The position numbers and the translations under genes were made by a program. DNA of 64,000 nucleotides from Chloroflexota bacterium. GTDB taxonomy: Bacteria > Chloroflexota > Anaerolineae > UBA4142. The stretch lies in contig JACRBM010000039.1 in assembly GCA_016219275.1 (NCBI GenBank), forward strand, positions 24,751 to 88,750, read 5' to 3'. Below are positions 1-64,000 of the stretch, in pieces; positions within the stretch are counted from its first letter, which is position 1; every line of letters starts with the position of its first letter. Under the pieces are notes generated by a model that worked only from the letters and a program-made list of their open reading frames with translations, was not told where the DNA came from and did no database searches.

Positions 1-1385
1 GCACGATTGTCGCCGGACAATTCAAGGTCATTGCGAATGTAGGACCGCAACGCGCGAGCGCGGCGAGCGGCTCGTGGTACAACATGCAGCTGTTGTATAA
101 CATTCCGAATCTCCAAGCCGAGGGCGTGGACGTTTTCACGAACAAGTTCAAATCCGGTCCCTACCGTTGTGTGGGACATCCGAACGGCACGCTCGCGTTG
201 GAAACGATCATGGATGTCGCCGCCTACAAAATCGGAATGGACCCCGTCCAATTCCGTTTGAAGAATCTGAACCTCAAGGGCAATCCGGAAAATCGGCGAC
301 CGTACAGCAATCCTGGGATTGCCACGTGCATTACCGAAGCGGCAAAGACGATTGGCTGGACGCAAAAATTCCACGCGCCCAAGGCAAAGCAGGTCCGTCC
401 CGGCGTTTTTCACGGCATCGGGATGGCGGCAATGAACTGCAATCACGGCGCGGGCACGGCGAGCGCGAGCGGCATGTGCATCGTCACGAGCGACGGCTCG
501 CTCCAAGCCATCTCTGCCAGCAACGATATCGGTCCGGGTCAGCGCACGCTCCAGGCGATGATCGCGGCAGAGACGGTCGGCATTCCGTTTGAACGAACGT
601 CCATCTCTTTCGAAGTGGATACCGATTTCAGCTCCGATTGCGGCGGCACGAACGGCAGTCGCCAAACCAACACGGCGGGCTGGGGCATGTACGAAGCCGC
701 GATGGATGCCAAGCGCCAGTTGATGGACTGGGGCGCGAAAAAATTCATTGACGACGCGAAAAAACTCACCCCACCCCAAACGCTCAATGTGAAACCGGAA
801 GACCTGGATGTCCGCAACGGTGAGGTCATCTTCAAGAATGACCCGAGCAAAAAACTCCCGGTGCGCGATGTCGTGGCGTTCAGTACGGGTCCCGTCATCG
901 GTCGCGGCGTGCATCTGCAAGACCCGACCTGGGAACGCGCAGCGTTCGCCGCGCACGCGGCGGAAGTCGAAGTGGACACGATGACCGGAACGATTCACGT
1001 CATCAAGTACGTCGCGGCGCATGACGTGGGCAAGGCGCTCAACCCGTTCGCGTTAGAGCAACAAATCGAAGGCGGCGTCATCATGGGACTGGGCGCGGCG
1101 CTTCAAGAGGAATTGCTGGTTGATGCGGCAACCGGTTTGCCGTTGAACGATAACATTCTCGACTACAAGGCGCTCTCGATCAAAGATGTTCCGCGCACGA
1201 TTGACGTCGTGCTCGTCGAGACGATGAAAGAGTACGGCGTGTACGGCGCGCATGGTATTGGCGAGCCACCGATCAATCCGCCTTGCGCGGTCATCGCCAA
1301 CGCGGTGTACAACGCGATTGGTGTTCGGGTGGATCGAATGCCCATCACGCGCGAAAAGATTCTAGCGGCGCTCAAGGCTGCCTAG
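1..1385 (+). CDS. Xanthine dehydrogenase/aldehyde oxidase family molybdopterin-binding large subunit (CoxL/XdhA-like), 5'-truncated by window edge
   Basis: The reading frame is open from nt 3 with no stop before the first ATG at 84. The C-terminal region matches the Mo-co-binding domain of XDH-family large subunits (...GPGQRT..., ...HDVGKALNP..., GIGEPP). Confidence 0.8.
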   Translation, partial: TIVAGQFKVIANVGPQRASAASGSWYNMQLLYNIPNLQAEGVDVFTNKFKSGPYRCVGHPNGTLALETIMDVAAYKIGMDPVQFRLKNLNLKGNPENRRPYSNPGIATCITEAAKTIGWTQKFHAPKAKQVRPGVFHGIGMAAMNCNHGAGTASASGMCIVTSDGSLQAISASNDIGPGQRTLQAMIAAETVGIPFERTSISFEVDTDFSSDCGGTNGSRQTNTAGWGMYEAAMDAKRQLMDWGAKKFIDDAKKLTPPQTLNVKPEDLDVRNGEVIFKNDPSKKLPVRDVVAFSTGPVIGRGVHLQDPTWERAAFAAHAAEVEVDTMTGTIHVIKYVAAHDVGKALNPFALEQQIEGGVIMGLGAALQEELLVDAATGLPLNDNILDYKALSIKDVPRTIDVVLVETMKEYGVYGAHGIGEPPINPPCAVIANAVYNAIGVRVDRMPITREKILAALKAA

Positions 1386-1398
1386 GGGGAGAGGTAAT

Positions 1399-2394
1399 AT
1401 GAAATCCTTCGAGCTCCATGACGCAGCCACCGTGCAAGAGGCGGTCGCGTTGCTCAACAAGTTCGGACCGACCGCCAAGATCGTGGCAGGCGGGAGTGAT
1501 TTGGTAACAGGCGTCATGAAAGACTGGGTTCACGGCAAAGGGATGCCCTATCCAGAAAAGTTGATTGATGTAACGACCATTCCGGAAATGGTCGGGATCA
1601 ATATCGCTTCGACCGGAAATGCGACGATTGGCGCGGCGACGACACTCACCTCCATCGCAGAATCCAAAGAACTGGATCAGCGCTATCCCGTGTTCACGCA
1701 AGCAGTATCGAGTGTTGCCTCGCCATTGATTCGCAACTTTGGCACGCTGGGTGGCAACATCAACCAGCGACCGCGTTGCTGGTTTTTCCGCGGCGAGAAT
1801 TTCGCCTGCTACAAAAAAGGCGGCGACTTTTGCTTCGCGGTGACGGGGGACAACCGGTATCACGCGATCATCGGCGGCGAGTTGTGCTACATCGTTCACC
1901 CATCCGATTCGGCAAGCGCCTTGCTGGCGCTCAATGCTTCAGCAACGATCGCCGGTCCCAGTGGGACGCGAACCGTCCAGTTCGATAACTACTTTACTGG
2001 ACCGCGCGAAGACGTGTTGCGCGAAAACGTTCTCAAGCCGGATGAGTTGATGGTCAACGTCAGCATCCCACAACTAGCGCCCAACACCAAGACCGCGTGG
2101 TTCAAGTTGAAAGACCGCCAGGTGTACGACTTTGCGCTAGTCAGTGTGGCGGCAGTTATCACTCAGGAAAATGGCGTGTGGAAAGATGGTCGCATCGTCC
2201 TGGGTGGGGTTGCCCCGGTGCCTTATCGCGCCAAGGTCGTCGAGGAGGCGCTCGCCGGCAAGAACATCAAGGAGAACATCAAAGCCGCGGCGGCGGCGAT
2301 CAAGACTGTCGCGCGACCGATGAGTTTGAATGCGTACAAAGTAGATATCACGATGGGCTTGATCGAGCAAGTTGTGCTGGGCGCGCTCGCGTAA
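1399..2394 (+). CDS. Molybdopterin dehydrogenase FAD-binding subunit (CoxM/XdhB-like)
   Basis: An SD (gggggagagg) precedes the ATG. N-terminal KIVAGGSDL and later GTLGGN motifs are typical of the FAD_binding_5/CO_deh_flav_C family. It follows the large subunit with a 13-nt gap. Confidence 0.8.
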   Translation: MKSFELHDAATVQEAVALLNKFGPTAKIVAGGSDLVTGVMKDWVHGKGMPYPEKLIDVTTIPEMVGINIASTGNATIGAATTLTSIAESKELDQRYPVFTQAVSSVASPLIRNFGTLGGNINQRPRCWFFRGENFACYKKGGDFCFAVTGDNRYHAIIGGELCYIVHPSDSASALLALNASATIAGPSGTRTVQFDNYFTGPREDVLRENVLKPDELMVNVSIPQLAPNTKTAWFKLKDRQVYDFALVSVAAVITQENGVWKDGRIVLGGVAPVPYRAKVVEEALAGKNIKENIKAAAAAIKTVARPMSLNAYKVDITMGLIEQVVLGALA

Positions 2395-2416
2395 GAGTTG
2401 GGGTAGTCCAGGCAAA

Positions 2417-2452
2417 ACCTTGCGAAGGTTGTAAACCTTCGCAAGGTTTACA
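2417..2452. terminator. Double palindrome AACCTTGCGAAGGTT / AACCTTCGCAAGGTT between convergent genes (putative bidirectional terminator); related unit at 43272..43290
   Basis: Each unit is palindromic. The same 15-mer recurs at 43272. Confidence 0.5.
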
Positions 2453-3254
2453 TGCCGGGTTCCAAAACGGCTTTGGTCGCGCGCACGACCCAGCCATGAA
2501 CGACGCCATTCGTCGCGATGTAACCACCCGTCGAGTGGAGCCAGGAGCCGCCTAGAATATCCGTGAGGACGCCGCCGCTTTCGCCGAGCACAACCGATGC
2601 TGCAGCGACATCCCATAGTTTCAGAGTCGTGTGATAATACGCGTGATAACGTCCGGCGGCGACGTAACACAGACCCAATGCCGGCGAACCCATCGCGTTC
2701 AAAGCAATCGCTTGCGTCGCGAGCAAGGTCGCAATATTCAAACTCTGTTGACGTTCTTGCATGTCACCGGGCAAATCGGTGCCGACAATCGCTTGATCGT
2801 ACGCGCTCTCGCCTTCAGCGACGAGTTGAACCGTGATCGGCTTGTCATTCAACCGAGCGTACTTGCCTTGAATCGCGTGGAACATTTCGTCGGTGCAGGG
2901 ATCGTAAACCACGCCGACGCGATAAACTCTTTCGTCGCGCAAGGCAATCGAAATTGCAAAATGGGGTACGCCCTGCGAAAAGTTCAGACTACCATCAATT
3001 GGGTCTACGATCCACAACGGATCGGCATCGGGCGGAACCGGCTCTTCACTCTCTTCAGCCAGGATGGCTTGGTCGGGAAAATCGGTCTGGAGGATGTCAA
3101 CGATGCGTTGTTGAATGGGCAGGGCGCTCTCGACCAACAGATCGCGCGGTCCTTTCCACTGTTGCGAACCTGGGTTGCCCAGCGACGCGATGGCGAGTTG
3201 TCCGGCTTGACGCGCGGCGCGCATCGCGGTATCGAGCGCTCGAGAATAATCCAT
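2448..3254 (-). CDS. Inositol monophosphatase family protein (SuhB-like)
   Basis: IMPase-family motifs are present (EESEEPVP, IVDPIDGS, WDVAAASVV). The start is placed at the internal MDYSRALD, because the upstream part of the ORF is low-complexity. Confidence 0.75.
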   Translation of the reverse strand: MDYSRALDTAMRAARQAGQLAIASLGNPGSQQWKGPRDLLVESALPIQQRIVDILQTDFPDQAILAEESEEPVPPDADPLWIVDPIDGSLNFSQGVPHFAISIALRDERVYRVGVVYDPCTDEMFHAIQGKYARLNDKPITVQLVAEGESAYDQAIVGTDLPGDMQERQQSLNIATLLATQAIALNAMGSPALGLCYVAAGRYHAYYHTTLKLWDVAAASVVLGESGGVLTDILGGSWLHSTGGYIATNGVVHGWVVRATKAVLEPGM

Positions 3255-3386
3255 TGATCCTCCTATTCCGGAATCGAAGACCTTCCAGGTCTTCGAGACC
3301 TGGAAGATCTTGACTGTTACTCGAAGAATAATCTTTTTAGGATGGCTCGTCAAGTCGGTCAATCCTTTTCACATTTGGAGTCCACC

Positions 3387-3992
3387 ATGTTCCGAATCAC
3401 CCTCTTCTTACTACTGCTGGTGCTCGTGACGGCGTGTGCTAGCCCAGCGCCATTAGCGCCATCAGCCACAACTGCTCCCGCGGCAGTCACGTCTGCGCCC
3501 AGCGCGCCAGTTAAAAGTGCGTCCACTCCGCTCCCGCTCCCATCGCAACCGACGACACAACCACTCGCGGCACGCACTCCAATACCATTTGTTGCGCCCA
3601 CCTTCGCACCGATCGTGTCTGCCCCGGTGAGCACCACTGCACCGACATCCGCTCCAACTGCCGCCGCAACGCGGGCGGCGACTACTGTGGCGACGGCAAC
3701 CGCAACGCGGGCGGCAACCTCCGCGCCGACGACCGCGGCGCAACCGCCGGCGGGTCCAACCGCGCCGGGTGTAGCCACCGGCGTGCGTTCGGAAACCAAA
3801 ATCGAGTTTGTCAACGCACTGACGACGGCAGAAGAAGTGGACGATTTGCGCTTGACGCTTTTACGGATTGCCGGCATTCTCGATGTTTCCGGCAACGAGA
3901 ATGCGATCACCATTGTCTACGATGCTGGGTTGATTTTGCCAAACCAGATCAAAGCCCGACTCGCGAGCATGGGGCATCCTGCCAAGCCATAG
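3387..3992 (+). CDS. Lipoprotein with Ala/Thr/Pro-rich low-complexity linker and small C-terminal domain
   Basis: A GGAG SD sits 8 nt upstream of ATG 3387. The N-terminus is a signal peptide with lipobox (LLLLVLVTAC). The linker is encoded by tandemly duplicated nucleotide repeats. Confidence 0.6.
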   Translation: MFRITLFLLLLVLVTACASPAPLAPSATTAPAAVTSAPSAPVKSASTPLPLPSQPTTQPLAARTPIPFVAPTFAPIVSAPVSTTAPTSAPTAAATRAATTVATATATRAATSAPTTAAQPPAGPTAPGVATGVRSETKIEFVNALTTAEEVDDLRLTLLRIAGILDVSGNENAITIVYDAGLILPNQIKARLASMGHPAKP

Positions 3993-4015
3993 AATTCCGA
4001 GAGTCCGGATTCAAG

Positions 4016-4417
4016 ATGGTAGAAAAACAGATCGTCCCGCGCACTCTGCTCCGCGTTGTGTTTGGATATGCCGTTGAGTGTTTCCCCGGCGCGTTGATCC
4101 TGGGTTACCATCAACTCAAGCGGATGTTTGTGCGCGCAGGGTTCGTGGTCAAGGTGAGCATGTCGCCCTTGAGCGATCTGCCGCCCGATACGAATCTTCT
4201 GCTCGTTCCAACAGCACTCGCCGAAGAGGCGCGGCGCGGCGCGTTCGATTGTCAAATCGAGGTGCTTGAGGATTTTTTAAACGCACCTATCTACAGCACA
4301 TTGATCCACCAACTTACCGAAAGCATCGAGTGGACTGCGCCCAAGATCGTCGGGCAAACAACGCCGAATGACGACGGCGAGATCGTCAATTATCGCGGTT
4401 ACGAACGGGTTGAATAG
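4016..4417 (+). CDS. Hypothetical protein (weak resemblance to PTS EIIB-like fold)
   Basis: It is a 133-aa ORF with protein-like composition and no confident family match. Confidence 0.4.
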   Translation: MVEKQIVPRTLLRVVFGYAVECFPGALILGYHQLKRMFVRAGFVVKVSMSPLSDLPPDTNLLLVPTALAEEARRGAFDCQIEVLEDFLNAPIYSTLIHQLTESIEWTAPKIVGQTTPNDDGEIVNYRGYERVE

Positions 4418-4442
4418 ACCGTTCGTCACATAAGGAGTTACT

Positions 4443-4688
4443 GTGCCTGCAGAGATTCAAGACTTGGCGCGCCGGCTGGAACAACAACTGACGGCGTACG
4501 AACACTTACACACGGACGAACTGAAAAGACTCCAAGACCAGATAGCGGCTTTTCAGCATTTACAGAACGACGAATTCCAGATGCTGCGGAACGAGTTATC
4601 GCAGTTGAAGCAAGCCCTCGGTGCAATCGAGGAGAGTGGGAAGCGGCTCTGGCTTGAACGAGAAGACACGCAAGTGATAAGCGGATAA
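4443..4688 (+). CDS. Hypothetical small coiled-coil protein
   Basis: It is an 81-aa ORF with an L/Q/E-rich heptad pattern and a GGAG SD upstream. Confidence 0.45.
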   Translation: MPAEIQDLARRLEQQLTAYEHLHTDELKRLQDQIAAFQHLQNDEFQMLRNELSQLKQALGAIEESGKRLWLEREDTQVISG

Positions 4689-4694
4689 TCCTTC

Positions 4695-5810
4695 ATGATC
4701 CTACGCCGTCTTTGCGCTTTCATTTTCTTGAGCTGTCTCGCCCTGTCGTTTTGGTACCTGCCCGTGGCTTTCGCGAGCGGTCCTGCGATTCTACAACTGA
4801 CCGACGATCACGCCGCGGATGTCCGACCGGCGTGGAGTCCCGATAACAAGACGATCGCGTACCAATCGAACCGCGAGGGCGCGTACCACATTTACCTGGT
4901 CAACGCCGATGGCAGTAATCCGCGTGCGTTGACCAAAGGTTCTTCCGACGACCGCCATCCCATCTGGATGCCCGACGGCAAAGCCATTCTCTTCGATTCA
5001 TTCGATGGATCGCGACGCGAAATTTGGATGGTCAATGTACTTGACGGCAACCTCAAGCAATTGACGAATTTTGGCGCGCTCGCCAGTTTTCCCGCGCCCA
5101 GTCCCGATGGGCAATGGATTTCTTTTTACGTTTTCAAGGATGAATCACTCGATTTGTGGATCGCGCGGAGGGATGGACGCGATGCCAAGCCGCTCACGCG
5201 CGAGCTGGCGAGTGCGCGCAACAATCAATGCACATTCGCGTGTCATTACGCCGCGTGGAATGCGGACAATCGTACCATCGCCTATTCCGCCGGCGAACTC
5301 GATACGATCTGGACGGTTGATCGCGAAGCCGGGTCGCCCAAGCGCGTCGTCGCGGACGGCGCGGACAATCACTTTCCCTGGTTTTTGCCGGATGGTCGGT
5401 TGGGATACGTTACCGAACACATCGAACCCGCCGCCGCGTGGACCGATGCCTGGGCGCTTGACTTGAAAACCGGTCAACGCACGCTATTGCAAAGTCGCAT
5501 GTCCATGCAGGGACCGGTAGAATGGAACAACGACAACACCAAAGTGTTATTCCACTCGCCGCGTGGGGGAAACTTTGATATCTATTTGATTGATCTCGGC
5601 GTTTCGAACGGCGTCGAAGCGCTGCAGGGCAAACCAATTCCAAGTGATCGCATCCAAAAAGCGGCAACCCCGGCGAGTCCGGTTGCCACGTCGCCAGCGC
5701 CCACGCAACAAACCGACCTGGGGTTGTTGACCTGGGTATTCCTGGGAACGATCGGGGTGTTCACTGCGGGTTTGGTCTGGCGGATTCTTCGTCGCCAGTC
5801 ACGGCGATAA
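4695..5810 (+). CDS. TolB-like periplasmic beta-propeller protein (PD40/WD40-like repeats) with C-terminal TM anchor
   Basis: The N-terminus is a signal peptide. PD40 repeats recur (AWSPDNKTIAY, IWMPDGKAILF, PSPDGQWISF). The C-terminus is a hydrophobic helix followed by RRQSRR. Confidence 0.7.
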   Translation: MILRRLCAFIFLSCLALSFWYLPVAFASGPAILQLTDDHAADVRPAWSPDNKTIAYQSNREGAYHIYLVNADGSNPRALTKGSSDDRHPIWMPDGKAILFDSFDGSRREIWMVNVLDGNLKQLTNFGALASFPAPSPDGQWISFYVFKDESLDLWIARRDGRDAKPLTRELASARNNQCTFACHYAAWNADNRTIAYSAGELDTIWTVDREAGSPKRVVADGADNHFPWFLPDGRLGYVTEHIEPAAAWTDAWALDLKTGQRTLLQSRMSMQGPVEWNNDNTKVLFHSPRGGNFDIYLIDLGVSNGVEALQGKPIPSDRIQKAATPASPVATSPAPTQQTDLGLLTWVFLGTIGVFTAGLVWRILRRQSRR

Positions 5811-5824
5811 ATCGGACAGAGGCA

Positions 5825-6586
5825 ATGATGCAGAAAACCAATCCGAATACGGAAGGCAATCCAAAGAAAGATTATTCGCGTCGCGAATTTATCGCGACGG
5901 CGGCAAGTGGCTTTGTCGCGATCAGTATGATCGGGATCAGCGGCGTCAATTTTTTCAAATCGGCAGTGACGCCAATTGAGCGCGAATCATCGGGAGTGAT
6001 TTTTCCGGATCCCACCTTGTGCATCGGTTGTCTCACATGCGAAGTCGCGTGTAGTGACGCGCATCGCCAGGTTGGAATGTCAACCGTATCGCGCATTCGC
6101 ATTTTCAACGAACCGAATGTCAAGCTAGACCCTGAGATTACCAAGAACTACCCAGGACGCGGCTCGTTCATTCAACAACCGTGTCTGCAATGCCCGGACT
6201 CGCCGTGCTTGCCGGTGTGCCCGGTCAACGCGTTACTGGTCGAGCCGAAAACCGGCGCGCGCGTCATTAACGAAAAAACGTGCATCGCTTGCGGGCGCTG
6301 CGCGGAAGCATGTCCCTTTCCAGTCCGCGCCGAAACCATCGCGACGAACGAACTGACGGTCGGGCAAAAGACGCGCATCACCTACGACCCCCAAAAGAAC
6401 GTGTTCACCAAATGCGACCTGTGCTATTTCCGCGAGGAAGGACCGGCGTGCGTGCAAAAATGCCCGATCAACGTTCGCATCAAGCAAGGCATCGTCAAAA
6501 GCGATCATCTCTGCCTGAATCTGCCCAAGTCGGACAAGGCGCAGTTTTCCAAAATGAAAGAGCAGCAAACGGTAAACAAATCGTAG
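5825..6586 (+). CDS. Tat-secreted 4Fe-4S ferredoxin-type iron-sulfur subunit (NrfC/HybA/PsrB-like)
   Basis: A twin-arginine motif (SRREFIATAASG) is present. There are four Cys clusters of the 4Fe-4S dicluster type (CIGCLTCEVAC, CLQCPDSPC, CIACGRCAEAC, CDLCYF...C). Confidence 0.8.
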   Translation: MMQKTNPNTEGNPKKDYSRREFIATAASGFVAISMIGISGVNFFKSAVTPIERESSGVIFPDPTLCIGCLTCEVACSDAHRQVGMSTVSRIRIFNEPNVKLDPEITKNYPGRGSFIQQPCLQCPDSPCLPVCPVNALLVEPKTGARVINEKTCIACGRCAEACPFPVRAETIATNELTVGQKTRITYDPQKNVFTKCDLCYFREEGPACVQKCPINVRIKQGIVKSDHLCLNLPKSDKAQFSKMKEQQTVNKS

Positions 6587-6659
6587 GGCAATTTTCCAAA
6601 TTGCCAAATCGTATCCGCACTTGGCGAAGATATTGGAACCAGAGTGAGGAGAAATTGTC

Positions 6660-7667
6660 GTGAAACGGATTTTATCGGTGGGGGTTGCCGTAACGTTTGG
6701 CATTTTCGCGATGACATATGGAACTAGCTTCGCGCAGGGGAACGCGTCGAACGGTTTCCCGCCACAAACCGATTTGTACAACGATGCGGTATTACTCGCG
6801 CGGGTCTTGCCACTCATCGCCGCGTTAGGAATCGGGTTTGGCATTTGGCAAGCCAAAGCCAGTCTGCGCGAACCCAAATCCACACCGGGTTCTGCGACCG
6901 TGATTCGTCACGATCTCGGCGCGGTGATCGCGCATTGGACGAACGGAGTCGGTTTTATCATCGGCATGATTACCGGCTTGATCGTCTTGCGGTGGTTACC
7001 GCGCCCTGACGAAATGCGAATCATCTTTGCGATTCATTACATCGGGTCAGGTTTAGCCCTGTTTGGCGTCGCCGGTCACCTGACCCAAAATGCGATCACC
7101 GGCGGGATGGGCTTGTTGCCGCGTTCGTTCAAAGATTTTACTGACGGCATTACTGATTTGATGGAACAAGCCGGCATCTTTGGACCGAGCGGTGCGGTGT
7201 TCAGAATCAACCTGCCGCGTGTCATTCGCGATACGCTCAAGGAAACGGTGAATTCGTTTGGTTTCAAACAATCCAAACGCTTGGGCAAATATCTTCCCGC
7301 CGAAAAAGTTTTCTCGTACACGCCCTGGGCGATTATCATCGTCGCGATTGTCGTGACCGGCATCATCAAGTCGTTTCGCTACCTCTACCCGATTCCACCG
7401 GATTTTATCGCGCAGGTATCCGTCGTTCACGATTTCTTCGCCTACTGCGCGGTAGGAATGCTGGGCATTCACTTGATCGCCGTCCTACTCGTACCACATC
7501 ACTGGCGCCTGCTCCTTTCGATGTTCACCACGCGCATCAGTCGCAAGTACGTGCAACAATTTCTTCCCTTGTGGGAAAAAGAATTGATCGCGCGCGAGCA
7601 AGCCAGTGCGACGACGACGCCAGAAACAAAGCATGTCGCCGAGCAACAACCGCAAAGCGCGGAGTGA
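6660..7667 (+). CDS. b-type cytochrome membrane subunit (cytochrome b561/FdnI/HyaC family)
   Basis: A GTG start is preceded by a GAGGAG SD. It is multi-TM, with a first helix IRHDLGAVIAHW...TG and a C-terminal HLIAVLLVPHH providing His heme ligands. Confidence 0.65.
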   Translation: MKRILSVGVAVTFGIFAMTYGTSFAQGNASNGFPPQTDLYNDAVLLARVLPLIAALGIGFGIWQAKASLREPKSTPGSATVIRHDLGAVIAHWTNGVGFIIGMITGLIVLRWLPRPDEMRIIFAIHYIGSGLALFGVAGHLTQNAITGGMGLLPRSFKDFTDGITDLMEQAGIFGPSGAVFRINLPRVIRDTLKETVNSFGFKQSKRLGKYLPAEKVFSYTPWAIIIVAIVVTGIIKSFRYLYPIPPDFIAQVSVVHDFFAYCAVGMLGIHLIAVLLVPHHWRLLLSMFTTRISRKYVQQFLPLWEKELIAREQASATTTPETKHVAEQQPQSAE

Positions 7668-7788
7668 GACAAGCAATCCGCCCCCGCCCTAACCCTCCCC
7701 TGTTCGGCGCAGTTTGCCGAACGGGGAGGGTCAGCGCGGGGGTTGCATCGCCGTTGACACGAATTCCATTTTGGTTTAAGGTACGCGC

Positions 7789-8976
7789 ATGAACAACGTC
7801 TGGGATGCAGTGATTCACGCATTGGAGCGCGGCGAACGCGTCGCGCTGATTACCGCCGTGCGCTCCGTCGGCTCGACGCCGCGACACAGCGCCGCGCGGC
7901 TTGCCGTGTTCGCCGAACGCGAACCCGTCGGCTCGATTGGCGGCGGGACGATGGAACTGCAAGCGATTGCAGATTCTCACGACGCGCTTGTCGAACGCCG
8001 ACCGCGTTTGGCGGAGTACAGCTTGACCGGGCGCGGCGAGGGCAACCTGGGAATGTGCGGCGGCACTCAAGAAATTTTCATTGATATTTTGGAACCCTCG
8101 CGCGAAACACTTGCTCAATTTCGCGCGACGCAATCCGCGTTGGAACACGGCGAACCCATCGTCTGCGCCACGCTGATCCGCGCTGAAAATGCAAACCTGG
8201 GATTAGGCACGCGCCAAGTTGTGCACGCGTCAGGTGAATCGGTTGGCTCGCTCGGCGACCCGCAACTCGATCAAGCCATCGCGCGCGAAGCAACGCGCGT
8301 GATCGCAGAACACTATCCCCAGCGACTCGGTTTCGACCCAGCGACCGGGACGGTCGCACGGTTAATGTCCACGCGCCGCGCGGCAATCGAAGTGTTTTTG
8401 GATTTGTTCGAGCCAGAAGCGCGTCTCGTCATCATTGGTGCGGGGCACATCGGGCAGGCGCTCGCCCAGGTTGGTAAATTCCTGCGTTGGCGCGTCGAGG
8501 TCGTGGACGACCGCGCCGATTTTCTCGCGCCCGAGCGTTTGCCCGGCGTGGATGCGACACACCTGGTCGCGTATGATCCTGCCACCGAAAACCTAGCGCC
8601 ATTGAATTTGGAAATCACGCCGAACACCGCGGTCGTCGTCGCGACCTGGGGCTGGGACGAACCAGCGTTACGCCGGTTGGCGCATACGCCGATGCTGTAC
8701 ATCGGACTCGTCGCGAGTTTGCGTAAGGCGGCAATCATTTTCGAGGCATTGCGAAACGAGGGGATTGATTCCGCTTGGTTGAACACCGTGCGCGTGCCGG
8801 TCGGATTAGACCTGGGTGCGGAAAGCCCGGAAGAAATCGCACTCGCGATCATGGCAGAGATTCTCGCCGCCGCGCGCGGCAAAAGCGGACGACCACTGCG
8901 CGATGTTCAGCAAGAGCGGCTCGCGCTCTTGAGCGCACACCGACCAACGCGCGTGCCGGCAGAACTTGCGCGATGA
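7789..8976 (+). CDS. xdhC: XdhC/CoxI-family molybdenum cofactor insertion chaperone
   Basis: It has the XdhC_CoxI N-domain (ALITAVRSVGSTPR, GGGTME) and a Rossmann XdhC_C domain (LVIIGAGHIGQAL). Confidence 0.85.
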   Translation: MNNVWDAVIHALERGERVALITAVRSVGSTPRHSAARLAVFAEREPVGSIGGGTMELQAIADSHDALVERRPRLAEYSLTGRGEGNLGMCGGTQEIFIDILEPSRETLAQFRATQSALEHGEPIVCATLIRAENANLGLGTRQVVHASGESVGSLGDPQLDQAIAREATRVIAEHYPQRLGFDPATGTVARLMSTRRAAIEVFLDLFEPEARLVIIGAGHIGQALAQVGKFLRWRVEVVDDRADFLAPERLPGVDATHLVAYDPATENLAPLNLEITPNTAVVVATWGWDEPALRRLAHTPMLYIGLVASLRKAAIIFEALRNEGIDSAWLNTVRVPVGLDLGAESPEEIALAIMAEILAAARGKSGRPLRDVQQERLALLSAHRPTRVPAELAR

Positions 8977-9614
8977 AAAAACAATCGCGCGTCGCGGCAA
9001 TCGTGCTCGCGGCGGGACTGGGCACACGCATGGGCGGACAGCCCAAACCCTTGTTGCCGTTTGGCGACCGCACGATCATCGAACACATCTTGAGCATTCT
9101 CGACGATTGCGACTTGGCGGAAAGCGTGATCGTAACCGGACATTATCACCAAGCCATCGAAGAATGTTTGTCTGGGATGCCGATCACGCTCGCGTTCAAT
9201 CCTGATTATGCCAATGGCGAAATGCTCAACTCGTTGCAAGTTGGATTGCAAGCCGTGTCCGAGATGCCGGACGCCGCGCTGATTCTGCTCGGCGATCAAC
9301 CCGCCCTCGAACCGGCGGTCGTACAAGCGGTCGTCGCCGCGTACGAGGATGGACTGGGAAGCATCGTGATGCCCAGTTTCCAAATGCGGCGCGGTCATCC
9401 CTTGCTGATCGAGCGAAAACACTGGGATGCCATCCTGGGATTGCGCGCGGGGCAAACGCTGCGCGATTTCATGCGCGCGGTGAATGCGGAGATTTACCAC
9501 GTCGAGGTGAATACATCGTCCATCCTGCGCGATATGGATACGCCGGACGAGTATCAACGCGAATTAGCGGAGTACATCAACCGAATTAAAACGGGTCACG
9601 CGATAATCGCGTGA
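8973..9614 (+). CDS. MobA-like nucleotidyltransferase, likely molybdenum cofactor cytidylyltransferase (MocA-like)
   Basis: The N-terminus AAIVLAAGLGTRMG matches the NTP_transf_3 family. Its ATG overlaps the xdhC stop (ATGA), indicating translational coupling. Confidence 0.8.
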   Translation: MKKQSRVAAIVLAAGLGTRMGGQPKPLLPFGDRTIIEHILSILDDCDLAESVIVTGHYHQAIEECLSGMPITLAFNPDYANGEMLNSLQVGLQAVSEMPDAALILLGDQPALEPAVVQAVVAAYEDGLGSIVMPSFQMRRGHPLLIERKHWDAILGLRAGQTLRDFMRAVNAEIYHVEVNTSSILRDMDTPDEYQRELAEYINRIKTGHAIIA

Positions 9615-9647
9615 CCCGTTCGTTTTACGCAGGATAATTGTTCACAT

Positions 9648-9729
9648 GTCATTGCAAGCCCCGAAGGGGCGAAGCAATCTCCGGTTCGCGTGTTGGGGAT
9701 TGCTTCGTCGCTGCGCTCCTCGCAATGAC
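9648..9729. repeat. Repeat family A copy 1: nested inverted repeat element GTCATTGCAAG...GCGAAGCAATC...GATTGCTTCG...CTCGCAATGAC
   Basis: The same element is seen at 49030..49118 and 52210..52311. The IR termini are seen directly in the sequence. Confidence 0.8.
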
Positions 9730-9748
9730 AGACAGAACCGAACAGTTT

Positions 9749-10516
9749 CTACCCAGGATTCGCAAGCAAGCCCGCTTTGAGCGCGCCCTCGCGATACGCC
9801 ATCCCAAATAGATACGACCACATCAGCGTCATGTAAAAACTAATCGGCGCGGATACGAATGGGATGAGGCAACACAGGATGATCGTAAAGTAAAGAATCT
9901 GAAGCACCATCCCCAATCCAACCGCGATGGCAAGACCGATGAAAAACGCGATGATAAATCCACCCAGGTTCGCGCGCAGGATTTTCCAAACTTCACTGAT
10001 CCGATAACCTGCACCAATCTCGCCTGTTCGCGCGTATTGTCCAACCGCAATGACCATCGGAAACATCAACAACAACATCAGCACCATCGCGATAGCAAAG
10101 AAGCCGAAAAACCCAGCATAGCCGGCCAAAATTCCCCACGGAAATCTCTGTGCCGCGTCGCGAGTCGCCGAAACGCGCGTGACAGCATCAGCAAAAATCA
10201 TCACGAACATCGAGGAGTACGCACAGATCATCGCCAACATGCCGGGTAGCCAGTACCCAATCGCCGCGAGACCCGACTTGAATCCATCCACGAACAAGTC
10301 GCCGAAATTTTCCCACTTGGGCAACATTGGCGCTGCGCCACGCAACACCGCGCGCAGCATAATCAAACAGTAACCGTAAATCGCGAAATAAGCCAAGATA
10401 CCAACCAGCGGCACAAACCTCGCCGCCAACGCGATCGCACTACCGATCAAGAACTTGGATTTCCAATCCGGATCTTTGAACGCCCATACTAGAGTTTCTT
10501 GCGTAATCGGCGGCAC
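9749..10516 (-). CDS. Hypothetical polytopic membrane protein
   Basis: It is 255 aa with about 6 hydrophobic helices and no recognisable catalytic motif. Confidence 0.5.
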   Translation of the reverse strand: MPPITQETLVWAFKDPDWKSKFLIGSAIALAARFVPLVGILAYFAIYGYCLIMLRAVLRGAAPMLPKWENFGDLFVDGFKSGLAAIGYWLPGMLAMICAYSSMFVMIFADAVTRVSATRDAAQRFPWGILAGYAGFFGFFAIAMVLMLLLMFPMVIAVGQYARTGEIGAGYRISEVWKILRANLGGFIIAFFIGLAIAVGLGMVLQILYFTIILCCLIPFVSAPISFYMTLMWSYLFGMAYREGALKAGLLANPG

Positions 10517-10536
10517 CGTGTCCTCCCCGTTTAGAT

Positions 10537-11391
10537 TTATTTATGGTTGTTCTCTTTTTGCGATTCCAATCCGCGTTCGCGCAAACGTTCGACGAGCGTC
10601 CGATAAAAATAGGTGCGCGGTTGAAAACGCGCGAACCGGGCGACGTTCGCGCTTGCCTGCACGCGCACCTCATCTGCATCTAGCAACTCGACATCGGTTT
10701 GTCCATCCACTGTCAGAATCGCGTGATGATCGGTTTGCAAACGAAACACGACGTGCGACCCGACCGGCAATACGAGCGAACGCACCTGGCTCAGGTACGG
10801 CGCAATCGGGACGAGCACGAGCGTTTTAACTTCGGGCGCGAGAATGGGACCGCCTGCCGCGAACACGTACGCAGTCGAGCCGGTCGCAGTCGCGACAATC
10901 GCGCCGTCGGCGACAAAGGTCGTCAGGTAATCCCCGTCAATGAACGTCGCGAGCCGCACCACGCGCGCGAGGTTGCCGCGTCCGACGACGACATCGTTCA
11001 GCGCCTCGAACGCGCCGAGCGATTTCTCGCCGCGCCGCAATTCGGCGTGTAGCATCATGCGTTCTTCGATCCAGTATGCGCCACCCACGACCGCGCGCGC
11101 GTCGAACTCGGCTGGCATCCACTCGGAGAGAAAACCGACGCGCCCCATGTTGATTCCCAGGATCGGCACGCGCACCGGCGCGCACATGCGCGCGGCGCGC
11201 AAGATCGTGCCATCGCCGCCCAGCGTAATCGTGAGATCGCACGCTCCAACCTGTTGTCGGACCGCCGCTTCGTCCCATGCTGACACCAGGGTTGTGTGCG
11301 CGCCGAGTTGGTCGAGTGCCGTTGCCCAGTCCTGGGCGAGAATCAACGAACGGGGAATTTTAGGATGATGGAGGAGGAGAATTCGATTCAT
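10537..11391 (-). CDS. nadK: NAD+ kinase
   Basis: It carries the GGDGT motif, NxGxxGFL and the conserved C-terminal DG..V... pattern of the PpnK family. Confidence 0.85.
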   Translation of the reverse strand: MNRILLLHHPKIPRSLILAQDWATALDQLGAHTTLVSAWDEAAVRQQVGACDLTITLGGDGTILRAARMCAPVRVPILGINMGRVGFLSEWMPAEFDARAVVGGAYWIEERMMLHAELRRGEKSLGAFEALNDVVVGRGNLARVVRLATFIDGDYLTTFVADGAIVATATGSTAYVFAAGGPILAPEVKTLVLVPIAPYLSQVRSLVLPVGSHVVFRLQTDHHAILTVDGQTDVELLDADEVRVQASANVARFARFQPRTYFYRTLVERLRERGLESQKENNHK

Positions 11392-11477
11392 CGGCTTGGA
11401 TTATACCACAAAACGATTTTTCGCTGCATTCCAATTTGTGTTATAATCGCGTCAACGGATTCACACGAGGAGGCGCA

Positions 11478-12764
11478 ATGCAATACCAATTGACTGCACC
11501 ACCGACGACCGAAGTTCACAGCGAGAACATTATTTATTTGTTCGTGCGCGACGCGAACGGCGCGGGTGTGTCAGGCGCGCGCATCAAGGTGTGGGGCGGA
11601 CCGCCGCCGAACGGACAGCCGCCGTATTTTATGGACGATGTGCCCTTCCGCGCCACGTCCGCGTCCGGCAGACTGGAGTACGCGACGTTCAACGGCGCGA
11701 TGCCGGACTCGCGCGATTACTGGATGCAAGTGATTGACGCGAGCGGCGCGCCGCTGAGCGACCCCGTGCAATTTCATTTTTTCAAAGGGGGCGCGATTTG
11801 GATCACCGCCGTGTTGCAATCCACCACGGGCGGTGGATCGTCAGGGGGAAACATGCCACCAATCAATTTGGAATGGGATCCGCGTCTCGGCAAATTGAAT
11901 ATCACATTCCAGGAAGCCACTGTTGCGGACGGACAGCCGTACTGGAAATTAATTCGCGCGTGGTATTTGCCGGAAGGCAACGGACCGGGCGAAGCCCAGG
12001 GTCGCGTGAACATGTACTACACCGTGCTCAACGAGACCGGTCAGCCGGTCGTCGGACAACGCGTGTGGCAAGAGTGGCCCGGCGATCACGCGGTGAAACT
12101 CACCGGCGACGGCGGCATCACCGATTTCAATATGAGCGGCGATTCGAGTTTTGCGCCGGATCGCGGCGAGCATGGACCGTACACCGGCTTGGTGGACGGC
12201 TTGCCAAGTGATCGCGTGAACGGGATGGGCTTGCCGTTGCGACGGCATGTGTGCTTTGAGCTGACGTGGCGCAAAGCGATCAAGGGCAACAATCCGGCGG
12301 CGAACAGTTCGATCACCGGCAAAATCACGAACGCGCCGGCAAGTACGCAGATCACCTTGAGTTCGAGCACGCTGACCAAAACAGTTTTGCCCGACCACAC
12401 CGGGGCGTACGGATTCACGCAGTTGCCGGCGGGAACGTACAGCATCGCGCTCACCGGCGCGGGCGTCATCAAATCCGATATTGCACTCGACGGCACGAAC
12501 AGCGCACAGGTGGATTACGCATTCCCAGTTCAAACACTCGACAAGGCGATCATCGCGCGCGCGCAACAATTCACTTGGATGCCGATCAACGATCAAGCCG
12601 CGCTCTACAAATTTGCGCAAGACAACAAACTCGGCTATCCGCAGACCGATGAATTCGATCTCACGTTCAACGGCGAAGCGTACATCATCCAGGTGTACAA
12701 TCTTGGGATCGTCTATGTGAAAAAAGGGGACTGGGGCAACCTCAAGTGGCTCAAAAAACCGTAG
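11478..12764 (+). CDS. Hypothetical protein with carboxypeptidase-regulatory-like (beta-sandwich) C-terminal domain
   Basis: The start is placed at MQYQL after a GGAGG SD. Its 3' end overlaps the start of the first GT39 gene by 19 nt. Confidence 0.5.
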   Translation: MQYQLTAPPTTEVHSENIIYLFVRDANGAGVSGARIKVWGGPPPNGQPPYFMDDVPFRATSASGRLEYATFNGAMPDSRDYWMQVIDASGAPLSDPVQFHFFKGGAIWITAVLQSTTGGGSSGGNMPPINLEWDPRLGKLNITFQEATVADGQPYWKLIRAWYLPEGNGPGEAQGRVNMYYTVLNETGQPVVGQRVWQEWPGDHAVKLTGDGGITDFNMSGDSSFAPDRGEHGPYTGLVDGLPSDRVNGMGLPLRRHVCFELTWRKAIKGNNPAANSSITGKITNAPASTQITLSSSTLTKTVLPDHTGAYGFTQLPAGTYSIALTGAGVIKSDIALDGTNSAQVDYAFPVQTLDKAIIARAQQFTWMPINDQAALYKFAQDNKLGYPQTDEFDLTFNGEAYIIQVYNLGIVYVKKGDWGNLKWLKKP

Positions 12765-14734
12765 AGCAAATTTCTAAATTTGCTCTACTCGCGTTGATTC
12801 TTATCGCGACCACGTTGCGATTCTACCGCCTCGCCGCTCTAGATATTTGGGGCGACGAGGCGTTTAGTATTTTTCTCAGCCAACAGCCATTGCCCTTCGT
12901 CGTTGCCGGGGGCGCGGACACGCATCCACCGCTGTATCCATTATTGTTGTGGACCTGGCTTCCACTTGTTGGCTCGCACGCGTTTGCAACGCGCGCGCTC
13001 GCCGCGCTCGTCGGCATACTCGCGGTGCCGCTGATCTTTGTGCTCGGCAAACGCGTTGCCGATACGCGCGTCGCCTTCATCGCCGCGATCCTCACGACTG
13101 CCTCACCCTTGCTGATCTATTACAGCCAAGAGACGCGAATGTACGAACAGGTCGCGGTGCTCTCGCTCGCGTCCGCGTATTTCTGCCTCACCCTTTTTAG
13201 CCACGCCCTTAAGGGCGTGGCTAAAAAGGGTGAGGCGGGCTTCCTCCTCTCCACCCTCCTCGCCATGTACACGCACTATTCCGCGTTCTTCGTCTGGGTC
13301 GCGGAAAATATTTTTGTCGCCTTGCTCGCGTTCCGCCAGTGGTTGTCATTTCGAGCGAACGCGAGAAATCTCGACGTGGGCAAACCAGATTTCTCGTCGC
13401 GTAAAACGCTCCTCGAAATGACCGGACTGAAACGTTGGGCAATTCTCCAACTTGTCCTCATCGTCGCGTACATTCCCTGGGTCTTGGTGCAGACTTCGTT
13501 TCTGCGCGGTAAAGCGAGCGCGCGCTTTGACGAATGGTCGTGGCGCGGCATCGAAATGATTTTCGGCAAAACGTTTCTCGCGTTCAGCGCGAGCGTGACA
13601 CTCGATTTTCCTCTGCCGCAAATGATCGCGGTGTTGTTTCTGCTCTTCGCGATAGTTGGCGCGGTGATCGCCGCGCGTCAACGCGATTCGTCACAGTGGT
13701 TCGCGCCCCTGTACTGGATCGTCCCGGTCGTCATCGCGTTCGTCGTCAATCCAATCATGCCGTTCTTTTTCGAGCGATACGTGCTCGTCGCGCTGCCGGG
13801 TTTTTATCTCACGGTCGCGCTAGGCATCGCGTTTGTTGCGCGCCGCGTGCCGATCACGGCTGTCGTCATCGTCGGCGTGATGACGTTCGCGAGCGGATTC
13901 GCGTTGTGGAATTTTTATTTCAACGACGCGTACGCCAAAGGGATGTACGGTCGAATGATGACGTACGTATCGCAACACGCGCAGCCGGGCGACGCGTTGA
14001 TTCTAAACAACCCGCTCCAAAAACCGCTCTACGATTATTACGCGCCGCGCGAGGTGCCCGCGTTCTATTTGCCGGACGGCGCGCCGCTCGAAGACCCTGC
14101 CACACGCGCGCAACTCGCGACGATTGCGCGCGATCACGCGCGCGTGTGGCTCGTGATGTTCGGCAATCCCGCCGAGTACGATCCGACCGGCTATCTCGAA
14201 CGCTGGCTCGGCGCGAACGCGTTTCGCAGTTATTCGCGCGGATTTGTGGACGCGAGTTTGTCGCTGTACGAAATGCCGCGCGCGGCGACGGCGATTCAAC
14301 GCGCGACGCGCGCGAGACTGGGCGACCACATCGAGCTGGTCGGCTATGCGCTGAATCGCGAATCATTCGCGCCGGGCGAAACGGTGTTGCTGACGTTACG
14401 CTGGCAAACGACCGCGCCGATTTCGCAACGTTACAAAGTGTTTACGCATTTGCTCGGCGCGCTGAACCCGGCGACGCAATCGCCGGTGTGGGCGCAGATG
14501 GATAGCGAGCCAGTCGGCGGCTCGCGCGCGACAACCGCGTGGCAAACCGGCGAGACGATTGAAGATCGGTACGGCTTGGCGATTCCTGCCGATGCTCCAC
14601 CCGGCGAGTACGGAATCGAAATTGGAATGTACGATCCGGCAACACTCGCGCGTGTGCCTGTGTTCGATGCCCAAGGCGCACGCGTCGCAGACGACCACAT
14701 TCTTCTTAGCACCGTGCGCGTGAGCGCGCGGTAG
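12746..14734 (+). CDS. GT39/GT83-family membrane glycosyltransferase (PMT/ArnT-like), paralog 1, with extra C-terminal soluble domain
   Basis: The N-terminus is multi-TM with the characteristic DE motif loop (DIWGDEAFS). Its C-terminal ~120 aa are shared with the paralog at 17072..19126. Confidence 0.75.
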   Translation: MAQKTVEQISKFALLALILIATTLRFYRLAALDIWGDEAFSIFLSQQPLPFVVAGGADTHPPLYPLLLWTWLPLVGSHAFATRALAALVGILAVPLIFVLGKRVADTRVAFIAAILTTASPLLIYYSQETRMYEQVAVLSLASAYFCLTLFSHALKGVAKKGEAGFLLSTLLAMYTHYSAFFVWVAENIFVALLAFRQWLSFRANARNLDVGKPDFSSRKTLLEMTGLKRWAILQLVLIVAYIPWVLVQTSFLRGKASARFDEWSWRGIEMIFGKTFLAFSASVTLDFPLPQMIAVLFLLFAIVGAVIAARQRDSSQWFAPLYWIVPVVIAFVVNPIMPFFFERYVLVALPGFYLTVALGIAFVARRVPITAVVIVGVMTFASGFALWNFYFNDAYAKGMYGRMMTYVSQHAQPGDALILNNPLQKPLYDYYAPREVPAFYLPDGAPLEDPATRAQLATIARDHARVWLVMFGNPAEYDPTGYLERWLGANAFRSYSRGFVDASLSLYEMPRAATAIQRATRARLGDHIELVGYALNRESFAPGETVLLTLRWQTTAPISQRYKVFTHLLGALNPATQSPVWAQMDSEPVGGSRATTAWQTGETIEDRYGLAIPADAPPGEYGIEIGMYDPATLARVPVFDAQGARVADDHILLSTVRVSAR

Positions 14735-14747
14735 AAAAGAGTGCCCC

Positions 14748-16913
14748 GTGCGTTCTCACCTTCTGCCCATCCTAACCTGGCTCTTGGTTGGCGCGGCGCT
14801 CGGCGCGCTCCTGAGCCAACGCGATGACAACGCGGTCTCGCCGGTCCAGCTCGCGCTCGTTGCCGGCATCGTCGTTTTCTTTGTGGTGGTCACGCCTGGA
14901 AATTCCTCCGCGCGCGAGAATGCGCCGGACGCGAACGCGACTCGCTGGGATTCACTAATGCTCCTGGGCGCGTCGCTCGCGCTCGCCGGGTACGCGCAAT
15001 ATCTCTCCGCGAATCGTCCACAACTCTGGTACATCGCCTTATTGATTGACGGCGCGGCGATGCTCCTGTTTGTGCAGGTCATCCAGAAACGCGTAACCGA
15101 CGACCCACAACCCGCGCGCGCGTCCTGGGTAGATTGGACATGGCGCTGGTTGAGCGCGCACCCACTTCGCAATGGTTTGCTTGGCGCGGCGGTCGTGTCC
15201 GGTATGCTGGAGGTTTCCCTCGCGGCGCAGACCGCGCCCGGCGAATCATTCACCGTGCCGGTCGCGTTGTGGCTTGCAAGCATGTTCTTGTTTGTCGGCG
15301 CGTTTATCCCCTGGGAAACCGCGCGCACTTGGCGCGTGCCTGGTCTCCGCGCGATAGACGCGGCGCTCAAACCTCATCTCGCGGAAATTTTGCTCGTCAT
15401 CGCGTTGGTCGCGTTCGCATTTCTACTGCGCGGGTTCGATCTCGAAAACATCCCGATCAACCTGGGCGGCGATGAATCCGAGATGGGTCTGGAGGCGCGG
15501 CGCGTGCTCGCCGGCAAATTGACAAATCCATTCGCGACCGGGTGGTACTCGCACCCAACCCTGTTTTTCTTTTTGCAAAGTTGGATGATGCGCTGGTTTG
15601 GCGAAACGGTGGTGGGTCTGCGAATGCTGTCCGCGCTCCTCGGCACATTGACCGTCCTCGCCGCGTACTTGCTCGCGCGCCAATTGCACGGGCAAAGTTT
15701 CGCACTCGCCGTCGCGTTTCTGCTAAGTGTGTATCCGTACCACATTCAATTCTCGCGCATCGGCTTGAACAATATCGCCGATGCGTTCTGGACGACAACC
15801 GTTTTCTTCTTGACGATCCGCGCGATGATGACGCGGCGCATCGCCTATTTCGTCGCCGGCGGACTCGCGCTCGGCGTGAGTCAGTACTTTTATCACGGCG
15901 TGCGCCTCATTCCGGTGATGCTCGTGTTGTTCCTGGGTTACTGGTTGATCACCGAACGAAAAACCGCGCGACCGTACATCGCGCCGCTCGCGATTTTTTC
16001 TTTCGCCGCGTTGATCGCCGCGCTCCCGCTCATCGGGTACTATTTTCAGTTTCCCGCTGTGTTCACGGAACGTTATCAACAGATGGGAATCTTCCCTTCG
16101 GGCTGGTTGGAAAAATACGCGGCGGAAACCGGCTTCAGCCCACTCGTCGTGCTCGCGCAACGCACGGTCGAACGCTTTTCGCTTTTCAACTTTATCCCAG
16201 ATTTGTCCGGATTTTACGCGCCCGGCACACCGCTTCTCGAAACGTTCAGCGCGATTCTATTTGTGTTCGGCTTGACCTACTCGCTCTATCACTGGAAAGA
16301 GCGCGCCCATTTGCTTTTTGTCTTGTGGTTTGTCTGCGGTGTCATCTTTGGCTCGGTGCTAATCGTGGACGAAGCTGGCAGCGCGCGCACGTTGACCTTG
16401 ACCGTACCGATCATGTTCTTTTTAACTTGCGGGATATTCAAGTTAGCCGAAGCAATCACAACGCTTGCCGCACGACCGCGCTGGAGCAAGCCGCTCGCCG
16501 CGATCGCCATCGTTCTGCTCGCGTGTATCAATGTAAAATTTTATTATATTGATTACGTGCCCAAACGCACGTACGCCGGCTACATTGGTTGGACAAACAC
16601 CGAGATGGCAAAATATCTTTTGCGGCAACCTGGCGAATTCAGGGCGTACTTTTTCGGTCCGCCGTACGATTATCTCAGTCATGCCACGATTGCGTACCTC
16701 GCGCCGAATTTGAACGGGCTGGATATTCTCGAACCGCTCGAGGACGAACCGGCTTTTGTTGACCATACGTACTCTGCCATCTTCCTGTTTCTGCCATTAC
16801 GCGCCGAGGAATTCACGTGGGTGCAACAAGCATACCCGGACGGTGAGCGCACTGACTTTACGCAGCCGGACGGCACGCAACTTTTCTTTGCGTACTACGT
16901 GTCGTCGCCGTAA
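14748..16913 (+). CDS. GT39/GT83-family membrane glycosyltransferase (PMT/ArnT-like), paralog 2, with N-terminal TM extension
   Basis: Core PMT_2-like region starts at NIPINLGGDESEMGLEARR. It has more than 10 TM helices. Confidence 0.75.
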   Translation: MRSHLLPILTWLLVGAALGALLSQRDDNAVSPVQLALVAGIVVFFVVVTPGNSSARENAPDANATRWDSLMLLGASLALAGYAQYLSANRPQLWYIALLIDGAAMLLFVQVIQKRVTDDPQPARASWVDWTWRWLSAHPLRNGLLGAAVVSGMLEVSLAAQTAPGESFTVPVALWLASMFLFVGAFIPWETARTWRVPGLRAIDAALKPHLAEILLVIALVAFAFLLRGFDLENIPINLGGDESEMGLEARRVLAGKLTNPFATGWYSHPTLFFFLQSWMMRWFGETVVGLRMLSALLGTLTVLAAYLLARQLHGQSFALAVAFLLSVYPYHIQFSRIGLNNIADAFWTTTVFFLTIRAMMTRRIAYFVAGGLALGVSQYFYHGVRLIPVMLVLFLGYWLITERKTARPYIAPLAIFSFAALIAALPLIGYYFQFPAVFTERYQQMGIFPSGWLEKYAAETGFSPLVVLAQRTVERFSLFNFIPDLSGFYAPGTPLLETFSAILFVFGLTYSLYHWKERAHLLFVLWFVCGVIFGSVLIVDEAGSARTLTLTVPIMFFLTCGIFKLAEAITTLAARPRWSKPLAAIAIVLLACINVKFYYIDYVPKRTYAGYIGWTNTEMAKYLLRQPGEFRAYFFGPPYDYLSHATIAYLAPNLNGLDILEPLEDEPAFVDHTYSAIFLFLPLRAEEFTWVQQAYPDGERTDFTQPDGTQLFFAYYVSSP

Positions 16914-16931
16914 CTCGAATAGGATAATTTG

Positions 16932-17007
16932 GGACGCGGATGAGCAAGGATGAACACGGATAATTATTTTCATCTGCGTTTATCCACGCGCACAGCGATC
17001 CGCGTCC
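16932..17007. repeat. Repeat family C copy 1: MITE-like element with termini GGACGCGGAT...ATCCGCGTCC
   Basis: It has terminal IRs with an AT-rich centre. Copies also lie at 30218, 56579, with half copies at 49126 and 60679. Confidence 0.75.
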
Positions 17008-17071
17008 TAATATCTCTCTTTTTTTGGACAAGAATTTCACTCGATAGATTCCGATCGTCCCAACACGCATT

Positions 17072-19126
17072 TTGAATTTTTGCGTCGCTTGGGTTATACT
17101 CTGCCCCGTGCCTTCACCCACTTTATCTTTTCGCCTGCCCTGGCGCGACCTCGCTATTTGCGGCGCAATCGTTTTGCTCGCCGCGTGTTTGCGTTTGTAC
17201 GCGCTCGACGCGCTGCCGCCCGGGTTGCACTACGACGAAGCATTCAACGCGACGATGGCGCGCAACGTTCAACTCGGTATCGAGCGTCCGATCTTTTTCC
17301 GCGAAGACCTAACCGAAGAGCCGATGGCGATTTACCTCACCGCGCTCTCGTTCGCGATTTTCGGACCCAGCCCGTGGGCATTGCGATTGGTCTCGGCGCT
17401 TGCCGGGATCGCCGGCGTTGCCGCGCTCTATTTTCTCGCGCGCGCGTTCTTTGCTTCGCGTTGGTTCGCCGCGCTCGCGACGTTGATTCTCGCGATTCTG
17501 TACTGGCACATCAACTTTAGTCGGCTCGGCATGGAGCCGATTTTTACGCCGTTGATGGCGACGCTCGCGTTCGGATTTTTGTGGCGTGGGATTTACCCCC
17601 ACCCCAACCCTCTCCCGTCGGCAAAAATCGCCGACAGGAAAGAGAGCAAATTCCCTCCCTTGCAAAGCGGCGCGCAAGCGGGGCTAGGGTGGGGGCTCGC
17701 CGGAATATTTCTCGCCGCGACACTGTACACGTACAAAGCCGGACTGTTCGTGCCGATTCTCGCCGCCGCGTTCCTTGTATCGCAAATCAGTTACGCTAGC
17801 GATTTTTTGGAGCGCCACTGGCGCGGCATTCTCATTTTCGGCGTCGTTGCGATTTTGGTGTACGCGCCGCTTGGGTTATACTTTGTCGCGCACCCGGACG
17901 AATTCTGGCAACGACCGCAATCCGTCGCCGCGACGGCGAGCATCTACGAGAACGCGGTCAAGGTCGCGGGGATGTTTTTCATCGCGGGCGACGACAACCC
18001 GCGCAGTAATTTGCCCGGTCGTCCCGCGCTCGATCCGTTTCTCGCGCTCGGATTCATCGTCGGGGTCATCGTCGCGCTTGCGCGATTTCGCCGCGAGCCG
18101 CACGCGCGCTTGCTCGTGCTGTGGCTTATCGTAATGAGTTTGCCGAGCGTGCTTACCGATTTCGCGCCGCACTTTGGACGCGATCTCGCGGTCACGCCGG
18201 CGATTGCGCTGACAACCGCGTACGGATTTGCATGGCTGTTCGACCGGAGCAAACGCATCCATTTACCAATTACCATTTACGCTTTACTGCTTACCCTGGG
18301 TCTCGCGTTCAGCACATTCAACACCGCGCGCGATTATTTTATCGTGTGGGGTTCGCGCACCGGGCATTATGATTCGTTCGACGTAGGACTGTACACACTC
18401 GCACAAAAACTCCGCGAGCAACCGCGCGACACGCGCGTCTATCTCACGCCGACCGAAGCCGAGCATTACACCGCGCGCTTTGCGCTTGACGGACGCGACG
18501 CGGAATTATTCGATGGACGCCGCGTGTTGGTTCTGCCGCCTGCCGGCACGCCTGTCGCGTATGGCATCATCACACGCCAGGACACGCGCACACGCGCGCG
18601 ATTGAACGCGCTACTCGCAAATACACGCGTCGTCGAAACGATTTACGATTACACCGCGCAACCGTACGCGATCATTCTGCGCGGCGACAGCCCATCGTCC
18701 ATCGCGCCGCAAAAAAAAGTGAACGCGCGCTTGGGCGACGCGGTCGAATTGATCGGATACGATCTCGCGCGTAACGGCGATCAACTCGCGTTGACGCTGT
18801 ACTGGCGCAGTCGCGTCGAGACGCGCACCGATTGGACGGTGTTCGTTCAACTCATCGGGCAAATCAATCCGGGTGCAGGCTCGCCGGTGTGGGCGCAAGA
18901 CGATAGCCAACCCGGGCGCGATACGTTTCCCACCTCGCGTTGGCGCACGGGCGAAATCATTATTGACGAGTACCGATTGACGCTCGCCGCGTTGCCGCGC
19001 GGAGACTATTACATCGAGATTGGAATGTACGATCTAAATACTGGCGCGCGTTTGCCCGTGCTAGATGCGAACGGCGCGCGAATGGAGAGTGAGAGTGTAC
19101 AACTCGAACGACTATCGTTACCGTAA
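17072..19126 (+). CDS. GT39/GT83-family membrane glycosyltransferase (PMT/ArnT-like), paralog 3, with C-terminal soluble domain
   Basis: It has a LHYDEAFNA motif loop and multi-TM topology. Its C-terminal domain is homologous to that of paralog 1 (SPVWAQ.DS, IEIGMYD). The exact start is uncertain. Confidence 0.7.
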   Translation: MNFCVAWVILCPVPSPTLSFRLPWRDLAICGAIVLLAACLRLYALDALPPGLHYDEAFNATMARNVQLGIERPIFFREDLTEEPMAIYLTALSFAIFGPSPWALRLVSALAGIAGVAALYFLARAFFASRWFAALATLILAILYWHINFSRLGMEPIFTPLMATLAFGFLWRGIYPHPNPLPSAKIADRKESKFPPLQSGAQAGLGWGLAGIFLAATLYTYKAGLFVPILAAAFLVSQISYASDFLERHWRGILIFGVVAILVYAPLGLYFVAHPDEFWQRPQSVAATASIYENAVKVAGMFFIAGDDNPRSNLPGRPALDPFLALGFIVGVIVALARFRREPHARLLVLWLIVMSLPSVLTDFAPHFGRDLAVTPAIALTTAYGFAWLFDRSKRIHLPITIYALLLTLGLAFSTFNTARDYFIVWGSRTGHYDSFDVGLYTLAQKLREQPRDTRVYLTPTEAEHYTARFALDGRDAELFDGRRVLVLPPAGTPVAYGIITRQDTRTRARLNALLANTRVVETIYDYTAQPYAIILRGDSPSSIAPQKKVNARLGDAVELIGYDLARNGDQLALTLYWRSRVETRTDWTVFVQLIGQINPGAGSPVWAQDDSQPGRDTFPTSRWRTGEIIIDEYRLTLAALPRGDYYIEIGMYDLNTGARLPVLDANGARMESESVQLERLSLP

Positions 19127-19775
19127 CCTGACGACGCCGGCTAATTTCGCGCGGCGACGCTCACCGCCGCCGGCGTTTGTTATCCTGGCAGTGGCGGTGC
19201 TACTGGTTTGCTGTTTGTGTTCGGGGTTGGTGATCGGTTGGCAAATCAAAGACAGTGCCGTTAACCCGCTAGCCAAGCCCCAATCGGTTGGCACCGAAAC
19301 CGCGCCGGCAAATCCGTTTCAAGGATTCTCTGGTTTGTTTGGAGGCGCACGCCCCACCCCCACTCTCGATAAAAACGCGCCCGTGCCTTTGCGCGCCGCC
19401 GGCGCAGGCGAAAATGGACTCGAACTTGCCGTGCTTGGCATGCAACGTCCACTCAAGACGGACGTGCCGGTAAAATTGCCGCCGAACGAACAGTTTGTTT
19501 TGGTAAGCGTGCAAATTACGAACACGCGGCGAACGGGACAACCCGTCACGGTGAACGGAACCGATTTCAAAATCAAAGGATTCGGCGGCGTCACGTATGA
19601 TGCCAATCCCAAGACCGTGACGATTCCGCAAATTCTGAACAAACTCGATTTGCCAGCCGGCAGATCGTTGAGCGGCGAATTGATTTTCCAAATCGCGACG
19701 GACGACGGCGATTTGCGTTTGTATTGGACCTCCGGCAAGACAACGCGCGAGTTTTTGCTCGAGAAGCCGAAATGA
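19065..19775 (+). CDS. DUF4352-like exported protein (TM anchor plus beta-sandwich domain)
   Basis: It has an N-terminal TM helix (FVILAVAVLLVCCL). The C-terminal pattern FKIKGFGGVTYD...GELIFQI is typical of DUF4352. The start may instead be GTG 19089 or 19095. Confidence 0.55.
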   Translation: MRTAREWRVRVYNSNDYRYRNLTTPANFARRRSPPPAFVILAVAVLLVCCLCSGLVIGWQIKDSAVNPLAKPQSVGTETAPANPFQGFSGLFGGARPTPTLDKNAPVPLRAAGAGENGLELAVLGMQRPLKTDVPVKLPPNEQFVLVSVQITNTRRTGQPVTVNGTDFKIKGFGGVTYDANPKTVTIPQILNKLDLPAGRSLSGELIFQIATDDGDLRLYWTSGKTTREFLLEKPK

Positions 19776-22213
19776 TTTTGCTCGTCGCCACGAGTGTGTG
19801 GTTGATCGCGTTGCTGATGACCTGGGCGCGCCGCGCGCGTAACGACGCGTGGCGCGATACGCTCGCCATCGGTGCGATCGGCGCGGCGACGGCTGGCTTT
19901 TTTTGGCGCGTACTGTTCGGCGACGCGTGGATGCCGGCGGGCGGCGGCGACCTCGCGCAATTTCTGTACCCCACGTACGCGTTTGCCGCCGAATGGTGGC
20001 GACACGGCGTGATTCCGTTGTGGAATCCTTACCTCTTCGGCGGAATGCCGTTCGTCGGCGACATCCAGTCCGGCGTTTTCTATCCGCTCAATCTCCTCAC
20101 GTTTTTTCTGACGAATCCACTCACTTTTCGCGATATGGAATTTCTCTCGATTCTCCATTTCGCTATCGCGGGCGCGGGGATGTATGCGTTGTTGCGGTTT
20201 GGAAATTGTAAGTTGGAAATTGTAAGTTGGAAATTGGAGACTGCTTCTAACATCCAACTTCCAACATCTAATTTCCAACTCTCCCGCCTTGCCGCGCTCG
20301 CCGGCGCAATCGCGTTTGAGTTCAGCGATTTGTTCATCACGCATTTTGGAAATCTGAATTTGATCGCGGTCGTCGCGTGGATGCCGCTCGTGTTGTTGTT
20401 CTATCAGCGCGCGATCACCGACCGGCGTGCGTCGTTCGCCGCGATTGCCGGCATCATTCTCGCGATTGCCTTTTACGCGGGACACATCCAATCGTTCCTC
20501 ACGATTCTCATCGCGCTCGCGGCGTTCGCGGTCTACTATACATTCTTTGACCGCCGACCGCAGATGGCAGACGGCGGTCGGTGGTCGGCGGTCGGTGGTC
20601 TCATCATCGTGGGACTCGTATCGTTCGGATTATCCGCGCCTGTTCTGTTTCCGGCGCTCGAAATGACGCAACACACGCTGCGCGCCGAATTTCCGTACGA
20701 ACAAGCCGCACGATTTTCGCTGCCACCCGCGCAGTTGATCGGCTTGTTCGTCCCCGGTTTTTTCGGACGCGGACCACAAAACGCCTGGGGACCCTGGGAT
20801 CGTGTCGAGGTTGGGTACATCGGTGTGCTGCCGATTGTGCTGGCGCTGCTCGCGCTGATTCTGCGCCGCGATGCGCCCACGCGATTTTTCGGCGCGCTCG
20901 CGTTGCTGGGGCTCGCGCTCGCACTCGGCGGCTACGCGATTCTGCACGGCTGGCTCTACCAGTTCGCCCCAGGTTTTGGGCAGTTGCGCGCGCCGGCGCG
21001 ATTCATCGTCCTGTTCGATTTCGCGATTGCCACGCTCTGCGCGTTTGGTTTCGACGCGCTGTTGCGCGCGTTGCCGCGCGCGAGTGAACTCGCGTTCAAG
21101 CGCATCGTGCGCGCCGCGCCGTGGGCGTTTCTGCTCATCGCGTTGGCAACCGGCGCGAGCGCGTACACGATTCTGATCCTGGGTCAGGGACAGGACGCGG
21201 CGTTGTTCGCGCGGATGGCAAACGCGGTTAACGCGCTTGCATTCTTTTTGGTTTTGCTCGCGCTCGCGCTCGGACTCGTCCTCGCGCGCGCGACGCGATT
21301 CTTTCATCGCGTCGCGTGGGCGGCGCTCGCACTCGCGCTCATCTTTTTCGATTTGCTCTCGCTCGGCGCATACACCGACATCACGACCGACAATCCTGCG
21401 CGCGTGTACGAGCATCCCGATGCCGTCGCGTTTCTCAAGAGTGCGGGGCTGTATCGCATTGACCCGCGCGGCACCGGCGTGGATTCGCTCTGGACTGCCG
21501 ACACGGCTTTGTTGTACAACCTGTTCGATGTCGGCGGCGACAATCCGCTCGTGCTCGCCGATTTTGACCGCTACTGGGAATCGCTCGGCAGTCGTTCGAC
21601 GCGGCTGTACGATTTGCTCAACGTCAGGTACGTGATCGGGCGCAAGAACATTGCGCTCGACCGCGAAAAATTCCGGGTTGCATTCGACGGTGATCCTGCT
21701 GTGAATATCTACGAGAACACGCGCGTTCTCCCGCGTGCCTTTGTCGTCTTTGACGCACGCGTCGTGCCGGACAAGTCTGCGGCACTTGCCGCGATTCACG
21801 CGGAGGATTTCGAGCCGGCGCGAATGGTCGTGCTGGAGAAAGCAATGAACAGTGAACAGTCAACAGTGAACAGTCAACAGTCAACAGTGAACAGTGAACA
21901 GTCAGCGGTCAAAATAGTTGGTTACGGACCGAATGACATTGTGATGGAGATGAATACATCGAGCGCGGGCGTGCTCGTGTTGAGCGAGGTGTACTACCCA
22001 GGATGGCAAGCGTGGGTGGACGATCAGGCAACGCCGGTGTTGCGTGCGAATTACTTGTTTCGCGCGGTAGAATTGCCGGCAGGTGCACATCGCGTTCGGT
22101 TCAAGTACGCGCCGATGACGATCAATATCGGCGCGGGACTCGCGATGCTGACGGTTGGGTTGTTGATTGGCGCGGGGGTGTGGAGGAAATTACAACGGAC
22201 AACTGCGGATTAA
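19772..22213 (+). CDS. YfhO-family polytopic membrane protein (putative lipid-linked glycosyltransferase)
   Basis: Its ATG overlaps the previous stop (ATGA). It has 12+ TM helices and a C-terminal extracytoplasmic domain. It contains two in-frame repeat insertions. Confidence 0.7.
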   Translation: MILLVATSVWLIALLMTWARRARNDAWRDTLAIGAIGAATAGFFWRVLFGDAWMPAGGGDLAQFLYPTYAFAAEWWRHGVIPLWNPYLFGGMPFVGDIQSGVFYPLNLLTFFLTNPLTFRDMEFLSILHFAIAGAGMYALLRFGNCKLEIVSWKLETASNIQLPTSNFQLSRLAALAGAIAFEFSDLFITHFGNLNLIAVVAWMPLVLLFYQRAITDRRASFAAIAGIILAIAFYAGHIQSFLTILIALAAFAVYYTFFDRRPQMADGGRWSAVGGLIIVGLVSFGLSAPVLFPALEMTQHTLRAEFPYEQAARFSLPPAQLIGLFVPGFFGRGPQNAWGPWDRVEVGYIGVLPIVLALLALILRRDAPTRFFGALALLGLALALGGYAILHGWLYQFAPGFGQLRAPARFIVLFDFAIATLCAFGFDALLRALPRASELAFKRIVRAAPWAFLLIALATGASAYTILILGQGQDAALFARMANAVNALAFFLVLLALALGLVLARATRFFHRVAWAALALALIFFDLLSLGAYTDITTDNPARVYEHPDAVAFLKSAGLYRIDPRGTGVDSLWTADTALLYNLFDVGGDNPLVLADFDRYWESLGSRSTRLYDLLNVRYVIGRKNIALDREKFRVAFDGDPAVNIYENTRVLPRAFVVFDARVVPDKSAALAAIHAEDFEPARMVVLEKAMNSEQSTVNSQQSTVNSEQSAVKIVGYGPNDIVMEMNTSSAGVLVLSEVYYPGWQAWVDDQATPVLRANYLFRAVELPAGAHRVRFKYAPMTINIGAGLAMLTVGLLIGAGVWRKLQRTTAD
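20203..20292 (+). repeat. Tandem plus inverted repeat element (ggaaattgtaagtt x2 ... aatttccaactc) inserted in frame in YfhO-family CDS
   Basis: It forms an imperfect palindrome around the gttggaaatt core and encodes GNCKLEIVSWKLETASNIQLPTSNFQLS. Confidence 0.7.
21848..21903 (+). repeat. Heptanucleotide tandem array (AACAGTS)x8 inside the YfhO-family CDS, in frame
   Basis: It encodes NSEQSTVNSQQSTVNSEQS and has the same CAGTGNN periodicity as the intergenic arrays at 50456 and 53343. Confidence 0.8.
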
Positions 22214-22263
22214 ACGGATAAGAGTAATACAAGTCCCATCCGCTTGTCCGTTGTTGTCCGTTG

Positions 22264-22799
22264 TTATTTTTGTGCGAGCAACTCTTCCAACTTGGCGATG
22301 AACTCGCGCTCGGTCATGTACGAGCTATCGCGCGTGATCGGACCGAGTGCGTTGCCGCTCAAGGTGCCATCCTTGGCAACAAAGAATGTTTCGGGCACGC
22401 CTTTGATGCGATACAACGGATTAATCACGCCGCCCAGATCGGGTCCGTTGAGATAGGTGATGTCGAATTCTTTGAGATACGCGCGCGCGTTCGGCTCGAC
22501 ATCGTTGTAATCAATTCCGATGAACACGACGCCGCGATCTTTGTACTGCCGCCACGTCTTTTCGAGAAACGCCGCTTCGTCGCGGCACGGACCGCACCAC
22601 GATGCCCAGAAATTGATGACGACAACCTTGCCGCGAAAATCGGACAATTTGACCGTTTTATCGTCGAACGTTTTGAGCGTGAAATCGGGGGCGGGTCCCG
22701 TGCCGGGTTGAACCGCGGAACGCTGGCGCAAACCGAATGCGAAAAAACCAATGACGCCGATCACAGTGGCAAACACGATATATTGACCCCAACGTGGCA
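22264..22799 (-). CDS. TlpA/ResA-like thiol-disulfide oxidoreductase (thioredoxin fold, membrane-anchored)
   Basis: It has an N-terminal TM helix and a WCGPC active-site motif. A GTG start is assumed, because the longer ORF upstream is Arg-rich and not protein-like. Confidence 0.7.
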
Positions 22800-22802
22800 C
22801 GG

Positions 22803-23327
22803 TTAATACTCCTTCAATTCTTTTTCGATCCGGTCGGCGTATTCCTTGGGAATCACCGGCGCTTCGGGCGCAGCCGTCGCATCTTGACGACGCACGAGCC
22901 ACTGGCGCACCGTGAACCACGCGACCGTCGCGCCCAGCACGATGCCGAGCGCCGGCAAGATGTACGCGATCCAGTTGAAACCTTCCGCCGGCGGCGCGCC
23001 TAGCACGCGCTCGCCGAACTGCGCGACAAAATAATCGCGAATATCTTTTTCGGACTTGCCCTTTTGCAGCATATCTTTGATCTGCGCGCGCCAGTCCGCA
23101 CACGCTTGCGTGTTGCACACATCCAGCGGCGTGTTCGGACACACCGGGCAGTACAGCGTCTTGGCGATGCGATTCACCTCGTCGTCAATGCTCGGCGACT
23201 GCGCGCCCACCGATGCCACGCTCAGCCACGCGAACGCGACGAACAACACTGCCACCATCGCGAGATATATTTTCGATTTTGGATCCTTCGCTACGCTCAG
23301 GACCATGTCTCTGATTTTCGATCTCAT
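22803..23327 (-). CDS. CcmH/CycL-like cytochrome c biogenesis protein
   Basis: It has a signal/TM, a LYCPVCPN CxxC motif and a second TM near the C-terminus. It is adjacent to the TlpA-like gene. Confidence 0.65.
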   Translation of the reverse strand: MRSKIRDMVLSVAKDPKSKIYLAMVAVLFVAFAWLSVASVGAQSPSIDDEVNRIAKTLYCPVCPNTPLDVCNTQACADWRAQIKDMLQKGKSEKDIRDYFVAQFGERVLGAPPAEGFNWIAYILPALGIVLGATVAWFTVRQWLVRRQDATAAPEAPVIPKEYADRIEKELKEY

Positions 23328-23352
23328 CCACTCACCTCATCACTTGTTGCCA

Positions 23353-23402
23353 CTCTGCAACTATCGCACTAACGCACTATCGCACTAACGCACTATCGCA
23401 CT
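23353..23402. repeat. Tandem repeat (cgcactaacgcactat x3)
   Basis: It is seen directly between the ccmH-like start and the GT2-like stop. Confidence 0.7.
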
Positions 23403-24666
23403 AACGAACCCCATCATACGCCCAGGGCACGTACGTTTGCCACCGCTGCACCAGATAGGGCTTTTGCTCGGCGAACGCTTGCGCCTGGGCTTGAATCGCT
23501 TGCTCCACCGCGTCGAGCTTGCCGCCGGTATCCCGCAAGATCGCCGCCGTGCGCGCATAGTACAGCGGCAATAACGCGGCGACCACTTTATCCGGATCGC
23601 TCTCGCCTTTGTTGTACACGACCGCGAAATCAAAGACGACGCGCGACCAGAGTTCGGCGGAGAAATTCATCGCGCCGCGGGGCTTGTTCGCGAGTTCGTT
23701 CACCTCGGTGAAATTGCTCGGCGACATGATGCTCCGCCACAAACGTCGAAAGCGCCGCGCGCCGGAACTGAACGCGTCGGAAAGCATGTTCAGCGTGATC
23801 GCGGCGGTGAGGCGCGGTTGGTCCGCGGCGATGCCGTTGCCGTGAAACGGCGCAAGGCGTTGCGGACGCGTGCCCTCTGCCCAACGTCGCCGATAAATAT
23901 CCATCATTCGAAACAGCGTGCCCACCGATTGCACGAAACCTGGGTCGAACGACGTGGCGGCTTCGCGATTGTCTTCGATCTTGGTGCCGAGCCGCACCTG
24001 GCACATCTTGATATTTTCATTGATCGCGATCGTCGTGAGCCAGATGTCAATGCCATGCCGCGCCACGTCGGTTTCCCACACGTCGCGATCAAAGATGCGC
24101 CCCGCTAGTTCGCCCGAGACGGCGAAATCGCCGCCCATCGGTTGGCGCACGTCCACGCCGTACAGCATCCGCGTCAACGGATACGCGAGAATGTCGGTGA
24201 CCGCGCCTTCGACGAGCGGACGTGCGTACGTCGGCACGACGTACGCGTAATCGCCCTTCAGAATCGGCTCGCACAGTTTGGGAATCCATTCGCGCGTGAT
24301 CGTCACCAAATCGGCTTCGAGTACAATGCACACCTGGGCTTTGAGCGCGCGCGTCATTTCGAAAATCGCGCGTACGGCGCTCCCTTTGCCCTGGATGCCT
24401 TGATACGTCGTGACGATGCGCCGAACAGCGACCGGCAAAACCTGGGCAGCGGCGATGTGCGGCGTCTCATCCGACGAACCGCCGTCCACCACCCCGATGA
24501 CCGGGCGCAAGGTGGGATAAAAAGTCACCAACCCTTCCGCCGCGCGCTCCATCACCAAGCCAATCGTGTTCGCGTTCTTGTAACTAGGAATCCCTACGAC
24601 GATATCTGCGCTACCAATTTCCGCCAGACGTCTCTGTCCATCTGTCCGCAGTGAAGTCTCATACAT
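23401..24666 (-). CDS. GT2-like cytoplasmic glycosyltransferase
   Basis: It has an IVVGIPSYKNANTIG N-terminus and a VVDGGSSDET motif, consistent with the GT-A fold. Confidence 0.6.
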   Translation of the reverse strand: MYETSLRTDGQRRLAEIGSADIVVGIPSYKNANTIGLVMERAAEGLVTFYPTLRPVIGVVDGGSSDETPHIAAAQVLPVAVRRIVTTYQGIQGKGSAVRAIFEMTRALKAQVCIVLEADLVTITREWIPKLCEPILKGDYAYVVPTYARPLVEGAVTDILAYPLTRMLYGVDVRQPMGGDFAVSGELAGRIFDRDVWETDVARHGIDIWLTTIAINENIKMCQVRLGTKIEDNREAATSFDPGFVQSVGTLFRMMDIYRRRWAEGTRPQRLAPFHGNGIAADQPRLTAAITLNMLSDAFSSGARRFRRLWRSIMSPSNFTEVNELANKPRGAMNFSAELWSRVVFDFAVVYNKGESDPDKVVAALLPLYYARTAAILRDTGGKLDAVEQAIQAQAQAFAEQKPYLVQRWQTYVPWAYDGVR

Positions 24667-24687
24667 CGTTATGCTCTCTCCGCCACA

Positions 24688-26016
24688 TCACTTGCCCGCC
24701 GTGGCGATATTCCGCGCGGCTTCTTCCGCTGTGATTTGTCCTTTCCACACAGCCGGGATCACCGCGCGCCACACCTCCGCGGACTTGGCATACGCCGACG
24801 CGGTCGGCATGAATGCGGCGCGCTCCAATTGCTCGCGTAAGAACGCGGCATAGTCCGGCGGCTCGACGGCTAACGCCAACGTACCACGATGCGCCGGCAA
24901 ACGTCGCGCCGCGCGCAGCCAAGTCGCCAACCGGTCGCTTTGAATGAGCCAACGAATAAAGCGCGTGGCGATCGCTTGGCGCGCCGGTTCACGCGCCGTA
25001 ATCCCCAGACCCCAGCCCACCACCAGCGCCGCGCCGCGTCCATCGCGCGTGGGCAAGGGCGCGAACGTCGCGTTCGGTACCTGCGCCCGCTCCGTCATGT
25101 AACGCGACGCGGACACGTGCGCCATCGCGACCTGACCTTGGGCAAACGGCAACCAGGTTTCTTCCACGCTCTTCAAACCGAGCGCCGTGTCGGGAATCGC
25201 TCCCACATCATGTCCGCGTTTGAAAAAATCGAGCACCAGCGCGGTTGCCGCCGGATCGAACGCGACCGGACTTGCCTTCGTGTCCATTGTCGTGAGCGCG
25301 CTGTATTGCAACAGAAACGCGTCATCACTCGCGATCGGCATCAACCACGTTTGCTTTTGCCTCAATACATCATCCCAGGTTCGCGGCGGCTTGGGCACGA
25401 GCGTCTTGTCGTAGACGAGGTGCTGCACATCCACCGCCAACGGCGCCAGCATCCAGCGTCCATTCAACTGCGCGGCTTGCTTGGCAAAGGGAAACAATCC
25501 ATCGCGCCAATCCGCCGGCATCCACTCGTCGAACGCTTGCAACACATCTACCGCTTGGGACGCTTCCGCCAAATCCAGCGCGACCACATCGGGCATCCGC
25601 GCCGGAATCACCGCGTTCGTCGTCAGCAAAAAATCAAGGATGCCGCCTTTGCCGTATGGCTTTTTGAAAACGATGTCAATTTGAACGTTCGGATTTGCCG
25701 CGAGGAACGCATCCACTTGCTCTTTGAACACGCGTCCCGCCGGCGACGCGCCCGGCGCTAGGTCTTCGGTCGTCCAGAAGACCAGCACCACGCCATCGCC
25801 CGTCGGCGTCGGCGTGCGTGCGAGAGGTACTGTGGGCGCAACCGTCGCGGTTCGCGTTGGCGCGGGCGTGACGCTAAACGTCGGCGCGGCGGTGTTCGTC
25901 GCGCGCGCGGGCGTCAGCACACGCGCGTCAGGTGTTAAACTCGCGCACGCGGTTGCGAGCATCAACGCGAGCAAACAAATAATTCCACGCGCCGCGAGTT
26001 GTCCTCTCAGATTCAT
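24688..26016 (-). CDS. ABC transporter sugar-type substrate-binding lipoprotein (SBP family 1)
   Basis: It has a lipoprotein signal peptide (LALMLATAC) and a Thr/Pro-rich linker. No permease genes are adjacent. Confidence 0.65.
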   Translation of the reverse strand: MNLRGQLAARGIICLLALMLATACASLTPDARVLTPARATNTAAPTFSVTPAPTRTATVAPTVPLARTPTPTGDGVVLVFWTTEDLAPGASPAGRVFKEQVDAFLAANPNVQIDIVFKKPYGKGGILDFLLTTNAVIPARMPDVVALDLAEASQAVDVLQAFDEWMPADWRDGLFPFAKQAAQLNGRWMLAPLAVDVQHLVYDKTLVPKPPRTWDDVLRQKQTWLMPIASDDAFLLQYSALTTMDTKASPVAFDPAATALVLDFFKRGHDVGAIPDTALGLKSVEETWLPFAQGQVAMAHVSASRYMTERAQVPNATFAPLPTRDGRGAALVVGWGLGITAREPARQAIATRFIRWLIQSDRLATWLRAARRLPAHRGTLALAVEPPDYAAFLREQLERAAFMPTASAYAKSAEVWRAVIPAVWKGQITAEEAARNIATAGK

Positions 26017-26147
26017 TCCGTGATTGACTCTCTTGCGCTTATTATAGCACAAGCCGTTTGGATTTGCATTTTTTTACCTTTTCGACTAGAATCCGCCGGG
26101 AGTGGTGAGCAAGCCCCTCCGAAATTATTTCGCTCAGGAGATTCCTA

Positions 26148-26669
26148 ATGGAACTCGCTCAACTCATCCGCAGTATTCCCGATTTTCCCATCCCCGGCAT
26201 CCTCTTCCGCGACATTACCACCCTCATTCGCGACGGCGAGGCGCTGCAAGAAACGATTGACACGATGGTCGAGCATTATCGCGATACCGACCTCGACGCG
26301 ATTGCCGCCATCGAAGCGCGCGGGTGGATCTTTGGTTCGCCGCTCGCGTACGAATTAGGCGCGGGTTTCGTGCCGATTCGCAAGCCGAGCAAACTGCCCG
26401 CCGAAAAAATCGCGATCACCTACTCGCTCGAGTACGGCACCAACACACTCGAAATGCACAAGGACGCAATCGAACCTGGCACACGCGTGTTGATCGTGGA
26501 CGATTTGCTCGCGACCGGTGGCTCGGCGAAGGCGGCGATTCAACTCGTCGAAAAACTCGGCGGCAAAGTCGTCGGACTCGCGTTCCTCATCGAACTCGTT
26601 GACCTGAAAGGACGCGATAAACTCAAAGGGTACGATGTGTACTCGATGATTCAGTACGAAGGCGCATAA
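26148..26669 (+). CDS. apt: Adenine phosphoribosyltransferase
   Basis: It carries the PRTase motif VLIVDDLLATGGS and the APRT N-terminal region (FPIPGILFRDIT). Confidence 0.9.
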   Translation: MELAQLIRSIPDFPIPGILFRDITTLIRDGEALQETIDTMVEHYRDTDLDAIAAIEARGWIFGSPLAYELGAGFVPIRKPSKLPAEKIAITYSLEYGTNTLEMHKDAIEPGTRVLIVDDLLATGGSAKAAIQLVEKLGGKVVGLAFLIELVDLKGRDKLKGYDVYSMIQYEGA

Positions 26670-26673
26670 AAAA

Positions 26674-26714
26674 AACAGACCCTTTGGAGAAAATCCAAAG
26701 GGTTTCCTGTTTTA
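26674..26714 (+). terminator. Rho-independent terminator after apt
   Basis: A hairpin (cagaccctttgg...ccaaagggtttcctg) is followed by a T-run. Confidence 0.6.
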
Positions 26715-26758
26715 CCCGTATCCACTTTCCCATTCGCACGTCACACTCTTTAGGCAAG

Positions 26759-27313
26759 ATGGCGACCTCCGAACGCGACCTGTTGCAACGCGCGCGCACG
26801 TTTGATCCGCAAGCGTTGGGCGAGATCTATGATCGCTACAGCCCGGCGTTATTTCGTTATGCCGTCCGCTTGCTCGGCAACGCCGATGCCGCCGAAGAAT
26901 GCGTCGCCGAATCGTTCAGCCGATTTTTGGTCGCGTTGCGCGGCGGCGGCGGTCCGCGCGAGTACATGCAGGCGTACTTGTATCGCGTCGCGCATAACTG
27001 GATCACCGACCGCTGGCGACGCGCCCCGCCGCCCGCGCTTCCACTCGACCAGGTCACGTTGGACGACGCCACCGATTTCACATCCGCCGTCGCCGACCGC
27101 GTGGCACAAGCCCAGGTGCGCGCCGCGTTACAGTGCTTGACGGAAGAGCAACGCCAGGTTGTCGTGCTGAAATTTATCGAAGGACTAGAGAACGACGAAA
27201 TTGCCGCGTCGTTGAACAAACCGATCGGCGCGGTCAAGTCACTGCAACATCGCGCGCTGGCGGCGCTGCGCCGCATCCTGCTTCACGAACAAGACGATGA
27301 ACAACCCTGCTGA
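26759..27313 (+). CDS. ECF-subfamily RNA polymerase sigma-70 factor
   Basis: It has sigma70 regions 2 and 4 (FRYAVRLLGNADAAEE, VVVLKFIEGLENDEIAASL). Confidence 0.85.
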   Translation: MATSERDLLQRARTFDPQALGEIYDRYSPALFRYAVRLLGNADAAEECVAESFSRFLVALRGGGGPREYMQAYLYRVAHNWITDRWRRAPPPALPLDQVTLDDATDFTSAVADRVAQAQVRAALQCLTEEQRQVVVLKFIEGLENDEIAASLNKPIGAVKSLQHRALAALRRILLHEQDDEQPC

Positions 27314-28484
27314 TCCACGCGATTCGCGCCTGCTTGCGCGGCTCGCCGCACTCAAGGACACGCCGGCGCGCGATCCGAACGCCGCCACGCACGGGCGCGA
27401 ACAATTCCTCGCGCAAGCGCGCGCGCTCCAGCCGACCGTGCCACGCGCGCGGCTTGGTCTCTTGCCGCGCCTGGCATTCGCGTTCAGCATCGTCCTCGTC
27501 TTGCTCATCATTACGACCGGCGCGACGGTCTACGCCGCGCAAGACGCCTTGCCGAACGACGCGCTCTATCCAGTGAAATTGTGGAGCGAAGACGCGCGGC
27601 TCGCGTGGACGAACGAGCCGGACGCGCGCGCGACTATTTTGCTCAACTTTGCCGACCGACGCGCCGCCGAAATTTCGGCGATCAGCGCGAGCGGCGGTGC
27701 GGTCTCCGATCAAACGCTTGCGCGCATGCAAACCCAGATCGAGGATGCGTTGAACGCGTCGGCAAACCTGGACAACGCGCAACTCGCGCGTCAACTCGAA
27801 CTGCAACAACAACGCGTCCAGGCATGGACGCGCACGCTCGAACAAGCCGAAACGAACGCGCCCGCGTCCACCGCGCCGATCTTGCAGCGCACGCGCGGCA
27901 TGTTGGAGGAACGCCGCGCGTTGATCGAAACCGGTTTGCAGAATCCCGCCGCGTTTCGCACGCGCGTCATCGAACGCGCGCAAACACCGCTCCCGCCGCC
28001 GACCGCGTGGCACGCGCCAATCCCCTCCGCGACCTTCACACGATTGCCGCGTCCAACGGACATTCCACACACCGCGTCGCCGCGCCCCATCGAACCGCCA
28101 CCGACATTTGCGCCGACGCCACAACCGATGCCGACGGCACCAAGCATCATCATCGCAACGCCGCCGATTTTGCAAACTCGGTTGGCAACTCCACCGCGTC
28201 TCGGCACACCCGGCGCGGTGATGACCGAGTTCGCGACTCGCTTCGCTACGCCCGGCGCGATGATGACCGAATTCGCGACTCGCTTCGCTACGCCGATAAA
28301 TATCCCGCCGGGATTTACACCGCCGCCAGGGTTCACACCACCTGCGCCGCCGGGTTTCACACCCCCCGCGCCGAACCCGGGCAGTCCACCCCCCAAACCG
28401 CCGCCGGGTTTCACACCCCCCGCGCCACCGCCGCCGCCACCCGCGACGAAACCGCCATCGAATTTCGCGACGCCGCGGAGATAG
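27297..28484 (+). CDS. Putative anti-sigma factor with TM helix, DUF5667-like domain and Pro-rich repetitive C-terminus
   Basis: It overlaps the sigma gene by 17 nt. It has a single TM (FAFSIVLVLLIITTGATV) and a GFTPP(A)P repeat tail. Confidence 0.6.
   Translation: MNNPADPRDSRLLARLAALKDTPARDPNAATHGREQFLAQARALQPTVPRARLGLLPRLAFAFSIVLVLLIITTGATVYAAQDALPNDALYPVKLWSEDARLAWTNEPDARATILLNFADRRAAEISAISASGGAVSDQTLARMQTQIEDALNASANLDNAQLARQLELQQQRVQAWTRTLEQAETNAPASTAPILQRTRGMLEERRALIETGLQNPAAFRTRVIERAQTPLPPPTAWHAPIPSATFTRLPRPTDIPHTASPRPIEPPPTFAPTPQPMPTAPSIIIATPPILQTRLATPPRLGTPGAVMTEFATRFATPGAMMTEFATRFATPINIPPGFTPPPGFTPPAPPGFTPPAPNPGSPPPKPPPGFTPPAPPPPPPATKPPSNFATPRR
28210..28293 (+). repeat. In-frame 42-bp tandem duplication in anti-sigma gene (PGAVMTEFATRFAT x2)
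   Basis: The two units differ at 3 positions. Confidence 0.8.
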
Positions 28485-28603
28485 AAACGACCACTGACAA
28501 CCGACCGCCGACCGCCGATGGATTGAACGACGGTCGGCGGTCTGCCGTCTGCAGTCATACGTCACCCTCTTGCAATCCGCATTCGCGCGGGTATAATCGT
28601 GCC

Positions 28604-30142
28604 ATGACAAACTTACTCCTAACCAACGGTACGATTTACACGCTCGATCCCACCCACCCCCGCGCGAACGCGATCGCGTTCGATGCCGGTCGCGTCGTCG
28701 CGTTCGACGACGATGCGATGGCAACACGCACCGCGCGAACCCAGGTCATTGACCTGCGCGGACGCGCGGTCATTCCTGGGTTGGTTGACCACCACATTCA
28801 TTTCACCGCGTACGCCACGAGTCTCGCGCGCGTGCAACTGGACGGCGCGCGTTCGCTCGGCGAAGCGGTTGCGCGGGTCGCCGCGCGCGTTGCAACGACA
28901 AAACCGGGCGAATGGATCATCGGGCTGGGGTGGAATCACCTGGATTGGCGCGACCCAGTTTTTCCATCGAAAACGCCGCTCGACGCGATTGCGCCGAACA
29001 ATCCGGTCGCGCTCGACCGCAAGGATGGACACTCGGCGTGGGTCAACTCGGTCGCGCTGCGAATCGCGCGCATCACGCGCGATTCGCCCGACCCGGCGGG
29101 CGGTGTGATTGATCGCGACGCCTCCGGCGAACCGACCGGTGTTCTGCGCGAAAACGCCATCGAGTTGCTCGGCGGCAACATTGGATTTGACGCGGGCGAA
29201 ATCTCAGAAGAGGTTTTGCTTAACGCGATTCATCGCGCGCATCAGCTCGGCATCGTCGGCATTCACAACGTCGAAGGCGCGGACGCGTTGCGCGCGTTTC
29301 AAAAACTGCGCGCTCAGGACAAATTGAATTTGCATGTGACGCACATGATTCCGGCGGACAATTTGCAACACGCGCGCGCGCTCGGTTTGCGCGGCGGACT
29401 GGGTGACGTGTGGTTGAAAATCGGCGGCATCAAAATGTTCGCCGATGGTTCGCTCGGTTCGCTGACCGCGTGGATGCTCGAACCATTCGAACAGCAACCC
29501 AACAATCGCGGCGTATCCACGCGACCGACGAATGAAATTGAAGCGCTTGCGCGCGAGGCAGCACAAGCCGAGATGATGGTTTGCACGCACGCGATTGGCG
29601 ACCGCGCGAATCGCGAGGTGTTGAACGTGTACGAAAAACTCCGCCGCGAAGGACTGGGCGCGCCGCTGCGCATCGAGCACGCGCAACATTTGGATGCCGC
29701 CGATATTCCGCGCTTTGGTGCGCTGAACGTGATCGCTTCGATGCAACCGATTCACGCGACGAGCGATTACAAAATGGTTGACGATTCTCTCGGCGCGCGC
29801 GGGCGTCATTCGTATGCGTTCAAAAGTCTGCTGAACGCGGGCGCGCGTTTGCAATTCGGGAGCGATTGTCCGGTCGAAACGCTCGATCCCTGGGTCGGCA
29901 TTCACGCGGCGGTCACGCGCGAACGCGCGAACGGCGAACCGCGCGGTGGATGGTATCCCGCAGAAAAACTTTCGCTCGAAGAAACTCTGCGCGCGTACGC
30001 GAGTGGAATTCTAGCGGTTGCAGGTCGCGGCGTGACGAGCGACGCGCTCGTCTTGTCGCACGATATTTTCGCCGTGCCGCCGCGTGAGATTCTCGACACG
30101 CGCGTAGAGTGCGCGGTGGTCGGTGGGCGCGTGGTCATCTGA
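28604..30142 (+). CDS. Amidohydrolase family metal-dependent hydrolase (Amidohydro_3)
   Basis: A DHHIHF metal-binding motif follows an N-terminal beta-sandwich domain. The protein is 513 aa. Confidence 0.75.
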
Positions 30143-30175
30143 TTTTCGATTTGCGATTTGCGAATTTCGATTGGA
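30141..30175. repeat. Repeat family B copy 1 (gattttcgatttgcgatttgcgaatttcgattgg), immediately after TGA of amidohydrolase
   Basis: It matches the copies at 36366, 42076 and 49001. Confidence 0.75.
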
Positions 30176-30217
30176 AAACCAAACCGTCCCATCAAGTATC
30201 TGCAACCGAAATCATTT

Positions 30218-30293
30218 GGACGCGGATTCACGCGAATTTTCGCGCATAAGAAAATATCTCCGCGCGCGAAGCGATCTGCGTTCATCCGCGTCC
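30218..30293. repeat. Repeat family C copy 2
   Basis: It is ggacgcggattcacgcg...ttcatccgcgtcc. Confidence 0.75.
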
Positions 30294-30322
30294 AATGATC
30301 TTCTCAAGAATCGGAAATTGAA

Positions 30323-30733
30323 ATGCTTGTGACTCAAATGCAACTCGCCCAACTCATCGCGCAAGCGCAACGCGACGCGCCCAACGAAACGTGCGGCATC
30401 ATCGGCGGCACGGAGGGACGCGCGCTCGGTATCTTTCCACTGACGAACACGGATCCGACGCCGCGCGTGCGCTACAATGCCGACCCGCACGAATTGCTTG
30501 CCGCGTTCCGCGCGATGGACGACCAGGGCTGGGAGCATCTCGCGATTTATCACTCGCACCCGGCAAGCGAGGCGTATCCGTCCGGCGTGGATGTCGCGCG
30601 CGCGTTCTATCCGGACGTTGTGTACATTCTCATCACGCTGATGAACCCCGAGCAACCGCACGTGCGCGCGTTTCGCATCGTCGCGGGAGCCATCAGCGAA
30701 ATCACTTTGGAGGTGAAAGATGAATCATCGTGA
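30323..30733 (+). CDS. JAMM/MPN+ family metalloprotease (Mov34/Mec+-like)
   Basis: It has an E...HSHPASEAYPSGVD JAMM motif and is 136 aa. Confidence 0.8.
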   Translation: MLVTQMQLAQLIAQAQRDAPNETCGIIGGTEGRALGIFPLTNTDPTPRVRYNADPHELLAAFRAMDDQGWEHLAIYHSHPASEAYPSGVDVARAFYPDVVYILITLMNPEQPHVRAFRIVAGAISEITLEVKDESS

Positions 30734-31697
30734 ACGCATGAACGCCGTGTTACGCGGCGCGCCGACGGATCGCGTGCCCGTCGCGCTGTGGCGACATTTT
30801 CCCGGCGCTGACCTAAAATCGGAAACGCTCGCCGCAAGTGTCGTCGCGTTCCAAAAGAAATTCGAATTCGATTTCGTCAAGGTCACGCCCGCCGGCGGGT
30901 ATCCCGCTGAAATGTACGGCTCGCAACTCGAAGGCAAGGGCAATCGCGAAGGCACGCGCGCTCACATCGTCCATGCCGTCAACACGCTATCCGATTGGGA
31001 CAAGCTCGCGCCGCTCGACGAAACGAATTTTGTGTTTCAGCGCGAGAGCGCCGCGCTCAAACTGATTCGGCAACAACTCGGCGGCGACGTGCACATCTTG
31101 CAAACGATTTTTTCGCCGCTCTACTCGGCGGGCAACATCGCCGGCGACCGAATGCTTTCCGATCTGCGCGCGCGACCAGACGTATTGCATCGCGCGCTCA
31201 AAGCGATCACGGAAACGACGATTCGATTTGCAGTGGCGAGTTTGCGCGCGGGCGCGGACGCGATTTTCTTTGCGACGCAAATGGCGACGCGCAGTGTGGT
31301 GAACGAGAGCGCGTTTGCGGAATTCGGCGAGCGGTACGATCTGCAAGTGCTCGAGGGACTTCGCGCGGCGAAACCGGATTTCATCCTCTTGCACATTCAC
31401 GGTTTGGATATTTACTTTGACCGGCTCGCCCAGTGGAACGTGGATGTGATCAACTGGCACGACCGCCGCACCGCCCCGTCGCTGAAGAACGCGCGCACTC
31501 AAAGCAACAAGGTCCTGCTCGGCGGCGTCAGCGAATGGGAGACGCTGACACAAGGGACGCCCGACGCGATTCGCGCCGAGGCGCGCGATGCGATCGCGCA
31601 AACCGGCGGACGCGGCTTCATCCTCGGCGCGGGATGCGTGATTCCGATTGACACGCCGGATGAAAACGTGCGCGTGGTGAGAGAGGTGGTATCTTAG
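30720..31697 (+). CDS. Uroporphyrinogen decarboxylase (URO-D) family protein, MtaA/CmuA-like methyltransferase fold
   Basis: It has a URO-D family N-terminus (RERMNAVLRGAPTDRVPV). It overlaps the JAMM gene by 14 nt. Confidence 0.65.
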   Translation: MNHRERMNAVLRGAPTDRVPVALWRHFPGADLKSETLAASVVAFQKKFEFDFVKVTPAGGYPAEMYGSQLEGKGNREGTRAHIVHAVNTLSDWDKLAPLDETNFVFQRESAALKLIRQQLGGDVHILQTIFSPLYSAGNIAGDRMLSDLRARPDVLHRALKAITETTIRFAVASLRAGADAIFFATQMATRSVVNESAFAEFGERYDLQVLEGLRAAKPDFILLHIHGLDIYFDRLAQWNVDVINWHDRRTAPSLKNARTQSNKVLLGGVSEWETLTQGTPDAIRAEARDAIAQTGGRGFILGAGCVIPIDTPDENVRVVREVVS

Positions 31698-31730
31698 GGA
31701 ACGCTCGCCAAAGTATTCCCGGTTTGCCGC

Positions 31731-34184
31731 TCATTCTTCGATTCCAAACTCGCGCTCCATCAACCGTAGGAAAATTTCAACGACGCGCGGATCGAATTGG
31801 GTCCCGGCGCAACGGTGCAATTCTGCCACCGCGTCTTGATGCGAACGCGCGGCTTTGTAAACCCGTTCATCGAGAATCGCACTGTACGAGTCCACGACCG
31901 TGAGAATGCGCGCCCCCAAGGGAATGGCATCACCCGCCAAGCCATCAGGGTATCCTTTACCATCGTAGCGTTCGTGGTGGTGACGCACGAGGCGCGCCGC
32001 GCCCGCCAGACGCGGCACGGGTTCCAAAATCCGCGCGCCAATGGCAGGATGCTGGCGCATGAGCTTCCATTCTTCCGCGTCTAGTTTCGATGACTTGCCC
32101 AGGACGTCATCGGGGACGCCGATTTTTCCAATATCGTGCAGAATCGCGCCATAGTGCAAATCCTCCAACTCGCGCGCGGTCATTCCCAGTTCACGCCCCA
32201 CGGCTAATCCCATTTGCGCGAGCCGCTGTGCGTGATCCGCCGTGTACGTATCTTTGGCTTCGACTGCATTGGCGAGCGCGAGGACGGTTTGCAGATAACT
32301 CCGCTCGAGTTCGGCAAAGAGTTGCGCGCGGCGCACGGCGTTGGCGGCTTGATCGGCGATGCTATGCGCCAGGCGCCGCTTGTCAGCCGTGAACGGTTCG
32401 CGCTCCGCGCGGCGCATTTCACCGAGCATCAAAACCCCGAGCGCGTGCCCTTCACAATTTGGGTGGTCGTTACAGGACAAAGAACCGCCCACCCGCAGCG
32501 GTACGAGGCAGATGGTTTCCGCCAAATCCAATAATAGGACCTCCCGTTCCAGGTCGGTGAGAGCGGGATCGTTACGGCAAAGGACTTGCGGCTCATTCTG
32601 TTCCAGCGCGCGATGACAGATGGGTAGAGTCTTTACTCCAAAACGCTGACCGAGTTTCAAATCGCGCTGGAGGACGCGAACAGGATGGGCAGCCCGCACG
32701 ACATATTCTTCGTCCTCCAAAAGCGCGACCCGGGCAAAGGTGACATGCGTGATCTCCGCCGCATGGTGGACAACCAAGGTGAGGATGAGGTCGAGGTCGT
32801 GAGCCGCGTCCGCCAACGCGCGCGAGAGATCGTACATCACACCGAGTTCGCGGCGGCGTGTTTGTTCTTCGCAAAATAACCGCGCGTTTTCAATCGCGAT
32901 GGCGGCTTGTCCAGCCAGCATCATGAAAAAATCAATTTCTTCGGAGGGGAAGTGATACCGTTTGCGCGTTGCTAGCTCAAGGACACCGATAATTCCACTC
33001 TGGGTCCGTAGCGGAACCGCGAGGTACGAAACGAGTCCCAACTGCTCCGCGATCGCGCGCCGTACAAAACGCGGTTCGGCGCTTACATTGGCAATGGCGA
33101 TAGGTTCGCCTTGCAAAGCGACCTGACCCACGACGCCCTCTCCAACTTTGAGCAACCCCGATTTGAAAAACTCTTCATCCAAACCGCGTCGCGCCGTGTA
33201 AACCAACTCGCGCGTCTCCGGCTCGACCAGTGCGACGGCGGTGGCATCTACCTGGAGCCGTTCCGTAACTTTTGCGAGCAGGACGTTGAGTGTTTCTTCT
33301 AGACTCCGTTGCGAGATGATCGCGGCGTCAATCTCGTGCAGCGCGCCGAGACGCGCCAGGCGTTCTTGCGCTTGGACGAATAATCGTTTGCGTTCGGTGA
33401 TGTCAATCGCCGTACCTTCAAACCCGATCAACTCACCGGTCGCAGCATAGACGCCTCGCGCATTTTCGGAAATCCAAATGACGTGGTTGTCTTTGCAGTA
33501 CACCTGAGATTCAAAATCCGACACGACGCCGTGTTCTTTGATCAGGCGGACAAATTCGTCGCGACGATTAGGGACAATGTAAAATTGACGTTGGAGATCA
33601 GTGGCGGTCGCGATCAACTCTTCAGGCGATGCGTATCCATAGAGCCGCGCCAGCGTTGGATTCGCGGTCAAGTATTGTCCCGTGATCGTCGTCTGGAAAA
33701 TGCCCACGACCGCGTGTTCAAAAATCGAATGGTACTTTTCTTCCGCCTGCCGCAGCGCGCCCTCGGCTTGGCGGCGCGCGGTCAGTTCGTGCGCGGCTTG
33801 TCTGCCTAGATCGCTCATCCGCCCAAGCACGCCGCCAACTAGCACAAGCAGAACCGAGCCGAGGGTACCACCGCCGGTCCCGGTCATCTCCTGCCAACCC
33901 GACAATCCCAGCAGACTCAGAAGCGAAAGGTTGAGGGGAAAGCAGAACAGCCCAGCCAAAATTCCGCCCCGCATCCCAAGCAGCCAGCCCACCAGAGCCA
34001 CCGGCAGCATCGCCAGGGTTGCCGCCGATGGACCCACCATGCGGTAAATACTAAAATACATCAGAACGTAAGCGGCAAATGCACCCATCACCAATGTGAC
34101 CCGGGCTTGGCGCGACTGTAGGGCAATGCGTGTACCAAATAAAAGATTAGGTCCTAATAGATGAGAAATGTTCAACTTGCTCAT
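31731..34184 (-). CDS. Multi-sensor signal transduction protein: N-terminal membrane domain, PAS, GAF domains and C-terminal HD-GYP phosphodiesterase
   Basis: It has an HD motif (ILHDIGKIGVPD) and a GYP motif (HHERYDGKGYPDGL). Confidence 0.8.
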   Translation of the reverse strand: MSKLNISHLLGPNLLFGTRIALQSRQARVTLVMGAFAAYVLMYFSIYRMVGPSAATLAMLPVALVGWLLGMRGGILAGLFCFPLNLSLLSLLGLSGWQEMTGTGGGTLGSVLLVLVGGVLGRMSDLGRQAAHELTARRQAEGALRQAEEKYHSIFEHAVVGIFQTTITGQYLTANPTLARLYGYASPEELIATATDLQRQFYIVPNRRDEFVRLIKEHGVVSDFESQVYCKDNHVIWISENARGVYAATGELIGFEGTAIDITERKRLFVQAQERLARLGALHEIDAAIISQRSLEETLNVLLAKVTERLQVDATAVALVEPETRELVYTARRGLDEEFFKSGLLKVGEGVVGQVALQGEPIAIANVSAEPRFVRRAIAEQLGLVSYLAVPLRTQSGIIGVLELATRKRYHFPSEEIDFFMMLAGQAAIAIENARLFCEEQTRRRELGVMYDLSRALADAAHDLDLILTLVVHHAAEITHVTFARVALLEDEEYVVRAAHPVRVLQRDLKLGQRFGVKTLPICHRALEQNEPQVLCRNDPALTDLEREVLLLDLAETICLVPLRVGGSLSCNDHPNCEGHALGVLMLGEMRRAEREPFTADKRRLAHSIADQAANAVRRAQLFAELERSYLQTVLALANAVEAKDTYTADHAQRLAQMGLAVGRELGMTARELEDLHYGAILHDIGKIGVPDDVLGKSSKLDAEEWKLMRQHPAIGARILEPVPRLAGAARLVRHHHERYDGKGYPDGLAGDAIPLGARILTVVDSYSAILDERVYKAARSHQDAVAELHRCAGTQFDPRVVEIFLRLMEREFGIEE

Positions 34185-34428
34185 GGATGTTCAATCTCTC
34201 GAATGTGCCAACCGCCCGGTTGTGGCTATTTTGGATGCGGGTGTACGACAAGCGATTTCATCAAGTGACGTATGGGTGTGATCCAAAAAATTAAACCATC
34301 TGCCCGTACTACCAGCACGTGTAGATGACAGATGGTTGTTTTCAATGCGCGCAATCCATCGCGCGCAATTCGAGTATAAAATTGATATCGTTCGTCAGCA
34401 ATGGTATCGAATGGCTAGGAACGAAGGA

Positions 34429-34596
34429 CTAGCGCAGATTCGACTTTGATTGACGGTCCTTTTTCAATCGCGCGATCTCCTCTTCCAACTCATCCAGGCG
34501 CGCAAGCATGGAAGGTTTGATCGAGTGGCGCGGCAATTGCGCTTTCACCTGTTCCAGTTCGCGTTCCAATTCTTCGAGACGATCCGGAGTGGGCAT
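34429..34596 (-). CDS. Small coiled-coil protein, DUF465/YdcH-like
   Basis: A GGAGGG SD sits 5 nt upstream of ATG 34596. The pattern is LEELERELEQVKAQL...LDELEEEIARLKK. Confidence 0.45.
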   Translation of the reverse strand: MPTPDRLEELERELEQVKAQLPRHSIKPSMLARLDELEEEIARLKKDRQSKSNLR

Positions 34597-34610
34597 TTTC
34601 CCTCCGCACA

Positions 34611-34982
34611 TCAATGCAAGCGTTCGAGATGATTGACGAGCGTGCCTGCCGCGTACGCGAGCGCCGCGCGTTCAATATCGCGTTCGTCGGTGATGATCGC
34701 TTCTAGTCCTGCGGCTTGGATGAACGAGAACGCGCCGTTGCCCATCCCACCCGCAATCACCGCGACGCAATCGCGCGCGCTGGCGAGCATATCGTTATGT
34801 GTATCGCCCGCACCGTGATGATGCTCGTGCTGCCCGTGCGTTTGGTGAAACGCCTTCGACCGACGTTCACGCGCGGCGATCTTGCCGGCATCTACCGTGA
34901 CGATCTCATAGTACGGCGCACGACCAAAATGCGCGCTGATCCGCGTCCCATCTTCCGTAACAACTGCAACTTTCGTTGGCAT
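34611..34982 (-). CDS. NifX/NifB-C-terminal-like dinitrogenase FeMo-cofactor-binding family protein
   Basis: It is KVAVVTEDG...HFGRAPYY...IAGGMGNGA, typical of PF02579. Confidence 0.7.
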   Translation of the reverse strand: MPTKVAVVTEDGTRISAHFGRAPYYEIVTVDAGKIAARERRSKAFHQTHGQHEHHHGAGDTHNDMLASARDCVAVIAGGMGNGAFSFIQAAGLEAIITDERDIERAALAYAAGTLVNHLERLH

Positions 34983-35200
34983 ATTTCTCCTTATGGCAAC
35001 TGCCGACGACTGACCGCCGACTGTCGCGCGAATTGACATCGTACTTGATTAGATGCGCGCCACGCGAAAACGTTTCATCCGCGCGACCGCGCCGGCATGC
35101 CGAGACCGATACGCAAATCAAACGCGACCAGGTTGCACCAAAACCTGATCGCTTCGCTTTTCGGACCTGCAACGAGAATGATGTTCGCGGCAAGCCGCCG

Positions 35201-35641
35201 CTATCCCGTCAACTCTCTCACCACTTCGTTGACCAGTTTGCCATCCGCGCGTCCCTTCATTTTCGCCGCGGCTTCTTTCATCACTTTTGGAAACTCTTTC
35301 GTGCCGAGCGCGGCGATGATGCCGGCGACTTCTGTTTTGATTTCGTCGCGGCTCAACTGCTTGGGCATGTATACTTGGAGCACCACGATCTCCGCTTGCT
35401 CTTGCGCCGCCAATTCCGGACGATTGCCTTTTTCGTACGCCTCGATAGAATCGCGCCTTTGTTTGATTTGCTTTTCGACGACGCTCAACAGGTCCGCTTC
35501 GGTGATCGGTTTGTCCGCCGGGCGCGCCAGTTCAAAATTCGCGATCGCGGCGCGGAGCATTCGAATCGTGCCCAATCGTACTTCGTCCTTTGCCTTCATC
35601 GCGATTTTCAAATCTTCGTTTAGTTGGTCTTTGAGTCCCAT
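35201..35641 (-). CDS. GatB/YqeY domain protein
   Basis: It has the YqeY family pattern (LKDQL.EDLK.AMKAKD, QLSRDEI). Confidence 0.75.
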   Translation of the reverse strand: MGLKDQLNEDLKIAMKAKDEVRLGTIRMLRAAIANFELARPADKPITEADLLSVVEKQIKQRRDSIEAYEKGNRPELAAQEQAEIVVLQVYMPKQLSRDEIKTEVAGIIAALGTKEFPKVMKEAAAKMKGRADGKLVNEVVRELTG

Positions 35642-35869
35642 GTTGTTGCCTCCAGAGTAGGGCAAATTTCCAATTTGCCTTCAGAGTCGGCGGCATTGTA
35701 GCGCAGAGCACCACCCAAGTCAAACCGCGCGTGACTTTTGTCATAGACAACCAACGCGGATTCGAGTAAAATGCGGCTGGTGTGATGACAGGGCACCCTC
35801 CCGCGATTGCAAACGTCAATCGGACGGAGGGATTTTTTTGTACACGCGACATGGTAGAAAGGATTCGTT

Positions 35870-36364
35870 ATGCCGGTACCCGCAAGACCGAATTTTTTTT
35901 CTAATGGGTTTGCCGCGATCCCGTTCAGCGCGCTGCTCTTGCTGGTCGCGCTCTTCGGCGGAATCGTCGGCTTGGGTGGGTTCACCTTTTCGTACGCCGA
36001 AGGAGGTTCGTACTTTTCCGATAATCCCGAAGCGTGTGCGAATTGTCACGTGATGCGCGAGGTGTACGACGGTTGGCTGACCGGTCCGCACAAGACCGTC
36101 GCGGTGTGCAACGATTGCCACACGCCGCACAACTCGCTCGTCGCCAAATACGCCGTCAAGGGTTTGAACGGATTCAACCACAGCAAGGCGTTCACGCTCA
36201 ACGATTATCCGGAAGTGATTCGAATCACGCCGTTCAATCGCGAGGTCGCGCAAGCGAATTGTATTCACTGCCACGAAGAACTCGTCACGCTCGTCAGTCA
36301 TCCCGATGATCGGAATCCTACCGATTGTCTAAAATGTCACATCGGCGTCGGTCACGGACGCTAG
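35870..36364 (+). CDS. nrfH: Cytochrome c nitrite reductase small subunit NrfH (NapC/NirT tetraheme family)
   Basis: It has an N-terminal TM helix and four CxxCH motifs (CANCH, CNDCH, CIHCH, CLKCH). Confidence 0.85.
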   Translation: MPVPARPNFFSNGFAAIPFSALLLLVALFGGIVGLGGFTFSYAEGGSYFSDNPEACANCHVMREVYDGWLTGPHKTVAVCNDCHTPHNSLVAKYAVKGLNGFNHSKAFTLNDYPEVIRITPFNREVAQANCIHCHEELVTLVSHPDDRNPTDCLKCHIGVGHGR

Positions 36365-36365
36365 T

Positions 36366-36425
36366 CAATTTTCGATTTGCGATTTTCGATTGCCGATTTC
36401 AAAATCGAAAATCCAAAATCCAAAA
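36366..36425. repeat. Repeat family B copy 2 (tcaattttcgatttgcgattttcgattgccgatttcaaaatcgaaaatccaaaatcc), between nrfH stop and nrfA start
   Basis: It starts right after the nrfH TAG stop and contains an internal inverted repeat. Confidence 0.8.
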
Positions 36426-36439
36426 GAGGAGACGCAATA

Positions 36440-37738
36440 ATGCAATCGAAATCACTGGTTCGTAGTCTTGTGTGGCTCGGCGTCGCGTTTGTCGTTGGCT
36501 TGTTGGCGTTGCTCGGCTTGAGCGCGCTGCTCGTCAACATTCAGGGGCGCAAAGCCGAAGCCGTGCAATACCCGCTCAAGATCGTGCAAATCGCGGACAA
36601 TGAACTCGACCCTGCTGTGTGGGGTAAGAACTATCCGCGCGAGTATGATTCATTTATCAAGACCAAGGACGCCAAAATCTCGACGCCGTATGGTGGCTCG
36701 GTCGCATACGACAAGTTGGAAAAGTTCCCGGCGCTCAAACGCATCTGGGCGGCGATGCCGTTCAGTGTAGATTATAATGAAGAGCGCGGACATTTTTACG
36801 CGTTGAGTGATCAGAAGGAAACCAAACGTCAACAAGCCGCCCCACAACCCGGCGCGTGCGCCAACTGTCACGCCGCCGAAGCGCCGCAGTTGATCGCTTC
36901 GATGGGGTGGGAGAATTTCAACAAGACGCCGTACAAAGACATCGCCGACAAGTTGCACCTCGGCACATCGTGCGCGGATTGCCACGATCCCAAGACGATG
37001 GAACTGCGCTTGACGCGTCCTGGGTTAGTCAACGCGCTAAAAGAACGCGGCATTGATTGGACGCAAGCCACGCGCCAAGAAATGCGGACGTACGTTTGCG
37101 CGCAATGTCACGTCGAGTACTATTTCAAGGGCGACGATAAAATCCTGACCTTCCCGTGGAGCAACGGCTTGACCGCCGAGGATATCGAAAAGCACTATGA
37201 CACGTACGGATTCCGCGACTGGGTGCACAAGGAAACGAACGCGCCGATGCTCAAGGTGCAACATCCCGAGTACGAAATGTGGAGCACCGGCATTCACGCG
37301 CGCTCCGGCGTCGCGTGCGCGGATTGCCACATGCCGTACATGCGCGAAGGCGCACTCAAATTGTCCGATCACTGGCTCCGCAGTCCGTTGACAAACATTG
37401 ACAAGGCATGCCAGCCCTGCCATCGCCAGAGCGAAGAAGAGATGAAAGCGCGCGTCATCAACATTCAGAAAAAGACTTCGGACTTGTTACGTCTCTCCGA
37501 AGCCGCACAAGTGGACGCGATTGACGCGATCGTTGCCGCGATGAAAGCCGGCGCAACCGACGCCGACCTGACCAAGGCGCGCGGTCTGCAACGCAAAGCA
37601 ACGTTCTACTGGGACATCGTCGCCGCCGAGAATAGCACCGGCTTTCACAGTCCGCAAGAAGCAGCGCGCGTACTCGCCAAATCGCTCGACTATGCGCGAC
37701 AGGCGCAACTCGAAGCGATCAAGGTCACGAAAAAATAA
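36440..37738 (+). CDS. nrfA: Ammonia-forming cytochrome c nitrite reductase NrfA (pentaheme; all five sites CxxCH)
   Basis: An AAAGAGGAGA SD precedes the ATG. The five heme-binding motifs are CANCH, CADCH, CAQCH, CADCH and CQPCH, with NrfA-like spacing. Confidence 0.85.
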   Translation: MQSKSLVRSLVWLGVAFVVGLLALLGLSALLVNIQGRKAEAVQYPLKIVQIADNELDPAVWGKNYPREYDSFIKTKDAKISTPYGGSVAYDKLEKFPALKRIWAAMPFSVDYNEERGHFYALSDQKETKRQQAAPQPGACANCHAAEAPQLIASMGWENFNKTPYKDIADKLHLGTSCADCHDPKTMELRLTRPGLVNALKERGIDWTQATRQEMRTYVCAQCHVEYYFKGDDKILTFPWSNGLTAEDIEKHYDTYGFRDWVHKETNAPMLKVQHPEYEMWSTGIHARSGVACADCHMPYMREGALKLSDHWLRSPLTNIDKACQPCHRQSEEEMKARVINIQKKTSDLLRLSEAAQVDAIDAIVAAMKAGATDADLTKARGLQRKATFYWDIVAAENSTGFHSPQEAARVLAKSLDYARQAQLEAIKVTKK

Positions 37739-37765
37739 TCAACGAATGTTGCACGAATAAAAAAT

Positions 37766-37789
37766 GGGGCTGGGAGTACTCCCAGCCCC
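37766..37789. terminator. Perfect 24-bp hairpin, likely bidirectional terminator between nrfA and iscA-like gene
   Basis: The sequence is ggggctgggagtactcccagcccc. A T-run lies on the minus-strand side. Confidence 0.6.
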
Positions 37790-37791
37790 TC

Positions 37792-37842
37792 TCATCCGTT
37801 TATCCGTTTCCCATCCGTTTCCCATCCGTTTCCCATCCGTTA
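37792..37842. repeat. Tandem repeat (tcccatccgtt x4, preceded by atccgtttatccgtt)
   Basis: It is seen directly and lies at the 3' end of the iscA-like gene. Confidence 0.7.
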
Positions 37843-38265
37843 GTGGTGCCCGCAACCGCAGCTACCGCCTTGCGCGTGCCCGCCTTCTTCGGAGCTGAAC
37901 GATTGACCGCACGAGCAGGTGCTCGCCGCGTTCGGATTCTCGATCTTAAAGCCGCCGCCCATCAAACTGTCCACGTAATCCACCGTCGCGCCTTCGAGAT
38001 ACGTCGCACTCGCGTTGTCGAGATAGACGCGCATCCCGCCCGAGTCGAAAACAAAATCGCCGTCCTCGGTCGTGTTCTCGAACGCCATCCCGTATTGAAA
38101 ACCGGAGCAACCACCACCGGATACGAACACGCGCAAGCCGTACCCCGCGAGATTCTTTTCGGCAAGCAGAGTTTGCAGTTTGCTCGCCGCGATCGGCGTG
38201 AGCGTGACCAGCGGTCGCGTCGTCGTCTCGGTGGACGCCGGCATCACCATCGTTTGAGTACCCAT
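37840..38265 (-). CDS. IscA/ErpA/HesB-family Fe-S cluster insertion protein with Cys/His-rich C-terminal tail
   Basis: A GGAGG SD sits 9 nt upstream of the ATG. It has the C...CGCG HesB motifs (SGGGCSG...CSCGQSF) plus a tail GGHAQGGSCGCGHH. Confidence 0.75.
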   Translation of the reverse strand: MGTQTMVMPASTETTTRPLVTLTPIAASKLQTLLAEKNLAGYGLRVFVSGGGCSGFQYGMAFENTTEDGDFVFDSGGMRVYLDNASATYLEGATVDYVDSLMGGGFKIENPNAASTCSCGQSFSSEEGGHAQGGSCGCGHH

Positions 38266-38324
38266 TTCTTTTTCCTCCATCATGAATTCAATGCGCCGGA
38301 TTATATCCGGAAATTGGAAAACTA

Positions 38325-39299
38325 TCAACCGCCGATCTGCGACATCACGCGCGATTCGGCGATCACCTGTTCCTTGAGTCCGTGTCCCCACGGCTTGTTC
38401 CACACGCCGCGCGTCATCAACGCGCGCAACTCGTCGTCCGATGCGCCCGCGCGCAGAGACGTCATCAAATCCACTTCGTCATCGCGCAAAAGACACAAGC
38501 GTAGTTTGCCGTCCGCGCTCAGACGCATGCGATCACACCCCGCGCAAAACGGTTCTGTCACCGAACTGATAAAGCCCAGCGTCCCGCGTCCGCCGCGCAA
38601 ACGATACGGTCGCGCCGGATTGTGTCCATCCCACTCGACCGGTTCGAGCGCGCCGAACGCGTGCTCGATGCGCGCGCACATCTCGGCGACCGGCACGATG
38701 GAATCGGTTTGAAATTCGGCGATGCTTCCGAGCGGCATCACTTCGATAAAGCGCATATCCCAATCGTGTTCGAGCGTCAGCCGTGCGAGGTCGGCGATGT
38801 CATCCTCGTTGTACCCGCGCACGACGACGGCGTTGAGCTTGATCGGCTTGAGTCCCGCGCACTCGGCGGCTTGAATGCCGCGCCACACGTGTTCCAATTT
38901 ACCGATGCGCGTGATTTTGAAAAAGCGTTCGGCATCGAGCGTGTCAATACTGATATTGACGCGTTTCAATCCCGCACGCGCGAGCGGCTCGGCGATACGT
39001 TCCAACTTGAGCGCGTTCGTCGTCATCGCGATTTCCTGAATCCCCGGAATCGCCGCGATGCCGCCGACGATCTGCACAAGATTCGGGCGCACGGTCGGTT
39101 CGCCGCCGGTCAAACGCACACGATCGAACCCAACGCTTACCGCGACGCGCACCAGGCGCAATAATTCGTCGTCCTGCAACAAATGCGCGTGCGGCGCGAA
39201 TTGCATATCCGCCGGCATACAATATACGCACCGCAAATTGCACCGGTCGGTCAAAGAAATTCGCAAGTAGTGAATATTGCGCCCGAACGAGTCGTTCAT
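38325..39299 (-). CDS. moaA: GTP 3',8-cyclase (molybdenum cofactor biosynthesis protein A)
   Basis: It has a radical-SAM CNLRCVYC motif and a C-terminal Cys triad (CAGCDRMRL), with MoaA family length. Confidence 0.9.
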   Translation of the reverse strand: MNDSFGRNIHYLRISLTDRCNLRCVYCMPADMQFAPHAHLLQDDELLRLVRVAVSVGFDRVRLTGGEPTVRPNLVQIVGGIAAIPGIQEIAMTTNALKLERIAEPLARAGLKRVNISIDTLDAERFFKITRIGKLEHVWRGIQAAECAGLKPIKLNAVVVRGYNEDDIADLARLTLEHDWDMRFIEVMPLGSIAEFQTDSIVPVAEMCARIEHAFGALEPVEWDGHNPARPYRLRGGRGTLGFISSVTEPFCAGCDRMRLSADGKLRLCLLRDDEVDLMTSLRAGASDDELRALMTRGVWNKPWGHGLKEQVIAESRVMSQIGG

Positions 39300-39916
39300 T
39301 TTGGCTTTCGAATTACGAAACTACACGCGCAGTCACAATTCGCCAAGCACTGCGTCATTTTCATCGGCGCGTCCACCAGCGCATCCACGAGCGCGATGTC
39401 CAACTCGCACACTTCGCGATGCTCGCGCGCAACGCGGCGGTACGGACAGTTGCACACACGCAACAATAAATCGCCGTTCGATTTCTCGACGCGCGCCAAA
39501 TAACCGCGCGCGGAGAGAAATGCCGCCGCGCGATTCACGCGCGCCTGGATGCCCGCGCCCTGACGTAAGGGCGTCGCTGCCTCCGCCGCGCGGCGACCGG
39601 CGCGGCGCAACATGACGCGCGCCTGCTTGGGACCCTGCGTCTCGATAATTTCGGCGATCAGTTGCTCGGCGAGTTGATGATACTGCTTGGGCAACTCTTC
39701 ATGTCCCTCGTCCGCGAGCGCGTACAGCAGTTGCGGTCGCCCGACCACGCCGCGATGCGCGGCATCCTGCAAGACGACCTGCCCATCGTTCATCAAGCGC
39801 GCGAGGTGATAGCGCAGCGCCATCGGGGTATGCGCTGCATCACGCGCCAGCTCTTCCAACGGAAGCGGACCGCGGGTGCTGAGGGTTTCGAGAATCGTTT
39901 GGCGGACAGTGGACAT
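39296..39916 (-). CDS. ArsR-like HTH transcriptional regulator with C-terminal Cys-rich metal/cluster-binding domain (SufR-like)
   Basis: It has an N-terminal wHTH (ILETLSTRGPLPLEELARDA). C-terminal Cys motifs are CNCPY, CELD and CLANCDCAC. Its stop overlaps the moaA start. Confidence 0.6.
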   Translation of the reverse strand: MSTVRQTILETLSTRGPLPLEELARDAAHTPMALRYHLARLMNDGQVVLQDAAHRGVVGRPQLLYALADEGHEELPKQYHQLAEQLIAEIIETQGPKQARVMLRRAGRRAAEAATPLRQGAGIQARVNRAAAFLSARGYLARVEKSNGDLLLRVCNCPYRRVAREHREVCELDIALVDALVDAPMKMTQCLANCDCACSFVIRKPK

Positions 39917-40055
39917 GGTTGACCTACGTGGACCGATTATAGCATACGTGGCGAGCGGCGTCAATAAGTGTAAACTTTTTTTTATTAATTCGCCGTTTGT
40001 GTTGCGCTCTCCCTTTGAGTATAATCTCGACTATTCAAAGCATCGCGGAGGGAAG

Positions 40056-40478
40056 ATGAAGCAGATCGGCGCGCTGGCGACGATTTTCGACGACGCGGGC
40101 AGAGTGTTGCTCGTGCACCAAACGTACAGCGGTTGTAAATGGGCATTGCCCGGCGGTGAGGTGAACGCGGGCGAAGCGCCGTGGAACGCGGCGGTGCGCG
40201 AAGTGAAAGAGGAAACCGGACTAGTTGTCGAGATTGTCCGCTTCGTCAGTCTGTACTATTTCTCCGACCGCGACGGGCTTGGTTTTCATTTCCTGTGCCG
40301 TCCGGTCGGCGGCGAGCTGTGCGCGGATGGGCACGAAATTTCCGAGTTGGCGTACTGGGACCTTGCCGATCTGCCCGTGCCGATGACCAAACCCGCACGC
40401 CAACGTCTCGCCGACGCGCTCGCGAATCGCGCCGAACCGATTTTTCGCACGTTCGACCGCGTGGAGATAATCGAGTGA
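40056..40478 (+). CDS. NUDIX hydrolase
   Basis: It has a Nudix box GGEVNAGEAPWNAAVREVKEETG. Confidence 0.8.
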   Translation: MKQIGALATIFDDAGRVLLVHQTYSGCKWALPGGEVNAGEAPWNAAVREVKEETGLVVEIVRFVSLYYFSDRDGLGFHFLCRPVGGELCADGHEISELAYWDLADLPVPMTKPARQRLADALANRAEPIFRTFDRVEIIE

Positions 40479-40888
40479 ACGCGACGGAACGGTCGGCGGG
40501 CGCGGTCGTATTTCATCGCGGCGAGCGTATCGAATTCCTGTTGTTGCTCGCGACGTACTGGGGATTTCCCAAAGGGTTAATCGAACCGGGCGAAGACGAG
40601 CCGACTGCCGCGTTGCGCGAGATTCGCGAAGAAACTGGGTTGAGCGTGGCACTGCTCGACGGTTTTCGCACGGTGGACGAGTATTGGTATCGGCGCGGCG
40701 ACGCGCGCATCAAAAAGCAGGCGATCTATTTCGTCGCCGAGTCACCCAGTCGCGCCGCGCGTATTTCGCACGAGCACCTTGATATCGCGTGGCTCGATTA
40801 CAACACGGCGATGGCGCGCTTGGATTTCGTGAATCTGCGCGAGACGTTGCGGAAGGCGAATGAGTTTGTTCTGAAACGTGAGACGTGA
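40475..40888 (+). CDS. NUDIX hydrolase (second, tandem)
   Basis: A GTG start overlaps the previous TGA. It has a Nudix box GLIEPGEDEPTAALREIREETG. Confidence 0.65.
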   Translation: MNATERSAGAVVFHRGERIEFLLLLATYWGFPKGLIEPGEDEPTAALREIREETGLSVALLDGFRTVDEYWYRRGDARIKKQAIYFVAESPSRAARISHEHLDIAWLDYNTAMARLDFVNLRETLRKANEFVLKRET

Positions 40889-40970
40889 TGCGTGATGTGT
40901 ATTGCGTGTTGCGTGTTGCGTGTTGCGTATACTCACATATCACGCATCACGAGGGATGGGTTCAGGGCTG

Positions 40971-42074
40971 ATGAAAATCTTGGCGATAGATATCGGGACT
41001 GGCACTCAAGACATTTTACTATTCGATACGACAACCGAGGTCGAGAATTGTTTGCAGATGATCATGCCGTCGCCGACCGTACTGGTCGCGCGGCAGATTC
41101 GTGAAGCGACCGCGCGCGGCGATGACGTTCTGCTGACCGGCACGATCATGGGCGGCGGTCCGTCGTCGTGGGCGGCGGACGATCATCTGCGCGCGGGACG
41201 CCGTGTCTTTGCAACGCCGAGCGCGGCGAAAAGTTTCAACGACGAACTCGAACAAGTCGAAAAATCCGGCATCCAGGTCGTCAGCGACGACGAAGCCGCG
41301 CGAATGCGCGACGTTCGCCGCGTCGAAATGCGCGATGTGAACCTGGACGCGCTCGCGCGTGCATTTGACGCGTTCGGCGTTCCGCTGCAATTCGACGCGC
41401 TCGCCATCGCCGTGTTCGATCACGGCAACGCGCCGCCCGGTTACAGCGACCGGCTCTTTCGTTTCGATTTCATCGCGGAACGCTTGAAACAGTTCAACAG
41501 TCCCGCCGCGTTCGCGTTCATGCACGATCAGATTCCGCCGCGTCTCACGCGGATGCAAGCTGTCGCCGATTCCGCGCGCGTGGATGTTCCGTTGTTGATG
41601 ATGGACACCGCACCTGCCGCGGTGCTCGGCGCGCTCGAAGATGAGCGCGTGCGCGCGCAGCGTACCGCGCTGATCGCGAATGTCGGCAATTTTCACACGC
41701 TTGCATTTCGCTACAGCGACGGCGCGATCACCGGCGTGTTCGAGCATCACACCGGCGAACTCAAGCCGGCGCAGTTGGAAGGATTCATCGCGCAACTCGC
41801 CGGCGGCACGTTGACGCACGACGCGATTTTCAACTCGCAGGGGCACGGCGCGCTCGTGCTCGATGCGCGCGCCGACCCGCTCGATTTTCTCGCGCTCGTC
41901 GGACCACGGCGCGGCATTCTCGCGCGTTCAAAACTGAAACCGTACTTTGCCACGCCGTATGGCGACATGATGCTCGCCGGGTGTTATGGCTTGGTGCGCG
42001 CGTACTCGGAATTGAACCCAGACGTTGCGCCGGAAATTGGGCGTACCCTGGACACGGCGAGAGAAACCGTCTAG
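40971..42074 (+). CDS. ASKHA-fold (actin-like ATPase) protein, DUF1786-like
   Basis: It has an N-terminal phosphate-1 loop MKILAIDIGTGTQD. It is 367 aa with no further assignable motifs. Confidence 0.5.
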   Translation: MKILAIDIGTGTQDILLFDTTTEVENCLQMIMPSPTVLVARQIREATARGDDVLLTGTIMGGGPSSWAADDHLRAGRRVFATPSAAKSFNDELEQVEKSGIQVVSDDEAARMRDVRRVEMRDVNLDALARAFDAFGVPLQFDALAIAVFDHGNAPPGYSDRLFRFDFIAERLKQFNSPAAFAFMHDQIPPRLTRMQAVADSARVDVPLLMMDTAPAAVLGALEDERVRAQRTALIANVGNFHTLAFRYSDGAITGVFEHHTGELKPAQLEGFIAQLAGGTLTHDAIFNSQGHGALVLDARADPLDFLALVGPRRGILARSKLKPYFATPYGDMMLAGCYGLVRAYSELNPDVAPEIGRTLDTARETV

Positions 42075-42075
42075 T

Positions 42076-42121
42076 CAATTTTCGATTTGCGATTTTTGAC
42101 TTTGGATTGAAAATCGAAAAT
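42076..42121. repeat. Repeat family B copy 3 (tcaattttcgatttgcgatttttgactttggattgaaaatcgaaaatg)
   Basis: It starts right after the TAG stop of the DUF1786-like gene. Its first 25 nt are almost identical to copy 2. Confidence 0.8.
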
Positions 42122-42362
42122 GCCGGATCGCGTTTTTACCGAACAAGAATTGAAAAAATACGATGGCTCGCGCCGGATGCCGATGTACATCGCGTACAAT
42201 GGTTTGGTGTACGATGTCACGTCGAGTCCGCATTGGCGCGATGGCATGCATCGTAATTTGCATTTCGCCGGGCAAGACCTGACGAGCGAACTCGCCGATT
42301 CACCGCACGGCGAGAGCGTGTTTCGAAAATATCCGGTGGTCGGCGTGCTAAAGCGCGAATAG
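42120..42362 (+). CDS. Cytochrome b5-like heme/steroid-binding domain protein
   Basis: It has FTEQELKKYDG, HWRDGMH and GQDLT, matching the Cyt-b5 fold signature with its two His ligands. Confidence 0.7.
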   Translation: MPDRVFTEQELKKYDGSRRMPMYIAYNGLVYDVTSSPHWRDGMHRNLHFAGQDLTSELADSPHGESVFRKYPVVGVLKRE

Positions 42363-42431
42363 CGAATAGCAGATGCCAAATGCCAAATGGCGAATGGTGA
42401 ATTGCCATACGCCATTCGCCAAAGGAGCAAT

Positions 42432-43148
42432 ATGACTGGCACTATCATCAACATTATCACCGTCATTGTCGGCGGAACACTCGGCACGCTTCTAGGCAAT
42501 CGCTTGCCGGAAAAGATGCGCGGCACCGTGATGAGCGGTCTCGGATTGATGACGCTGGTCATTGGCGCGCAAATGGCAATGAGTTCGCGCAACATCTTGA
42601 TCGTGCTCGCGAGTATCTTGGTCGGCGGCATCATTGGCGAGTGGCTGGGCATTCAAGCCGCGCTCGACTCGATTGGCAAAAAATTAGAAGAGCGGTTTGC
42701 GCGCGGCGGCGAGTCCGGCAAATTTGCGCGCGGGTACGTCACCGCGAGTCTGCTCTTTTGCGTCGGTCCGATGACGTACCTGGGTTCGATTCAAGATGGT
42801 CTGGTCGGCGATTACAATTTGCTCGCGATCAAGTCTGTGCTGGATGGCTTTGCTGGGCTAGCGTTCGCGTCTACACTCGGCATCGGCGTCGCATTTTCCG
42901 CGTTGACGGTGTTCGTCGTGCAGGGGAGCATCAGTCTCGCGGCGATGTTGCTCGGCGGTACACTAGGCACGGTCACGCGCGAGACACCCTGGGTTGTCGA
43001 AATGACCGCGACCGGCGGGGTGTTGATCATGGCGATCAGTTTGATCCTACTCGATCTCAAACAAGTGCGCGTCGGTAATTTGCTGCCGGCAATTTTCATT
43101 GCGCCGCTGATTATTACGGTGCTTGCGCTGCTCAAGATTGGAATATGA
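42432..43148 (+). CDS. DUF554-family membrane protein (YqgA-like)
   Basis: An AAAGGAG SD precedes the ATG. It has the Gly-rich multi-TM pattern typical of DUF554. Confidence 0.7.
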   Translation: MTGTIINIITVIVGGTLGTLLGNRLPEKMRGTVMSGLGLMTLVIGAQMAMSSRNILIVLASILVGGIIGEWLGIQAALDSIGKKLEERFARGGESGKFARGYVTASLLFCVGPMTYLGSIQDGLVGDYNLLAIKSVLDGFAGLAFASTLGIGVAFSALTVFVVQGSISLAAMLLGGTLGTVTRETPWVVEMTATGGVLIMAISLILLDLKQVRVGNLLPAIFIAPLIITVLALLKIGI

Positions 43149-43150
43149 AA

Positions 43151-43187
43151 CAAGACCCGACCGAATCGAGCGACCGGTCGGGTCTTG
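43151..43187 (+). terminator. Rho-independent terminator
   Basis: A hairpin (caagacccgaccg...cggtcgggtcttg) is followed by ttgttt. Confidence 0.6.
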
Positions 43188-43234
43188 TTGTTTGGAGCAA
43201 ATTCCGTTTTGATTTGCGGCGCGCGCTGCACACA

Positions 43235-43268
43235 AGACCTGTCAGGTTTCTAGAAACCTGACAGGTCT
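43235..43268. repeat. Perfect 34-bp palindrome
   Basis: The sequence is agacctgtcaggtttctagaaacctgacaggtct, lying between convergent genes. Confidence 0.7.
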
Positions 43269-43298
43269 TGCGCTTTCAAACCTTCGCAAGGATGCTGT

Positions 43299-44195
43299 TT
43301 ACGCTTGCTGTGATTTGATCTCCTTCTGCGCCAATCCTTCGAGGTGTGTGACCATGCTCGACGTGTCCCAGTCGCCGCGCCCGGCGTTCATCAGCGCGGT
43401 CATCATCTCGCGCACCTGCGCGGTGATCGGCAGTGACACGCCGTACTCTTTGCCCGCCGCCATCACAATATCCAGGTCTTTGCGATGCAAGCGCAAACGA
43501 AAACCTGGTTTGAAATTGTGGTCGAGCATCCGCTGTCCGTGAAATTCTAAACTGCGACTGTACGCCGAGCCGCCCAGCAACGCCTGACGCACTTTCGCCG
43601 GGTCAACGCCGGCTTTCGCGGCGAACACCAACGCTTCGGACACCGCTTCGATGTTGATCGAGGTGATGATTTGATTCGCGGCTTTGGTGATTTGTCCCGC
43701 GCCGGCATCACCCATCAACGTAATCGTCTTGCCGAGTTTCTGGAGAATGGGCAAGGCGCGTGCGAACGCGGCTTCCGTTCCGCCGACCATGATCGTTAAC
43801 GTCGCGTTTTGCGCGCCAATATCGCCGCCGCTCACCGGCGCGTCGAGAAATTCGCAACCGCGCGCCGCCGCGTCTTGCGCGAGTTTACGCGCGGTGACCG
43901 GCGAAGTCGTACCCATATCCACGAACAGCATCCCAGGTCGCGCGCCGTCAAACACGCCGTCCTTGCCGGCGAACGCGTGCTCCACGTCCGGCGTGTCCGG
44001 CAAATTCGTGATGACCACGTCGCTGTTCTGCGCGATCTCTTTCGGCGAGGCGTACCATATTGCGCCCGCCGCGAGCAAATCTTCAACCTTGGCGCGTGTG
44101 CGCGTGAACAGGTTGAGCAAATAACCCGCGTTCATCAAATTGCGCGCCATTGGTTTGCCCATCGCGCCGAGACCGATAAAGCCAATGCGTTCCAT
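43299..44195 (-). CDS. NAD-binding 6PGDH-like/3-hydroxyisobutyrate dehydrogenase family oxidoreductase (tartronate semialdehyde reductase-like)
   Basis: It has GFIGLGAMGKPMA Rossmann and NAD_binding_11 C-domain motifs (DAPVSGG). The start is placed at MERIGFIG. Confidence 0.8.
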   Translation of the reverse strand: MERIGFIGLGAMGKPMARNLMNAGYLLNLFTRTRAKVEDLLAAGAIWYASPKEIAQNSDVVITNLPDTPDVEHAFAGKDGVFDGARPGMLFVDMGTTSPVTARKLAQDAAARGCEFLDAPVSGGDIGAQNATLTIMVGGTEAAFARALPILQKLGKTITLMGDAGAGQITKAANQIITSINIEAVSEALVFAAKAGVDPAKVRQALLGGSAYSRSLEFHGQRMLDHNFKPGFRLRLHRKDLDIVMAAGKEYGVSLPITAQVREMMTALMNAGRGDWDTSSMVTHLEGLAQKEIKSQQA

Positions 44196-44244
44196 CAATC
44201 CTCCAAAATAACGTAGAGGCGACGAATGCGTCGCCCCTACCGAT

Positions 44245-45648
44245 TTAATGCCAATCGCTGTGGAACACGCCCTCTCTGTCGGTGCGAAGGTACGTGTGTG
44301 CGCCAAAGTAATCGCGCTGTGCCTGGGTCAGGTTCGCCGGCAACGTCGCGGTGCGGTACGCGTCGAGGTATGCGAGCGAACTCGACAGCGCGAGACACGG
44401 AATACCAAGCGACACCGCGGTCTGCACGACCAGGCGCAACGACGCTTGCCGACTCGCGACATCCGCGCGGAAACTTTCGTCCATGAGCAAGTTCGGCAAA
44501 TCGGGATTGCGACGGAACGCATCGGTGATGCGATTGAGGAATTGCGCGCGAATGATGCAACCCCCGCGCCAAATCGCTGCGAGTTCGCCGAATTTCAAAT
44601 CGTACTCGTACTCCTTGCTCGCCGCGCGCAACAACGCCATGCCTTGCGCGTACGAACAAATCTTTGCCGCGTACAACGCATTCCGCACCGCTTCGATCAA
44701 TTCCTTGCGGTCGCCGGTGTACTTTATCGTTGGTCCCGCGATGACTTTGCTCGCGGCGACGCGCTCGTCTTTGAACGCCGAAATGTTGCGCGAATCGAGC
44801 GCGGCGTTGATCGTCGGCAGCGGCACACCCAGGTCGAACGCGGACTGGCTCGTCCACTTGCCGGTGCCTTTTTGTCCGGCGGAGTCGAGCACGAAATCCA
44901 CCAAGCCCTTGCCGGTGTCTGGGTCTTTTTTGCGGAAGATGTGGCTCGTGATTTCGACGAGGTACGATTGCAGTTCGCCCTTGTTCCACTCGGTGAAAAT
45001 GTCCGCGAGTTCATCGTCGGTCAAGTCGAGCGCGCGATGCAAAACGTCGTATGCCTCGGCGATGAGTTGCATGTCGCCGTACTCGATGCCGTTATGCGCC
45101 ATCTTGACGTAGTGACCCGCGCCGCGCGGTCCGATGTACGTGACGCACGGCTCGCCTTCCACCTTCGCCGAAATCGCGATGAAAATATCCTTGACGAGTT
45201 CGTACGCTTCGCGCGAGCCGCCCGGCATAATGCTGGGTCCCCACAGCGCGCCTTCTTCGCCGCCCGACACGCCGACGCCGAGATAACGCAATCCTTTCGC
45301 TTCGAGTTCTTTCGTGCGGCGTTCATCGTCCGGGAAGAACGAGTTGCCGCCGTCAATGATGAGGTCGCCCGGTTCGAGGAGCGGCACGAGTTGTTCGATG
45401 ACCGCGTCCACCGGTTTGCCGGCTTTGACCATGATCATCATCTTGCGCGGTCGCTTGAGCGCGGCGACGAAATCCGCCAGCGTCTCGCAACCGATCAATT
45501 TCTTGTCCGGATGGCGCGCCACAAAATCTTTCATCGTCTTGGTCGTGCGATTGTGAACCGCGACGGTAAACCCGTTGCGTTCCATGTTCAACACCAAGTT
45601 CTCGCCCATCACTGCCAAACCGGTAAGACCAATGTCTGCTTTGCTCAC
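44245..45648 (-). CDS. gnd: 6-phosphogluconate dehydrogenase, decarboxylating
   Basis: It has DIGLTGLAVMGENLVLN and IIDGGNS motifs, with Gnd family conservation across its full length. Confidence 0.9.
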   Translation of the reverse strand: MSKADIGLTGLAVMGENLVLNMERNGFTVAVHNRTTKTMKDFVARHPDKKLIGCETLADFVAALKRPRKMMIMVKAGKPVDAVIEQLVPLLEPGDLIIDGGNSFFPDDERRTKELEAKGLRYLGVGVSGGEEGALWGPSIMPGGSREAYELVKDIFIAISAKVEGEPCVTYIGPRGAGHYVKMAHNGIEYGDMQLIAEAYDVLHRALDLTDDELADIFTEWNKGELQSYLVEITSHIFRKKDPDTGKGLVDFVLDSAGQKGTGKWTSQSAFDLGVPLPTINAALDSRNISAFKDERVAASKVIAGPTIKYTGDRKELIEAVRNALYAAKICSYAQGMALLRAASKEYEYDLKFGELAAIWRGGCIIRAQFLNRITDAFRRNPDLPNLLMDESFRADVASRQASLRLVVQTAVSLGIPCLALSSSLAYLDAYRTATLPANLTQAQRDYFGAHTYLRTDREGVFHSDWH

Positions 45649-45661
45649 AGTTGCTTTCCTT

Positions 45662-46495
45662 TCAAGAATTGAGATGTATCACTGCTTCACTGTTCGAAAT
45701 CAGTGGAATAAATAACCCAACGACCTTTGGATCAAAATGCGCGCCCGCTTGATCCTGAATGTACTCGATCACTTGATCGGGTTCCCACGCTCGACGATAC
45801 GGGCGGTTCGATAAAAGCGCGTCCCACACATCCGCGACCGCAAAGATTCGCGCCGCGAGCGGGATTTGATCGCCGCGTAATCCGCGCGGGTAACCCGTGC
45901 CGTCCCACTTTTCGTGATGACAGTACGGAATGTCCAACGCCGCATTCAAAAATGAAATCCCCGCGAGCGTCTGGTATGCCATCGTCGGATGCTGGCGCAT
46001 GATTATCCACTCGGCATCGTCGAGCTTGCCGGGCTTGCGTAAAATGTGATCGGGCACACCGATCTTGCCAATGTCGTGCAACAACGCGCCGCGCCGGATG
46101 TGCTCCAATTCCGTCGCGCCGACTCCCATCGCGCGCGCCACACGCAAGGTCAAATCGCAAACGCGCTGCGTATGATTGCTCGTCTCGTGGTCGCGCAGAT
46201 CAAGCGCGTGCACCCAGCTCTTCAACGTTGCGTCGTAGTTATGTTCCAACGCGCGACGCGAATTTTCTAGCGCCGAGAAATCGCGCTGGATGAGTGTGTA
46301 CAACAGAATTGCCGTCGCGAGGACATAGAACCATCCTTTCGCAGTTTGCGCGCGCGTGAGGAGATTCGGGTCAACGAACAGCGCCGCCAACAATTGGTCG
46401 GAGAATACAATCCAGATTCCACCGATTATGACATAGAGAGACGTAAGTTTGAATGGCACGGGCACACCCAAGTCCCTCTTTTTTGCCGACTCCAC
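45662..46495 (-). CDS. Membrane-anchored HD-GYP domain phosphodiesterase
   Basis: It has two N-terminal TM helices. Its motifs are ALLHDIGKIGVPD and HHEKWDGTGYPRGL. Confidence 0.8.
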   Translation of the reverse strand: MESAKKRDLGVPVPFKLTSLYVIIGGIWIVFSDQLLAALFVDPNLLTRAQTAKGWFYVLATAILLYTLIQRDFSALENSRRALEHNYDATLKSWVHALDLRDHETSNHTQRVCDLTLRVARAMGVGATELEHIRRGALLHDIGKIGVPDHILRKPGKLDDAEWIIMRQHPTMAYQTLAGISFLNAALDIPYCHHEKWDGTGYPRGLRGDQIPLAARIFAVADVWDALLSNRPYRRAWEPDQVIEYIQDQAGAHFDPKVVGLFIPLISNSEAVIHLNS

Positions 46496-46713
46496 AGCAG
46501 ACCTCCTTCATCAGACGGTAGCCGTGCGCGCTGGCGGCGCGCCAACAAGTAGGTCCAATTATAGAGCGGACAAACGCGAGTGTCAATTTTCACGTTCACG
46601 ATTGATGTAGGAGCGAGGCATTCGCGAATAATACTTGCTTGGACAACCTGGTTGACTTGGCGCAACGCGTTTCGATTATTACGCGATTCTGCCAATGCCT
46701 CGTCCCCACTCTG

Positions 46714-47739
46714 TCACGGTTTCAAAATCACCTTGACCAGATCCATCTCCCCTTTCGCTAAATCATCGATCAACGAGGTTCCTTCATCGAGCGACGCGAT
46801 TTTTTCGACGAGCGGCAATGGGTTGATTCTGCCGGTGCGAATCATTTCGATGGATTGCGCGAATTCGTCGTTGAATCCGTACGTGCCGCGCACGGTCACT
46901 TCGCGCGTAACGATTTGTTGCATGTTGATCGTCACTTCGGGATCGCTGTTGCCGATCCAGGTCACGCTGCCGCCGTTGCGAACGAGCGCGAGCGATTGCT
47001 TGACCGTCGGCGTAATGCCGACTGCTTCGATAACCGCGTGCGCGCCGCGTCCGTTCGTCAGCGATTGCACGATGGCGACCGGGTCTTGTTGCGCGACGTT
47101 GACGACGACATCCGCGCCGAGTTTTTTCGCGACGGCTAAACGATGTTCGCTCAAATCGGTAACGATGATTTTTCCCGCACCGCGCAGTTTCGCGGCGAGA
47201 ATCGTCAGTAAGCCGATCGTGCCCGTGCCGATGATCGCGAGCGTGTCCATCAACTTGAACGGTGTGAGATTGACCGCGTGCATCGCGACCGCAAGCGGCT
47301 CGACGAGCGTCCCTTGATCCCAGGTCAATTCATCCGGCAACGCGAACACCATCTTTCGATGCACGCGCACCGCGTCCGCGTACGCACCGTTGAGATTCAC
47401 GCCGAGCGCGCTGCGGTTGAAGCAAATGTGCGGCAAACCCGCAAGACAATTTTCGCACGTCCCACACGTCAACAATGGATTCACGACGACGCGGTCGCCG
47501 ACTTTGCGCTCTTGCACGTTCGCGCCAATCGCGGTGACCGTGCCGGAAAATTCGTGTCCCATAATGATCGGCGGCTTGCGGCGACCGGTCGTACCTTTGA
47601 AGCCGTGCACATCCGAGCCACACACACCCACCGCGGCAACCTGGACGATCACATCATCAGGCGATGTCACCTGCGGCGCATCCACCTGACGCATCGGCAT
47701 TCGCCACGCGCCTTCGTAAACGAGTGCTTTCATTTTCAT
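46714..47739 (-). CDS. Zinc-dependent MDR alcohol/polyol dehydrogenase (threonine/sorbitol dehydrogenase-like)
   Basis: It has a GHEFSG catalytic Zn site, a CGTCENC structural Zn motif and a GTGTIG Rossmann motif. Confidence 0.85.
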   Translation of the reverse strand: MKMKALVYEGAWRMPMRQVDAPQVTSPDDVIVQVAAVGVCGSDVHGFKGTTGRRKPPIIMGHEFSGTVTAIGANVQERKVGDRVVVNPLLTCGTCENCLAGLPHICFNRSALGVNLNGAYADAVRVHRKMVFALPDELTWDQGTLVEPLAVAMHAVNLTPFKLMDTLAIIGTGTIGLLTILAAKLRGAGKIIVTDLSEHRLAVAKKLGADVVVNVAQQDPVAIVQSLTNGRGAHAVIEAVGITPTVKQSLALVRNGGSVTWIGNSDPEVTINMQQIVTREVTVRGTYGFNDEFAQSIEMIRTGRINPLPLVEKIASLDEGTSLIDDLAKGEMDLVKVILKP

Positions 47740-48128
47740 CCTTTCAATACCCAGACAAACAATGCAATGTCAATCAGAATCCCAAGCGAGATCCAGGCGT
47801 GCCAAAAAACGATGAGCAGTCCAAGCGATATGATGGATGCCGCGACGGTCAGCAATTGCCACCCATTTTGTAGGACCGGTACGCCGAGAAATCCCAGACC
47901 TGCCAGAACATAACCGCAAACAGTGAGAATCCACAGCACAGTACCGATCCAACGCGTTGTCTTCGCGTCCAAACCCATTGGCGTCAAAAGCCACGAGCGC
48001 GTCAACACAAAGGGCCATTCCGGCGCGCCGGGTTTTGGCGGCGGCGCGGGCGATGCGTAAGACGCGTGAATCAATCCATGCGCGATCAGAAATAATCCGA
48101 TCCCGATTTTGAAAATTCCGTCTGACAT
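47736..48128 (-). CDS. Small hydrophobic membrane protein (4 TM)
   Basis: It is 130 aa. Its stop overlaps the dehydrogenase start (ATGA). Confidence 0.5.
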   Translation of the reverse strand: MSDGIFKIGIGLFLIAHGLIHASYASPAPPPKPGAPEWPFVLTRSWLLTPMGLDAKTTRWIGTVLWILTVCGYVLAGLGFLGVPVLQNGWQLLTVAASIISLGLLIVFWHAWISLGILIDIALFVWVLKG

Positions 48129-48138
48129 TCCGTTCCTC

Positions 48139-48999
48139 TCAAAGATTTTTTCCAAGCGCGAGCGCACCCAATACGCCCGCGCGATTTCCCAAACCTGGCG
48201 CGACGATGTACTCAGCGATGCGATCCAAAATTTCCGGCGATTGAATGTAACCGTTGAGTAATTCACGCGTCTGCGTTTGAATCATCGGCAAGAGATGCGG
48301 TTGCGCCATTACGCCGCCACCCAGGATGATGCGTTGCGGCGAAAGCGTACACGTCCAGTTCGCCGCCGCGAGCGCGAGGTAACGCGCTTCAATATTCCAA
48401 CCTGGATGATCGGGCGGCAAAGTCTCCGCGCGTTGCCCCCAACGTTTCTCCATCGCCGGACCATTTGCGAGTCCTTCGAGGCAATCGCCGTGAAACGGAC
48501 AACTTCCTGGGAACGGGTCGGCTTGCTGGTCGTGCGGCAGAAAAATGTGTCCCATCTCCGGATGCATCAAGCCGTGCATCAGCTTGCCGTTGACCATCCC
48601 GCCGCCCCCGATGCCAGTACCAATCGTCACATAGATAAAATCGTCCAGCCCACGCGCGGCGCCCCACGCGTGTTCGCCGAGCGCGGCGACATTCACATCC
48701 GTGTCGAATCCAACCGGCACGTTGAACGCGCGGCGAATCGCGCCGGCGAGATCGGTGTTCGCCCACCCAGATTTCGGCGTCGTCGTGATACAGCCGCGTT
48801 GCAAATCCACCGGACCGAACGAACCGATGCCGATGGCATCCACACGCGGTTGCGCGCGAAAGAATTCGATCACCGCGCGAATTGTCTCGTCGGGTGTCGT
48901 CGTTGCGATGCGCGTCTCGGCGCGCAGGTCGTCGGGACCCGTGCCAATCGCGCAATTAAATTTCGTACCGCCCGCTTCGATAGCGCCGTATAATTTCAT
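48139..48999 (-). CDS. ROK-family sugar kinase (fructokinase/N-acetylhexosamine kinase-like)
   Basis: It has [16 protein letters not shown] and a Zn motif HxxxxGHxE...C..C..GC (HPEMGHI...CPFHGDC). Confidence 0.8.
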
Positions 49000-49000
49000 T

Positions 49001-49029
49001 TTTGATTTTCGATTTCTGATTTTCGATTC
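49001..49029. repeat. Repeat family B copy 4 (ttttgattttcgatttctgattttcgatt), abutting family A copy 2
   Basis: It is a degenerate copy. Confidence 0.6.
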
Positions 49030-49118
49030 GTCATTGCGAGGAGCGCAGTTTGCGACGAAGCCGCGAAGCGTCCAATTCGCTTGGTGGGGATTGCTTCGCA
49101 AAAAACGTTCGCAATGAC
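49030..49118. repeat. Repeat family A copy 2
   Basis: It is gtcattgcgagg...cgaagcg...ggggattgcttcgc...cgcaatgac. Confidence 0.8.
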
Positions 49119-49125
49119 AAAAAAC

Positions 49126-49156
49126 AATCCGCGTTTATCCGCGTTCATCCGCGTCC
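49126..49156. repeat. Repeat family C half copy (aatccgcgtttatccgcgttcatccgcgtcc)
   Basis: It has only the right arm, with ATCCGCGTT triplication. Confidence 0.6.
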
Positions 49157-50455
49157 CATTTCCCACGGGCTGGTCATTACACCGCGCGCGTCGAACGCAA
49201 GCGGAACTTCGCCGACAATTCGCAAACGTGGGTGCGATTCGATTTCTGTACGCAAATTTTCGCTCGCCCAAAACATATCGAGCTTGAGAGTGTTTTCGAT
49301 AAGCACCCAGCGCGCGGTCTCGTACGGTTGCCCGCAACCGCGCAACGCGATTTGCAACGCGCGGCGATCATCCGGCATCGTCAGCGGCACCGCCGAGTGG
49401 AACATTCCAAAAATGCCGGACGTGATCGAGTTCGTGTACGTCGTCGCCCAGTCCGTCTTGTCCACGAGTCGTTGCGTCGTCACATTCGCCAAACCGATGC
49501 CGCACGCGTTGCCGTGCGTCTCTTTCGTCAAATCCAGGACGGCGATCATCGCGACATCCACACCCTCCGTCGGTTCGGGCGTGCGCGCCATCAACATCCG
49601 ATTGGCGACATTCGTATCCATTCCACTACCGCTAATGTTCTTGCCGATCTGTTTGAGCACGAGCACTTCAACGCGCGCGACCGGAATGCTCGCCATCAAC
49701 GCTTTCGCGCGATGCAACAAATCCATCTCGCGCGTCGCGCCGATTTCCGACGCAGGCAGCGCGGTGATTTCGGCAGTCTCGTCGCGCGCGTTCTCGATGA
49801 TCGCGATGCCGCCGACGAGATTCGTATTCGCTTCGTAAATGCGCGCGGCAGGAGCGAGCCAACGTTGAAAACCCGCGCCGCCGTACACGTGCATCGCGAG
49901 AGCGCCGCGCTGACGCCCTAGACCGATGACGCACATTTTGGCGAGACCGCTTTCGAGGTCACCGTGGAAATTCGTGTGCGGCTTGACGCGCCCGATGAGC
50001 AAGGTGTGATCGGCGGTTGACGAAAGCGCGTCTTGATACAGCGGCGGACCATCGGGCAGTCTGCCAATTTCGCGCACGTCCATCGTCGCGCGAATCTCCG
50101 CGCCGATAGAATCGCGCGTGACACCCAGGTCGGCGAGCACACCAATTTGTCCGTCGGCGGTCGCGCCGCCGTGACTGCCCATCGCCGGCATCACGAACGC
50201 GCGCGCGCCATGATCGCGCAACGCGTCCATCACCGCGCGCACAATCACCGGCAAATTCGCAATGCCGCGACTGCCGACGCCGACGGCAACCGTCGCACCC
50301 GGCTGGATGCGCGGTAGCAGAGTTCGCATCGCCTCGCGCGTTGACGCGGCAACATCGCTCACGCGCGGCGCGTCAAAGCGTTGCTCGACCGCGAGCAATT
50401 TTTCCGGCAACGGCACAGGAAAATCAAGTTGTTGGATTTGTTCGATTAGTTTCAT
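49145..50455 (-). CDS. LarA-like (DUF2088) putative nickel-pincer-cofactor-dependent racemase/epimerase, tentative
   Basis: It is 436 aa. Its pattern MPAMGSHGG...VKPHTNFHGDLESGLAKM resembles the LarA His/Lys cofactor-anchoring region. The assignment is not secure. Confidence 0.45.
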   Translation of the reverse strand: MKLIEQIQQLDFPVPLPEKLLAVEQRFDAPRVSDVAASTREAMRTLLPRIQPGATVAVGVGSRGIANLPVIVRAVMDALRDHGARAFVMPAMGSHGGATADGQIGVLADLGVTRDSIGAEIRATMDVREIGRLPDGPPLYQDALSSTADHTLLIGRVKPHTNFHGDLESGLAKMCVIGLGRQRGALAMHVYGGAGFQRWLAPAARIYEANTNLVGGIAIIENARDETAEITALPASEIGATREMDLLHRAKALMASIPVARVEVLVLKQIGKNISGSGMDTNVANRMLMARTPEPTEGVDVAMIAVLDLTKETHGNACGIGLANVTTQRLVDKTDWATTYTNSITSGIFGMFHSAVPLTMPDDRRALQIALRGCGQPYETARWVLIENTLKLDMFWASENLRTEIESHPRLRIVGEVPLAFDARGVMTSPWEMGRG

Positions 50456-50514
50456 GGTTCAGTGTTCAGTCTTCAGTAATCAGTATTCAGTACGCGACTG
50501 AATACTGAACACTG
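50456..50514. repeat. Heptamer array (TTCAGTN)x5 plus inverted copy, immediately upstream of LarA-like start
   Basis: It is ggttcagtgttcagtcttcagtaatcagtattcagtacgcgactgaatactgaacactg. Confidence 0.75.
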
Positions 50515-50522
50515 CAGACTAT

Positions 50523-51206
50523 TTACTTTTTTCCAATCTTGGTCTTTTTCACTCGCCCCACAATCTCGCGCAAAACGCCTTCGAGATCCGGGTCGGCAGG
50601 TTTGAATTCAGCGCCGCTGATGACGAGCGGCGCGCCGAACACGACGATCTGCGCGCCCAGCTCTAGCGTTTGAATCGCCTGGTCAATCGAGAGTCCACCG
50701 ACCGCCTGGACTGGGATCGTGACCGCGTCGAGCACCGGTTTCAAATCGTCGAGCGGGGAAAGACCCTTGATCATGTTGCGTTCGTCAAACCCGGTGTGCA
50801 CGATGATGTAATCCACGCCCATCTCTTCGGCTTGACGCGCGCGCGCCGGTTTGTTCGGGCACAGCATTACGTCGCACATCACCTTGCCGTTGTAACGTTC
50901 CGCCATTTTCACTTGCTCGATAATGCTCGCATCGTGCGCTTGTCCCATCACGACGACCATGTTCGCGCCGGCATGAAACATCATTTCCGCTTCGAGTCCC
51001 GCACCGTCCATCGTCTTCAAGTCCGCGACAATCGGGACGTGCGGAAATTCGCGGCGCAGCATCTTTACGCCGTGCAATCCTTCCGCGAGAATGAACGGCG
51101 TGCCAGCTTCGAGCCAATCCACGCCCGCGCGCACCGCGACGCGCGCAACGGCGAGCGCCTCATCCGTGCTCGTGAGATCGAGTGAAATCTGAATGATAGG
51201 TTCCAC
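50523..51206 (-). CDS. 3-hexulose-6-phosphate synthase / 3-keto-L-gulonate-6-phosphate decarboxylase family (OMPDC suprafamily)
   Basis: It has QISLDL, VADLKTMD and HTGFD motifs and is 227 aa. Confidence 0.75.
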   Translation of the reverse strand: MEPIIQISLDLTSTDEALAVARVAVRAGVDWLEAGTPFILAEGLHGVKMLRREFPHVPIVADLKTMDGAGLEAEMMFHAGANMVVVMGQAHDASIIEQVKMAERYNGKVMCDVMLCPNKPARARQAEEMGVDYIIVHTGFDERNMIKGLSPLDDLKPVLDAVTIPVQAVGGLSIDQAIQTLELGAQIVVFGAPLVISGAEFKPADPDLEGVLREIVGRVKKTKIGKK

Positions 51207-51303
51207 GTTTTTTCCTTGTTTCCTTTTCCTTTATTTCCCTCATTTCCCTTGACTCCCAGGGAATGAAAGGGAAATGTGGGAAATGCGGGAACTCTGGTTC
51301 GCT

Positions 51304-52197
51304 CTATTCCCCAAAATATTTTTCGCGCATCCGTTTCAAAAACTCGATAGACTCACGCATCTCGTCCATACCGTTCATGCCGTCTTCTATGCTGATCCAA
51401 CCTTGATAGTTTACCGATTTCAAAATGCGAAAGATCGCGTCGTAATCGTTCGCACCGCGCCCGGTCACGCCGTGCTTGAGCGCCTGCGGATAACCGAGCG
51501 TCCCGTCCGCTTCGCGCAGGTCTTCGATACGCGTCCCAGGTTCGAGATAGCGGTCGCTCGCGTGCATCGTTTTGACGCGATGCTTGACTGCGTCGAGCAA
51601 CGCGATGGGATCGTCGCCCGCGACAAGCGCGTTCGATGGATCGTACTGGACGCCAAAGCAGTCGCGTTCGTCAATCGCGTTGACGATGCGGAGAAACACA
51701 TCCATCTTTTGCGCGAACTCGCGGTACCTCCAAGGACTGTCCTTGAAATGATTTTCCATCGCGAGGACGACGCCGTGCTCGCGCGCGGCGGGCAAGCACG
51801 CCTTGATGCACTCGATCACCCATTCAACACCCTGCTCGATGGACACCTCCGGGTATGCTTGCCCGCTGAGGATGCGGCACGCTGCGCCTTTGCCGCCGAG
51901 CCGTCGCGTGACGCGAATAAATTCGATTTCGCGCGCAACCTCGCGCTTGCGTTCGTCCGCGTCAGGATGTGTAAAATTCGGCGAGACGCACAACATTGGC
52001 ATTACGTAACCCGCGCCATGAATCGCCGCGCCAACGCGATCAATATACGCGTCGTCAAGCGATTCGAAAAAGCCGCCGTACATCTCAAGACCTTCCGCGC
52101 CGAGCGACTTGCTCATCGCGATCCAATCGAGCACGCTCATACCTTGATGCGACGAAATTTCGTCAAGGTAACATTTGGGGAACGCAGATATTTTCAT
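51304..52197 (-). CDS. Xylose-isomerase-like TIM-barrel sugar-phosphate isomerase/epimerase (UlaE/SgbU-like)
   Basis: It has AP_endonuc_2-type motifs (LAMENH, ISIEDG). Confidence 0.7.
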   Translation of the reverse strand: MKISAFPKCYLDEISSHQGMSVLDWIAMSKSLGAEGLEMYGGFFESLDDAYIDRVGAAIHGAGYVMPMLCVSPNFTHPDADERKREVAREIEFIRVTRRLGGKGAACRILSGQAYPEVSIEQGVEWVIECIKACLPAAREHGVVLAMENHFKDSPWRYREFAQKMDVFLRIVNAIDERDCFGVQYDPSNALVAGDDPIALLDAVKHRVKTMHASDRYLEPGTRIEDLREADGTLGYPQALKHGVTGRGANDYDAIFRILKSVNYQGWISIEDGMNGMDEMRESIEFLKRMREKYFGE

Positions 52198-52209
52198 CAG
52201 AGCTCCGAT

Positions 52210-52311
52210 GTCATTGCAAGCCACGCAGGGGGCGAAGCAATCCCCAACTAACCCGGTGGAGATTGCTTGCTTCGACTTCGCTCAGCACGCAAAAACCGCC
52301 CTCGCAATGAC
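52210..52311. repeat. Repeat family A copy 3
   Basis: It is gtcattgcaagccacgcagggggcgaagcaatcccc...gattgcttgcttcg...ctcgcaatgac. Confidence 0.8.
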
Positions 52312-52314
52312 AAT

Positions 52315-53331
52315 TCAAAGTTGCTTGCAACTTGCACGCACGACCAGTTCCGCTTTGAGCGTCACATCGGGCAACGCGATGGGTTTTGCCTCGCGCCCGC
52401 GCCGCGATTCAATTGCGCGGAGCAACGTGTCCACCGCCGCATCGCACATCGCGGCGACCGGTTGCGCGACGACTGTGAGCGACGGCGCAAAGAGCGGTGC
52501 CCAAGGTTGATCGTCAAAACAAACAAGCGATACATCGTCGGGACAATTCAATCGCAGTTCCTTCATCGCGCGCAACGCGCCGAGTGCCATCAAATAGTTC
52601 GTCGCGACCAACGCGGTCGGTCGCTTGGGCAAGGTCAACAACGTGCGCGCGCTCTCGAACGCCGCGTCGAGCGATTGATCGGTGATCGCGATGAGCGACG
52701 CGTCAATGCCGATGCGGCGCGCGCGCAACGCTTTACGATAGCCGCTGATGCGACCGGCAACCGTCGAGAGCGTGGGATTGCGCGCGAGAATCGCGATGCG
52801 ACGATGACCCAGTTCGATCAGATATTGAGTCGCGCAATGACTCGCGTCAAAATTATCAACAGCGATGACCGGACCCAGGTTTTCAGTTGGACGACGGTCA
52901 ACAAAAACGAGCGGAATTTTTTGCGCGACAAATTCGTGGAGGATCGGTTGCGCGGTGCCCGTCGGCGCAACGATCACACCGTCCACGCGCCGCGCGAGCA
53001 AGAGTTCGAGATAACGCGCTTCCTTATCCGGCGCTTCGTCAGTGTTGCACACGATCAGGTTGTATTTTTTCGCGGACAAACGATCTTCGATGCCGCGCAC
53101 GAGCGACGCGAAAAACGGATTGGTGATATCGGCGACGAGCACGCCGACGGTGTGCGTGATGCTGGTGCTAAGCATCTGCGCGATCGCGCTGGGACGATAG
53201 TTGAGTTTCGCGACCGCGCGCATCACCGCGCGGCGCGTGTCGGGCGCAACCCAGCGCGACTCGTTGAGAACATGCGATACGGTCGCGGTGCTGACCCGCG
53301 CAAGTTTTGCGACATCACGAATAGTAGGCAT
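52315..53331 (-). CDS. LacI-family transcriptional regulator
   Basis: It has an N-terminal HTH MPTIRDVAKLARVSTATVSHVLN and a periplasmic-binding-like effector domain. Confidence 0.85.
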   Translation of the reverse strand: MPTIRDVAKLARVSTATVSHVLNESRWVAPDTRRAVMRAVAKLNYRPSAIAQMLSTSITHTVGVLVADITNPFFASLVRGIEDRLSAKKYNLIVCNTDEAPDKEARYLELLLARRVDGVIVAPTGTAQPILHEFVAQKIPLVFVDRRPTENLGPVIAVDNFDASHCATQYLIELGHRRIAILARNPTLSTVAGRISGYRKALRARRIGIDASLIAITDQSLDAAFESARTLLTLPKRPTALVATNYLMALGALRAMKELRLNCPDDVSLVCFDDQPWAPLFAPSLTVVAQPVAAMCDAAVDTLLRAIESRRGREAKPIALPDVTLKAELVVRASCKQL

Positions 53332-53342
53332 AGGCGTGGAAA

Positions 53343-53392
53343 GTGAACCGTGAACAGTGTTCAGTGTTCAGTATGCAGTGTTCAGAATTCAG
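53343..53392. repeat. Heptamer array (CAGTGNN)n immediately upstream of LacI start
   Basis: It is gtgaaccgtgaacagtgttcagtgttcagtatgcagtgttcagaattcag. Confidence 0.75.
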
Positions 53393-53533
53393 AAAAATGA
53401 GAAACACACTGAGTTAAACGGTTACGTAATCGGTTAAATTATAGCGCGCGTGCGAAAAATTGTCAAAAAAAGCGCGCCGCTTTGCCAGAATCCAGGTTTC
53501 GGGAAAATACCTGGATTCTATCTCACGCGCCGA

Positions 53534-54859
53534 TCACTGTTTTTCGATCAGCGGCAAGTAGTTCAAGGATGGCATGGCTGTCGCGCCGAACTCATCCGCC
53601 CCAATGTCGCGCGCGCCGCCGATGGGACGCGCGTTGCCATCCATATCGTCGTCGCATAACCCTGCCGCGAGCGACGCGCCCTGATTGATCGCACTTGTCG
53701 CGCTCGCGTTCAAATGCAGATTGCCATTCGCGCCATCTACAAACAGCGCGAGCGGCGCGTTTTGGAGATTGCTCGCCTGGGTGTCCGCCCCGCCACGATC
53801 ACTCAAGTTGTGGCTGACGAGATTGTTCGTGAGATCAACAATCGTGTTGCTAAAGCGCCACTCGATGGACGAGAACGGCGCTTGCGTCGAGACGACCGTG
53901 TTGTGCAAAATTTTTGCGCCGCACGTTTGCCAAACGCAAATGCCGCAATCGAATCCATACTCGGACGCGAACAACTCGGCGCGATTCGCGAACACGGAAT
54001 TGTTGCGCGCGATGCCGCCGTAATGATCCACGTACCCAACCGCCGTCGGGCAAGGATTGTCGCCGTACGTCCGCCCGGTTCCACTCTCGACGAGACCAAA
54101 GCCGACGCCGCGCGCGTTGTTGACGAGAACGTTCCGCTCGACAACGGTATCGCGACTGCCGACCCAGAAATGAATCGCGTGTTCGGATAATCCGGCGTTG
54201 CACCAAAATCCCTCGATGCGATTGTCGCGCGCAGTCCAACCGCGCGATTGATGCGCGTCCACGCCGCCGGTGTAACAATTGTTGCGAACCTGGGTGCGCC
54301 CTGCATCGGTGAGTTCGATGTGCGAACACGCGATCGTACCGTAATCGGTGAAATAACTGGCGACCCCAGGATTGATCTTGATTGCCTGCTCGCCGGGATC
54401 AACGATGTGAACGTTGTAAATCAGCGTGTTGTTCGTGTGACTGCCCGCCTGGGACATGACATGAATTGGATGATAGTACGCTTCGCGCAGAGTCAGGTCG
54501 GCAATCGTCACATTCGACGTGACGATTTGGATGATCTCGGTCGTGAGATAGTTGCCGTCGAGGACGACCGCATCGCGATTGCCGCTCACGGAACGCAGCG
54601 TCACGTTCGACGCGGCGATGCGCAGGTACGCGCCGTCGAGATTGTACGTGCCGTCCGCGATGAGTATCGTCGTACCCGCCGTCGCGCTGTTGACCGCGTT
54701 CTGCAACGCGGCGACCGTGGACACGTTGACGATGTTGCCGGTCGGCGGCGCAAGCGGCGCGCAGGCAGCAGATGCGATACGCGGTTGTGCGGCGACGCGC
54801 GCTGGCGCGAGTAAACCCAGGAATAGAATGAGGAGCGCAGACAATTGGGTGCGTTTCAC
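53534..54859 (-). CDS. Secreted right-handed parallel beta-helix repeat protein (pectin-lyase-fold)
   Basis: It has a signal peptide (LSALLILFLGLLAPARVAAQ) and repeated N-x-[ST]/NxxI beta-helix rungs. GTG start is assumed. Confidence 0.6.
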   Translation of the reverse strand: MKRTQLSALLILFLGLLAPARVAAQPRIASAACAPLAPPTGNIVNVSTVAALQNAVNSATAGTTILIADGTYNLDGAYLRIAASNVTLRSVSGNRDAVVLDGNYLTTEIIQIVTSNVTIADLTLREAYYHPIHVMSQAGSHTNNTLIYNVHIVDPGEQAIKINPGVASYFTDYGTIACSHIELTDAGRTQVRNNCYTGGVDAHQSRGWTARDNRIEGFWCNAGLSEHAIHFWVGSRDTVVERNVLVNNARGVGFGLVESGTGRTYGDNPCPTAVGYVDHYGGIARNNSVFANRAELFASEYGFDCGICVWQTCGAKILHNTVVSTQAPFSSIEWRFSNTIVDLTNNLVSHNLSDRGGADTQASNLQNAPLALFVDGANGNLHLNASATSAINQGASLAAGLCDDDMDGNARPIGGARDIGADEFGATAMPSLNYLPLIEKQ

Positions 54860-56514
54860 CAACCCGCCTGTCGAAGAATAAATGGCAGAAAGTTGGTCGA
54901 GGGTTGCGGTGGCGGTGTGGAAACATTCGGCGCGACGCCCATCCGCAAATAACCGCCGCGCCCGGTGCTCCATAAGATTCGCGCGTTCGCGGTGCCGGGC
55001 AAATCGTACGCGACCAAGCCGGTGTGCGCGGTGCCGACGACGACTTCGAGATCCCCGTCCGCATCAATGTTCGCAATCGTCGGGGCTGCCAGCGCGCCGT
55101 CCCAGTTTTGCGTTGAGCGCGGCAAATCAATCGCGTGAAGCAATGCGCCGTTCCAACCCAGGATCAAAAGTTGTCCACCCGCGTTGCTTCCCTTTTGCGT
55201 CCAGGTCGTTACGATCACTTCGGCTTTGCCATCGCTGTCGAGATCAACCACGGCTGGTTCGGAACCAAAGCGAATGAAACTCTCGGCGGGATTCTTGATG
55301 CGATAAGGAAAATTGCCGTGCTCGGTACGATCCAACCAGTACGCATGCAAGCGACCATCGTACGATTCGTAGAGAATCTCGCGGAGTCCATCGCCATCCA
55401 AATCAACGACGACTGGATTCGGCATCACCGTTTCGATAGCGTTGTAATCTTCAGAGAGCGGCGTCGCGGTAAGATCGCGTGTCGGCAAATTCGTCCAATC
55501 GTAACCATTGCCTGACCAGCGCGTGCGATCCGCGCGCAAAATGTATGGGGAGTGAAACAAACTCGTGTACGGATTCGTGCGGCAATCGTACTGATTACCG
55601 ATGATAATGATTTCGAGAATACCGTCGCCATTCACATCCGCGAAGGTCGGCGCGCTATCCGCGAAATTGGGACGCGGTTCGAGCGGCTCGACGCCGGTGG
55701 AACAATTCGCGTACCCGCGCAGATCAACCGCGTGATCGTAATGAAATCCGACGCGCGCCCACGGCTTGTTCTGTCCACTGACTTGTCCGTACAGCGCGTT
55801 CGCGCGCATCGGCGTCGCGTCGTCGTTGTAGCCAGACGTGTAATGCGTGTCGTTCGGTCCGATCATCTCCAATCGCCCATCGCCGTCGAGATCGGCAAGT
55901 CCAACGTTTTCGTTGAAGCATCCCGCGGCATAGCCAATCGAATCCGAATCGGTTTGCTGGGGCCAACCCGCGCGAATCGCGCCGGTGTGTTCGTAGATGA
56001 ACCACTGATTGTCGGAACGCGTCGAACAAACGAGAATTTCGAGATCGCCATTCGCGTCCACATCGCCGACCGCGAGCGAACGCAATTCGCTTCCAGCCGT
56101 CGGTTGTTGGAACCATCCTGGGAATGTCGTTCCGTTCGCGTTCGTGATCGTTAGCCATCCGCCACTATGCGCGGTCACGATTTCGCGCGCGCCATCGTTG
56201 TTCACATCCGCGACGACGACCGAGGGCCAACCGCGTCCTCCACTGGGATTCGCAATGATCCACTGGTCGCTTCCATCCTCACCGTTAACGACGACGATGC
56301 GATAATCGGTCCAGATGACTTCGGGCTTGCCATCGTTGTCGAGATCGGCGACGGCAGGCGAGGAGTACCAACCGGTGCGACACCAGGTCGTTTGGCATCC
56401 GCCGTTTTGCCATTTGAGTACCGGCGCAGAAATCGCGCGTGGAGTCGCGCTAGTGGGTTGTGCGATCGGCGCGAGGAAAAACGCGAACGCCGTCGCGAGG
56501 AGCCATTTGTTCAT
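54856..56514 (-). CDS. Secreted FG-GAP/VCBS-repeat beta-propeller protein
   Basis: It has a signal peptide (MNKWLLATAFAFFLAPIAQP) and multiple D.D.DG..E FG-GAP Ca-binding repeats. Confidence 0.7.
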   Translation of the reverse strand: MNKWLLATAFAFFLAPIAQPTSATPRAISAPVLKWQNGGCQTTWCRTGWYSSPAVADLDNDGKPEVIWTDYRIVVVNGEDGSDQWIIANPSGGRGWPSVVVADVNNDGAREIVTAHSGGWLTITNANGTTFPGWFQQPTAGSELRSLAVGDVDANGDLEILVCSTRSDNQWFIYEHTGAIRAGWPQQTDSDSIGYAAGCFNENVGLADLDGDGRLEMIGPNDTHYTSGYNDDATPMRANALYGQVSGQNKPWARVGFHYDHAVDLRGYANCSTGVEPLEPRPNFADSAPTFADVNGDGILEIIIIGNQYDCRTNPYTSLFHSPYILRADRTRWSGNGYDWTNLPTRDLTATPLSEDYNAIETVMPNPVVVDLDGDGLREILYESYDGRLHAYWLDRTEHGNFPYRIKNPAESFIRFGSEPAVVDLDSDGKAEVIVTTWTQKGSNAGGQLLILGWNGALLHAIDLPRSTQNWDGALAAPTIANIDADGDLEVVVGTAHTGLVAYDLPGTANARILWSTGRGGYLRMGVAPNVSTPPPQPSTNFLPFILRQAGW

Positions 56515-56578
56515 ACGAACATCATAGCGGCATCGCGGCAAAGTGTAAATGGTTGCAAGGTACTGAATACAAAAAATC

Positions 56579-56648
56579 GGACGCGGATTAACGCGGATGC
56601 ACGCGGATAAAATGAAAATCCGCGTTTGTCCGCGTTAATCCGCGTTCC
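56579..56648. repeat. Repeat family C copy 4
   Basis: It is ggacgcggattaacgcggatgcacgcggataaaatgaaaatccgcgtttgtccgcgttaatccgcgttcc. Confidence 0.75.
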
Positions 56649-56661
56649 ATTCCAAGATTAA

Positions 56662-57792
56662 TCACGGCTTTGGATACACCTGGACGAACGCGCCTTCCTT
56701 CACCTGGAACACAAACACGCGTTGCTCTTTCAAATCGCCGCTCGCATCATAATTCACCTTGCCAACGAGCGTCGCCAGATCGAGCGCGCGGATCGCGTCC
56801 GCGACGCGCGCGGCGTCGAGCGTGTTCGCTTTCTTCACACCTTCGGCGAGGACTGCCATCGCCGCATAACCTGGAACGCTGTACGTGTCTGGGTTGCGTG
56901 ATTCGACTTTTTGGTAATCGCTCCACCACGCCTTGTCGCCGACGATTTTCGGATCGGGCGAAATCGCGCCGACGTACGTGCCTTCGCTCGCGGGCGCGGC
57001 TTCGTCCACGTACGTCGAGTTAAAGCATCCATCCGAGCAAATGAATTTCGCGTTGATGCCGGCGTCGCGCAATTCGGGAAGCAAGACCATGCCTTCGGTT
57101 TCATAGCCCGCAAGGAAAACGACATCGGGTTGCGCGTTCTTGATCTGCGGAATGAATTTCGCGTACGTCGTTTGCGCTTCGGGAATTTTCACGACGGCGG
57201 CAGGCGTGATGTTGAGCGACTTGAACGCGTTCGCCATTTGATCGCGCAGACCATTGCCGTACTCATTGTCCGCGTGAACGACGACGACACGCTTGCCGCC
57301 AAGTTGCTCGACGATGAATTTGGCGAGCGCGGGCGCTTGCGCGGCATCGGTCGCGTTGACACGGAAAAAGTTGCGATACCCTTGCTTGGTCAGCGACACT
57401 TCGGACGCGGTCGGCGTGATGACGATGAGCGGCAAATCTTTATAGACTTGCATCGCGGCGAGCGTTTGCCCGCTGTTCAAGTGACCGATTACGCCGATCA
57501 CTTTTTTGCCTTGCTTGATCGCGTCCGCGATTTCCTTCGCCTTGTCCGCCGCGACATCCGAGTCCGCTTGATCGTCCAAGCCGATCACCTTGACGGTGTA
57601 GCCGAGCAGACCGCCCTGGCGATTGAGTTGGTCCGCCATCGTGCGCGCGCCGCCGACGACGGTTTGTCCGCCGTTCGCCTGCCAGCCGGACAACGGCGCG
57701 ACCGCGTAGACGATGACTTCGCCGCGCGGGGCGGTGGTGCAGGCGGTGGCAATGAGCGCGAGAAGCGCGAGTGTAATTATACATGTCTTCAT
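56662..57792 (-). CDS. ABC transporter substrate-binding lipoprotein, branched-chain amino acid type (Peripla_BP_6)
   Basis: It has a lipobox LIATAC and the LivK-family fold pattern. No permease genes are adjacent. Confidence 0.7.
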   Translation of the reverse strand: MKTCIITLALLALIATACTTAPRGEVIVYAVAPLSGWQANGGQTVVGGARTMADQLNRQGGLLGYTVKVIGLDDQADSDVAADKAKEIADAIKQGKKVIGVIGHLNSGQTLAAMQVYKDLPLIVITPTASEVSLTKQGYRNFFRVNATDAAQAPALAKFIVEQLGGKRVVVVHADNEYGNGLRDQMANAFKSLNITPAAVVKIPEAQTTYAKFIPQIKNAQPDVVFLAGYETEGMVLLPELRDAGINAKFICSDGCFNSTYVDEAAPASEGTYVGAISPDPKIVGDKAWWSDYQKVESRNPDTYSVPGYAAMAVLAEGVKKANTLDAARVADAIRALDLATLVGKVNYDASGDLKEQRVFVFQVKEGAFVQVYPKP

Positions 57793-57868
57793 TCGTATCT
57801 CCAGACAATCATGTAATATTTGGCAATTATCCAAATCTTATAGGATTTGAAAGTAACGCGTGAACTAC

Positions 57869-58741
57869 TCATCTCTCCTCTTTCGCTTCTGGCAATTCAA
57901 CCTTATATCCATATGCTTTCCATTTTTCAATGACAAATTCTTTGAAACCAGGAACCGGTCGTGAATTGCAGACAATTGCTAAATCTTTGCCTGACTTGGA
58001 ATAAAGAACGTACCCTGTAGAAATCTCATTATTTTCCGGTTTGGGTAATTCCAAATTAACCTGTTCTTGATAATAAAACATTGTGACTTTTTGTGGTAGT
58101 CCGTCTTGCATGTACCCCACAGCCTCGTACGAAATTAGTCCGAGATCGTCTAAATGTCTCAACCCATCAAATGTTATTCCGGCATCTTTGTAAATTGTTG
58201 ATTGGGCATTTTTATCGTAGATCAAAGGTATGGTATCACCCACATTCCAAACGAATGAACAAAGGCTTGAAAAAAGTTCCGCATCTGATTTATCAAGAGA
58301 TGCTAAGAGGTTGACAGTTCGCTTTGAAAATTTACCAGGAGAATTCGCTTCGCCCGCAAGTATCTTTGCCCAGATCTGTTGCATCTCATCATCAGAGACC
58401 AAACGACATCTATCGAAGAAATTTGTAATCCAGTCATCTTCGATTTCTCGAGGCCGCGCATCTTCTCGCACCCCTAAAAGGGCTTTTCGCGTAATTGTCT
58501 CAATGTTGTCTTGTTTCTTGGCTTCTTCAATCAGAAATCGATGCAACGCGCGTCGTTGCAGATCGGTAATCTCAATTTGCGAGGCTACTTTAATCTTCTC
58601 AGCGTGCGCTTCTGCTTCTGCAACCCTTCGAATCTGATACGGTCGAAAGATTCCACCAACTGCATCCGAAATTTTCTCGATCAAGACTGTAGCTGGTTTA
58701 GAAATCTCACCAATATTTATGAGTGCATTATTGTCCGACAT
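57869..58741 (-). CDS. Hypothetical protein in low-GC island (DUF2806/abortive-infection-like, tentative)
   Basis: It is 290 aa and codes in a ~40% GC segment against a ~62% GC background. It is cytoplasmic and helical. Its family resemblance is from memory only. Confidence 0.5.
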   Translation of the reverse strand: MSDNNALINIGEISKPATVLIEKISDAVGGIFRPYQIRRVAEAEAHAEKIKVASQIEITDLQRRALHRFLIEEAKKQDNIETITRKALLGVREDARPREIEDDWITNFFDRCRLVSDDEMQQIWAKILAGEANSPGKFSKRTVNLLASLDKSDAELFSSLCSFVWNVGDTIPLIYDKNAQSTIYKDAGITFDGLRHLDDLGLISYEAVGYMQDGLPQKVTMFYYQEQVNLELPKPENNEISTGYVLYSKSGKDLAIVCNSRPVPGFKEFVIEKWKAYGYKVELPEAKEER

Positions 58742-58815
58742 GGGTTGCGTCTCCTTTTAGGAATTGTTTCACACAAATAGCAAAGTGTCTTTTTACTTTT
58801 CACTTCCCCCGATAC

Positions 58816-58898
58816 ACCTCATCCATCGCGCCTTGCAACTCGTTCAACTTCGCGACCTGGTCGGCAATGTCATCGCGCAAGCGTTGCGCGCGGCTGTC
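58816..58898. repeat. 83-bp direct repeat copy A (duplicate of 3' end of gene 59753..60565)
   Basis: It has 81 of 83 identities with 59772..59854. Confidence 0.85.
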
Positions 58899-58915
58899 TG
58901 CGCCTCTCGTCATTT

Positions 58916-59506
58916 CTACTTTGCCTCTTTCAACACACGTTCCAACAAATCTGTGACGCCAAGTTGAGTTGACCATTGGCGCAAATAATCCAAATCCAAG
59001 CGCGCACCTTGCATCTTGACCACACCCAGCACATCGCGCCATTGCCGTTCCGATGTTTCGCCACCCAGCCGATACCATTCCAGTTTCGACAGAATCGTGT
59101 CCTCGGCGCTGGCGATGAACGCCGTGCGTTCGGGTTCGGTCGCGACGATTTGAGCCACGCGGCGCGCGAATTGCGCTTTATCATACGGGCGATTTTTTTG
59201 CGCGAACACGTCAACCTTGAACATCGTTTCCATGTGAATTGCATTGAAACTGCGTTGATGCTTCACCGCGTCACGAATCGCTTCCGCGTCCACATAGAAT
59301 GCACCAGAAAGAGCACGCGCGAGCGGCTCGGCATGTTCCAAACGCAAATCTGCGACCAGGTCTGCATCCATCGTCGAGCGCGGTTCGCCGTACACCGCGC
59401 TGGCAAGCGATCCGCCAATCAGATAACGCACTCCCAGTTTTTCGAGCGCTTCAATTACCAACAGAGTAACCGCAATCGGTTCAGTGATCATAATGACCTT
59501 CGCCAT
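58916..59506 (-). CDS. Minimal nucleotidyltransferase (Pol-beta superfamily; MNT/TA-toxin-antitoxin type)
   Basis: It has a GGSLASAVYGEPRSTMDADL motif (G[GS]x9-13Dx[DE]) and is 196 aa. Confidence 0.65.
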   Translation of the reverse strand: MAKVIMITEPIAVTLLVIEALEKLGVRYLIGGSLASAVYGEPRSTMDADLVADLRLEHAEPLARALSGAFYVDAEAIRDAVKHQRSFNAIHMETMFKVDVFAQKNRPYDKAQFARRVAQIVATEPERTAFIASAEDTILSKLEWYRLGGETSERQWRDVLGVVKMQGARLDLDYLRQWSTQLGVTDLLERVLKEAK

Positions 59507-59735
59507 ACACTCGCGCGGCAAGTTTCTCGCCCAGCAACAAATCTGCCAAACGTCGCTGCAGTTCGGCATCGGATGCGTCCGGATAGCGTTCTCGCAAACC
59601 TGCGAGTGCGAGCATCCGCACGGTTTGATTCAGCTCGCCAACCATTTCCATTTTGCGCCACGATGGTGCGCGGCGGAGCAATTCGATTTGCACGCGTTCC
59701 GCTTCGGTTGTGGTGTCTGCGGATAGTGTACTCAC
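59481..59735 (-). CDS. Small partner protein of the nucleotidyltransferase (putative HEPN-like/antitoxin-toxin partner)
   Basis: It is 84 aa, overlaps the NTase start by 26 nt, and has a C-terminal RVYGEGH (Rx5H). Confidence 0.4.
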   Translation of the reverse strand: MSTLSADTTTEAERVQIELLRRAPSWRKMEMVGELNQTVRMLALAGLRERYPDASDAELQRRLADLLLGEKLAARVYGEGHYDH

Positions 59736-59752
59736 TTTTTACTTTCGCCTCT

Positions 59753-60565
59753 TCACTTTTTACTTGCGTAGACCTCATCCATCGCGCCTTGCAACTCGTT
59801 CAACTTCGCGACCTGGTCGGCGATGTCATCGCGCAAACGTTGCGCGCGGCTGTCGGCAACATCGTCTTTCGAGCGAATCAACATCAACTGCGAATACACC
59901 GTGCCGAGGGCGGTCAGCGTCGCGTCGAGTTGCAGTTCTGCGCGTTCCATCGTTTGTTGCAACTGGTCGAGATTTTCTACTTGCGCGCGTTTCGATTCGA
60001 GCGCGTGCCGCGCTTGCTCGCGCACCGCGTCGTCATCTTCGCGCGCCACCCGTTCCATCAGTTCCCTGATTTCCCGCGGCGCGCTTTTCGCGTCGTGCTT
60101 GATGATCTCATCGCGCTCGAAATCATCCAGCCGCTGCGCCAATCGAAAAATCTGCGCGATCCAATTCGCGATGCCGGTCGTCGAATCTTGCAAGTGCTCG
60201 CGCAGAATGCCTTGCTCGCTATTGCGAATCGTCGCTTCGATGCGCTTACGATAATCGAGCGCGCGTTCGACGGAGGCGCGTAGTTTCTGCGTTTGAATGC
60301 TCGCGGGATTGAATTCCTCGCGAAACATTTCCGCGACGACTTGCGCGCCGGTGTTCACATCTTGAATGCTCGTAACGATGATCGCGATTTCCGCGACCGC
60401 GCCGATGATGAGCCAGTACCACCACTGCCACCATTCGAAGGGACGCGGCACAAAGTACGCGAGCAGAATCGTCAATGCAATCGTCGCCGCGCTTTCGAAA
60501 CGAAAGATCGCGTGCGTGATGATCGCGCTCGTGGCGCGGGTGCGGATGGGAGTATTTTTCGACAT
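59753..60565 (-). CDS. Two-TM membrane protein with long cytoplasmic coiled-coil (XpaC/TelA-like), partner of flotillin gene
   Basis: It has two N-terminal TM helices followed by a charged, heptad-rich region. Its last 27 codons are duplicated at 58816..58898. Confidence 0.5.
   Translation of the reverse strand: MSKNTPIRTRATSAIITHAIFRFESAATIALTILLAYFVPRPFEWWQWWYWLIIGAVAEIAIIVTSIQDVNTGAQVVAEMFREEFNPASIQTQKLRASVERALDYRKRIEATIRNSEQGILREHLQDSTTGIANWIAQIFRLAQRLDDFERDEIIKHDAKSAPREIRELMERVAREDDDAVREQARHALESKRAQVENLDQLQQTMERAELQLDATLTALGTVYSQLMLIRSKDDVADSRAQRLRDDIADQVAKLNELQGAMDEVYASKK
59772..59854. repeat. 83-bp direct repeat copy B (native 3' end of XpaC-like gene)
   Basis: It has 81 of 83 identities with 58816..58898. 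Confidence 0.85.
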
Positions 60566-60678
60566 ATTTTATCTGCGAAGCGAATCCACGCTAATTCTTA
60601 TCGCCCACGAAGAGCACGAAGGACACGAAAAAATCTTTGTGCGCCTTCGTGCCCTTCGTGGGCAGAATATTTTCTGGG

Positions 60679-60711
60679 TTTATCCGCGTTCGTCCGCGTT
60701 TGTCCGCGTCC
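60679..60711. repeat. Repeat family C half copy (tttatccgcgttcgtccgcgtttgtccgcgtcc)
   Basis: It has only the right arm. Confidence 0.6.
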
Positions 60712-60713
60712 GA

Positions 60714-62696
60714 TTATTTGGTCTCGTCCTTTTTCTCCGACTTCAAACTCTGCCGAATCTGTTCGCGCAGGGCTTCGGCTTCTGGCGAACGTTGTACATC
60801 CTGGGTCGCCGAGACGCCCATTCGCTCGGACAACAAGAGCGCCATCAGTCCTTCCATCACGTTGCCCGTGCCGCCTTGCTTGCCGTCGCCGCCGCCGATC
60901 AACACGCGCGGCACCACATCCACACGCGATTGTTGAATCGCTTCGGCGAAGCGATTGAGCACGGTTTGCGTAACCTGGAATTGCGGTCCGCCGTACGCGC
61001 GCACTTGCTCTTCGGTCGCCAATGCTTGCGCGATACCGATGCGCGCAACTTTTTCCGATTCGGCTTCGGCGAGCGTGCGAATCTGCGCGGCTTGTTGCAC
61101 CGCACGTTGATACTCGGCTTTACCCTGGTTCGATTGCACCGTGATGCTCAACTCGGACTCGGTGATGTGCTTTTGCATTTCCGCGCGCGCCTGCGCCTCG
61201 CGCAGTTCGCGTTCCTTCACCGCCGCGGTTTCTTGCCGACCGTACGTCTCGACCTGTTCCGTCGCGACCTGGCGCGAGCGCAACTGCATCAAAATCGTTT
61301 CGATTTGTTGATCGCCCACAGGCGGCGCGGGTGTGCCGATCAGCACTTCTTCGAGTTGGAGATTGTAATGCGTAAATTTTTCCTGCATCTCCTGACTCGC
61401 GATTTGCTGAATCACACTGCGTTCTTGGATGAGTTGAATCAGCGTCCGCGTCTGTCCGATATTCTTAAAGTACGCCGAGACCATCGGATCGAGGGTTTGT
61501 TCGACGAGTCGCTTGATGTCGCCAAAGCGTTGAATCACGAGCGGCGCTTTTTGATAATCAATGTGAATCACGACCGACAAAGGCAGAGACGGTTCGAACG
61601 CGTCTTTGGTGATGAGCGAAACTTCGGACAAGTTTTCATCGAGCCGATGCGAGCCGACTTCGCTCCGAATCCATTTCAAGATGATGTTCGTCGTCGGCAC
61701 CATAATCACTTTGCCGGCATACGTGTTGAACGCGTACTTGCCCGGCATCAGCGCTTCGCTCCACACACCGCGCTTGCCCCGTTGCACCATTTCGCCGTGC
61801 CGATATTCTTTGCCGGACAAATCCTCGCCCTGTTCGCCGGTGTACGATACGACGACGCCGACCGTACCAACCTCGACAATCGTTTTCTTGATCATCTCGA
61901 CAGTCGCGAACAAACGATTGACATAGTACGTACCTTCGACCATCACCTGCAACTGGCGTCCGCGAAAACCGTTTGCCGCCAAGAATTTATCCGCGTCCTG
62001 AAAATTGTTGTGATACGTGTCCGCATTGGTTGGCTTATCGCCCACAACCGGCGCGATGATTTCACCTTGCGGCAGGGAGACCCCATCGTGCACGGTAACG
62101 ATGCCAACCATGTCGTCGGTGTCTTTGATGACGACCGGACGAAAACCGTCGCGTTCGGCGATGACCTCTGCCATTTTGCGAATGACATCGGCTTCATCGC
62201 GATTGAGCGGCAGAGAAAAGACGCGCTCGTCGGTGATGACGACGAATTGCATCAGGTTGATCGCGTACGTCCCTTCACGCAAAATTCTCCGTTGCGGACC
62301 GCGTTGCCCGCCGTTTGCGAGAAACGCTTCGACATCCTGGAAATCGCTGACGATCGCGTTCGATGCGAGAACCTGGGTCGGATCGAGTTGCTTGCCGTCG
62401 CGCGCAAAGATGTAACCGATCTTGCCTTGTGGAATCGTCACGAGCGGCGCGATGTGAACGTGGTACTGAATCGGCATCAGGTAATGCAAACCGCCGCGCA
62501 AGACGTGCGATTGAAAACCGGCTTCGCCATTCAGCGCGATAAACCCGGACTTGATCGAACCCTTGCCGCTGAAACGTTTTTCGACGATGCCGATGCGACT
62601 GTTCGAGATGAAACGAAACCCGGACAGCGCGATCAAAATCACGAGCACGAACACGATCACCAACACAAAACCGAGTAGTGAGAGGACGATGTTCAT
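60714..62696 (-). CDS. Flotillin/SPFH (band 7) family protein (YqiK/FloT-like)
   Basis: It has an N-terminal TM, an SPFH domain and a long Ala/Glu/Gln-rich flotillin coiled-coil. Confidence 0.85.
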   Translation of the reverse strand: MNIVLSLLGFVLVIVFVLVILIALSGFRFISNSRIGIVEKRFSGKGSIKSGFIALNGEAGFQSHVLRGGLHYLMPIQYHVHIAPLVTIPQGKIGYIFARDGKQLDPTQVLASNAIVSDFQDVEAFLANGGQRGPQRRILREGTYAINLMQFVVITDERVFSLPLNRDEADVIRKMAEVIAERDGFRPVVIKDTDDMVGIVTVHDGVSLPQGEIIAPVVGDKPTNADTYHNNFQDADKFLAANGFRGRQLQVMVEGTYYVNRLFATVEMIKKTIVEVGTVGVVVSYTGEQGEDLSGKEYRHGEMVQRGKRGVWSEALMPGKYAFNTYAGKVIMVPTTNIILKWIRSEVGSHRLDENLSEVSLITKDAFEPSLPLSVVIHIDYQKAPLVIQRFGDIKRLVEQTLDPMVSAYFKNIGQTRTLIQLIQERSVIQQIASQEMQEKFTHYNLQLEEVLIGTPAPPVGDQQIETILMQLRSRQVATEQVETYGRQETAAVKERELREAQARAEMQKHITESELSITVQSNQGKAEYQRAVQQAAQIRTLAEAESEKVARIGIAQALATEEQVRAYGGPQFQVTQTVLNRFAEAIQQSRVDVVPRVLIGGGDGKQGGTGNVMEGLMALLLSERMGVSATQDVQRSPEAEALREQIRQSLKSEKKDETK

Positions 62697-62740
62697 AGTT
62701 TCCTTTCATGTGATGCGGACGAGCCGTCCGCCCTACAAAC

Positions 62741-64000
62741 CTAAAAGTACGTTGATAGAATTTTGTACAACTTGCGAATCGTCTCTGGGTCCGCGCGGCG
62801 CGAGAAACCGCCGGTGACTTCGGCGAGCGCGTTCAGCGCGTTGAAATCCGCGTCGTTGCCGTACGCAATGCTAAAGATAATGACCGGCACGCCACTTTGA
62901 TTGCCGCGCCGAATTTTCTGCACGAGCGCGTTGGTGTTGGTGGACGACGCGTTTTCGATGCCGTCCGTCATCGCGACAATCGCGTTGATGCGCTCCTTGT
63001 CGCCGCGTTTTTGGAGATCATCGTACGCGAACGCGACCGCGTCGAGGAGCGCGGTGCGTCCGTCCGCTTTGAACGCGCCAACGCGATTTTTGAGCGCGAC
63101 GCGTTGCGTCCCAATGTCTTGAAGCGCGACCGTGCCGTAAACGCTCGACGCGAATGGGACAAGTCCCACGCGATCGCGATCACCTTGAATCTGATCCAGA
63201 AAAGTGGAAAGAGCATCTTGCGCCTGCCCAAGTTTGTTTTGCTCGCCCATACTGCCCGACGTATCCACGACGAGCAAAATGTTCGCCGGTCGCTTGGCGA
63301 GCAACCAAGATGCTTGGACTGATTCGATGACCGCCGCGTTCGGCATTTGCAGCGTCGTTTGCGGTTGCGCGGGATCAACGCCATTCTGCGTTTTGATCGG
63401 TGACGCCGGATCGTCAAGTCGCAATCCCAGGTCTACCGGACGATAACCGGATTGCAAAACCAATTTTTGAATTTCCGGCGACAGCAAGAAATCGCGGAAA
63501 CGGCGATAGGTCAAGCGTTGATCGTCGGTCAGCCCAGGTTGTTCGAGCAACGCGAGCGGATGGTCTTGCCACAAGGTTCCTTCGACCGGATAAATCGCGA
63601 CGAGTTTGGTCGAAGATTTGGAATTGAAATAGATCACCAATCGCTCGGATACGACGAACGCATCGAGATAACTCCGTCCCTTGGACAAGACCTGGTCAAT
63701 CGTCGCTTGCTCGCCCTCGCCGTAATAGCGCACCGTCTTTTCGAGTGCGTTCACGTAATCGAGCGTCGCGCGATTCTTGACATCTTCTTCGGTCAGCGCG
63801 CGCGTCTTGTTCGCGCCTGCATAAAATTCGGCGAGCGTCGCGAGCAAGCCACTTGCGGAACTGGTCGAGGGATGGCTCCACTTGAAGTTGGGATCGTTTT
63901 TCGCTTTCGCCAGCAAATCGAGCCAGCCGATTTGTTTTTGCGGATAACCGAGCGATTGCGCGACATCGTTCCACATCGCGATCACAACCGGCGTCACGGC
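62741..64000 (-). CDS. von Willebrand factor type A domain protein with N-terminal substrate-binding-like domain, 5'-truncated by window edge
   Basis: It has a VWA MIDAS motif (LLVVDTSGSMG...TAL..A). The ORF runs off the window end. Confidence 0.7.
   Translation of the reverse strand, partial: AVTPVVIAMWNDVAQSLGYPQKQIGWLDLLAKAKNDPNFKWSHPSTSSASGLLATLAEFYAGANKTRALTEEDVKNRATLDYVNALEKTVRYYGEGEQATIDQVLSKGRSYLDAFVVSERLVIYFNSKSSTKLVAIYPVEGTLWQDHPLALLEQPGLTDDQRLTYRRFRDFLLSPEIQKLVLQSGYRPVDLGLRLDDPASPIKTQNGVDPAQPQTTLQMPNAAVIESVQASWLLAKRPANILLVVDTSGSMGEQNKLGQAQDALSTFLDQIQGDRDRVGLVPFASSVYGTVALQDIGTQRVALKNRVGAFKADGRTALLDAVAFAYDDLQKRGDKERINAIVAMTDGIENASSTNTNALVQKIRRGNQSGVPVIIFSIAYGNDADFNALNALAEVTGGFSRRADPETIRKLYKILSTYF

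Follow-up and report, generated by a model that had tools for sequence, protein, structure and literature searches.

Heptanucleotide repeats carried in frame within loops of a YfhO-family glycosyltransferase gene from an Anaerolineae bacterium

A 64,000-nucleotide stretch of contig JACRBM010000039.1, from a Chloroflexota bacterium of the class Anaerolineae (assembly GCA_016219275.1; the whole stretch is referred to below as the window), carries a YfhO-family membrane-protein gene in which repeat elements of 7-nt register are translated without breaking the reading frame. A sequence-only reading had reported two such elements and offered two interpretations, tolerance of insertions or a switch. 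The in-frame repeats are real, and we extend them to three, referred to as sites A, B and C, with a further hairpin across the stop codon. The tolerance alternative fits both the placement of the repeats in loops and their variation among orthologues, and the elements are probably slippage-generated simple repeats, filtered by selection, that survive in permissive loops as passengers with no regulatory role.

The gene (19772..22213, plus strand) encodes 813 amino acids, and its ATG overlaps the stop codon of an upstream DUF4352 gene (ATGA). A homology search recovered an NCBI entry of identical sequence, annotated "YfhO family protein" and derived from a Chloroflexota MAG; the protein matches the Pfam family YfhO (PF09586) with 95.1 bits against a gathering cut-off of 28.5, and all 120 homologues listed carry PF09586. 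A sequence search of the PDB with the protein returned no match. The AlphaFold2 model of the 813 residues (pLDDT 80, pTM 0.84) has about 14 helices, a beta domain (residues 533-781) and, after it, one last helix (782-812), a predicted architecture that agrees with that of B. subtilis YfhO (PMC5836110). The top Foldseek matches of the model are the GT-C enzymes AftD, EmbB, AftA, PglB and STT3, and D60, in the motif GGGDL, is invariant in an alignment of 46 proteins. By Pfam match and predicted fold the product is a YfhO-family glycosyltransferase of GT-C fold, with transfer of a lipid-carried sugar to an extracytoplasmic polymer as its putative activity.

Site A had been described as a tandem-plus-inverted repeat at 20203..20292, which is essentially correct; TRF and folding place it at 20199-20280 and resolve it into a 7/14-nt array and an inverted arm that together make a strong hairpin. 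The 5' arm, found by TRF and repeat search at 20199..20238 (plus strand) as (TTGGAAATTGTAAG)x2.7, is a 14-nt unit of the form TTGGAAA/TTGTAAG and is translated CKLEIVSWKLE. It pairs with the 3' arm (20244..20280, plus strand), an inverted heptamer array of the CTTCCAA type translated SNIQLPTSNFQ. The arms are 34 nt long and 79% complementary, and the RNA hairpin has a folding energy of -39.9 kcal/mol (z = -6.55; 0 of 200 shuffles fold equally well), its outer stem GCGG/CCGC being a mere extension of the same hairpin. Site B (20549..20600, plus strand), absent from the earlier reading, is also a heptamer hairpin, in which GACCGCCGACCGC is followed by an 11-nt loop and then (CGGCGGT/CGGTGGT)x4.1; it is in frame, is translated DRRPQMADGGRWSAVGG and folds at -40 kcal/mol (z = -4.6). 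The longest perfect period-7 run at sites A and B is 1.9 units.

Site C (21846..21904, plus strand) is a direct heptamer array of AACAGT[G/C] units, and the eight units claimed at 21848..21903 are exactly the number found. They begin AACAGTG, AACAGTC and continue with the endings G, C, C, G, G and C, after which comes a degenerate AGCGGTC. TRF scores the array higher at period 21 (111) than at period 7 (93), the former corresponding to a protein-level period of NSEQSTV x2.8 (NSEQSTV-NSQQSTV-NSEQSAV in frame). Folding found no hairpin at site C (z = +1.9). The fourth element, likewise missing from the earlier reading, spans the stop codon at 22192..22264 (plus strand) and consists of ACAACGGACAAC ... 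GTTGTCCGTTGT, with TTGTCCGTTG x2.2 in tandem, then TTATTTTT. The last codons of the gene fall within its 5' arm, and the hairpin (-36.5 kcal/mol, z = -6.5) is probably the gene's terminator; its loop is longer than a simple terminator scan allows, which is why that scan passed over it.

In the predicted structure each of the three arrays occupies a loop. Site A (residues 148-167, pLDDT <50) lies between helices 119-143 and 172-183, site B (pLDDT ~59) between helices 239-259 and 273-299, and site C (residues 696-708, pLDDT <50) in the C-terminal beta domain, flanked by strands 685-689 and 712-719, although the low pLDDT at these loops may come partly from alignment gaps rather than genuine disorder. 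The AlphaFold2 model and the published YfhO architecture support the earlier assignment of site C to the extracytoplasmic C-terminal domain. With membrane sidedness taken from the positive-inside rule, two of the three array-bearing loops would be cytoplasmic and the third would lie on the surface of the extracytoplasmic domain. Alignment and model agree that in-frame insertion is tolerated in loops or at the surface at these sites, and the result marks dispensable segments of these GT-C enzymes, which is useful for annotation and structural work.

Orthologues were compared at about 160 loci from species-level relatives. All three sites are length-hypervariable columns of the 46-protein alignment, and at each of them 17-29 distinct orthologues have 7- or 8-nt-periodic sequence (29 clearly periodic at site C), while the loops of others hold a dispersed 10-mer hairpin or a REP-like hairpin and those of some hold no repeat at all. 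In 80 loci the intragenic arrays are confined to residues 140-180 (29), 260-300 (11), 360-400 (10) and 680-720 (17). Unit sequences at one site differ even between close relatives. The same loops in other species contain the heptamers CGACCGC, GTCAGCG, GACCGTC, GAATGGC, TGGAGAT and more, as well as octamers, (GGGGAGCA)n. GGGGAGC arrays (L025, L027 and others) were considered as heptamers and rejected, since autocorrelation gives period 8. The alignment bears out the earlier claim that the segments are insertions: in distant orthologues, which stand for the basal state, the loop at A has 13 aa and that at C ~18 aa without repeats, and relative to these both segments are extra, in-frame sequence. 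Short loops that lack repeats are also seen within the same clade, in P0057, P0068 and P0044, which argues that the elements are dispensable.

We found no frameshift at site A, B or C in 163 orthologous loci, a check that covered 67 distinct segments at A, 133 at B and 119 at C. Apparent exceptions were set aside: an apparent site-C frameshift in L054 is an N-run (scaffold gap), the frameshift in L145 lies at residue ~120 in non-repeat sequence and is probably a homopolymer error, and the second HSP of L079/L162 is an extra downstream segment. A degenerate family of site-C arrays is common to relatives at 65-75% amino acid identity; measured between the same anchor positions, the site spans 81 nt in the window and 60 nt in each of eleven orthologues (L001, L004, L007, L009, L081-L085, L089 and L090), a difference of exactly 21 nt. 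A perfect (AACAGTG)n tract has a TGA every 21 nt in every frame; because units 2, 5 and 8 of site C end in C, the array reads TCA at precisely the would-be TGA codon, where orthologues have TGG, TTA, CCG or GGG. The C at units 2, 5 and 8, the 21-nt step relative to the nearest relatives and the lack of frameshifts in ~160 loci together argue for frame-preserving selection.

Arrays of this kind are abundant outside the gene. TRF finds 18 period-7 arrays in the window against 2.45 expected on Markov-1 random sequence, an excess of ~7-fold, along with 7 of period 14 (0.6 expected) and 2 of period 21 (0.05 expected). In 700 kb of DNA from 80 related Anaerolineae genomes the counts for the three periods are 175, 45 and 29 against 22, 3 and 0 expected, with a period-7 excess of ~8-fold. 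A single dominant unit, which would be a sign of a mobile or protein-recognised motif, was sought among 109 perfect arrays and not found; these arrays have 72 canonical units, hence at least 72 are in use, and the units are diverse, rather A/T-rich and without G4 potential. On our approximate gene map the other strong arrays of the window are all intergenic or at gene boundaries, and most of them form hairpins with heptamer-periodic stems. Both of the intergenic look-alikes reported earlier, at 50456 and 53343, were confirmed: the first is a hairpin of (TTCAGTN)x5 with an inverted arm at 50458..50517, between two minus-strand genes (z = -5.6), and the second, at 53343..53385, is an array of GTGAACC/GTGAACA, which is the site-C unit, followed by (TGTTCAG)x4.4. 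The arrays of the window are STRR-like in that they occur above chance, are mainly intergenic and use many units, and one cyanobacterial STRR unit is presumably CAACAGT, identical to the unit of site C.

In the explanation we favor, sites A, B and C would be ordinary members of a lineage-wide class of long simple-sequence repeats in 7-nt register, which come either as a direct array (C) or as an array with an inverted copy that makes a hairpin (A and B). We infer that they originate and turn over by replication slippage, and the inverted arms are likely to reflect strand or template switching. Within the GT-C glycosyltransferase, arrays would last only in a few structurally unconstrained loops, where they would be translated as low-complexity linker peptides; purifying selection would pass only net changes that are multiples of 3 nt, which for heptamers means steps of three units or 21 nt, and only unit variants lacking stop codons. 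The elements would then be dispensable passengers, akin to "selfish or junk DNA inside a gene." The genome- and class-wide occurrence of arrays with diverse units and no specific sequence points to this reading, as does the presence of unrelated repeat DNA in the corresponding loops of other species.

It is possible, though doubtful, that A and B are instead MITE-, REP- or RPE-like mobile palindromes, copied from elsewhere in the genome and inserted in frame. Both are hairpins, as the intergenic elements are, and dispersed families do occupy these loops: a dispersed decamer hairpin, (ATCCGCGTTC)n, which is intergenic in this window (at least five sites), occupies site B in L001, L060 and L082, this family being multi-copy with a conserved sequence, and a REP-like hairpin occupies site A in L026, L027, L031 and L058. 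The site-C unit also recurs in the window at one intergenic site, 53346-53368, and in-frame Rickettsia palindromic elements, as described in PMC10969869, provide a precedent. The site-A core, however, has no further copy in the window apart from two chance-level 2-mismatch matches, a check that covers 64 kb of the genome and is therefore a poor sampling of copy number. When the flanks of A and B were read by eye, neither array-independent terminal inverted repeats nor a target-site duplication was noticed; the ends of the elements are undefinable because the basal loop sequence has been replaced. The differences between units of close relatives at one site also weigh against copying, and local expansion better accounts for the internal 7-nt periodicity. 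The "MITE-like" label of the sequence-only reading is doubtful on the same grounds, given the lack of another copy of site A in the window and the 72 units among 109 arrays.

The distribution of arrays among genes raises a second, rather improbable alternative. The YfhO gene holds 4 of the 12 strong arrays of the window in 3.8% of its sequence, making it an outlier, and neighboring GT-C-like membrane genes have weak arrays only. Among YfhO orthologues array density is 0.376 per kb versus 0.18 per kb in flanks (~2x), and as the flanks include intergenic DNA the contrast is even stronger than these numbers suggest. Such a hotspot, tied to one gene and persisting throughout a class, is not an obvious expectation under pure neutrality. 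The YfhO-type GT-C gene of Anaerolineae might therefore be a conserved hotspot whose four loops are kept filled by fast-turnover 7-/8-nt arrays and hairpins for a purpose, be it slippage-driven loop diversification in 21-nt steps, occasional switching-off of the enzyme, or RNA hairpins that pace translation. If true, the hotspot would represent a mechanism akin to contingency in environmental bacteria that are free-living and filamentous, and if its effect is selected, a new route to loop diversity.

An effect at the RNA level, in which hairpins would pace translation after transmembrane helices during membrane insertion, or stabilize or attenuate the mRNA, with position kept while sequence drifts, seems less probable still. 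The structures at A and B are strong, each comes after a transmembrane helix, the gene is enriched in such elements, and site A folds at z = -3 to -6 relative to shuffles in most clade orthologues of 60-75% identity, despite unlike sequences that share no base-by-base homology. Against this, the hairpin is missing at A in P0057 and P0068, the site-A z is -1.7 in L010 and +1.8 in L006 (a 222-nt array with no hairpin), deeper lineages have the plain 13-aa loop, and site C is unstructured. An array with an inverted copy automatically makes a hairpin, so no selection is needed to explain one.

Phase variation, with slipped-strand mispairing at C, and possibly at A and B, turning surface glycosylation on and off, was the other proposal of the earlier reading. 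Its arithmetic is right. The 7-nt unit is not a multiple of 3, and a change of one or two units in either direction brings a stop within the array, at 696 or 703 aa, leaving a protein that lacks its last transmembrane helix and half of the extracytoplasmic domain, while a change of three stays in frame. Surface-glycan GT-C enzymes are often phase-variable in pathogens, this product is such an enzyme by family and predicted fold, its gene is an array hotspot, and heptanucleotide tracts within ORFs mediate phase variation in Haemophilus influenzae (PMC2651432). No homologue above 90% identity was found in the protein collection, the 90%-identity cluster having one member, and a scan of metagenome contigs with exact flanks for alleles of 6-10 units gave no match. 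An on/off switch is nevertheless unlikely, and slipped-strand contingency the least probable of these readings; the "classic contingency architecture" is not supported. The tract is interrupted, its longest perfect runs being 20 nt (2.9 units), 34 nt and 41 nt at periods 7, 14 and 21, respectively. It lies close to the 3' end, 85% into the gene, and belongs to an old array family whose length hardly varies among relatives (60 nt in the eleven orthologues above). Arrays of this kind are a class-wide habit and are plentiful in intergenic DNA, where there is no frame, and the organisms are free-living and environmental. None of the 119 distinct site-C segments is shifted, and the only repeat-associated null allele found is a point nonsense codon in L098. 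The repeats should not be taken as a demonstrated switch.

Several known systems resemble these repeats in part. Over-represented heptanucleotide long simple-sequence repeats were reported in prokaryotes by Mrazek et al. (2007), and tandem heptanucleotides of the cyanobacterial STRR type in Calothrix PCC 7601. As summarized in PMC4679880 and PMC4692102 for the former and cited in PMC4692102 for the latter, these share with the present arrays head-to-tail 7-nt units, period 7 as the most enriched, mainly intergenic placement, many units, and a proposed origin by polymerase slippage. Compared with the examples in those summaries, the differences are the host, Anaerolineae (Chloroflexota), and the presence of three translated arrays within one ORF. 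A full-text literature search found no paper joining heptanucleotide or heptameric repeats to Chloroflexi or Anaerolineae. The G-rich arrays of Xanthomonas (GGGAATC) and Nostoc (GGGGA(C/T)T) are also heptameric, some inverted and stem-loop-capable (PMC4692102), but each genome has a single quadruplex-forming motif, unlike the diverse, G4-free units here; the authors considered a role in phase variation unlikely because the associated genes span all functional classes. Marine Beggiatoaceae and cyanobacteria have TAACTGA direct repeats (PMC4679880), which share the heptamer format and a CAGT/ACTG core. That study noted that a heptamer array, once translated, passes through all three frames, and that stop codons in the unit therefore dictate where arrays can be placed in genes, a logic that matches the TGA-to-TCA pattern at site C; TAACTGA, however, is a single favored sequence that precedes start codons and has been proposed to act in regulation, whereas here no unit is favored and the arrays are ORF-internal.

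Among translated elements, the Rickettsia palindromic elements (work from 2000, as described in PMC10969869) lie in frame in functional genes and are compatible with protein structure. Sites A and B resemble them as translated, in-frame palindromic repeat DNA in a functional gene, and truly dispersed hairpin families fill the same loops in orthologues; in that description, though, RPEs are ~150-bp dispersed elements of conserved sequence, whereas A and B are 52-82 nt long, 7-nt periodic and unique in 64 kb. The phase-variable ORFs of H. influenzae, (AATTTTG)14 in hmw1A and (AACAACC)8-13 in the HI1369 homologue, with truncated or frameshifted ORFs reported in some strains (PMC2651432), likewise have a 7-nt unit whose gain or loss shifts the frame, but theirs are single-motif tracts of 8-14 units, whereas the array here is interrupted, reaches no more than 2.9 perfect units and shows no frameshifted allele in ~160 loci. 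The comparison carries a caution, that a non-triplet repeat in a surface-glycosylation gene can look like a phase-variation switch and yet, as is probably the case here, be a passenger under frame-preserving selection. The analysis also shows that the unconstrained loops of one protein can be long-lived sites for the landing or growth of several unrelated kinds of repeat, and it documents in Anaerolineae a heptanucleotide-repeat habit like that of cyanobacteria, Xanthomonas and Beggiatoaceae.

The gene at 19772..22213 on the forward strand encodes an 813-aa YfhO-family protein of the GT-C type, which scores 95 bits against Pfam YfhO (PF09586; cut-off 28.5) and is identical to a protein of a Chloroflexota MAG annotated at NCBI as "YfhO family protein". 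An AlphaFold2 model, built from an alignment of 46 orthologues (mean pLDDT 80, pTM 0.84), predicted a membrane domain of multiple helices, then a beta-rich domain (residues ~533-781) and a last helix; the solved structures that matched it best were the GT-C glycosyltransferases AftD, EmbB, AftA, PglB and STT3. A PMT_2-type GT-C gene (17072..19126) and a DUF4352 gene (19065..19775) lie upstream, an order kept in two orthologous loci (L082 and L083), and a thioredoxin/redoxin-like gene (22264..~22850) follows on the opposite strand, as it does on the contig of the orthologue protein P0002. In the window the stop codon of DUF4352 and the start codon of YfhO share an ATGA, suggesting that the two genes may be translationally coupled.

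Repeat elements lie in frame at three sites in this gene, which we call A, B and C. Site A consists of (TTGGAAATTGTAAG)x2.7 at 20199-20238 and, 3' of it, an inverted heptamer array at 20244-20280, the two arms together forming a hairpin of -39.9 kcal/mol (z = -6.55). Site C, at 21848-21903, holds exactly eight AACAGT[G/C] units, with a degenerate ninth; it is translated as NSEQSTV x2.8, and folding gave no secondary structure there. The sequence-only reading had described both of these elements, and both are real, as are the two intergenic heptamer sites with a CAGT core that it had noted (50458-50517 and 53343-53385, the latter array including the site-C unit itself). Two further elements had been overlooked: site B (20549-20600), a heptamer hairpin composed of GACCGCCGACCGC, a loop and (CGGCGGT/CGGTGGT)x4.1 (z = -4.6), and a hairpin across the YfhO stop codon at 22192-22264, with a T-run after it (z = -6.5). 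In the AlphaFold2 model all three sites fall between secondary-structure elements, with pLDDT below 50 at site A (residues 148-167) and site C (residues 696-708) and about 59 at site B (residues 260-272). A helix count from the invariant GGGD60 loop, together with the positive-inside rule, would place sites A and B in cytoplasmic loops and site C in a loop at the surface of the extracytoplasmic domain.

Arrays of this kind are a habit of the whole window and of its lineage. Period-7 arrays dominate the tandem repeats of the window (18 vs 2.45 expected in composition-matched random sequence), with 7 arrays of period 14 (0.6 expected) and 2 of period 21 (0.05 expected). Other Anaerolineae genomes show it too: across 80 orthologous loci (700 kb) there were 175 arrays of period 7 where 22 were expected, 45 vs 3 of period 14 and 29 vs 0 of period 21, and periods 8 and 9 were likewise enriched. 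The heptamer units are highly diverse, with a tendency to be A/T-rich; 72 canonical units were found among 109 perfect arrays, so the arrays are not attributable to one motif or mobile family. Outside the YfhO gene, the strong arrays of the window are all intergenic or at a gene boundary, and most are hairpins with heptamer-periodic stems. Heptanucleotide repeats are known to be over-represented in prokaryotes, an excess for which polymerase slippage has been proposed, according to the accounts of Mrazek 2007 in PMC4679880 and PMC4692102; a full-text literature search turned up no paper that links such repeats to Chloroflexi or Anaerolineae.

Arrays with periods different from 7 occur in the window too, as shown by a 16-nt array of ACTATCGCACTAACGC x2.9 at 23360-23406 (100% matches; 87% when read as the 8-mer ACTAACGC x5.9) and a perfect 11-mer array, ATCCGTTTCCC x3.6, at 37802-37841, each apparently intergenic or at a gene end. 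Tandem repeats of 42 (x2.0-2.4), 18, 24 and 27 nt cluster at 28195-28441 within an 853-aa ORF (27581..30142); these periods are multiples of three, which suggests a repeat region at the protein level. The heptamer pair CCATTTA/CCAATTA occurs both at 18259-18280 in the window's PMT_2-like gene, where it reads HLPITIY, and in site B of the orthologous locus L083, a co-occurrence that may reflect chance or a common repertoire of units.

Comparison across 163 orthologous loci, of genomic and metagenomic origin, indicated that the same loops hold different repeats in different relatives. Sites A, B and C are length-hypervariable columns in the 46-protein alignment, and intragenic arrays in orthologues are confined to residues 140-180, 260-300, 360-400 and 680-720. 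The arrays are dispensable: distant lineages show the basal state, in which the loop at A is plain and 13 aa long and that at C, of ~18 aa, lacks repeats, and the orthologues P0057, P0068 and P0044 have site A without repeats. Most members of the 60-75% clade carry at site A a heptamer hairpin of differing sequence (z = -3 to -6). At site C, the closest relatives (75% aa identity) share the window's CAACAGT family, as five degenerate units in a segment shorter than the window's by exactly 21 nt, and other orthologues have heptamers such as CGACCGC, GTCAGCG, GACCGTC, GGCGGAC, GAATGGC and TGGAGAT. A deeper clade has octamer (GGGGAGCA)n arrays there, another non-triplet unit that stays in frame, in segments of 57-141 nt; those of L022, L025, L027, L031, L058, L104, L122, L132, L143 and L150 measure 81-141 nt and are translated as GSRGAGEQ-type repeats. 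The region at residues 360-400, a short RRDAPTR loop that is probably cytoplasmic, is a fourth hotspot with 10 arrays in orthologues; it has no repeat in the window's gene.

Some orthologue loops hold dispersed elements in frame, which bears on the idea that mobile palindromic elements inserted at sites A and B. Site B of L001 (4792-4858), L060 (4708-4777) and L082 is a hairpin of the decamer (ATCCGCGTTC)n, which has 14 matches in the window (1.1 expected), all intergenic, at no fewer than five sites (16935-16988, 30221-30290, 49127-49153, 56582-56644 and 60682-60708). Frequently arranged as direct plus inverted arrays, this family looks REP- or MITE-like. A REP-like hairpin occupies site A of L026, L027, L031 and L058, and others are in frame at the N-terminus of P0013 and at site B of L014, with peptides such as EIPSVTLSEAKGL...ILRFAQNDM and SLRGAERRSNL...GDCFATLAMT. 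These families lend the idea some weight, but the window's own sequences at A and B have no further copy in the 64 kb, and we consider insertion unlikely here.

The elements at A, B and C are probably slippage-generated simple repeats that survive in unconstrained loops under selection on frame and stop codons. Slippage would generate repeats throughout these genomes, and template switching could have made the inverted arms at A and B; within the enzyme, arrays are restricted to unconstrained loops, where they encode linker peptides, and selection limits net length change to multiples of 3 nt and keeps units stop-free. The data show how abundant and diverse the arrays are, that they sit in loops and are dispensable, and that they are filtered for frame and stop codons, while the mutational route and the sidedness of the loops are inferred. 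Beyond the reach of this explanation is the concentration of arrays in the gene, which has 4 of the 12 strong arrays of the window in 3.8% of its sequence; in orthologues, array density is twice that of the flanks (0.376 vs 0.18 per kb), and GT-C-like neighbour genes have weak arrays only. Arrays seeded in an ancestor and persisting by self-renewal would be a sufficient, though unproven, account. This leaves a small probability that the arrays have been selected for some role, for instance in diversifying loops, in rare switching or as RNA hairpins. That the hairpins function at the RNA level is in itself slightly less probable still; sites A and B have stable predicted hairpins, and site C has none. 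The loop hotspot across the class is the single aspect that merits follow-up.

At site C, the earlier frame arithmetic holds, as a change of one or two units in either direction brings a stop within the array and products of 696 or 703 aa; a three-unit change retains the frame. A perfect (AACAGTG)n array has one TGA per 21 nt in every frame, and units 2, 5 and 8 terminate in C, giving TCA at precisely the would-be TGA codon, where orthologues have TGG, TTA, CCG or GGG. These non-random interruptions bear the mark of selection to keep the frame open. No frameshift at A, B or C was found among the orthologous loci, including 119 distinct site-C segments (29 clearly periodic); of the apparent exceptions, one was an N-run and the other a shift unrelated to any repeat. 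The sole repeat-associated null allele is an in-frame TAG at ~1135 of L098, where a point variant within the heptamer hairpin of site A produced the unit GATTGTA, so that the nonsense codon came from the array. L001 has an in-frame TAG at ~6020 (residue ~660), outside the repeats and matching the truncated 673-aa protein P0088; either case may reflect a genuine pseudogene or a mistake in assembly.

The sequence-only reading had offered either tolerated insertions or a phase-variable switch with contingency architecture; tolerance is supported, and a switch is unlikely. In H. influenzae, the heptanucleotide tracts within ORFs for which phase variation has been proposed have a single motif in 8-14 units, with truncated or frameshifted versions reported in some strains (PMC2651432); the longest perfect 7-periodic stretch at site C is 20 nt (2.9 units). 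The protein collection had no relative above 90% identity to the window's YfhO, and an exact-flank scan of metagenome contigs found no site-C alleles of 6-10 units. With an interrupted tract, non-random interruptions, no frameshifted locus and plentiful arrays between genes, where there is no frame to shift, a switch is the least probable of the readings.

Contingency loci are defined in part by a homogeneous tract and by OFF alleles among relatives, and these arrays show neither. The window's arrays belong with the prokaryotic heptanucleotide long SSRs, a group that takes in the cyanobacterial STRR-type repeats, the Xanthomonas and Nostoc heptamers that have inverted arrangements and the TAACTGA repeats of Beggiatoaceae. 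For in-frame residence in a functional gene, the nearest likeness is to the Rickettsia palindromic elements (PMC10969869).

Follow-up and report, generated by a model that had tools for sequence, protein, structure and literature searches.

How did two short genes come to lie between two copies of the 3' end of one conserved gene, and do they form a single system with the low-GC gene beside them? We addressed this in the window (the whole 64-kb stretch of DNA that was analysed) and in related loci, cited here by L numbers. The locus, a variable islet with two slots, lies between the conserved chromosomal genes g270 and PBP of an Anaerolineae-type Chloroflexi bacterium, and the cargo genes of both slots are members of already described families. 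The joint reading that we prefer, with a probability of roughly 0.55, is that slot 1 holds a MenAT1-type pair, slot 2 holds an unrelated DUF2806 gene, and the repeat is a scar of homology-driven recombination.

The islet and its direct repeat

The features, all on the minus strand, are as follows.

59753..60565, minus strand: g270, a conserved 270-aa gene; the insertion target, with its 3' end duplicated
59769..59857, minus strand: repeat copy A, within the intact g270 3' end; then the tail ...YASKK*, a spacer and a84
59481..59735, minus strand: a84, 84 aa, GTG start; MenA1-like antitoxin candidate
58916..59491, minus strand: NT191, 191 aa; MenT1-like nucleotidyltransferase toxin candidate
58813..58901, minus strand: repeat copy B, remnant of a g270 3' end lacking its 5' part
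58800..59078, minus strand: 92-aa ORF, most likely no gene; overlaps the NT 3' end in another frame
57869..58741, minus strand: DUF2806 gene, 290 aa, low GC; Belisama-like single-gene abortive-infection-type defence candidate
56662..57792, minus strand: PBP, a Peripla_BP_6 lipoprotein gene (Pfam, 1.4e-53); conserved right-hand border of the variable spot

On the minus strand, copies A (59857-59769) and B (58901-58813) align without gaps over 89 nt with four mismatches (96% identity; BLAST gives 86 nt at 96.5%). An earlier sequence-only reading had put the repeat at 83 bp with two mismatches; the repeat is real and the measured values come close to these. The copies share an identical block of 49 nt. 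A gapped downstream extension of ~25 nt (AAGTGA..AAAGTAAAAAG..ACACT) was not significant against shuffles (224/2000), nor was any upstream extension. Because only two copies occur in the 64-kb window, the repeat belongs to no dispersed family and is a local duplication of the g270 3' end, as first proposed. The copies enclose a 956-bp cassette of two genes only, a84 and NT191.

Copy A spans roughly codons -34 to -5 of g270, and the last four to five codons differ, the intact gene ending in ...EVYASKK* and copy B in ...EVYRGK*. Copy B starts 15 nt past the NT191 stop codon, keeps the reading frame (...DSRAQRLRDDIADQVAKLNELQGAMDEVYRGK*) and has its own stop at 58800-58802. The truncated 92-aa ORF with the duplicated C-terminus, reported earlier, does exist, as the frame of this remnant running back into the NT gene; only its last 34 codons (the remnant) resemble anything, it has no Pfam match, and it is most likely not a gene.

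The g270 product has an N-terminal hydrophobic region and a C-terminal coiled coil, and belongs to no Pfam, NCBIfam or PADLOC family. The label 'XpaC-like' once given to it had to be dropped: even at E<=10, Pfam returns ten weak, unrelated families, with XpaC (PF10112) absent. The orthologues of g270 (29 Chloroflexi/Anaerolineae genome loci) always lie between a VWA/SPFH gene and a variable spot; PspA, VWA or SPFH genes are found upstream, and wherever the contig of a relative is long enough, a PBP orthologue lies on the far side of the variable region, for a backbone of VWA-(SPFH)-g270-variable spot-PBP. Empty-site alleles, in which g270 is followed directly by PBP, had been named as a check on the insertion claim, and at least 12 loci show them (L012, L015, L017-L020, L022, L024-L028), all in distant relatives (42-72% g270 identity). 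Other cargo in the spot includes TIR_2, GmrSD, DUF433/DUF5615-PIN, and a DUF6036 nucleotidyltransferase with its partner. Many relatives have the same cassette right behind g270 without repeat or remnant. Remnants comparable to copy B follow other cassettes in L003 and L117; the slot behind the remnant holds a TIR gene in L003 and, in L117, a 226-aa gene that reads as nuclease-like from its sequence alone.

The tandem arrangement might be an assembly artefact, with the chromosome carrying a single-copy g270-DUF2806 and the cassette, from a 956-bp circle or another strain, stitched in through the 89 nt. An independent Logan unitig (L001, 966 bp, SRR12113407) runs from the end of copy A through a84 and NT to the start of copy B, so both cassette junctions exist in reads; it cannot phase the copies, because it begins and ends inside the 49-nt identical block, and a mixture of chromosome and circle would also give all four junction types. 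However, the copies differ in their tails as well as at four positions, and a 49-nt block is spanned by normal reads and large k-mers. The deposited 88.7-kb contig has the same genes, remnants occur in the same place in L117 and L003, and the same architecture recurs in independent assemblies with repeats that are only 81-93% identical and so cannot be confused. We therefore regard an artefact as very improbable.

The cargo genes of the two slots

For NT191, a start at 59491 (191 aa) is more likely than one at 59506 (196 aa), since the NCBI record has 191 aa and homologues have 191-193 aa; from 59491 it overlaps a84 by 11 nt, so the two genes are probably translationally coupled. The proposal of a toxin-antitoxin-type module, with a minimal Pol-beta-fold nucleotidyltransferase (GGS...DxD) and an overlapping small partner, was borne out. 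For both proteins the best PDB fold match is the corresponding MenAT1 chain: NT191 has the bi-lobed Pol-beta-like nucleotidyltransferase fold of MenT toxins, and a84, by its fold and its position immediately upstream of the toxin gene, is a candidate MenA1-like small antitoxin. The motif hG[GS]x9-13Dh[DE]h is present in NT191 as IGGSLASAVYGEPRSTMDADL, and in the NT family G26, G27, D44, K136 and D153 are invariant, and S28 and D42 almost so. The set T40/D42/K136/D153 shows complete or near-complete conservation in the family, and its numbering, nearly that of the MenT1 catalytic residues T39/D41/K137/D152 (PMC10435456), suggests that the two sets are equivalent.

The pairing is conserved as well: a84 precedes the NT gene in 74 of the 74 loci with room for it, and single-chain a84-NT fusions are common. 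The pair family, centred on Chloroflexi and cyanobacteria, comprises 8116 clusters at 50% identity; a pair from so large and conserved a family, with MenAT1 components as best PDB matches, is not the 'previously undescribed pairing' that had been suspected. From fold, conserved residues, conserved pairing and fusions, we infer that a84-NT191 is a candidate MenAT1-like toxin-antitoxin pair. If it acts as MenT1 does, NT191 would extend the 3' CCA ends of tRNAs with nucleotides and so stop aminoacylation and translation, while the small helical a84, bound to NT191, would block the active site of the latter.

Sequence searches gave little: NT191 does not match Pfam DUF1814/AbiEii (PF08843) even at E<=10, PADLOC AbiEii matches it only at E 0.003 over 31 residues, PF18993 matches the window pair below threshold only, and a PDB sequence search returned no hit. 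Three of 120 close homologues have a precomputed PF08843 match. An MNT-HEPN arrangement, also raised by the sequence-only reading, was rejected; the 84-aa partner has no HEPN match in Pfam, NCBIfam or PADLOC and adopts a MenA1-like helical fold instead. It contains R75-x5-H81, of the HEPN type Rx4-6H, but the alignment column of H81 is variable and the motif is therefore not conserved.

The 290-aa protein of slot 2 is a stand-alone protein matching PF10987 (DUF2806) above cut-off (1.1e-38, residues 64-262), with Abi_alpha at 3e-4 (Pfam), which agrees with the DUF2806/Abi-alpha-like identity first assigned to it. Its composition is foreign (GC 0.41 and GC3 0.36, against about 0.56-0.60 and 0.65-0.73 in neighbouring genes); of the contrast originally given, ~40% against ~62% GC, the first figure stands, and the background is about 57%, as the GC of those neighbours shows. 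Its 3494 homologues have a scattered distribution that takes in cyanobacteria and Acidobacteria, among others. For Belisama, a tested system, no domain other than DUF2806 is reported (bioRxiv 10.1101/2024.07.02.601686), and the slot-2 gene is probably a stand-alone abortive-infection-type defence gene, judged by its domain.

It is highly unlikely that NT191, a84 and the DUF2806 protein form one three-component defence system acquired as a single module. The three genes are adjacent and share an orientation in the window, and all three families are known from defence or addiction contexts. However, a co-occurrence check found no DUF2806 gene beside a84-NT in about 100 other cassette loci, so we see no three-gene system here, and the DUF2806 homologues in L112-L116 have other neighbours. 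The GC contents are also discordant (0.41 for the DUF2806 gene, about 0.55 for the cassette), a remnant with a stop codon stands between gene and cassette, and unrelated genes occupy the same slot in L117, L003 and L002. The DUF2806 gene is not enclosed by the repeats and was acquired separately.

Origin of the repeat

The tail of copy A is identical to that of L117 and similar to those of L007/L032/L033, all cassette-bearing relatives, and the YRGK* tail of copy B is the one with which g270 ends in L003 and in L015, an empty-site genome. Copy A thus looks like a regenerated gene end and copy B like the displaced original one, as judged from the sequences. This split of tail types between intact gene and remnant fits insertion with target regeneration, the part of the initial proposal that stood. 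Its description as a 'signature of site-specific integration' did not: a crude regex screen of ORFs of at least 120 aa, in the 64-kb window and 13 bracketed loci, found no recombinase box motifs, and the same cassette sits behind g270 without a repeat in many relatives.

Homology-driven recombination between related genomes accounts for the scar as well or better, given the lack of a recombinase motif, the repeat-less cassettes behind g270, and a cassette divergence at least that of the backbone (77-82% DNA identity to relatives, against 82-89%). The cassette being no closer to relatives than the backbone, there is no sign of its recent import from the sampled genomes. The 89-nt repeat, a recombination scar resembling attL/attR, would have arisen when donor DNA from a related genome, with the cassette already directly behind g270, recombined with the resident g270 via the homologous 3' end. 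This could have been a single reciprocal (Campbell-type) crossover of a circularised fragment of roughly 1 kb, or one-sided homologous recombination with an illegitimate second joint. Either would leave an intact g270 with a donor-type tail (copy A), the cassette, the displaced resident 3' end (copy B) and the resident DUF2806 gene, and the element itself would carry no recombinase. The scar may persist because loss of an addictive toxin-antitoxin pair, through repeat-mediated deletion, would be penalised. Between any two of the sampled lineages, the 3' ends of g270 show 16-20% divergence, whereas the window copies are 96% identical, so this account needs an extra assumption: a close donor, a crossover at the extreme 3' edge, or gene conversion. 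The near-identity probably stems from gene conversion at a later stage or from a crossover close to the 3' edge of the repeat.

The order of events could also have been the reverse, with the toxin-antitoxin cassette an old resident and the DUF2806 gene incoming from a g270-DUF2806-PBP relative, anchored by PBP homology and joined illegitimately just after the NT stop, so that copy B is the donor's g270 3' end. The cassette is indeed common right after g270 and has diverged as the backbone has, and by composition the DUF2806 gene is the most recent-looking piece. Moreover, the remnants of the window, L117 and L003, though of one allele type, start at -105, -28 and -80, respectively, and each is followed by a different low-GC defence-type gene; variable junctions of this kind fit illegitimate joints. 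These differing starts also fit one old remnant with later turnover of both slots, or remnants that arrived together with downstream cargo genes. Against an incoming DUF2806 gene, the window backbone is of the cassette-less group in its SPFH gene and the 5' half of g270, and of the cassette-bearing group in the 3' half of g270 and its tail. SPFH is present in the window and in cassette-less L003, L006, L011, L014 and L016, and absent at every other locus showing both the cassette and the region upstream of g270; the g270 DNA looks mosaic, its 5' half closest to L003/L006 (85%) and its 3' half to L007-type genomes (84%). A 71%-identical DUF2806 homologue lies directly upstream of the orthologous PBP gene in L112-L115, and because this adjacency is common to a more distant relative (PBP 77-78% DNA identity), the gene is not obviously new at the site. 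In the L095 class, finally, chimeric repeat copies show cassette and repeat moving as a unit. We count the SPFH pattern, the g270 mosaic, the copy-B tail and the DUF2806-PBP adjacency in L112-L115 in favour of insertion of the cassette into a cassette-less-type backbone, as far as sequence comparison can tell, and consider the reverse order quite unlikely.

Cassettes of the family are also bracketed at other targets. Of 54 cassette loci, eight (with five different targets among them) are tightly flanked on both sides by copies, 45-197 nt long, of the target itself, and a further four have wider brackets; among 196 randomly chosen segments of comparable size, 4 were bracketed. One of the targets is tRNA-Ala(GGC), another a convergent gene at its 3' end. 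In L095/L107/L110 the cassettes are 96-98% identical, the target genes 86%, and the far flanks unrelated; each of the two repeat copies is a chimera, and they change over at a common position, the pattern that a single reciprocal crossover should leave. Within the L095/L107/L110 class, and likewise within the L044/L049 class, members share the junction and have similar switch points. These bracketed members suggest that a unit of ~1-1.3 kb, with no integrase of its own, inserts in the Campbell manner.

Might the cassette instead be a non-autonomous, CIME-like element, its tyrosine integrase supplied from elsewhere, by a helper island or phage? This enzyme would join attB in g270, or tRNA-Ala or other gene ends in other genomes, to an attP-like copy of the target's 3' end carried by a circle of roughly 1 kb. 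Such targets (tRNA and protein gene 3' ends, with the gene regenerated) are classic for integrases, and the repeats, at 45-197 nt, are short. The crossovers inferred for L095 and L110 map to one common interval of 10-20 nt, within a 14-nt identity block of repeats that share only 81-86% identity overall, a poor RecA substrate; in the tRNA-Ala class the D arm and the variable loop delimit the crossover, which places it around the anticodon stem-loop. Two different cassettes at the same g270 site, both with remnants (window and L003), also agree. Yet the crude motif screen found no recombinase in the window or the 13 bracketed loci, the cassettes share no conserved edges across target classes (15 to 87 nt of unrelated sequence separate NT stop and repeat), remnant starts differ among the window, L117 and L003, about 75-85% of cassettes have no bracket, and many relatives have the cassette behind g270 without a remnant. 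We hold this explanation to be unlikely. Doubtful to a similar degree is the broader idea that a84-NT pairs are integrase-less miniature integrative elements: a ~1-1.3-kb circle of the two genes, having captured a copy of 45-200 nt from a tRNA or the end of a host gene, would insert there by one reciprocal crossover, regenerating the target, spread among genomes that share the target and be kept by addiction, using an unrecognised host or helper recombinase or, most speculatively, the cassette proteins.

Relation to known systems

The locus couples a repeat scar with a MenAT1-like pair in Chloroflexi; the pair family is known, and no new three-protein system emerges. Closest to a84-NT191 is MenAT1 (Rv0078B-Rv0078A) of Mycobacterium tuberculosis, a short-antitoxin member of the MenAT/AbiE DUF1814 family. 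Both are two-gene operons with a small helical protein upstream of a bi-lobed Pol-beta-type nucleotidyltransferase of roughly 190 aa (191 aa in the window, 195 aa in MenT1) and a conserved T/D/K/D set at nearly the same positions. The window proteins differ in sharing only about 11-14% sequence identity with MenAT1, in falling below the thresholds of Pfam PF08843 and PF18993, in the antitoxin (84 aa with four predicted helices, against 68 aa in MenA1), and in belonging to a family with frequent natural antitoxin-toxin fusions, centred on Chloroflexi and cyanobacteria.

Belisama is a DUF2806 single-gene anti-phage system of Vibrio cholerae integron cassettes, and phage protection by abortive infection is known only for this Vibrio protein (bioRxiv 10.1101/2024.07.02.601686). 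Likened to it by domain alone, the slot-2 protein is also stand-alone and horizontally scattered, with DUF2806 as the only recognisable domain and remote Abi-alpha similarity, but it lies in another host phylum and outside an integron. Integron gene cassettes resemble the islet in their about 1-kb cargo of one or two genes, single orientation, variable array and toxin-antitoxin/Abi content; the repeat does not fit attC, however, since it is the g270 coding 3' end and is confined to g270 and its remnants, a crude motif screen found no recombinase, and no intI-like gene or attI was seen.

Genomic islands and CIMEs, which use tyrosine integrases at the 3' ends of tRNA or protein genes, share with the window family direct repeats of the target 3' end, a regenerated target, empty sites in relatives, tRNA-Ala members and chimeric attL/attR-like copies. 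In the window, the element lies between repeats of the target 3' end, with the target gene left intact, but only a84 and NT191 lie between the repeats, and the crude screen found no integrase in cis. The element is also only about 1 kb, has no conserved ends and a variable remnant boundary, and its type of cassette occurs at the same site without repeats.

In Campbell-type insertion-duplication, and in homology-facilitated illegitimate recombination during natural transformation, one homologous anchor is duplicated on both sides of the insert. The cassette anchors are very short and divergent by comparison (45-197 nt, 81-96% identical), but in the L095 class both copies are chimeric with one common switch point, as in an insertion of the Campbell type.

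A duplicated gene end and a foreign gene behind g270

The minus-strand order at this locus is VWA, SPFH, g270 (a conserved 270-aa gene and the insertion target), a84 (an 84-aa antitoxin candidate), NT191 (a 191-aa nucleotidyltransferase and toxin candidate), a remnant of the g270 3' end, a DUF2806 gene, and PBP, the right-hand border gene:

63997-62741, minus strand: VWA-domain gene
62696-60714, minus strand: SPFH/Band-7 gene
60565-59753, minus strand: g270, 270 aa
59735-59481, minus strand: a84, 84 aa
59491-58916, minus strand: NT191, nucleotidyltransferase
58901-58813, minus strand: g270 3'-end remnant (copy B), with its own stop at 58800
58741-57869, minus strand: DUF2806 gene, 290 aa
57792-56662, minus strand: PBP, Peripla_BP_6 lipoprotein gene

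The two-gene a84-NT cassette lies between direct repeats of 89 nt (96% identity ungapped, 956-bp period), and only two copies of the repeat occur in the whole 64-kb window, which bears out the local duplication of the g270 3' end that had been read from the sequence. Gapped extensions past the 89 nt were not significant against shuffles on either side. The repeat spans approximately codons -34 to -5 of g270, and the final codons differ between the copies, namely, YASKK* in intact g270 vs. YRGK* in the remnant. Both cassette junctions are present in a 966-bp unitig that was assembled independently from run SRR12113407; this unitig ends within a 49-nt block common to both copies and therefore does not phase them. 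Matches in a sigma-70 promoter and terminator scan of 57700-60750 were no more numerous than in shuffles, so the scan is uninformative on cassette transcription. The NT191, a84 and DUF2806 proteins are all 100% identical to proteins on an 88.7-kb contig labeled "MAG: Chloroflexi bacterium".

The DUF2806 gene has a GC fraction of 0.41 (GC3 0.36), vs. ~0.56-0.60 (GC3 ~0.65-0.73) in adjoining genes; the background is thus ~57%, not the 62% claimed earlier. Its 290-aa product matched PF10987 at 1e-38, and Abi_alpha weakly, so that the proposal of a foreign, Abi-like gene holds on both composition and domain content. We found 3494 homologues (55-70% identity) scattered through cyanobacteria, Acidobacteria and other phyla. 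In all other loci examined DUF2806 was absent from beside a84-NT, and its homologues have other genes as neighbors, which argues against the three-gene module that the sequence-only reading had envisaged; the DUF2806 gene is an item separate from the cassette. In four loci (L112-L115) a 71%-identical homologue lies directly upstream of the orthologous PBP, so the DUF2806-PBP order recurs at this spot.

Intergenic clusters at 49128-49155, 56570-56651 and 60667-60720 of the window carry a 10-nt unit (ATCCGCGTTn, x3), with the cluster at 56570-56651 being a palindromic pair, and a 42-nt inverted repeat (88%; 56570-56611 vs. 60679-60720) surrounds the entire segment from g270 to PBP. Analogous arrays occupy the same gene borders in relatives, with genome-specific units such as AGACAAGG/CCTTGTCT in L002. 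These clusters look like REP-like or terminator elements.

The a84-NT cassette as a predicted MenAT1-type pair

Library searches with the cassette proteins gave little: NT191 had only sub-threshold matches, to an aminoglycoside nucleotidyltransferase (E 0.016) and to PADLOC AbiEii (E 0.003, over 31 residues), and the sole match of a84 was to PF18993, "Rv0078B-related antitoxin" (E 0.016). PDB sequence searches with NT191, a84 or a 41-sequence NT profile yielded nothing meaningful, and only fold comparison worked, with the NT191 and a84 models, independent of each other, each matching its own MenAT1 counterpart in one solved complex. By these modeled folds, a84-NT191 is a predicted MenAT1-type toxin-antitoxin pair. 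The MenA1:MenT1 stoichiometry is 1:2. In the NT family alignment G26, G27, D44, K136 and D153 are invariant, and S28 and D42 nearly so; judging from position and conservation, T40, D42, K136 and D153 are probably equivalent to the catalytic residues T39, D41, K137 and D152 of MenT1 (PMC10435456). MenT1 adds nucleotides to tRNA 3' ends, blocking aminoacylation, and its antitoxin acts by direct binding (PMC10435456). By analogy, NT191 would extend tRNA 3' ends and so block their aminoacylation, and a84 would restrain it by binding it directly.

The pairing is conserved. Of 80 metagenome loci, 74 leave room for an a84 homologue ahead of the NT gene, and all of these have one immediately upstream. 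In many cluster representatives an a84-like domain is fused to the NT domain in one chain of 280-295 aa. Such fusions, with the a84-like domain in front (e.g. P0361, P0363 and P0371), make up ~40% of the best 150 representatives. The family comprises 8116 clusters (50% identity, E<=1e-3), almost all of whose members are labeled "hypothetical" in the databases. A toxin-antitoxin-type module had been correctly suspected, given the MenAT1 fold counterparts and the conserved pairing; its supposed novelty does not survive the size of this family. An MNT-HEPN pair, the other reading offered, was rejected, as a84 has no HEPN match in Pfam, NCBIfam or PADLOC, does not conserve R-x5-H, and has a MenA1-like fold. 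We did not find the cassette in phage records, and its plasmid matches were six only, all distant (34-44% identity).

Some loci hold more than one nucleotidyltransferase gene. At L047 (5793-6864) the first cassette is directly followed by another NT gene, which has diverged (29% identity), and by a further a84 copy with NT fragments, an arrangement that suggests accumulation in tandem. At L130-L139 (e.g. L130 4658-4987) a84-NT is directly followed by a 109-aa NTP_transf_2 gene, a classical minimal nucleotidyltransferase, so that two different small nucleotidyltransferase modules are adjacent.

The g270 hotspot and the origin of the scar

No family was found for g270 in Pfam, NCBIfam or PADLOC, and we have therefore dropped its earlier description as XpaC-like. 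A genome scan found it at 29 loci, labeled nearly all as Chloroflexi or Anaerolineae, on a backbone of VWA-(SPFH)-g270-[variable]-PBP. It is always downstream of VWA genes, some genomes also having PspA_IM30 or SPFH upstream (L118/L119 194-3850; window 60714-63997), a context hinting that this unannotated gene is part of a membrane-stress or scaffolding cluster.

The locus is a variable hotspot. As anticipated, empty sites exist, with g270 directly before PBP, in rather distant relatives (L012, L015, L017-L020, L022, L024-L028). Cargo in closer relatives includes TIR_2 (L003), GmrSD (L004) and a DUF433/DUF5615-PIN pair (L009); further cargo includes a DUF6036 nucleotidyltransferase with a small partner (L003), DUF4037 (L013) and others. 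The a84-NT cassette itself immediately follows g270 without a repeat in L002, L007, L010, L032-L034 and L118-L119, and also lies behind it without a repeat, but further downstream, in L023.

Three related genomes have a g270 3' remnant past a toxin-antitoxin cassette behind intact g270, and the remnant boundaries vary among them. In the window the remnant runs from ~-105 and is followed by DUF2806. In L117, which has the closest NT (87% aa), it measures ~28-40 nt, and the slot past it holds a 226-aa gene (1013-1693, 40% GC) whose D...E-x-K-like motif (VDVIGIRD...EVIGVEVK) suggests a PD-(D/E)xK nuclease. In L003, the closest SPFH-type relative, it starts at ~-80 and is followed by a TIR gene; in this stretch (2037-4140) the cassette is of another kind, encoded on the opposite strand and made up of the genes for a DUF6036 nucleotidyltransferase and its 72-aa partner, and behind it come the remnant (2720-2811) and a 428-aa TIR_2 protein gene of 44% GC.

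Three lines of evidence bear on how the window arrangement arose. The YASKK* tail of its intact g270 is identical in L117 and near the YSSKK* of the cassette-bearing L007, L032 and L033, and the YRGK* tail of the remnant is the g270 end in L003 and the empty-site L015. SPFH is present in the window, as in the cassette-less L003, L006, L011, L014 and L016, and absent from every other locus in which the cassette and the stretch upstream of g270 can both be seen. Finally, the 5' half of the window g270 is nearest L003/L006 (85%, vs. 78% for L007), and its 3' half is nearest L007-type genomes (84%, vs. 80% for L003). Together these patterns favor import of the cassette into a resident g270(YRGK*)-DUF2806-PBP arrangement: the incoming piece would have been [g270 3' part - a84 - NT], from a donor genome already having the cassette beside g270, and the displaced resident g270 end would have become copy B. 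The two repeat copies are 96% identical, vs. a 16-20% difference between the lineages in the same region, so one has to assume either that the crossover fell at the repeat's 3' edge or that gene conversion followed. Cassette DNA identity to relatives (77-82%) is not above that of the backbone (82-89%). Alternatively, DUF2806 may have arrived together with the remnant.

Import of the cassette into the resident arrangement matches the earlier proposal of insertion with regeneration of the target. Integrase-type site-specific integration, which that proposal had included, is neither required nor shown: a regex screen, which is a crude and weak test, found no tyrosine or serine recombinase boxes in the window (its one match, in L107, was spurious), and remnant boundaries differ between genomes. 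An integron is without support; the repeat is a gene end confined to g270 and its remnants.

Bracketing across the family, and known systems

Direct repeats tightly bracket the cassette at 8 of the 54 metagenome loci that extend past it in both directions, at five different targets, and do so at a wider spacing at four more; 4 of 196 random control segments of similar size from the same loci were bracketed. The repeats at each of the eight loci (45-197 nt, 81-96% identity) are copied from the target found there. In L044, L045 and L049 this is tRNA-Ala(GGC), duplicated from ~position 9 through the end; in L051 it is the 3' end of an upstream protein gene, in L056 a terminator-like region, and in L095, L107 and L110 the 3' end of a gene that lies downstream in convergent orientation. 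L044 and L049 have cassette, leader and NT-to-remnant junction in common, and differ in the host DNA past the remnant; in L049 the D-arm part of the remnant is of the L044 (element) type and the D arm of the functional tRNA is host-specific. In the L095/L107/L110 class identity is 96-98% over the 1087-nt cassette and 86% over the target gene, and the far flanks are unrelated. Here each repeat copy is chimeric: its cassette-side part is similar from locus to locus and its host-side part diverges, and the switch lies near the same column (109-117) whether the copy is upstream or downstream. A single reciprocal crossover between the target on the chromosome and a copy of it carried by the element gives this pattern. 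Chimeric copies, conserved cassette and unrelated flanks together indicate that the moving unit of this class is [target copy + leader + a84 + NT], ~1.28 kb without a recombinase gene.

How bracketed cassettes move has two candidate answers. Repeats that are short and divergent, switch points that coincide, and targets that are tRNAs and gene ends lean towards a site-specific enzyme acting in trans; cassette ends without conservation, junctions that vary, and a majority of cassettes with no bracket lean towards RecA/homology-driven events. A toxin-antitoxin pair between direct repeats would penalize repeat-mediated deletion, which could explain the scars seen around a84-NT cassettes.

Several other loci have features near the cassette. 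In L063 a 103-106-nt direct repeat (87%; 1810-1912 and 3756-3861) brackets a84-NT with a 315-aa dehydrogenase-like gene. Within this repeat are an end resembling a T arm and acceptor, a hairpin, and a promoter (TTGCAA-17-TATAAT); it resembled the 3' end of a tRNA or tmRNA, but ARAGORN and Rfam gave no significant match. In L074 a tRNA-Glu lies 142 nt upstream of a84 without duplication. At L120-L129 (L120 ~3521-5481) the cassette sits between an upstream 43-aa methyltransferase fragment (motif I region) and an intact downstream 249-aa methyltransferase, with no DNA-level repeat around it; this could be an old decayed bracket or coincidence. L003 (2683-2715) and L112 (1045-1080) have a ~32-nt stretch in common (GAATTATARTGCGAACGAATGAAAGATGCAAC), the other strand of which is a near-consensus promoter (TTGCAT, 17 nt, TATAAT) upstream of small reverse-strand gene pairs; the proteins of the two pairs had no tblastn match to each other.

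The original observation, a repeat-bracketed cassette beside a foreign gene, thus stands (89-nt repeat; DUF2806 GC 0.41). Less ordinary is that bracketing of a84-NT cassettes without an integrase recurs, in a sample of a few dozen loci; in one class the repeat copies are chimeric and the cassette is far more conserved than its surroundings. We searched the literature for integrase-less toxin-antitoxin cassettes with target-derived repeats on either side and found nothing specific. If a systematic survey confirms the bracketing, this would reveal how very small addiction modules travel from one genome to another and why the scars of their recombination persist.

Both cargo items belong to known kinds, so that an apparently exotic module becomes two recognizable items in a small defense/addiction hotspot. 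By domain content the DUF2806 gene is of the type of "Belisama", a single-gene system of Vibrio cholerae integron cassettes in which DUF2806 is the sole reported domain, and which gives phage protection and makes cultures lyse when the multiplicity of infection is high (bioRxiv 10.1101/2024.07.02.601686). The MenAT1-type assignment links a large "hypothetical" family to the experimentally studied MenT1/MenA1, with a concrete, testable prediction, namely, that tRNA 3' ends are extended.
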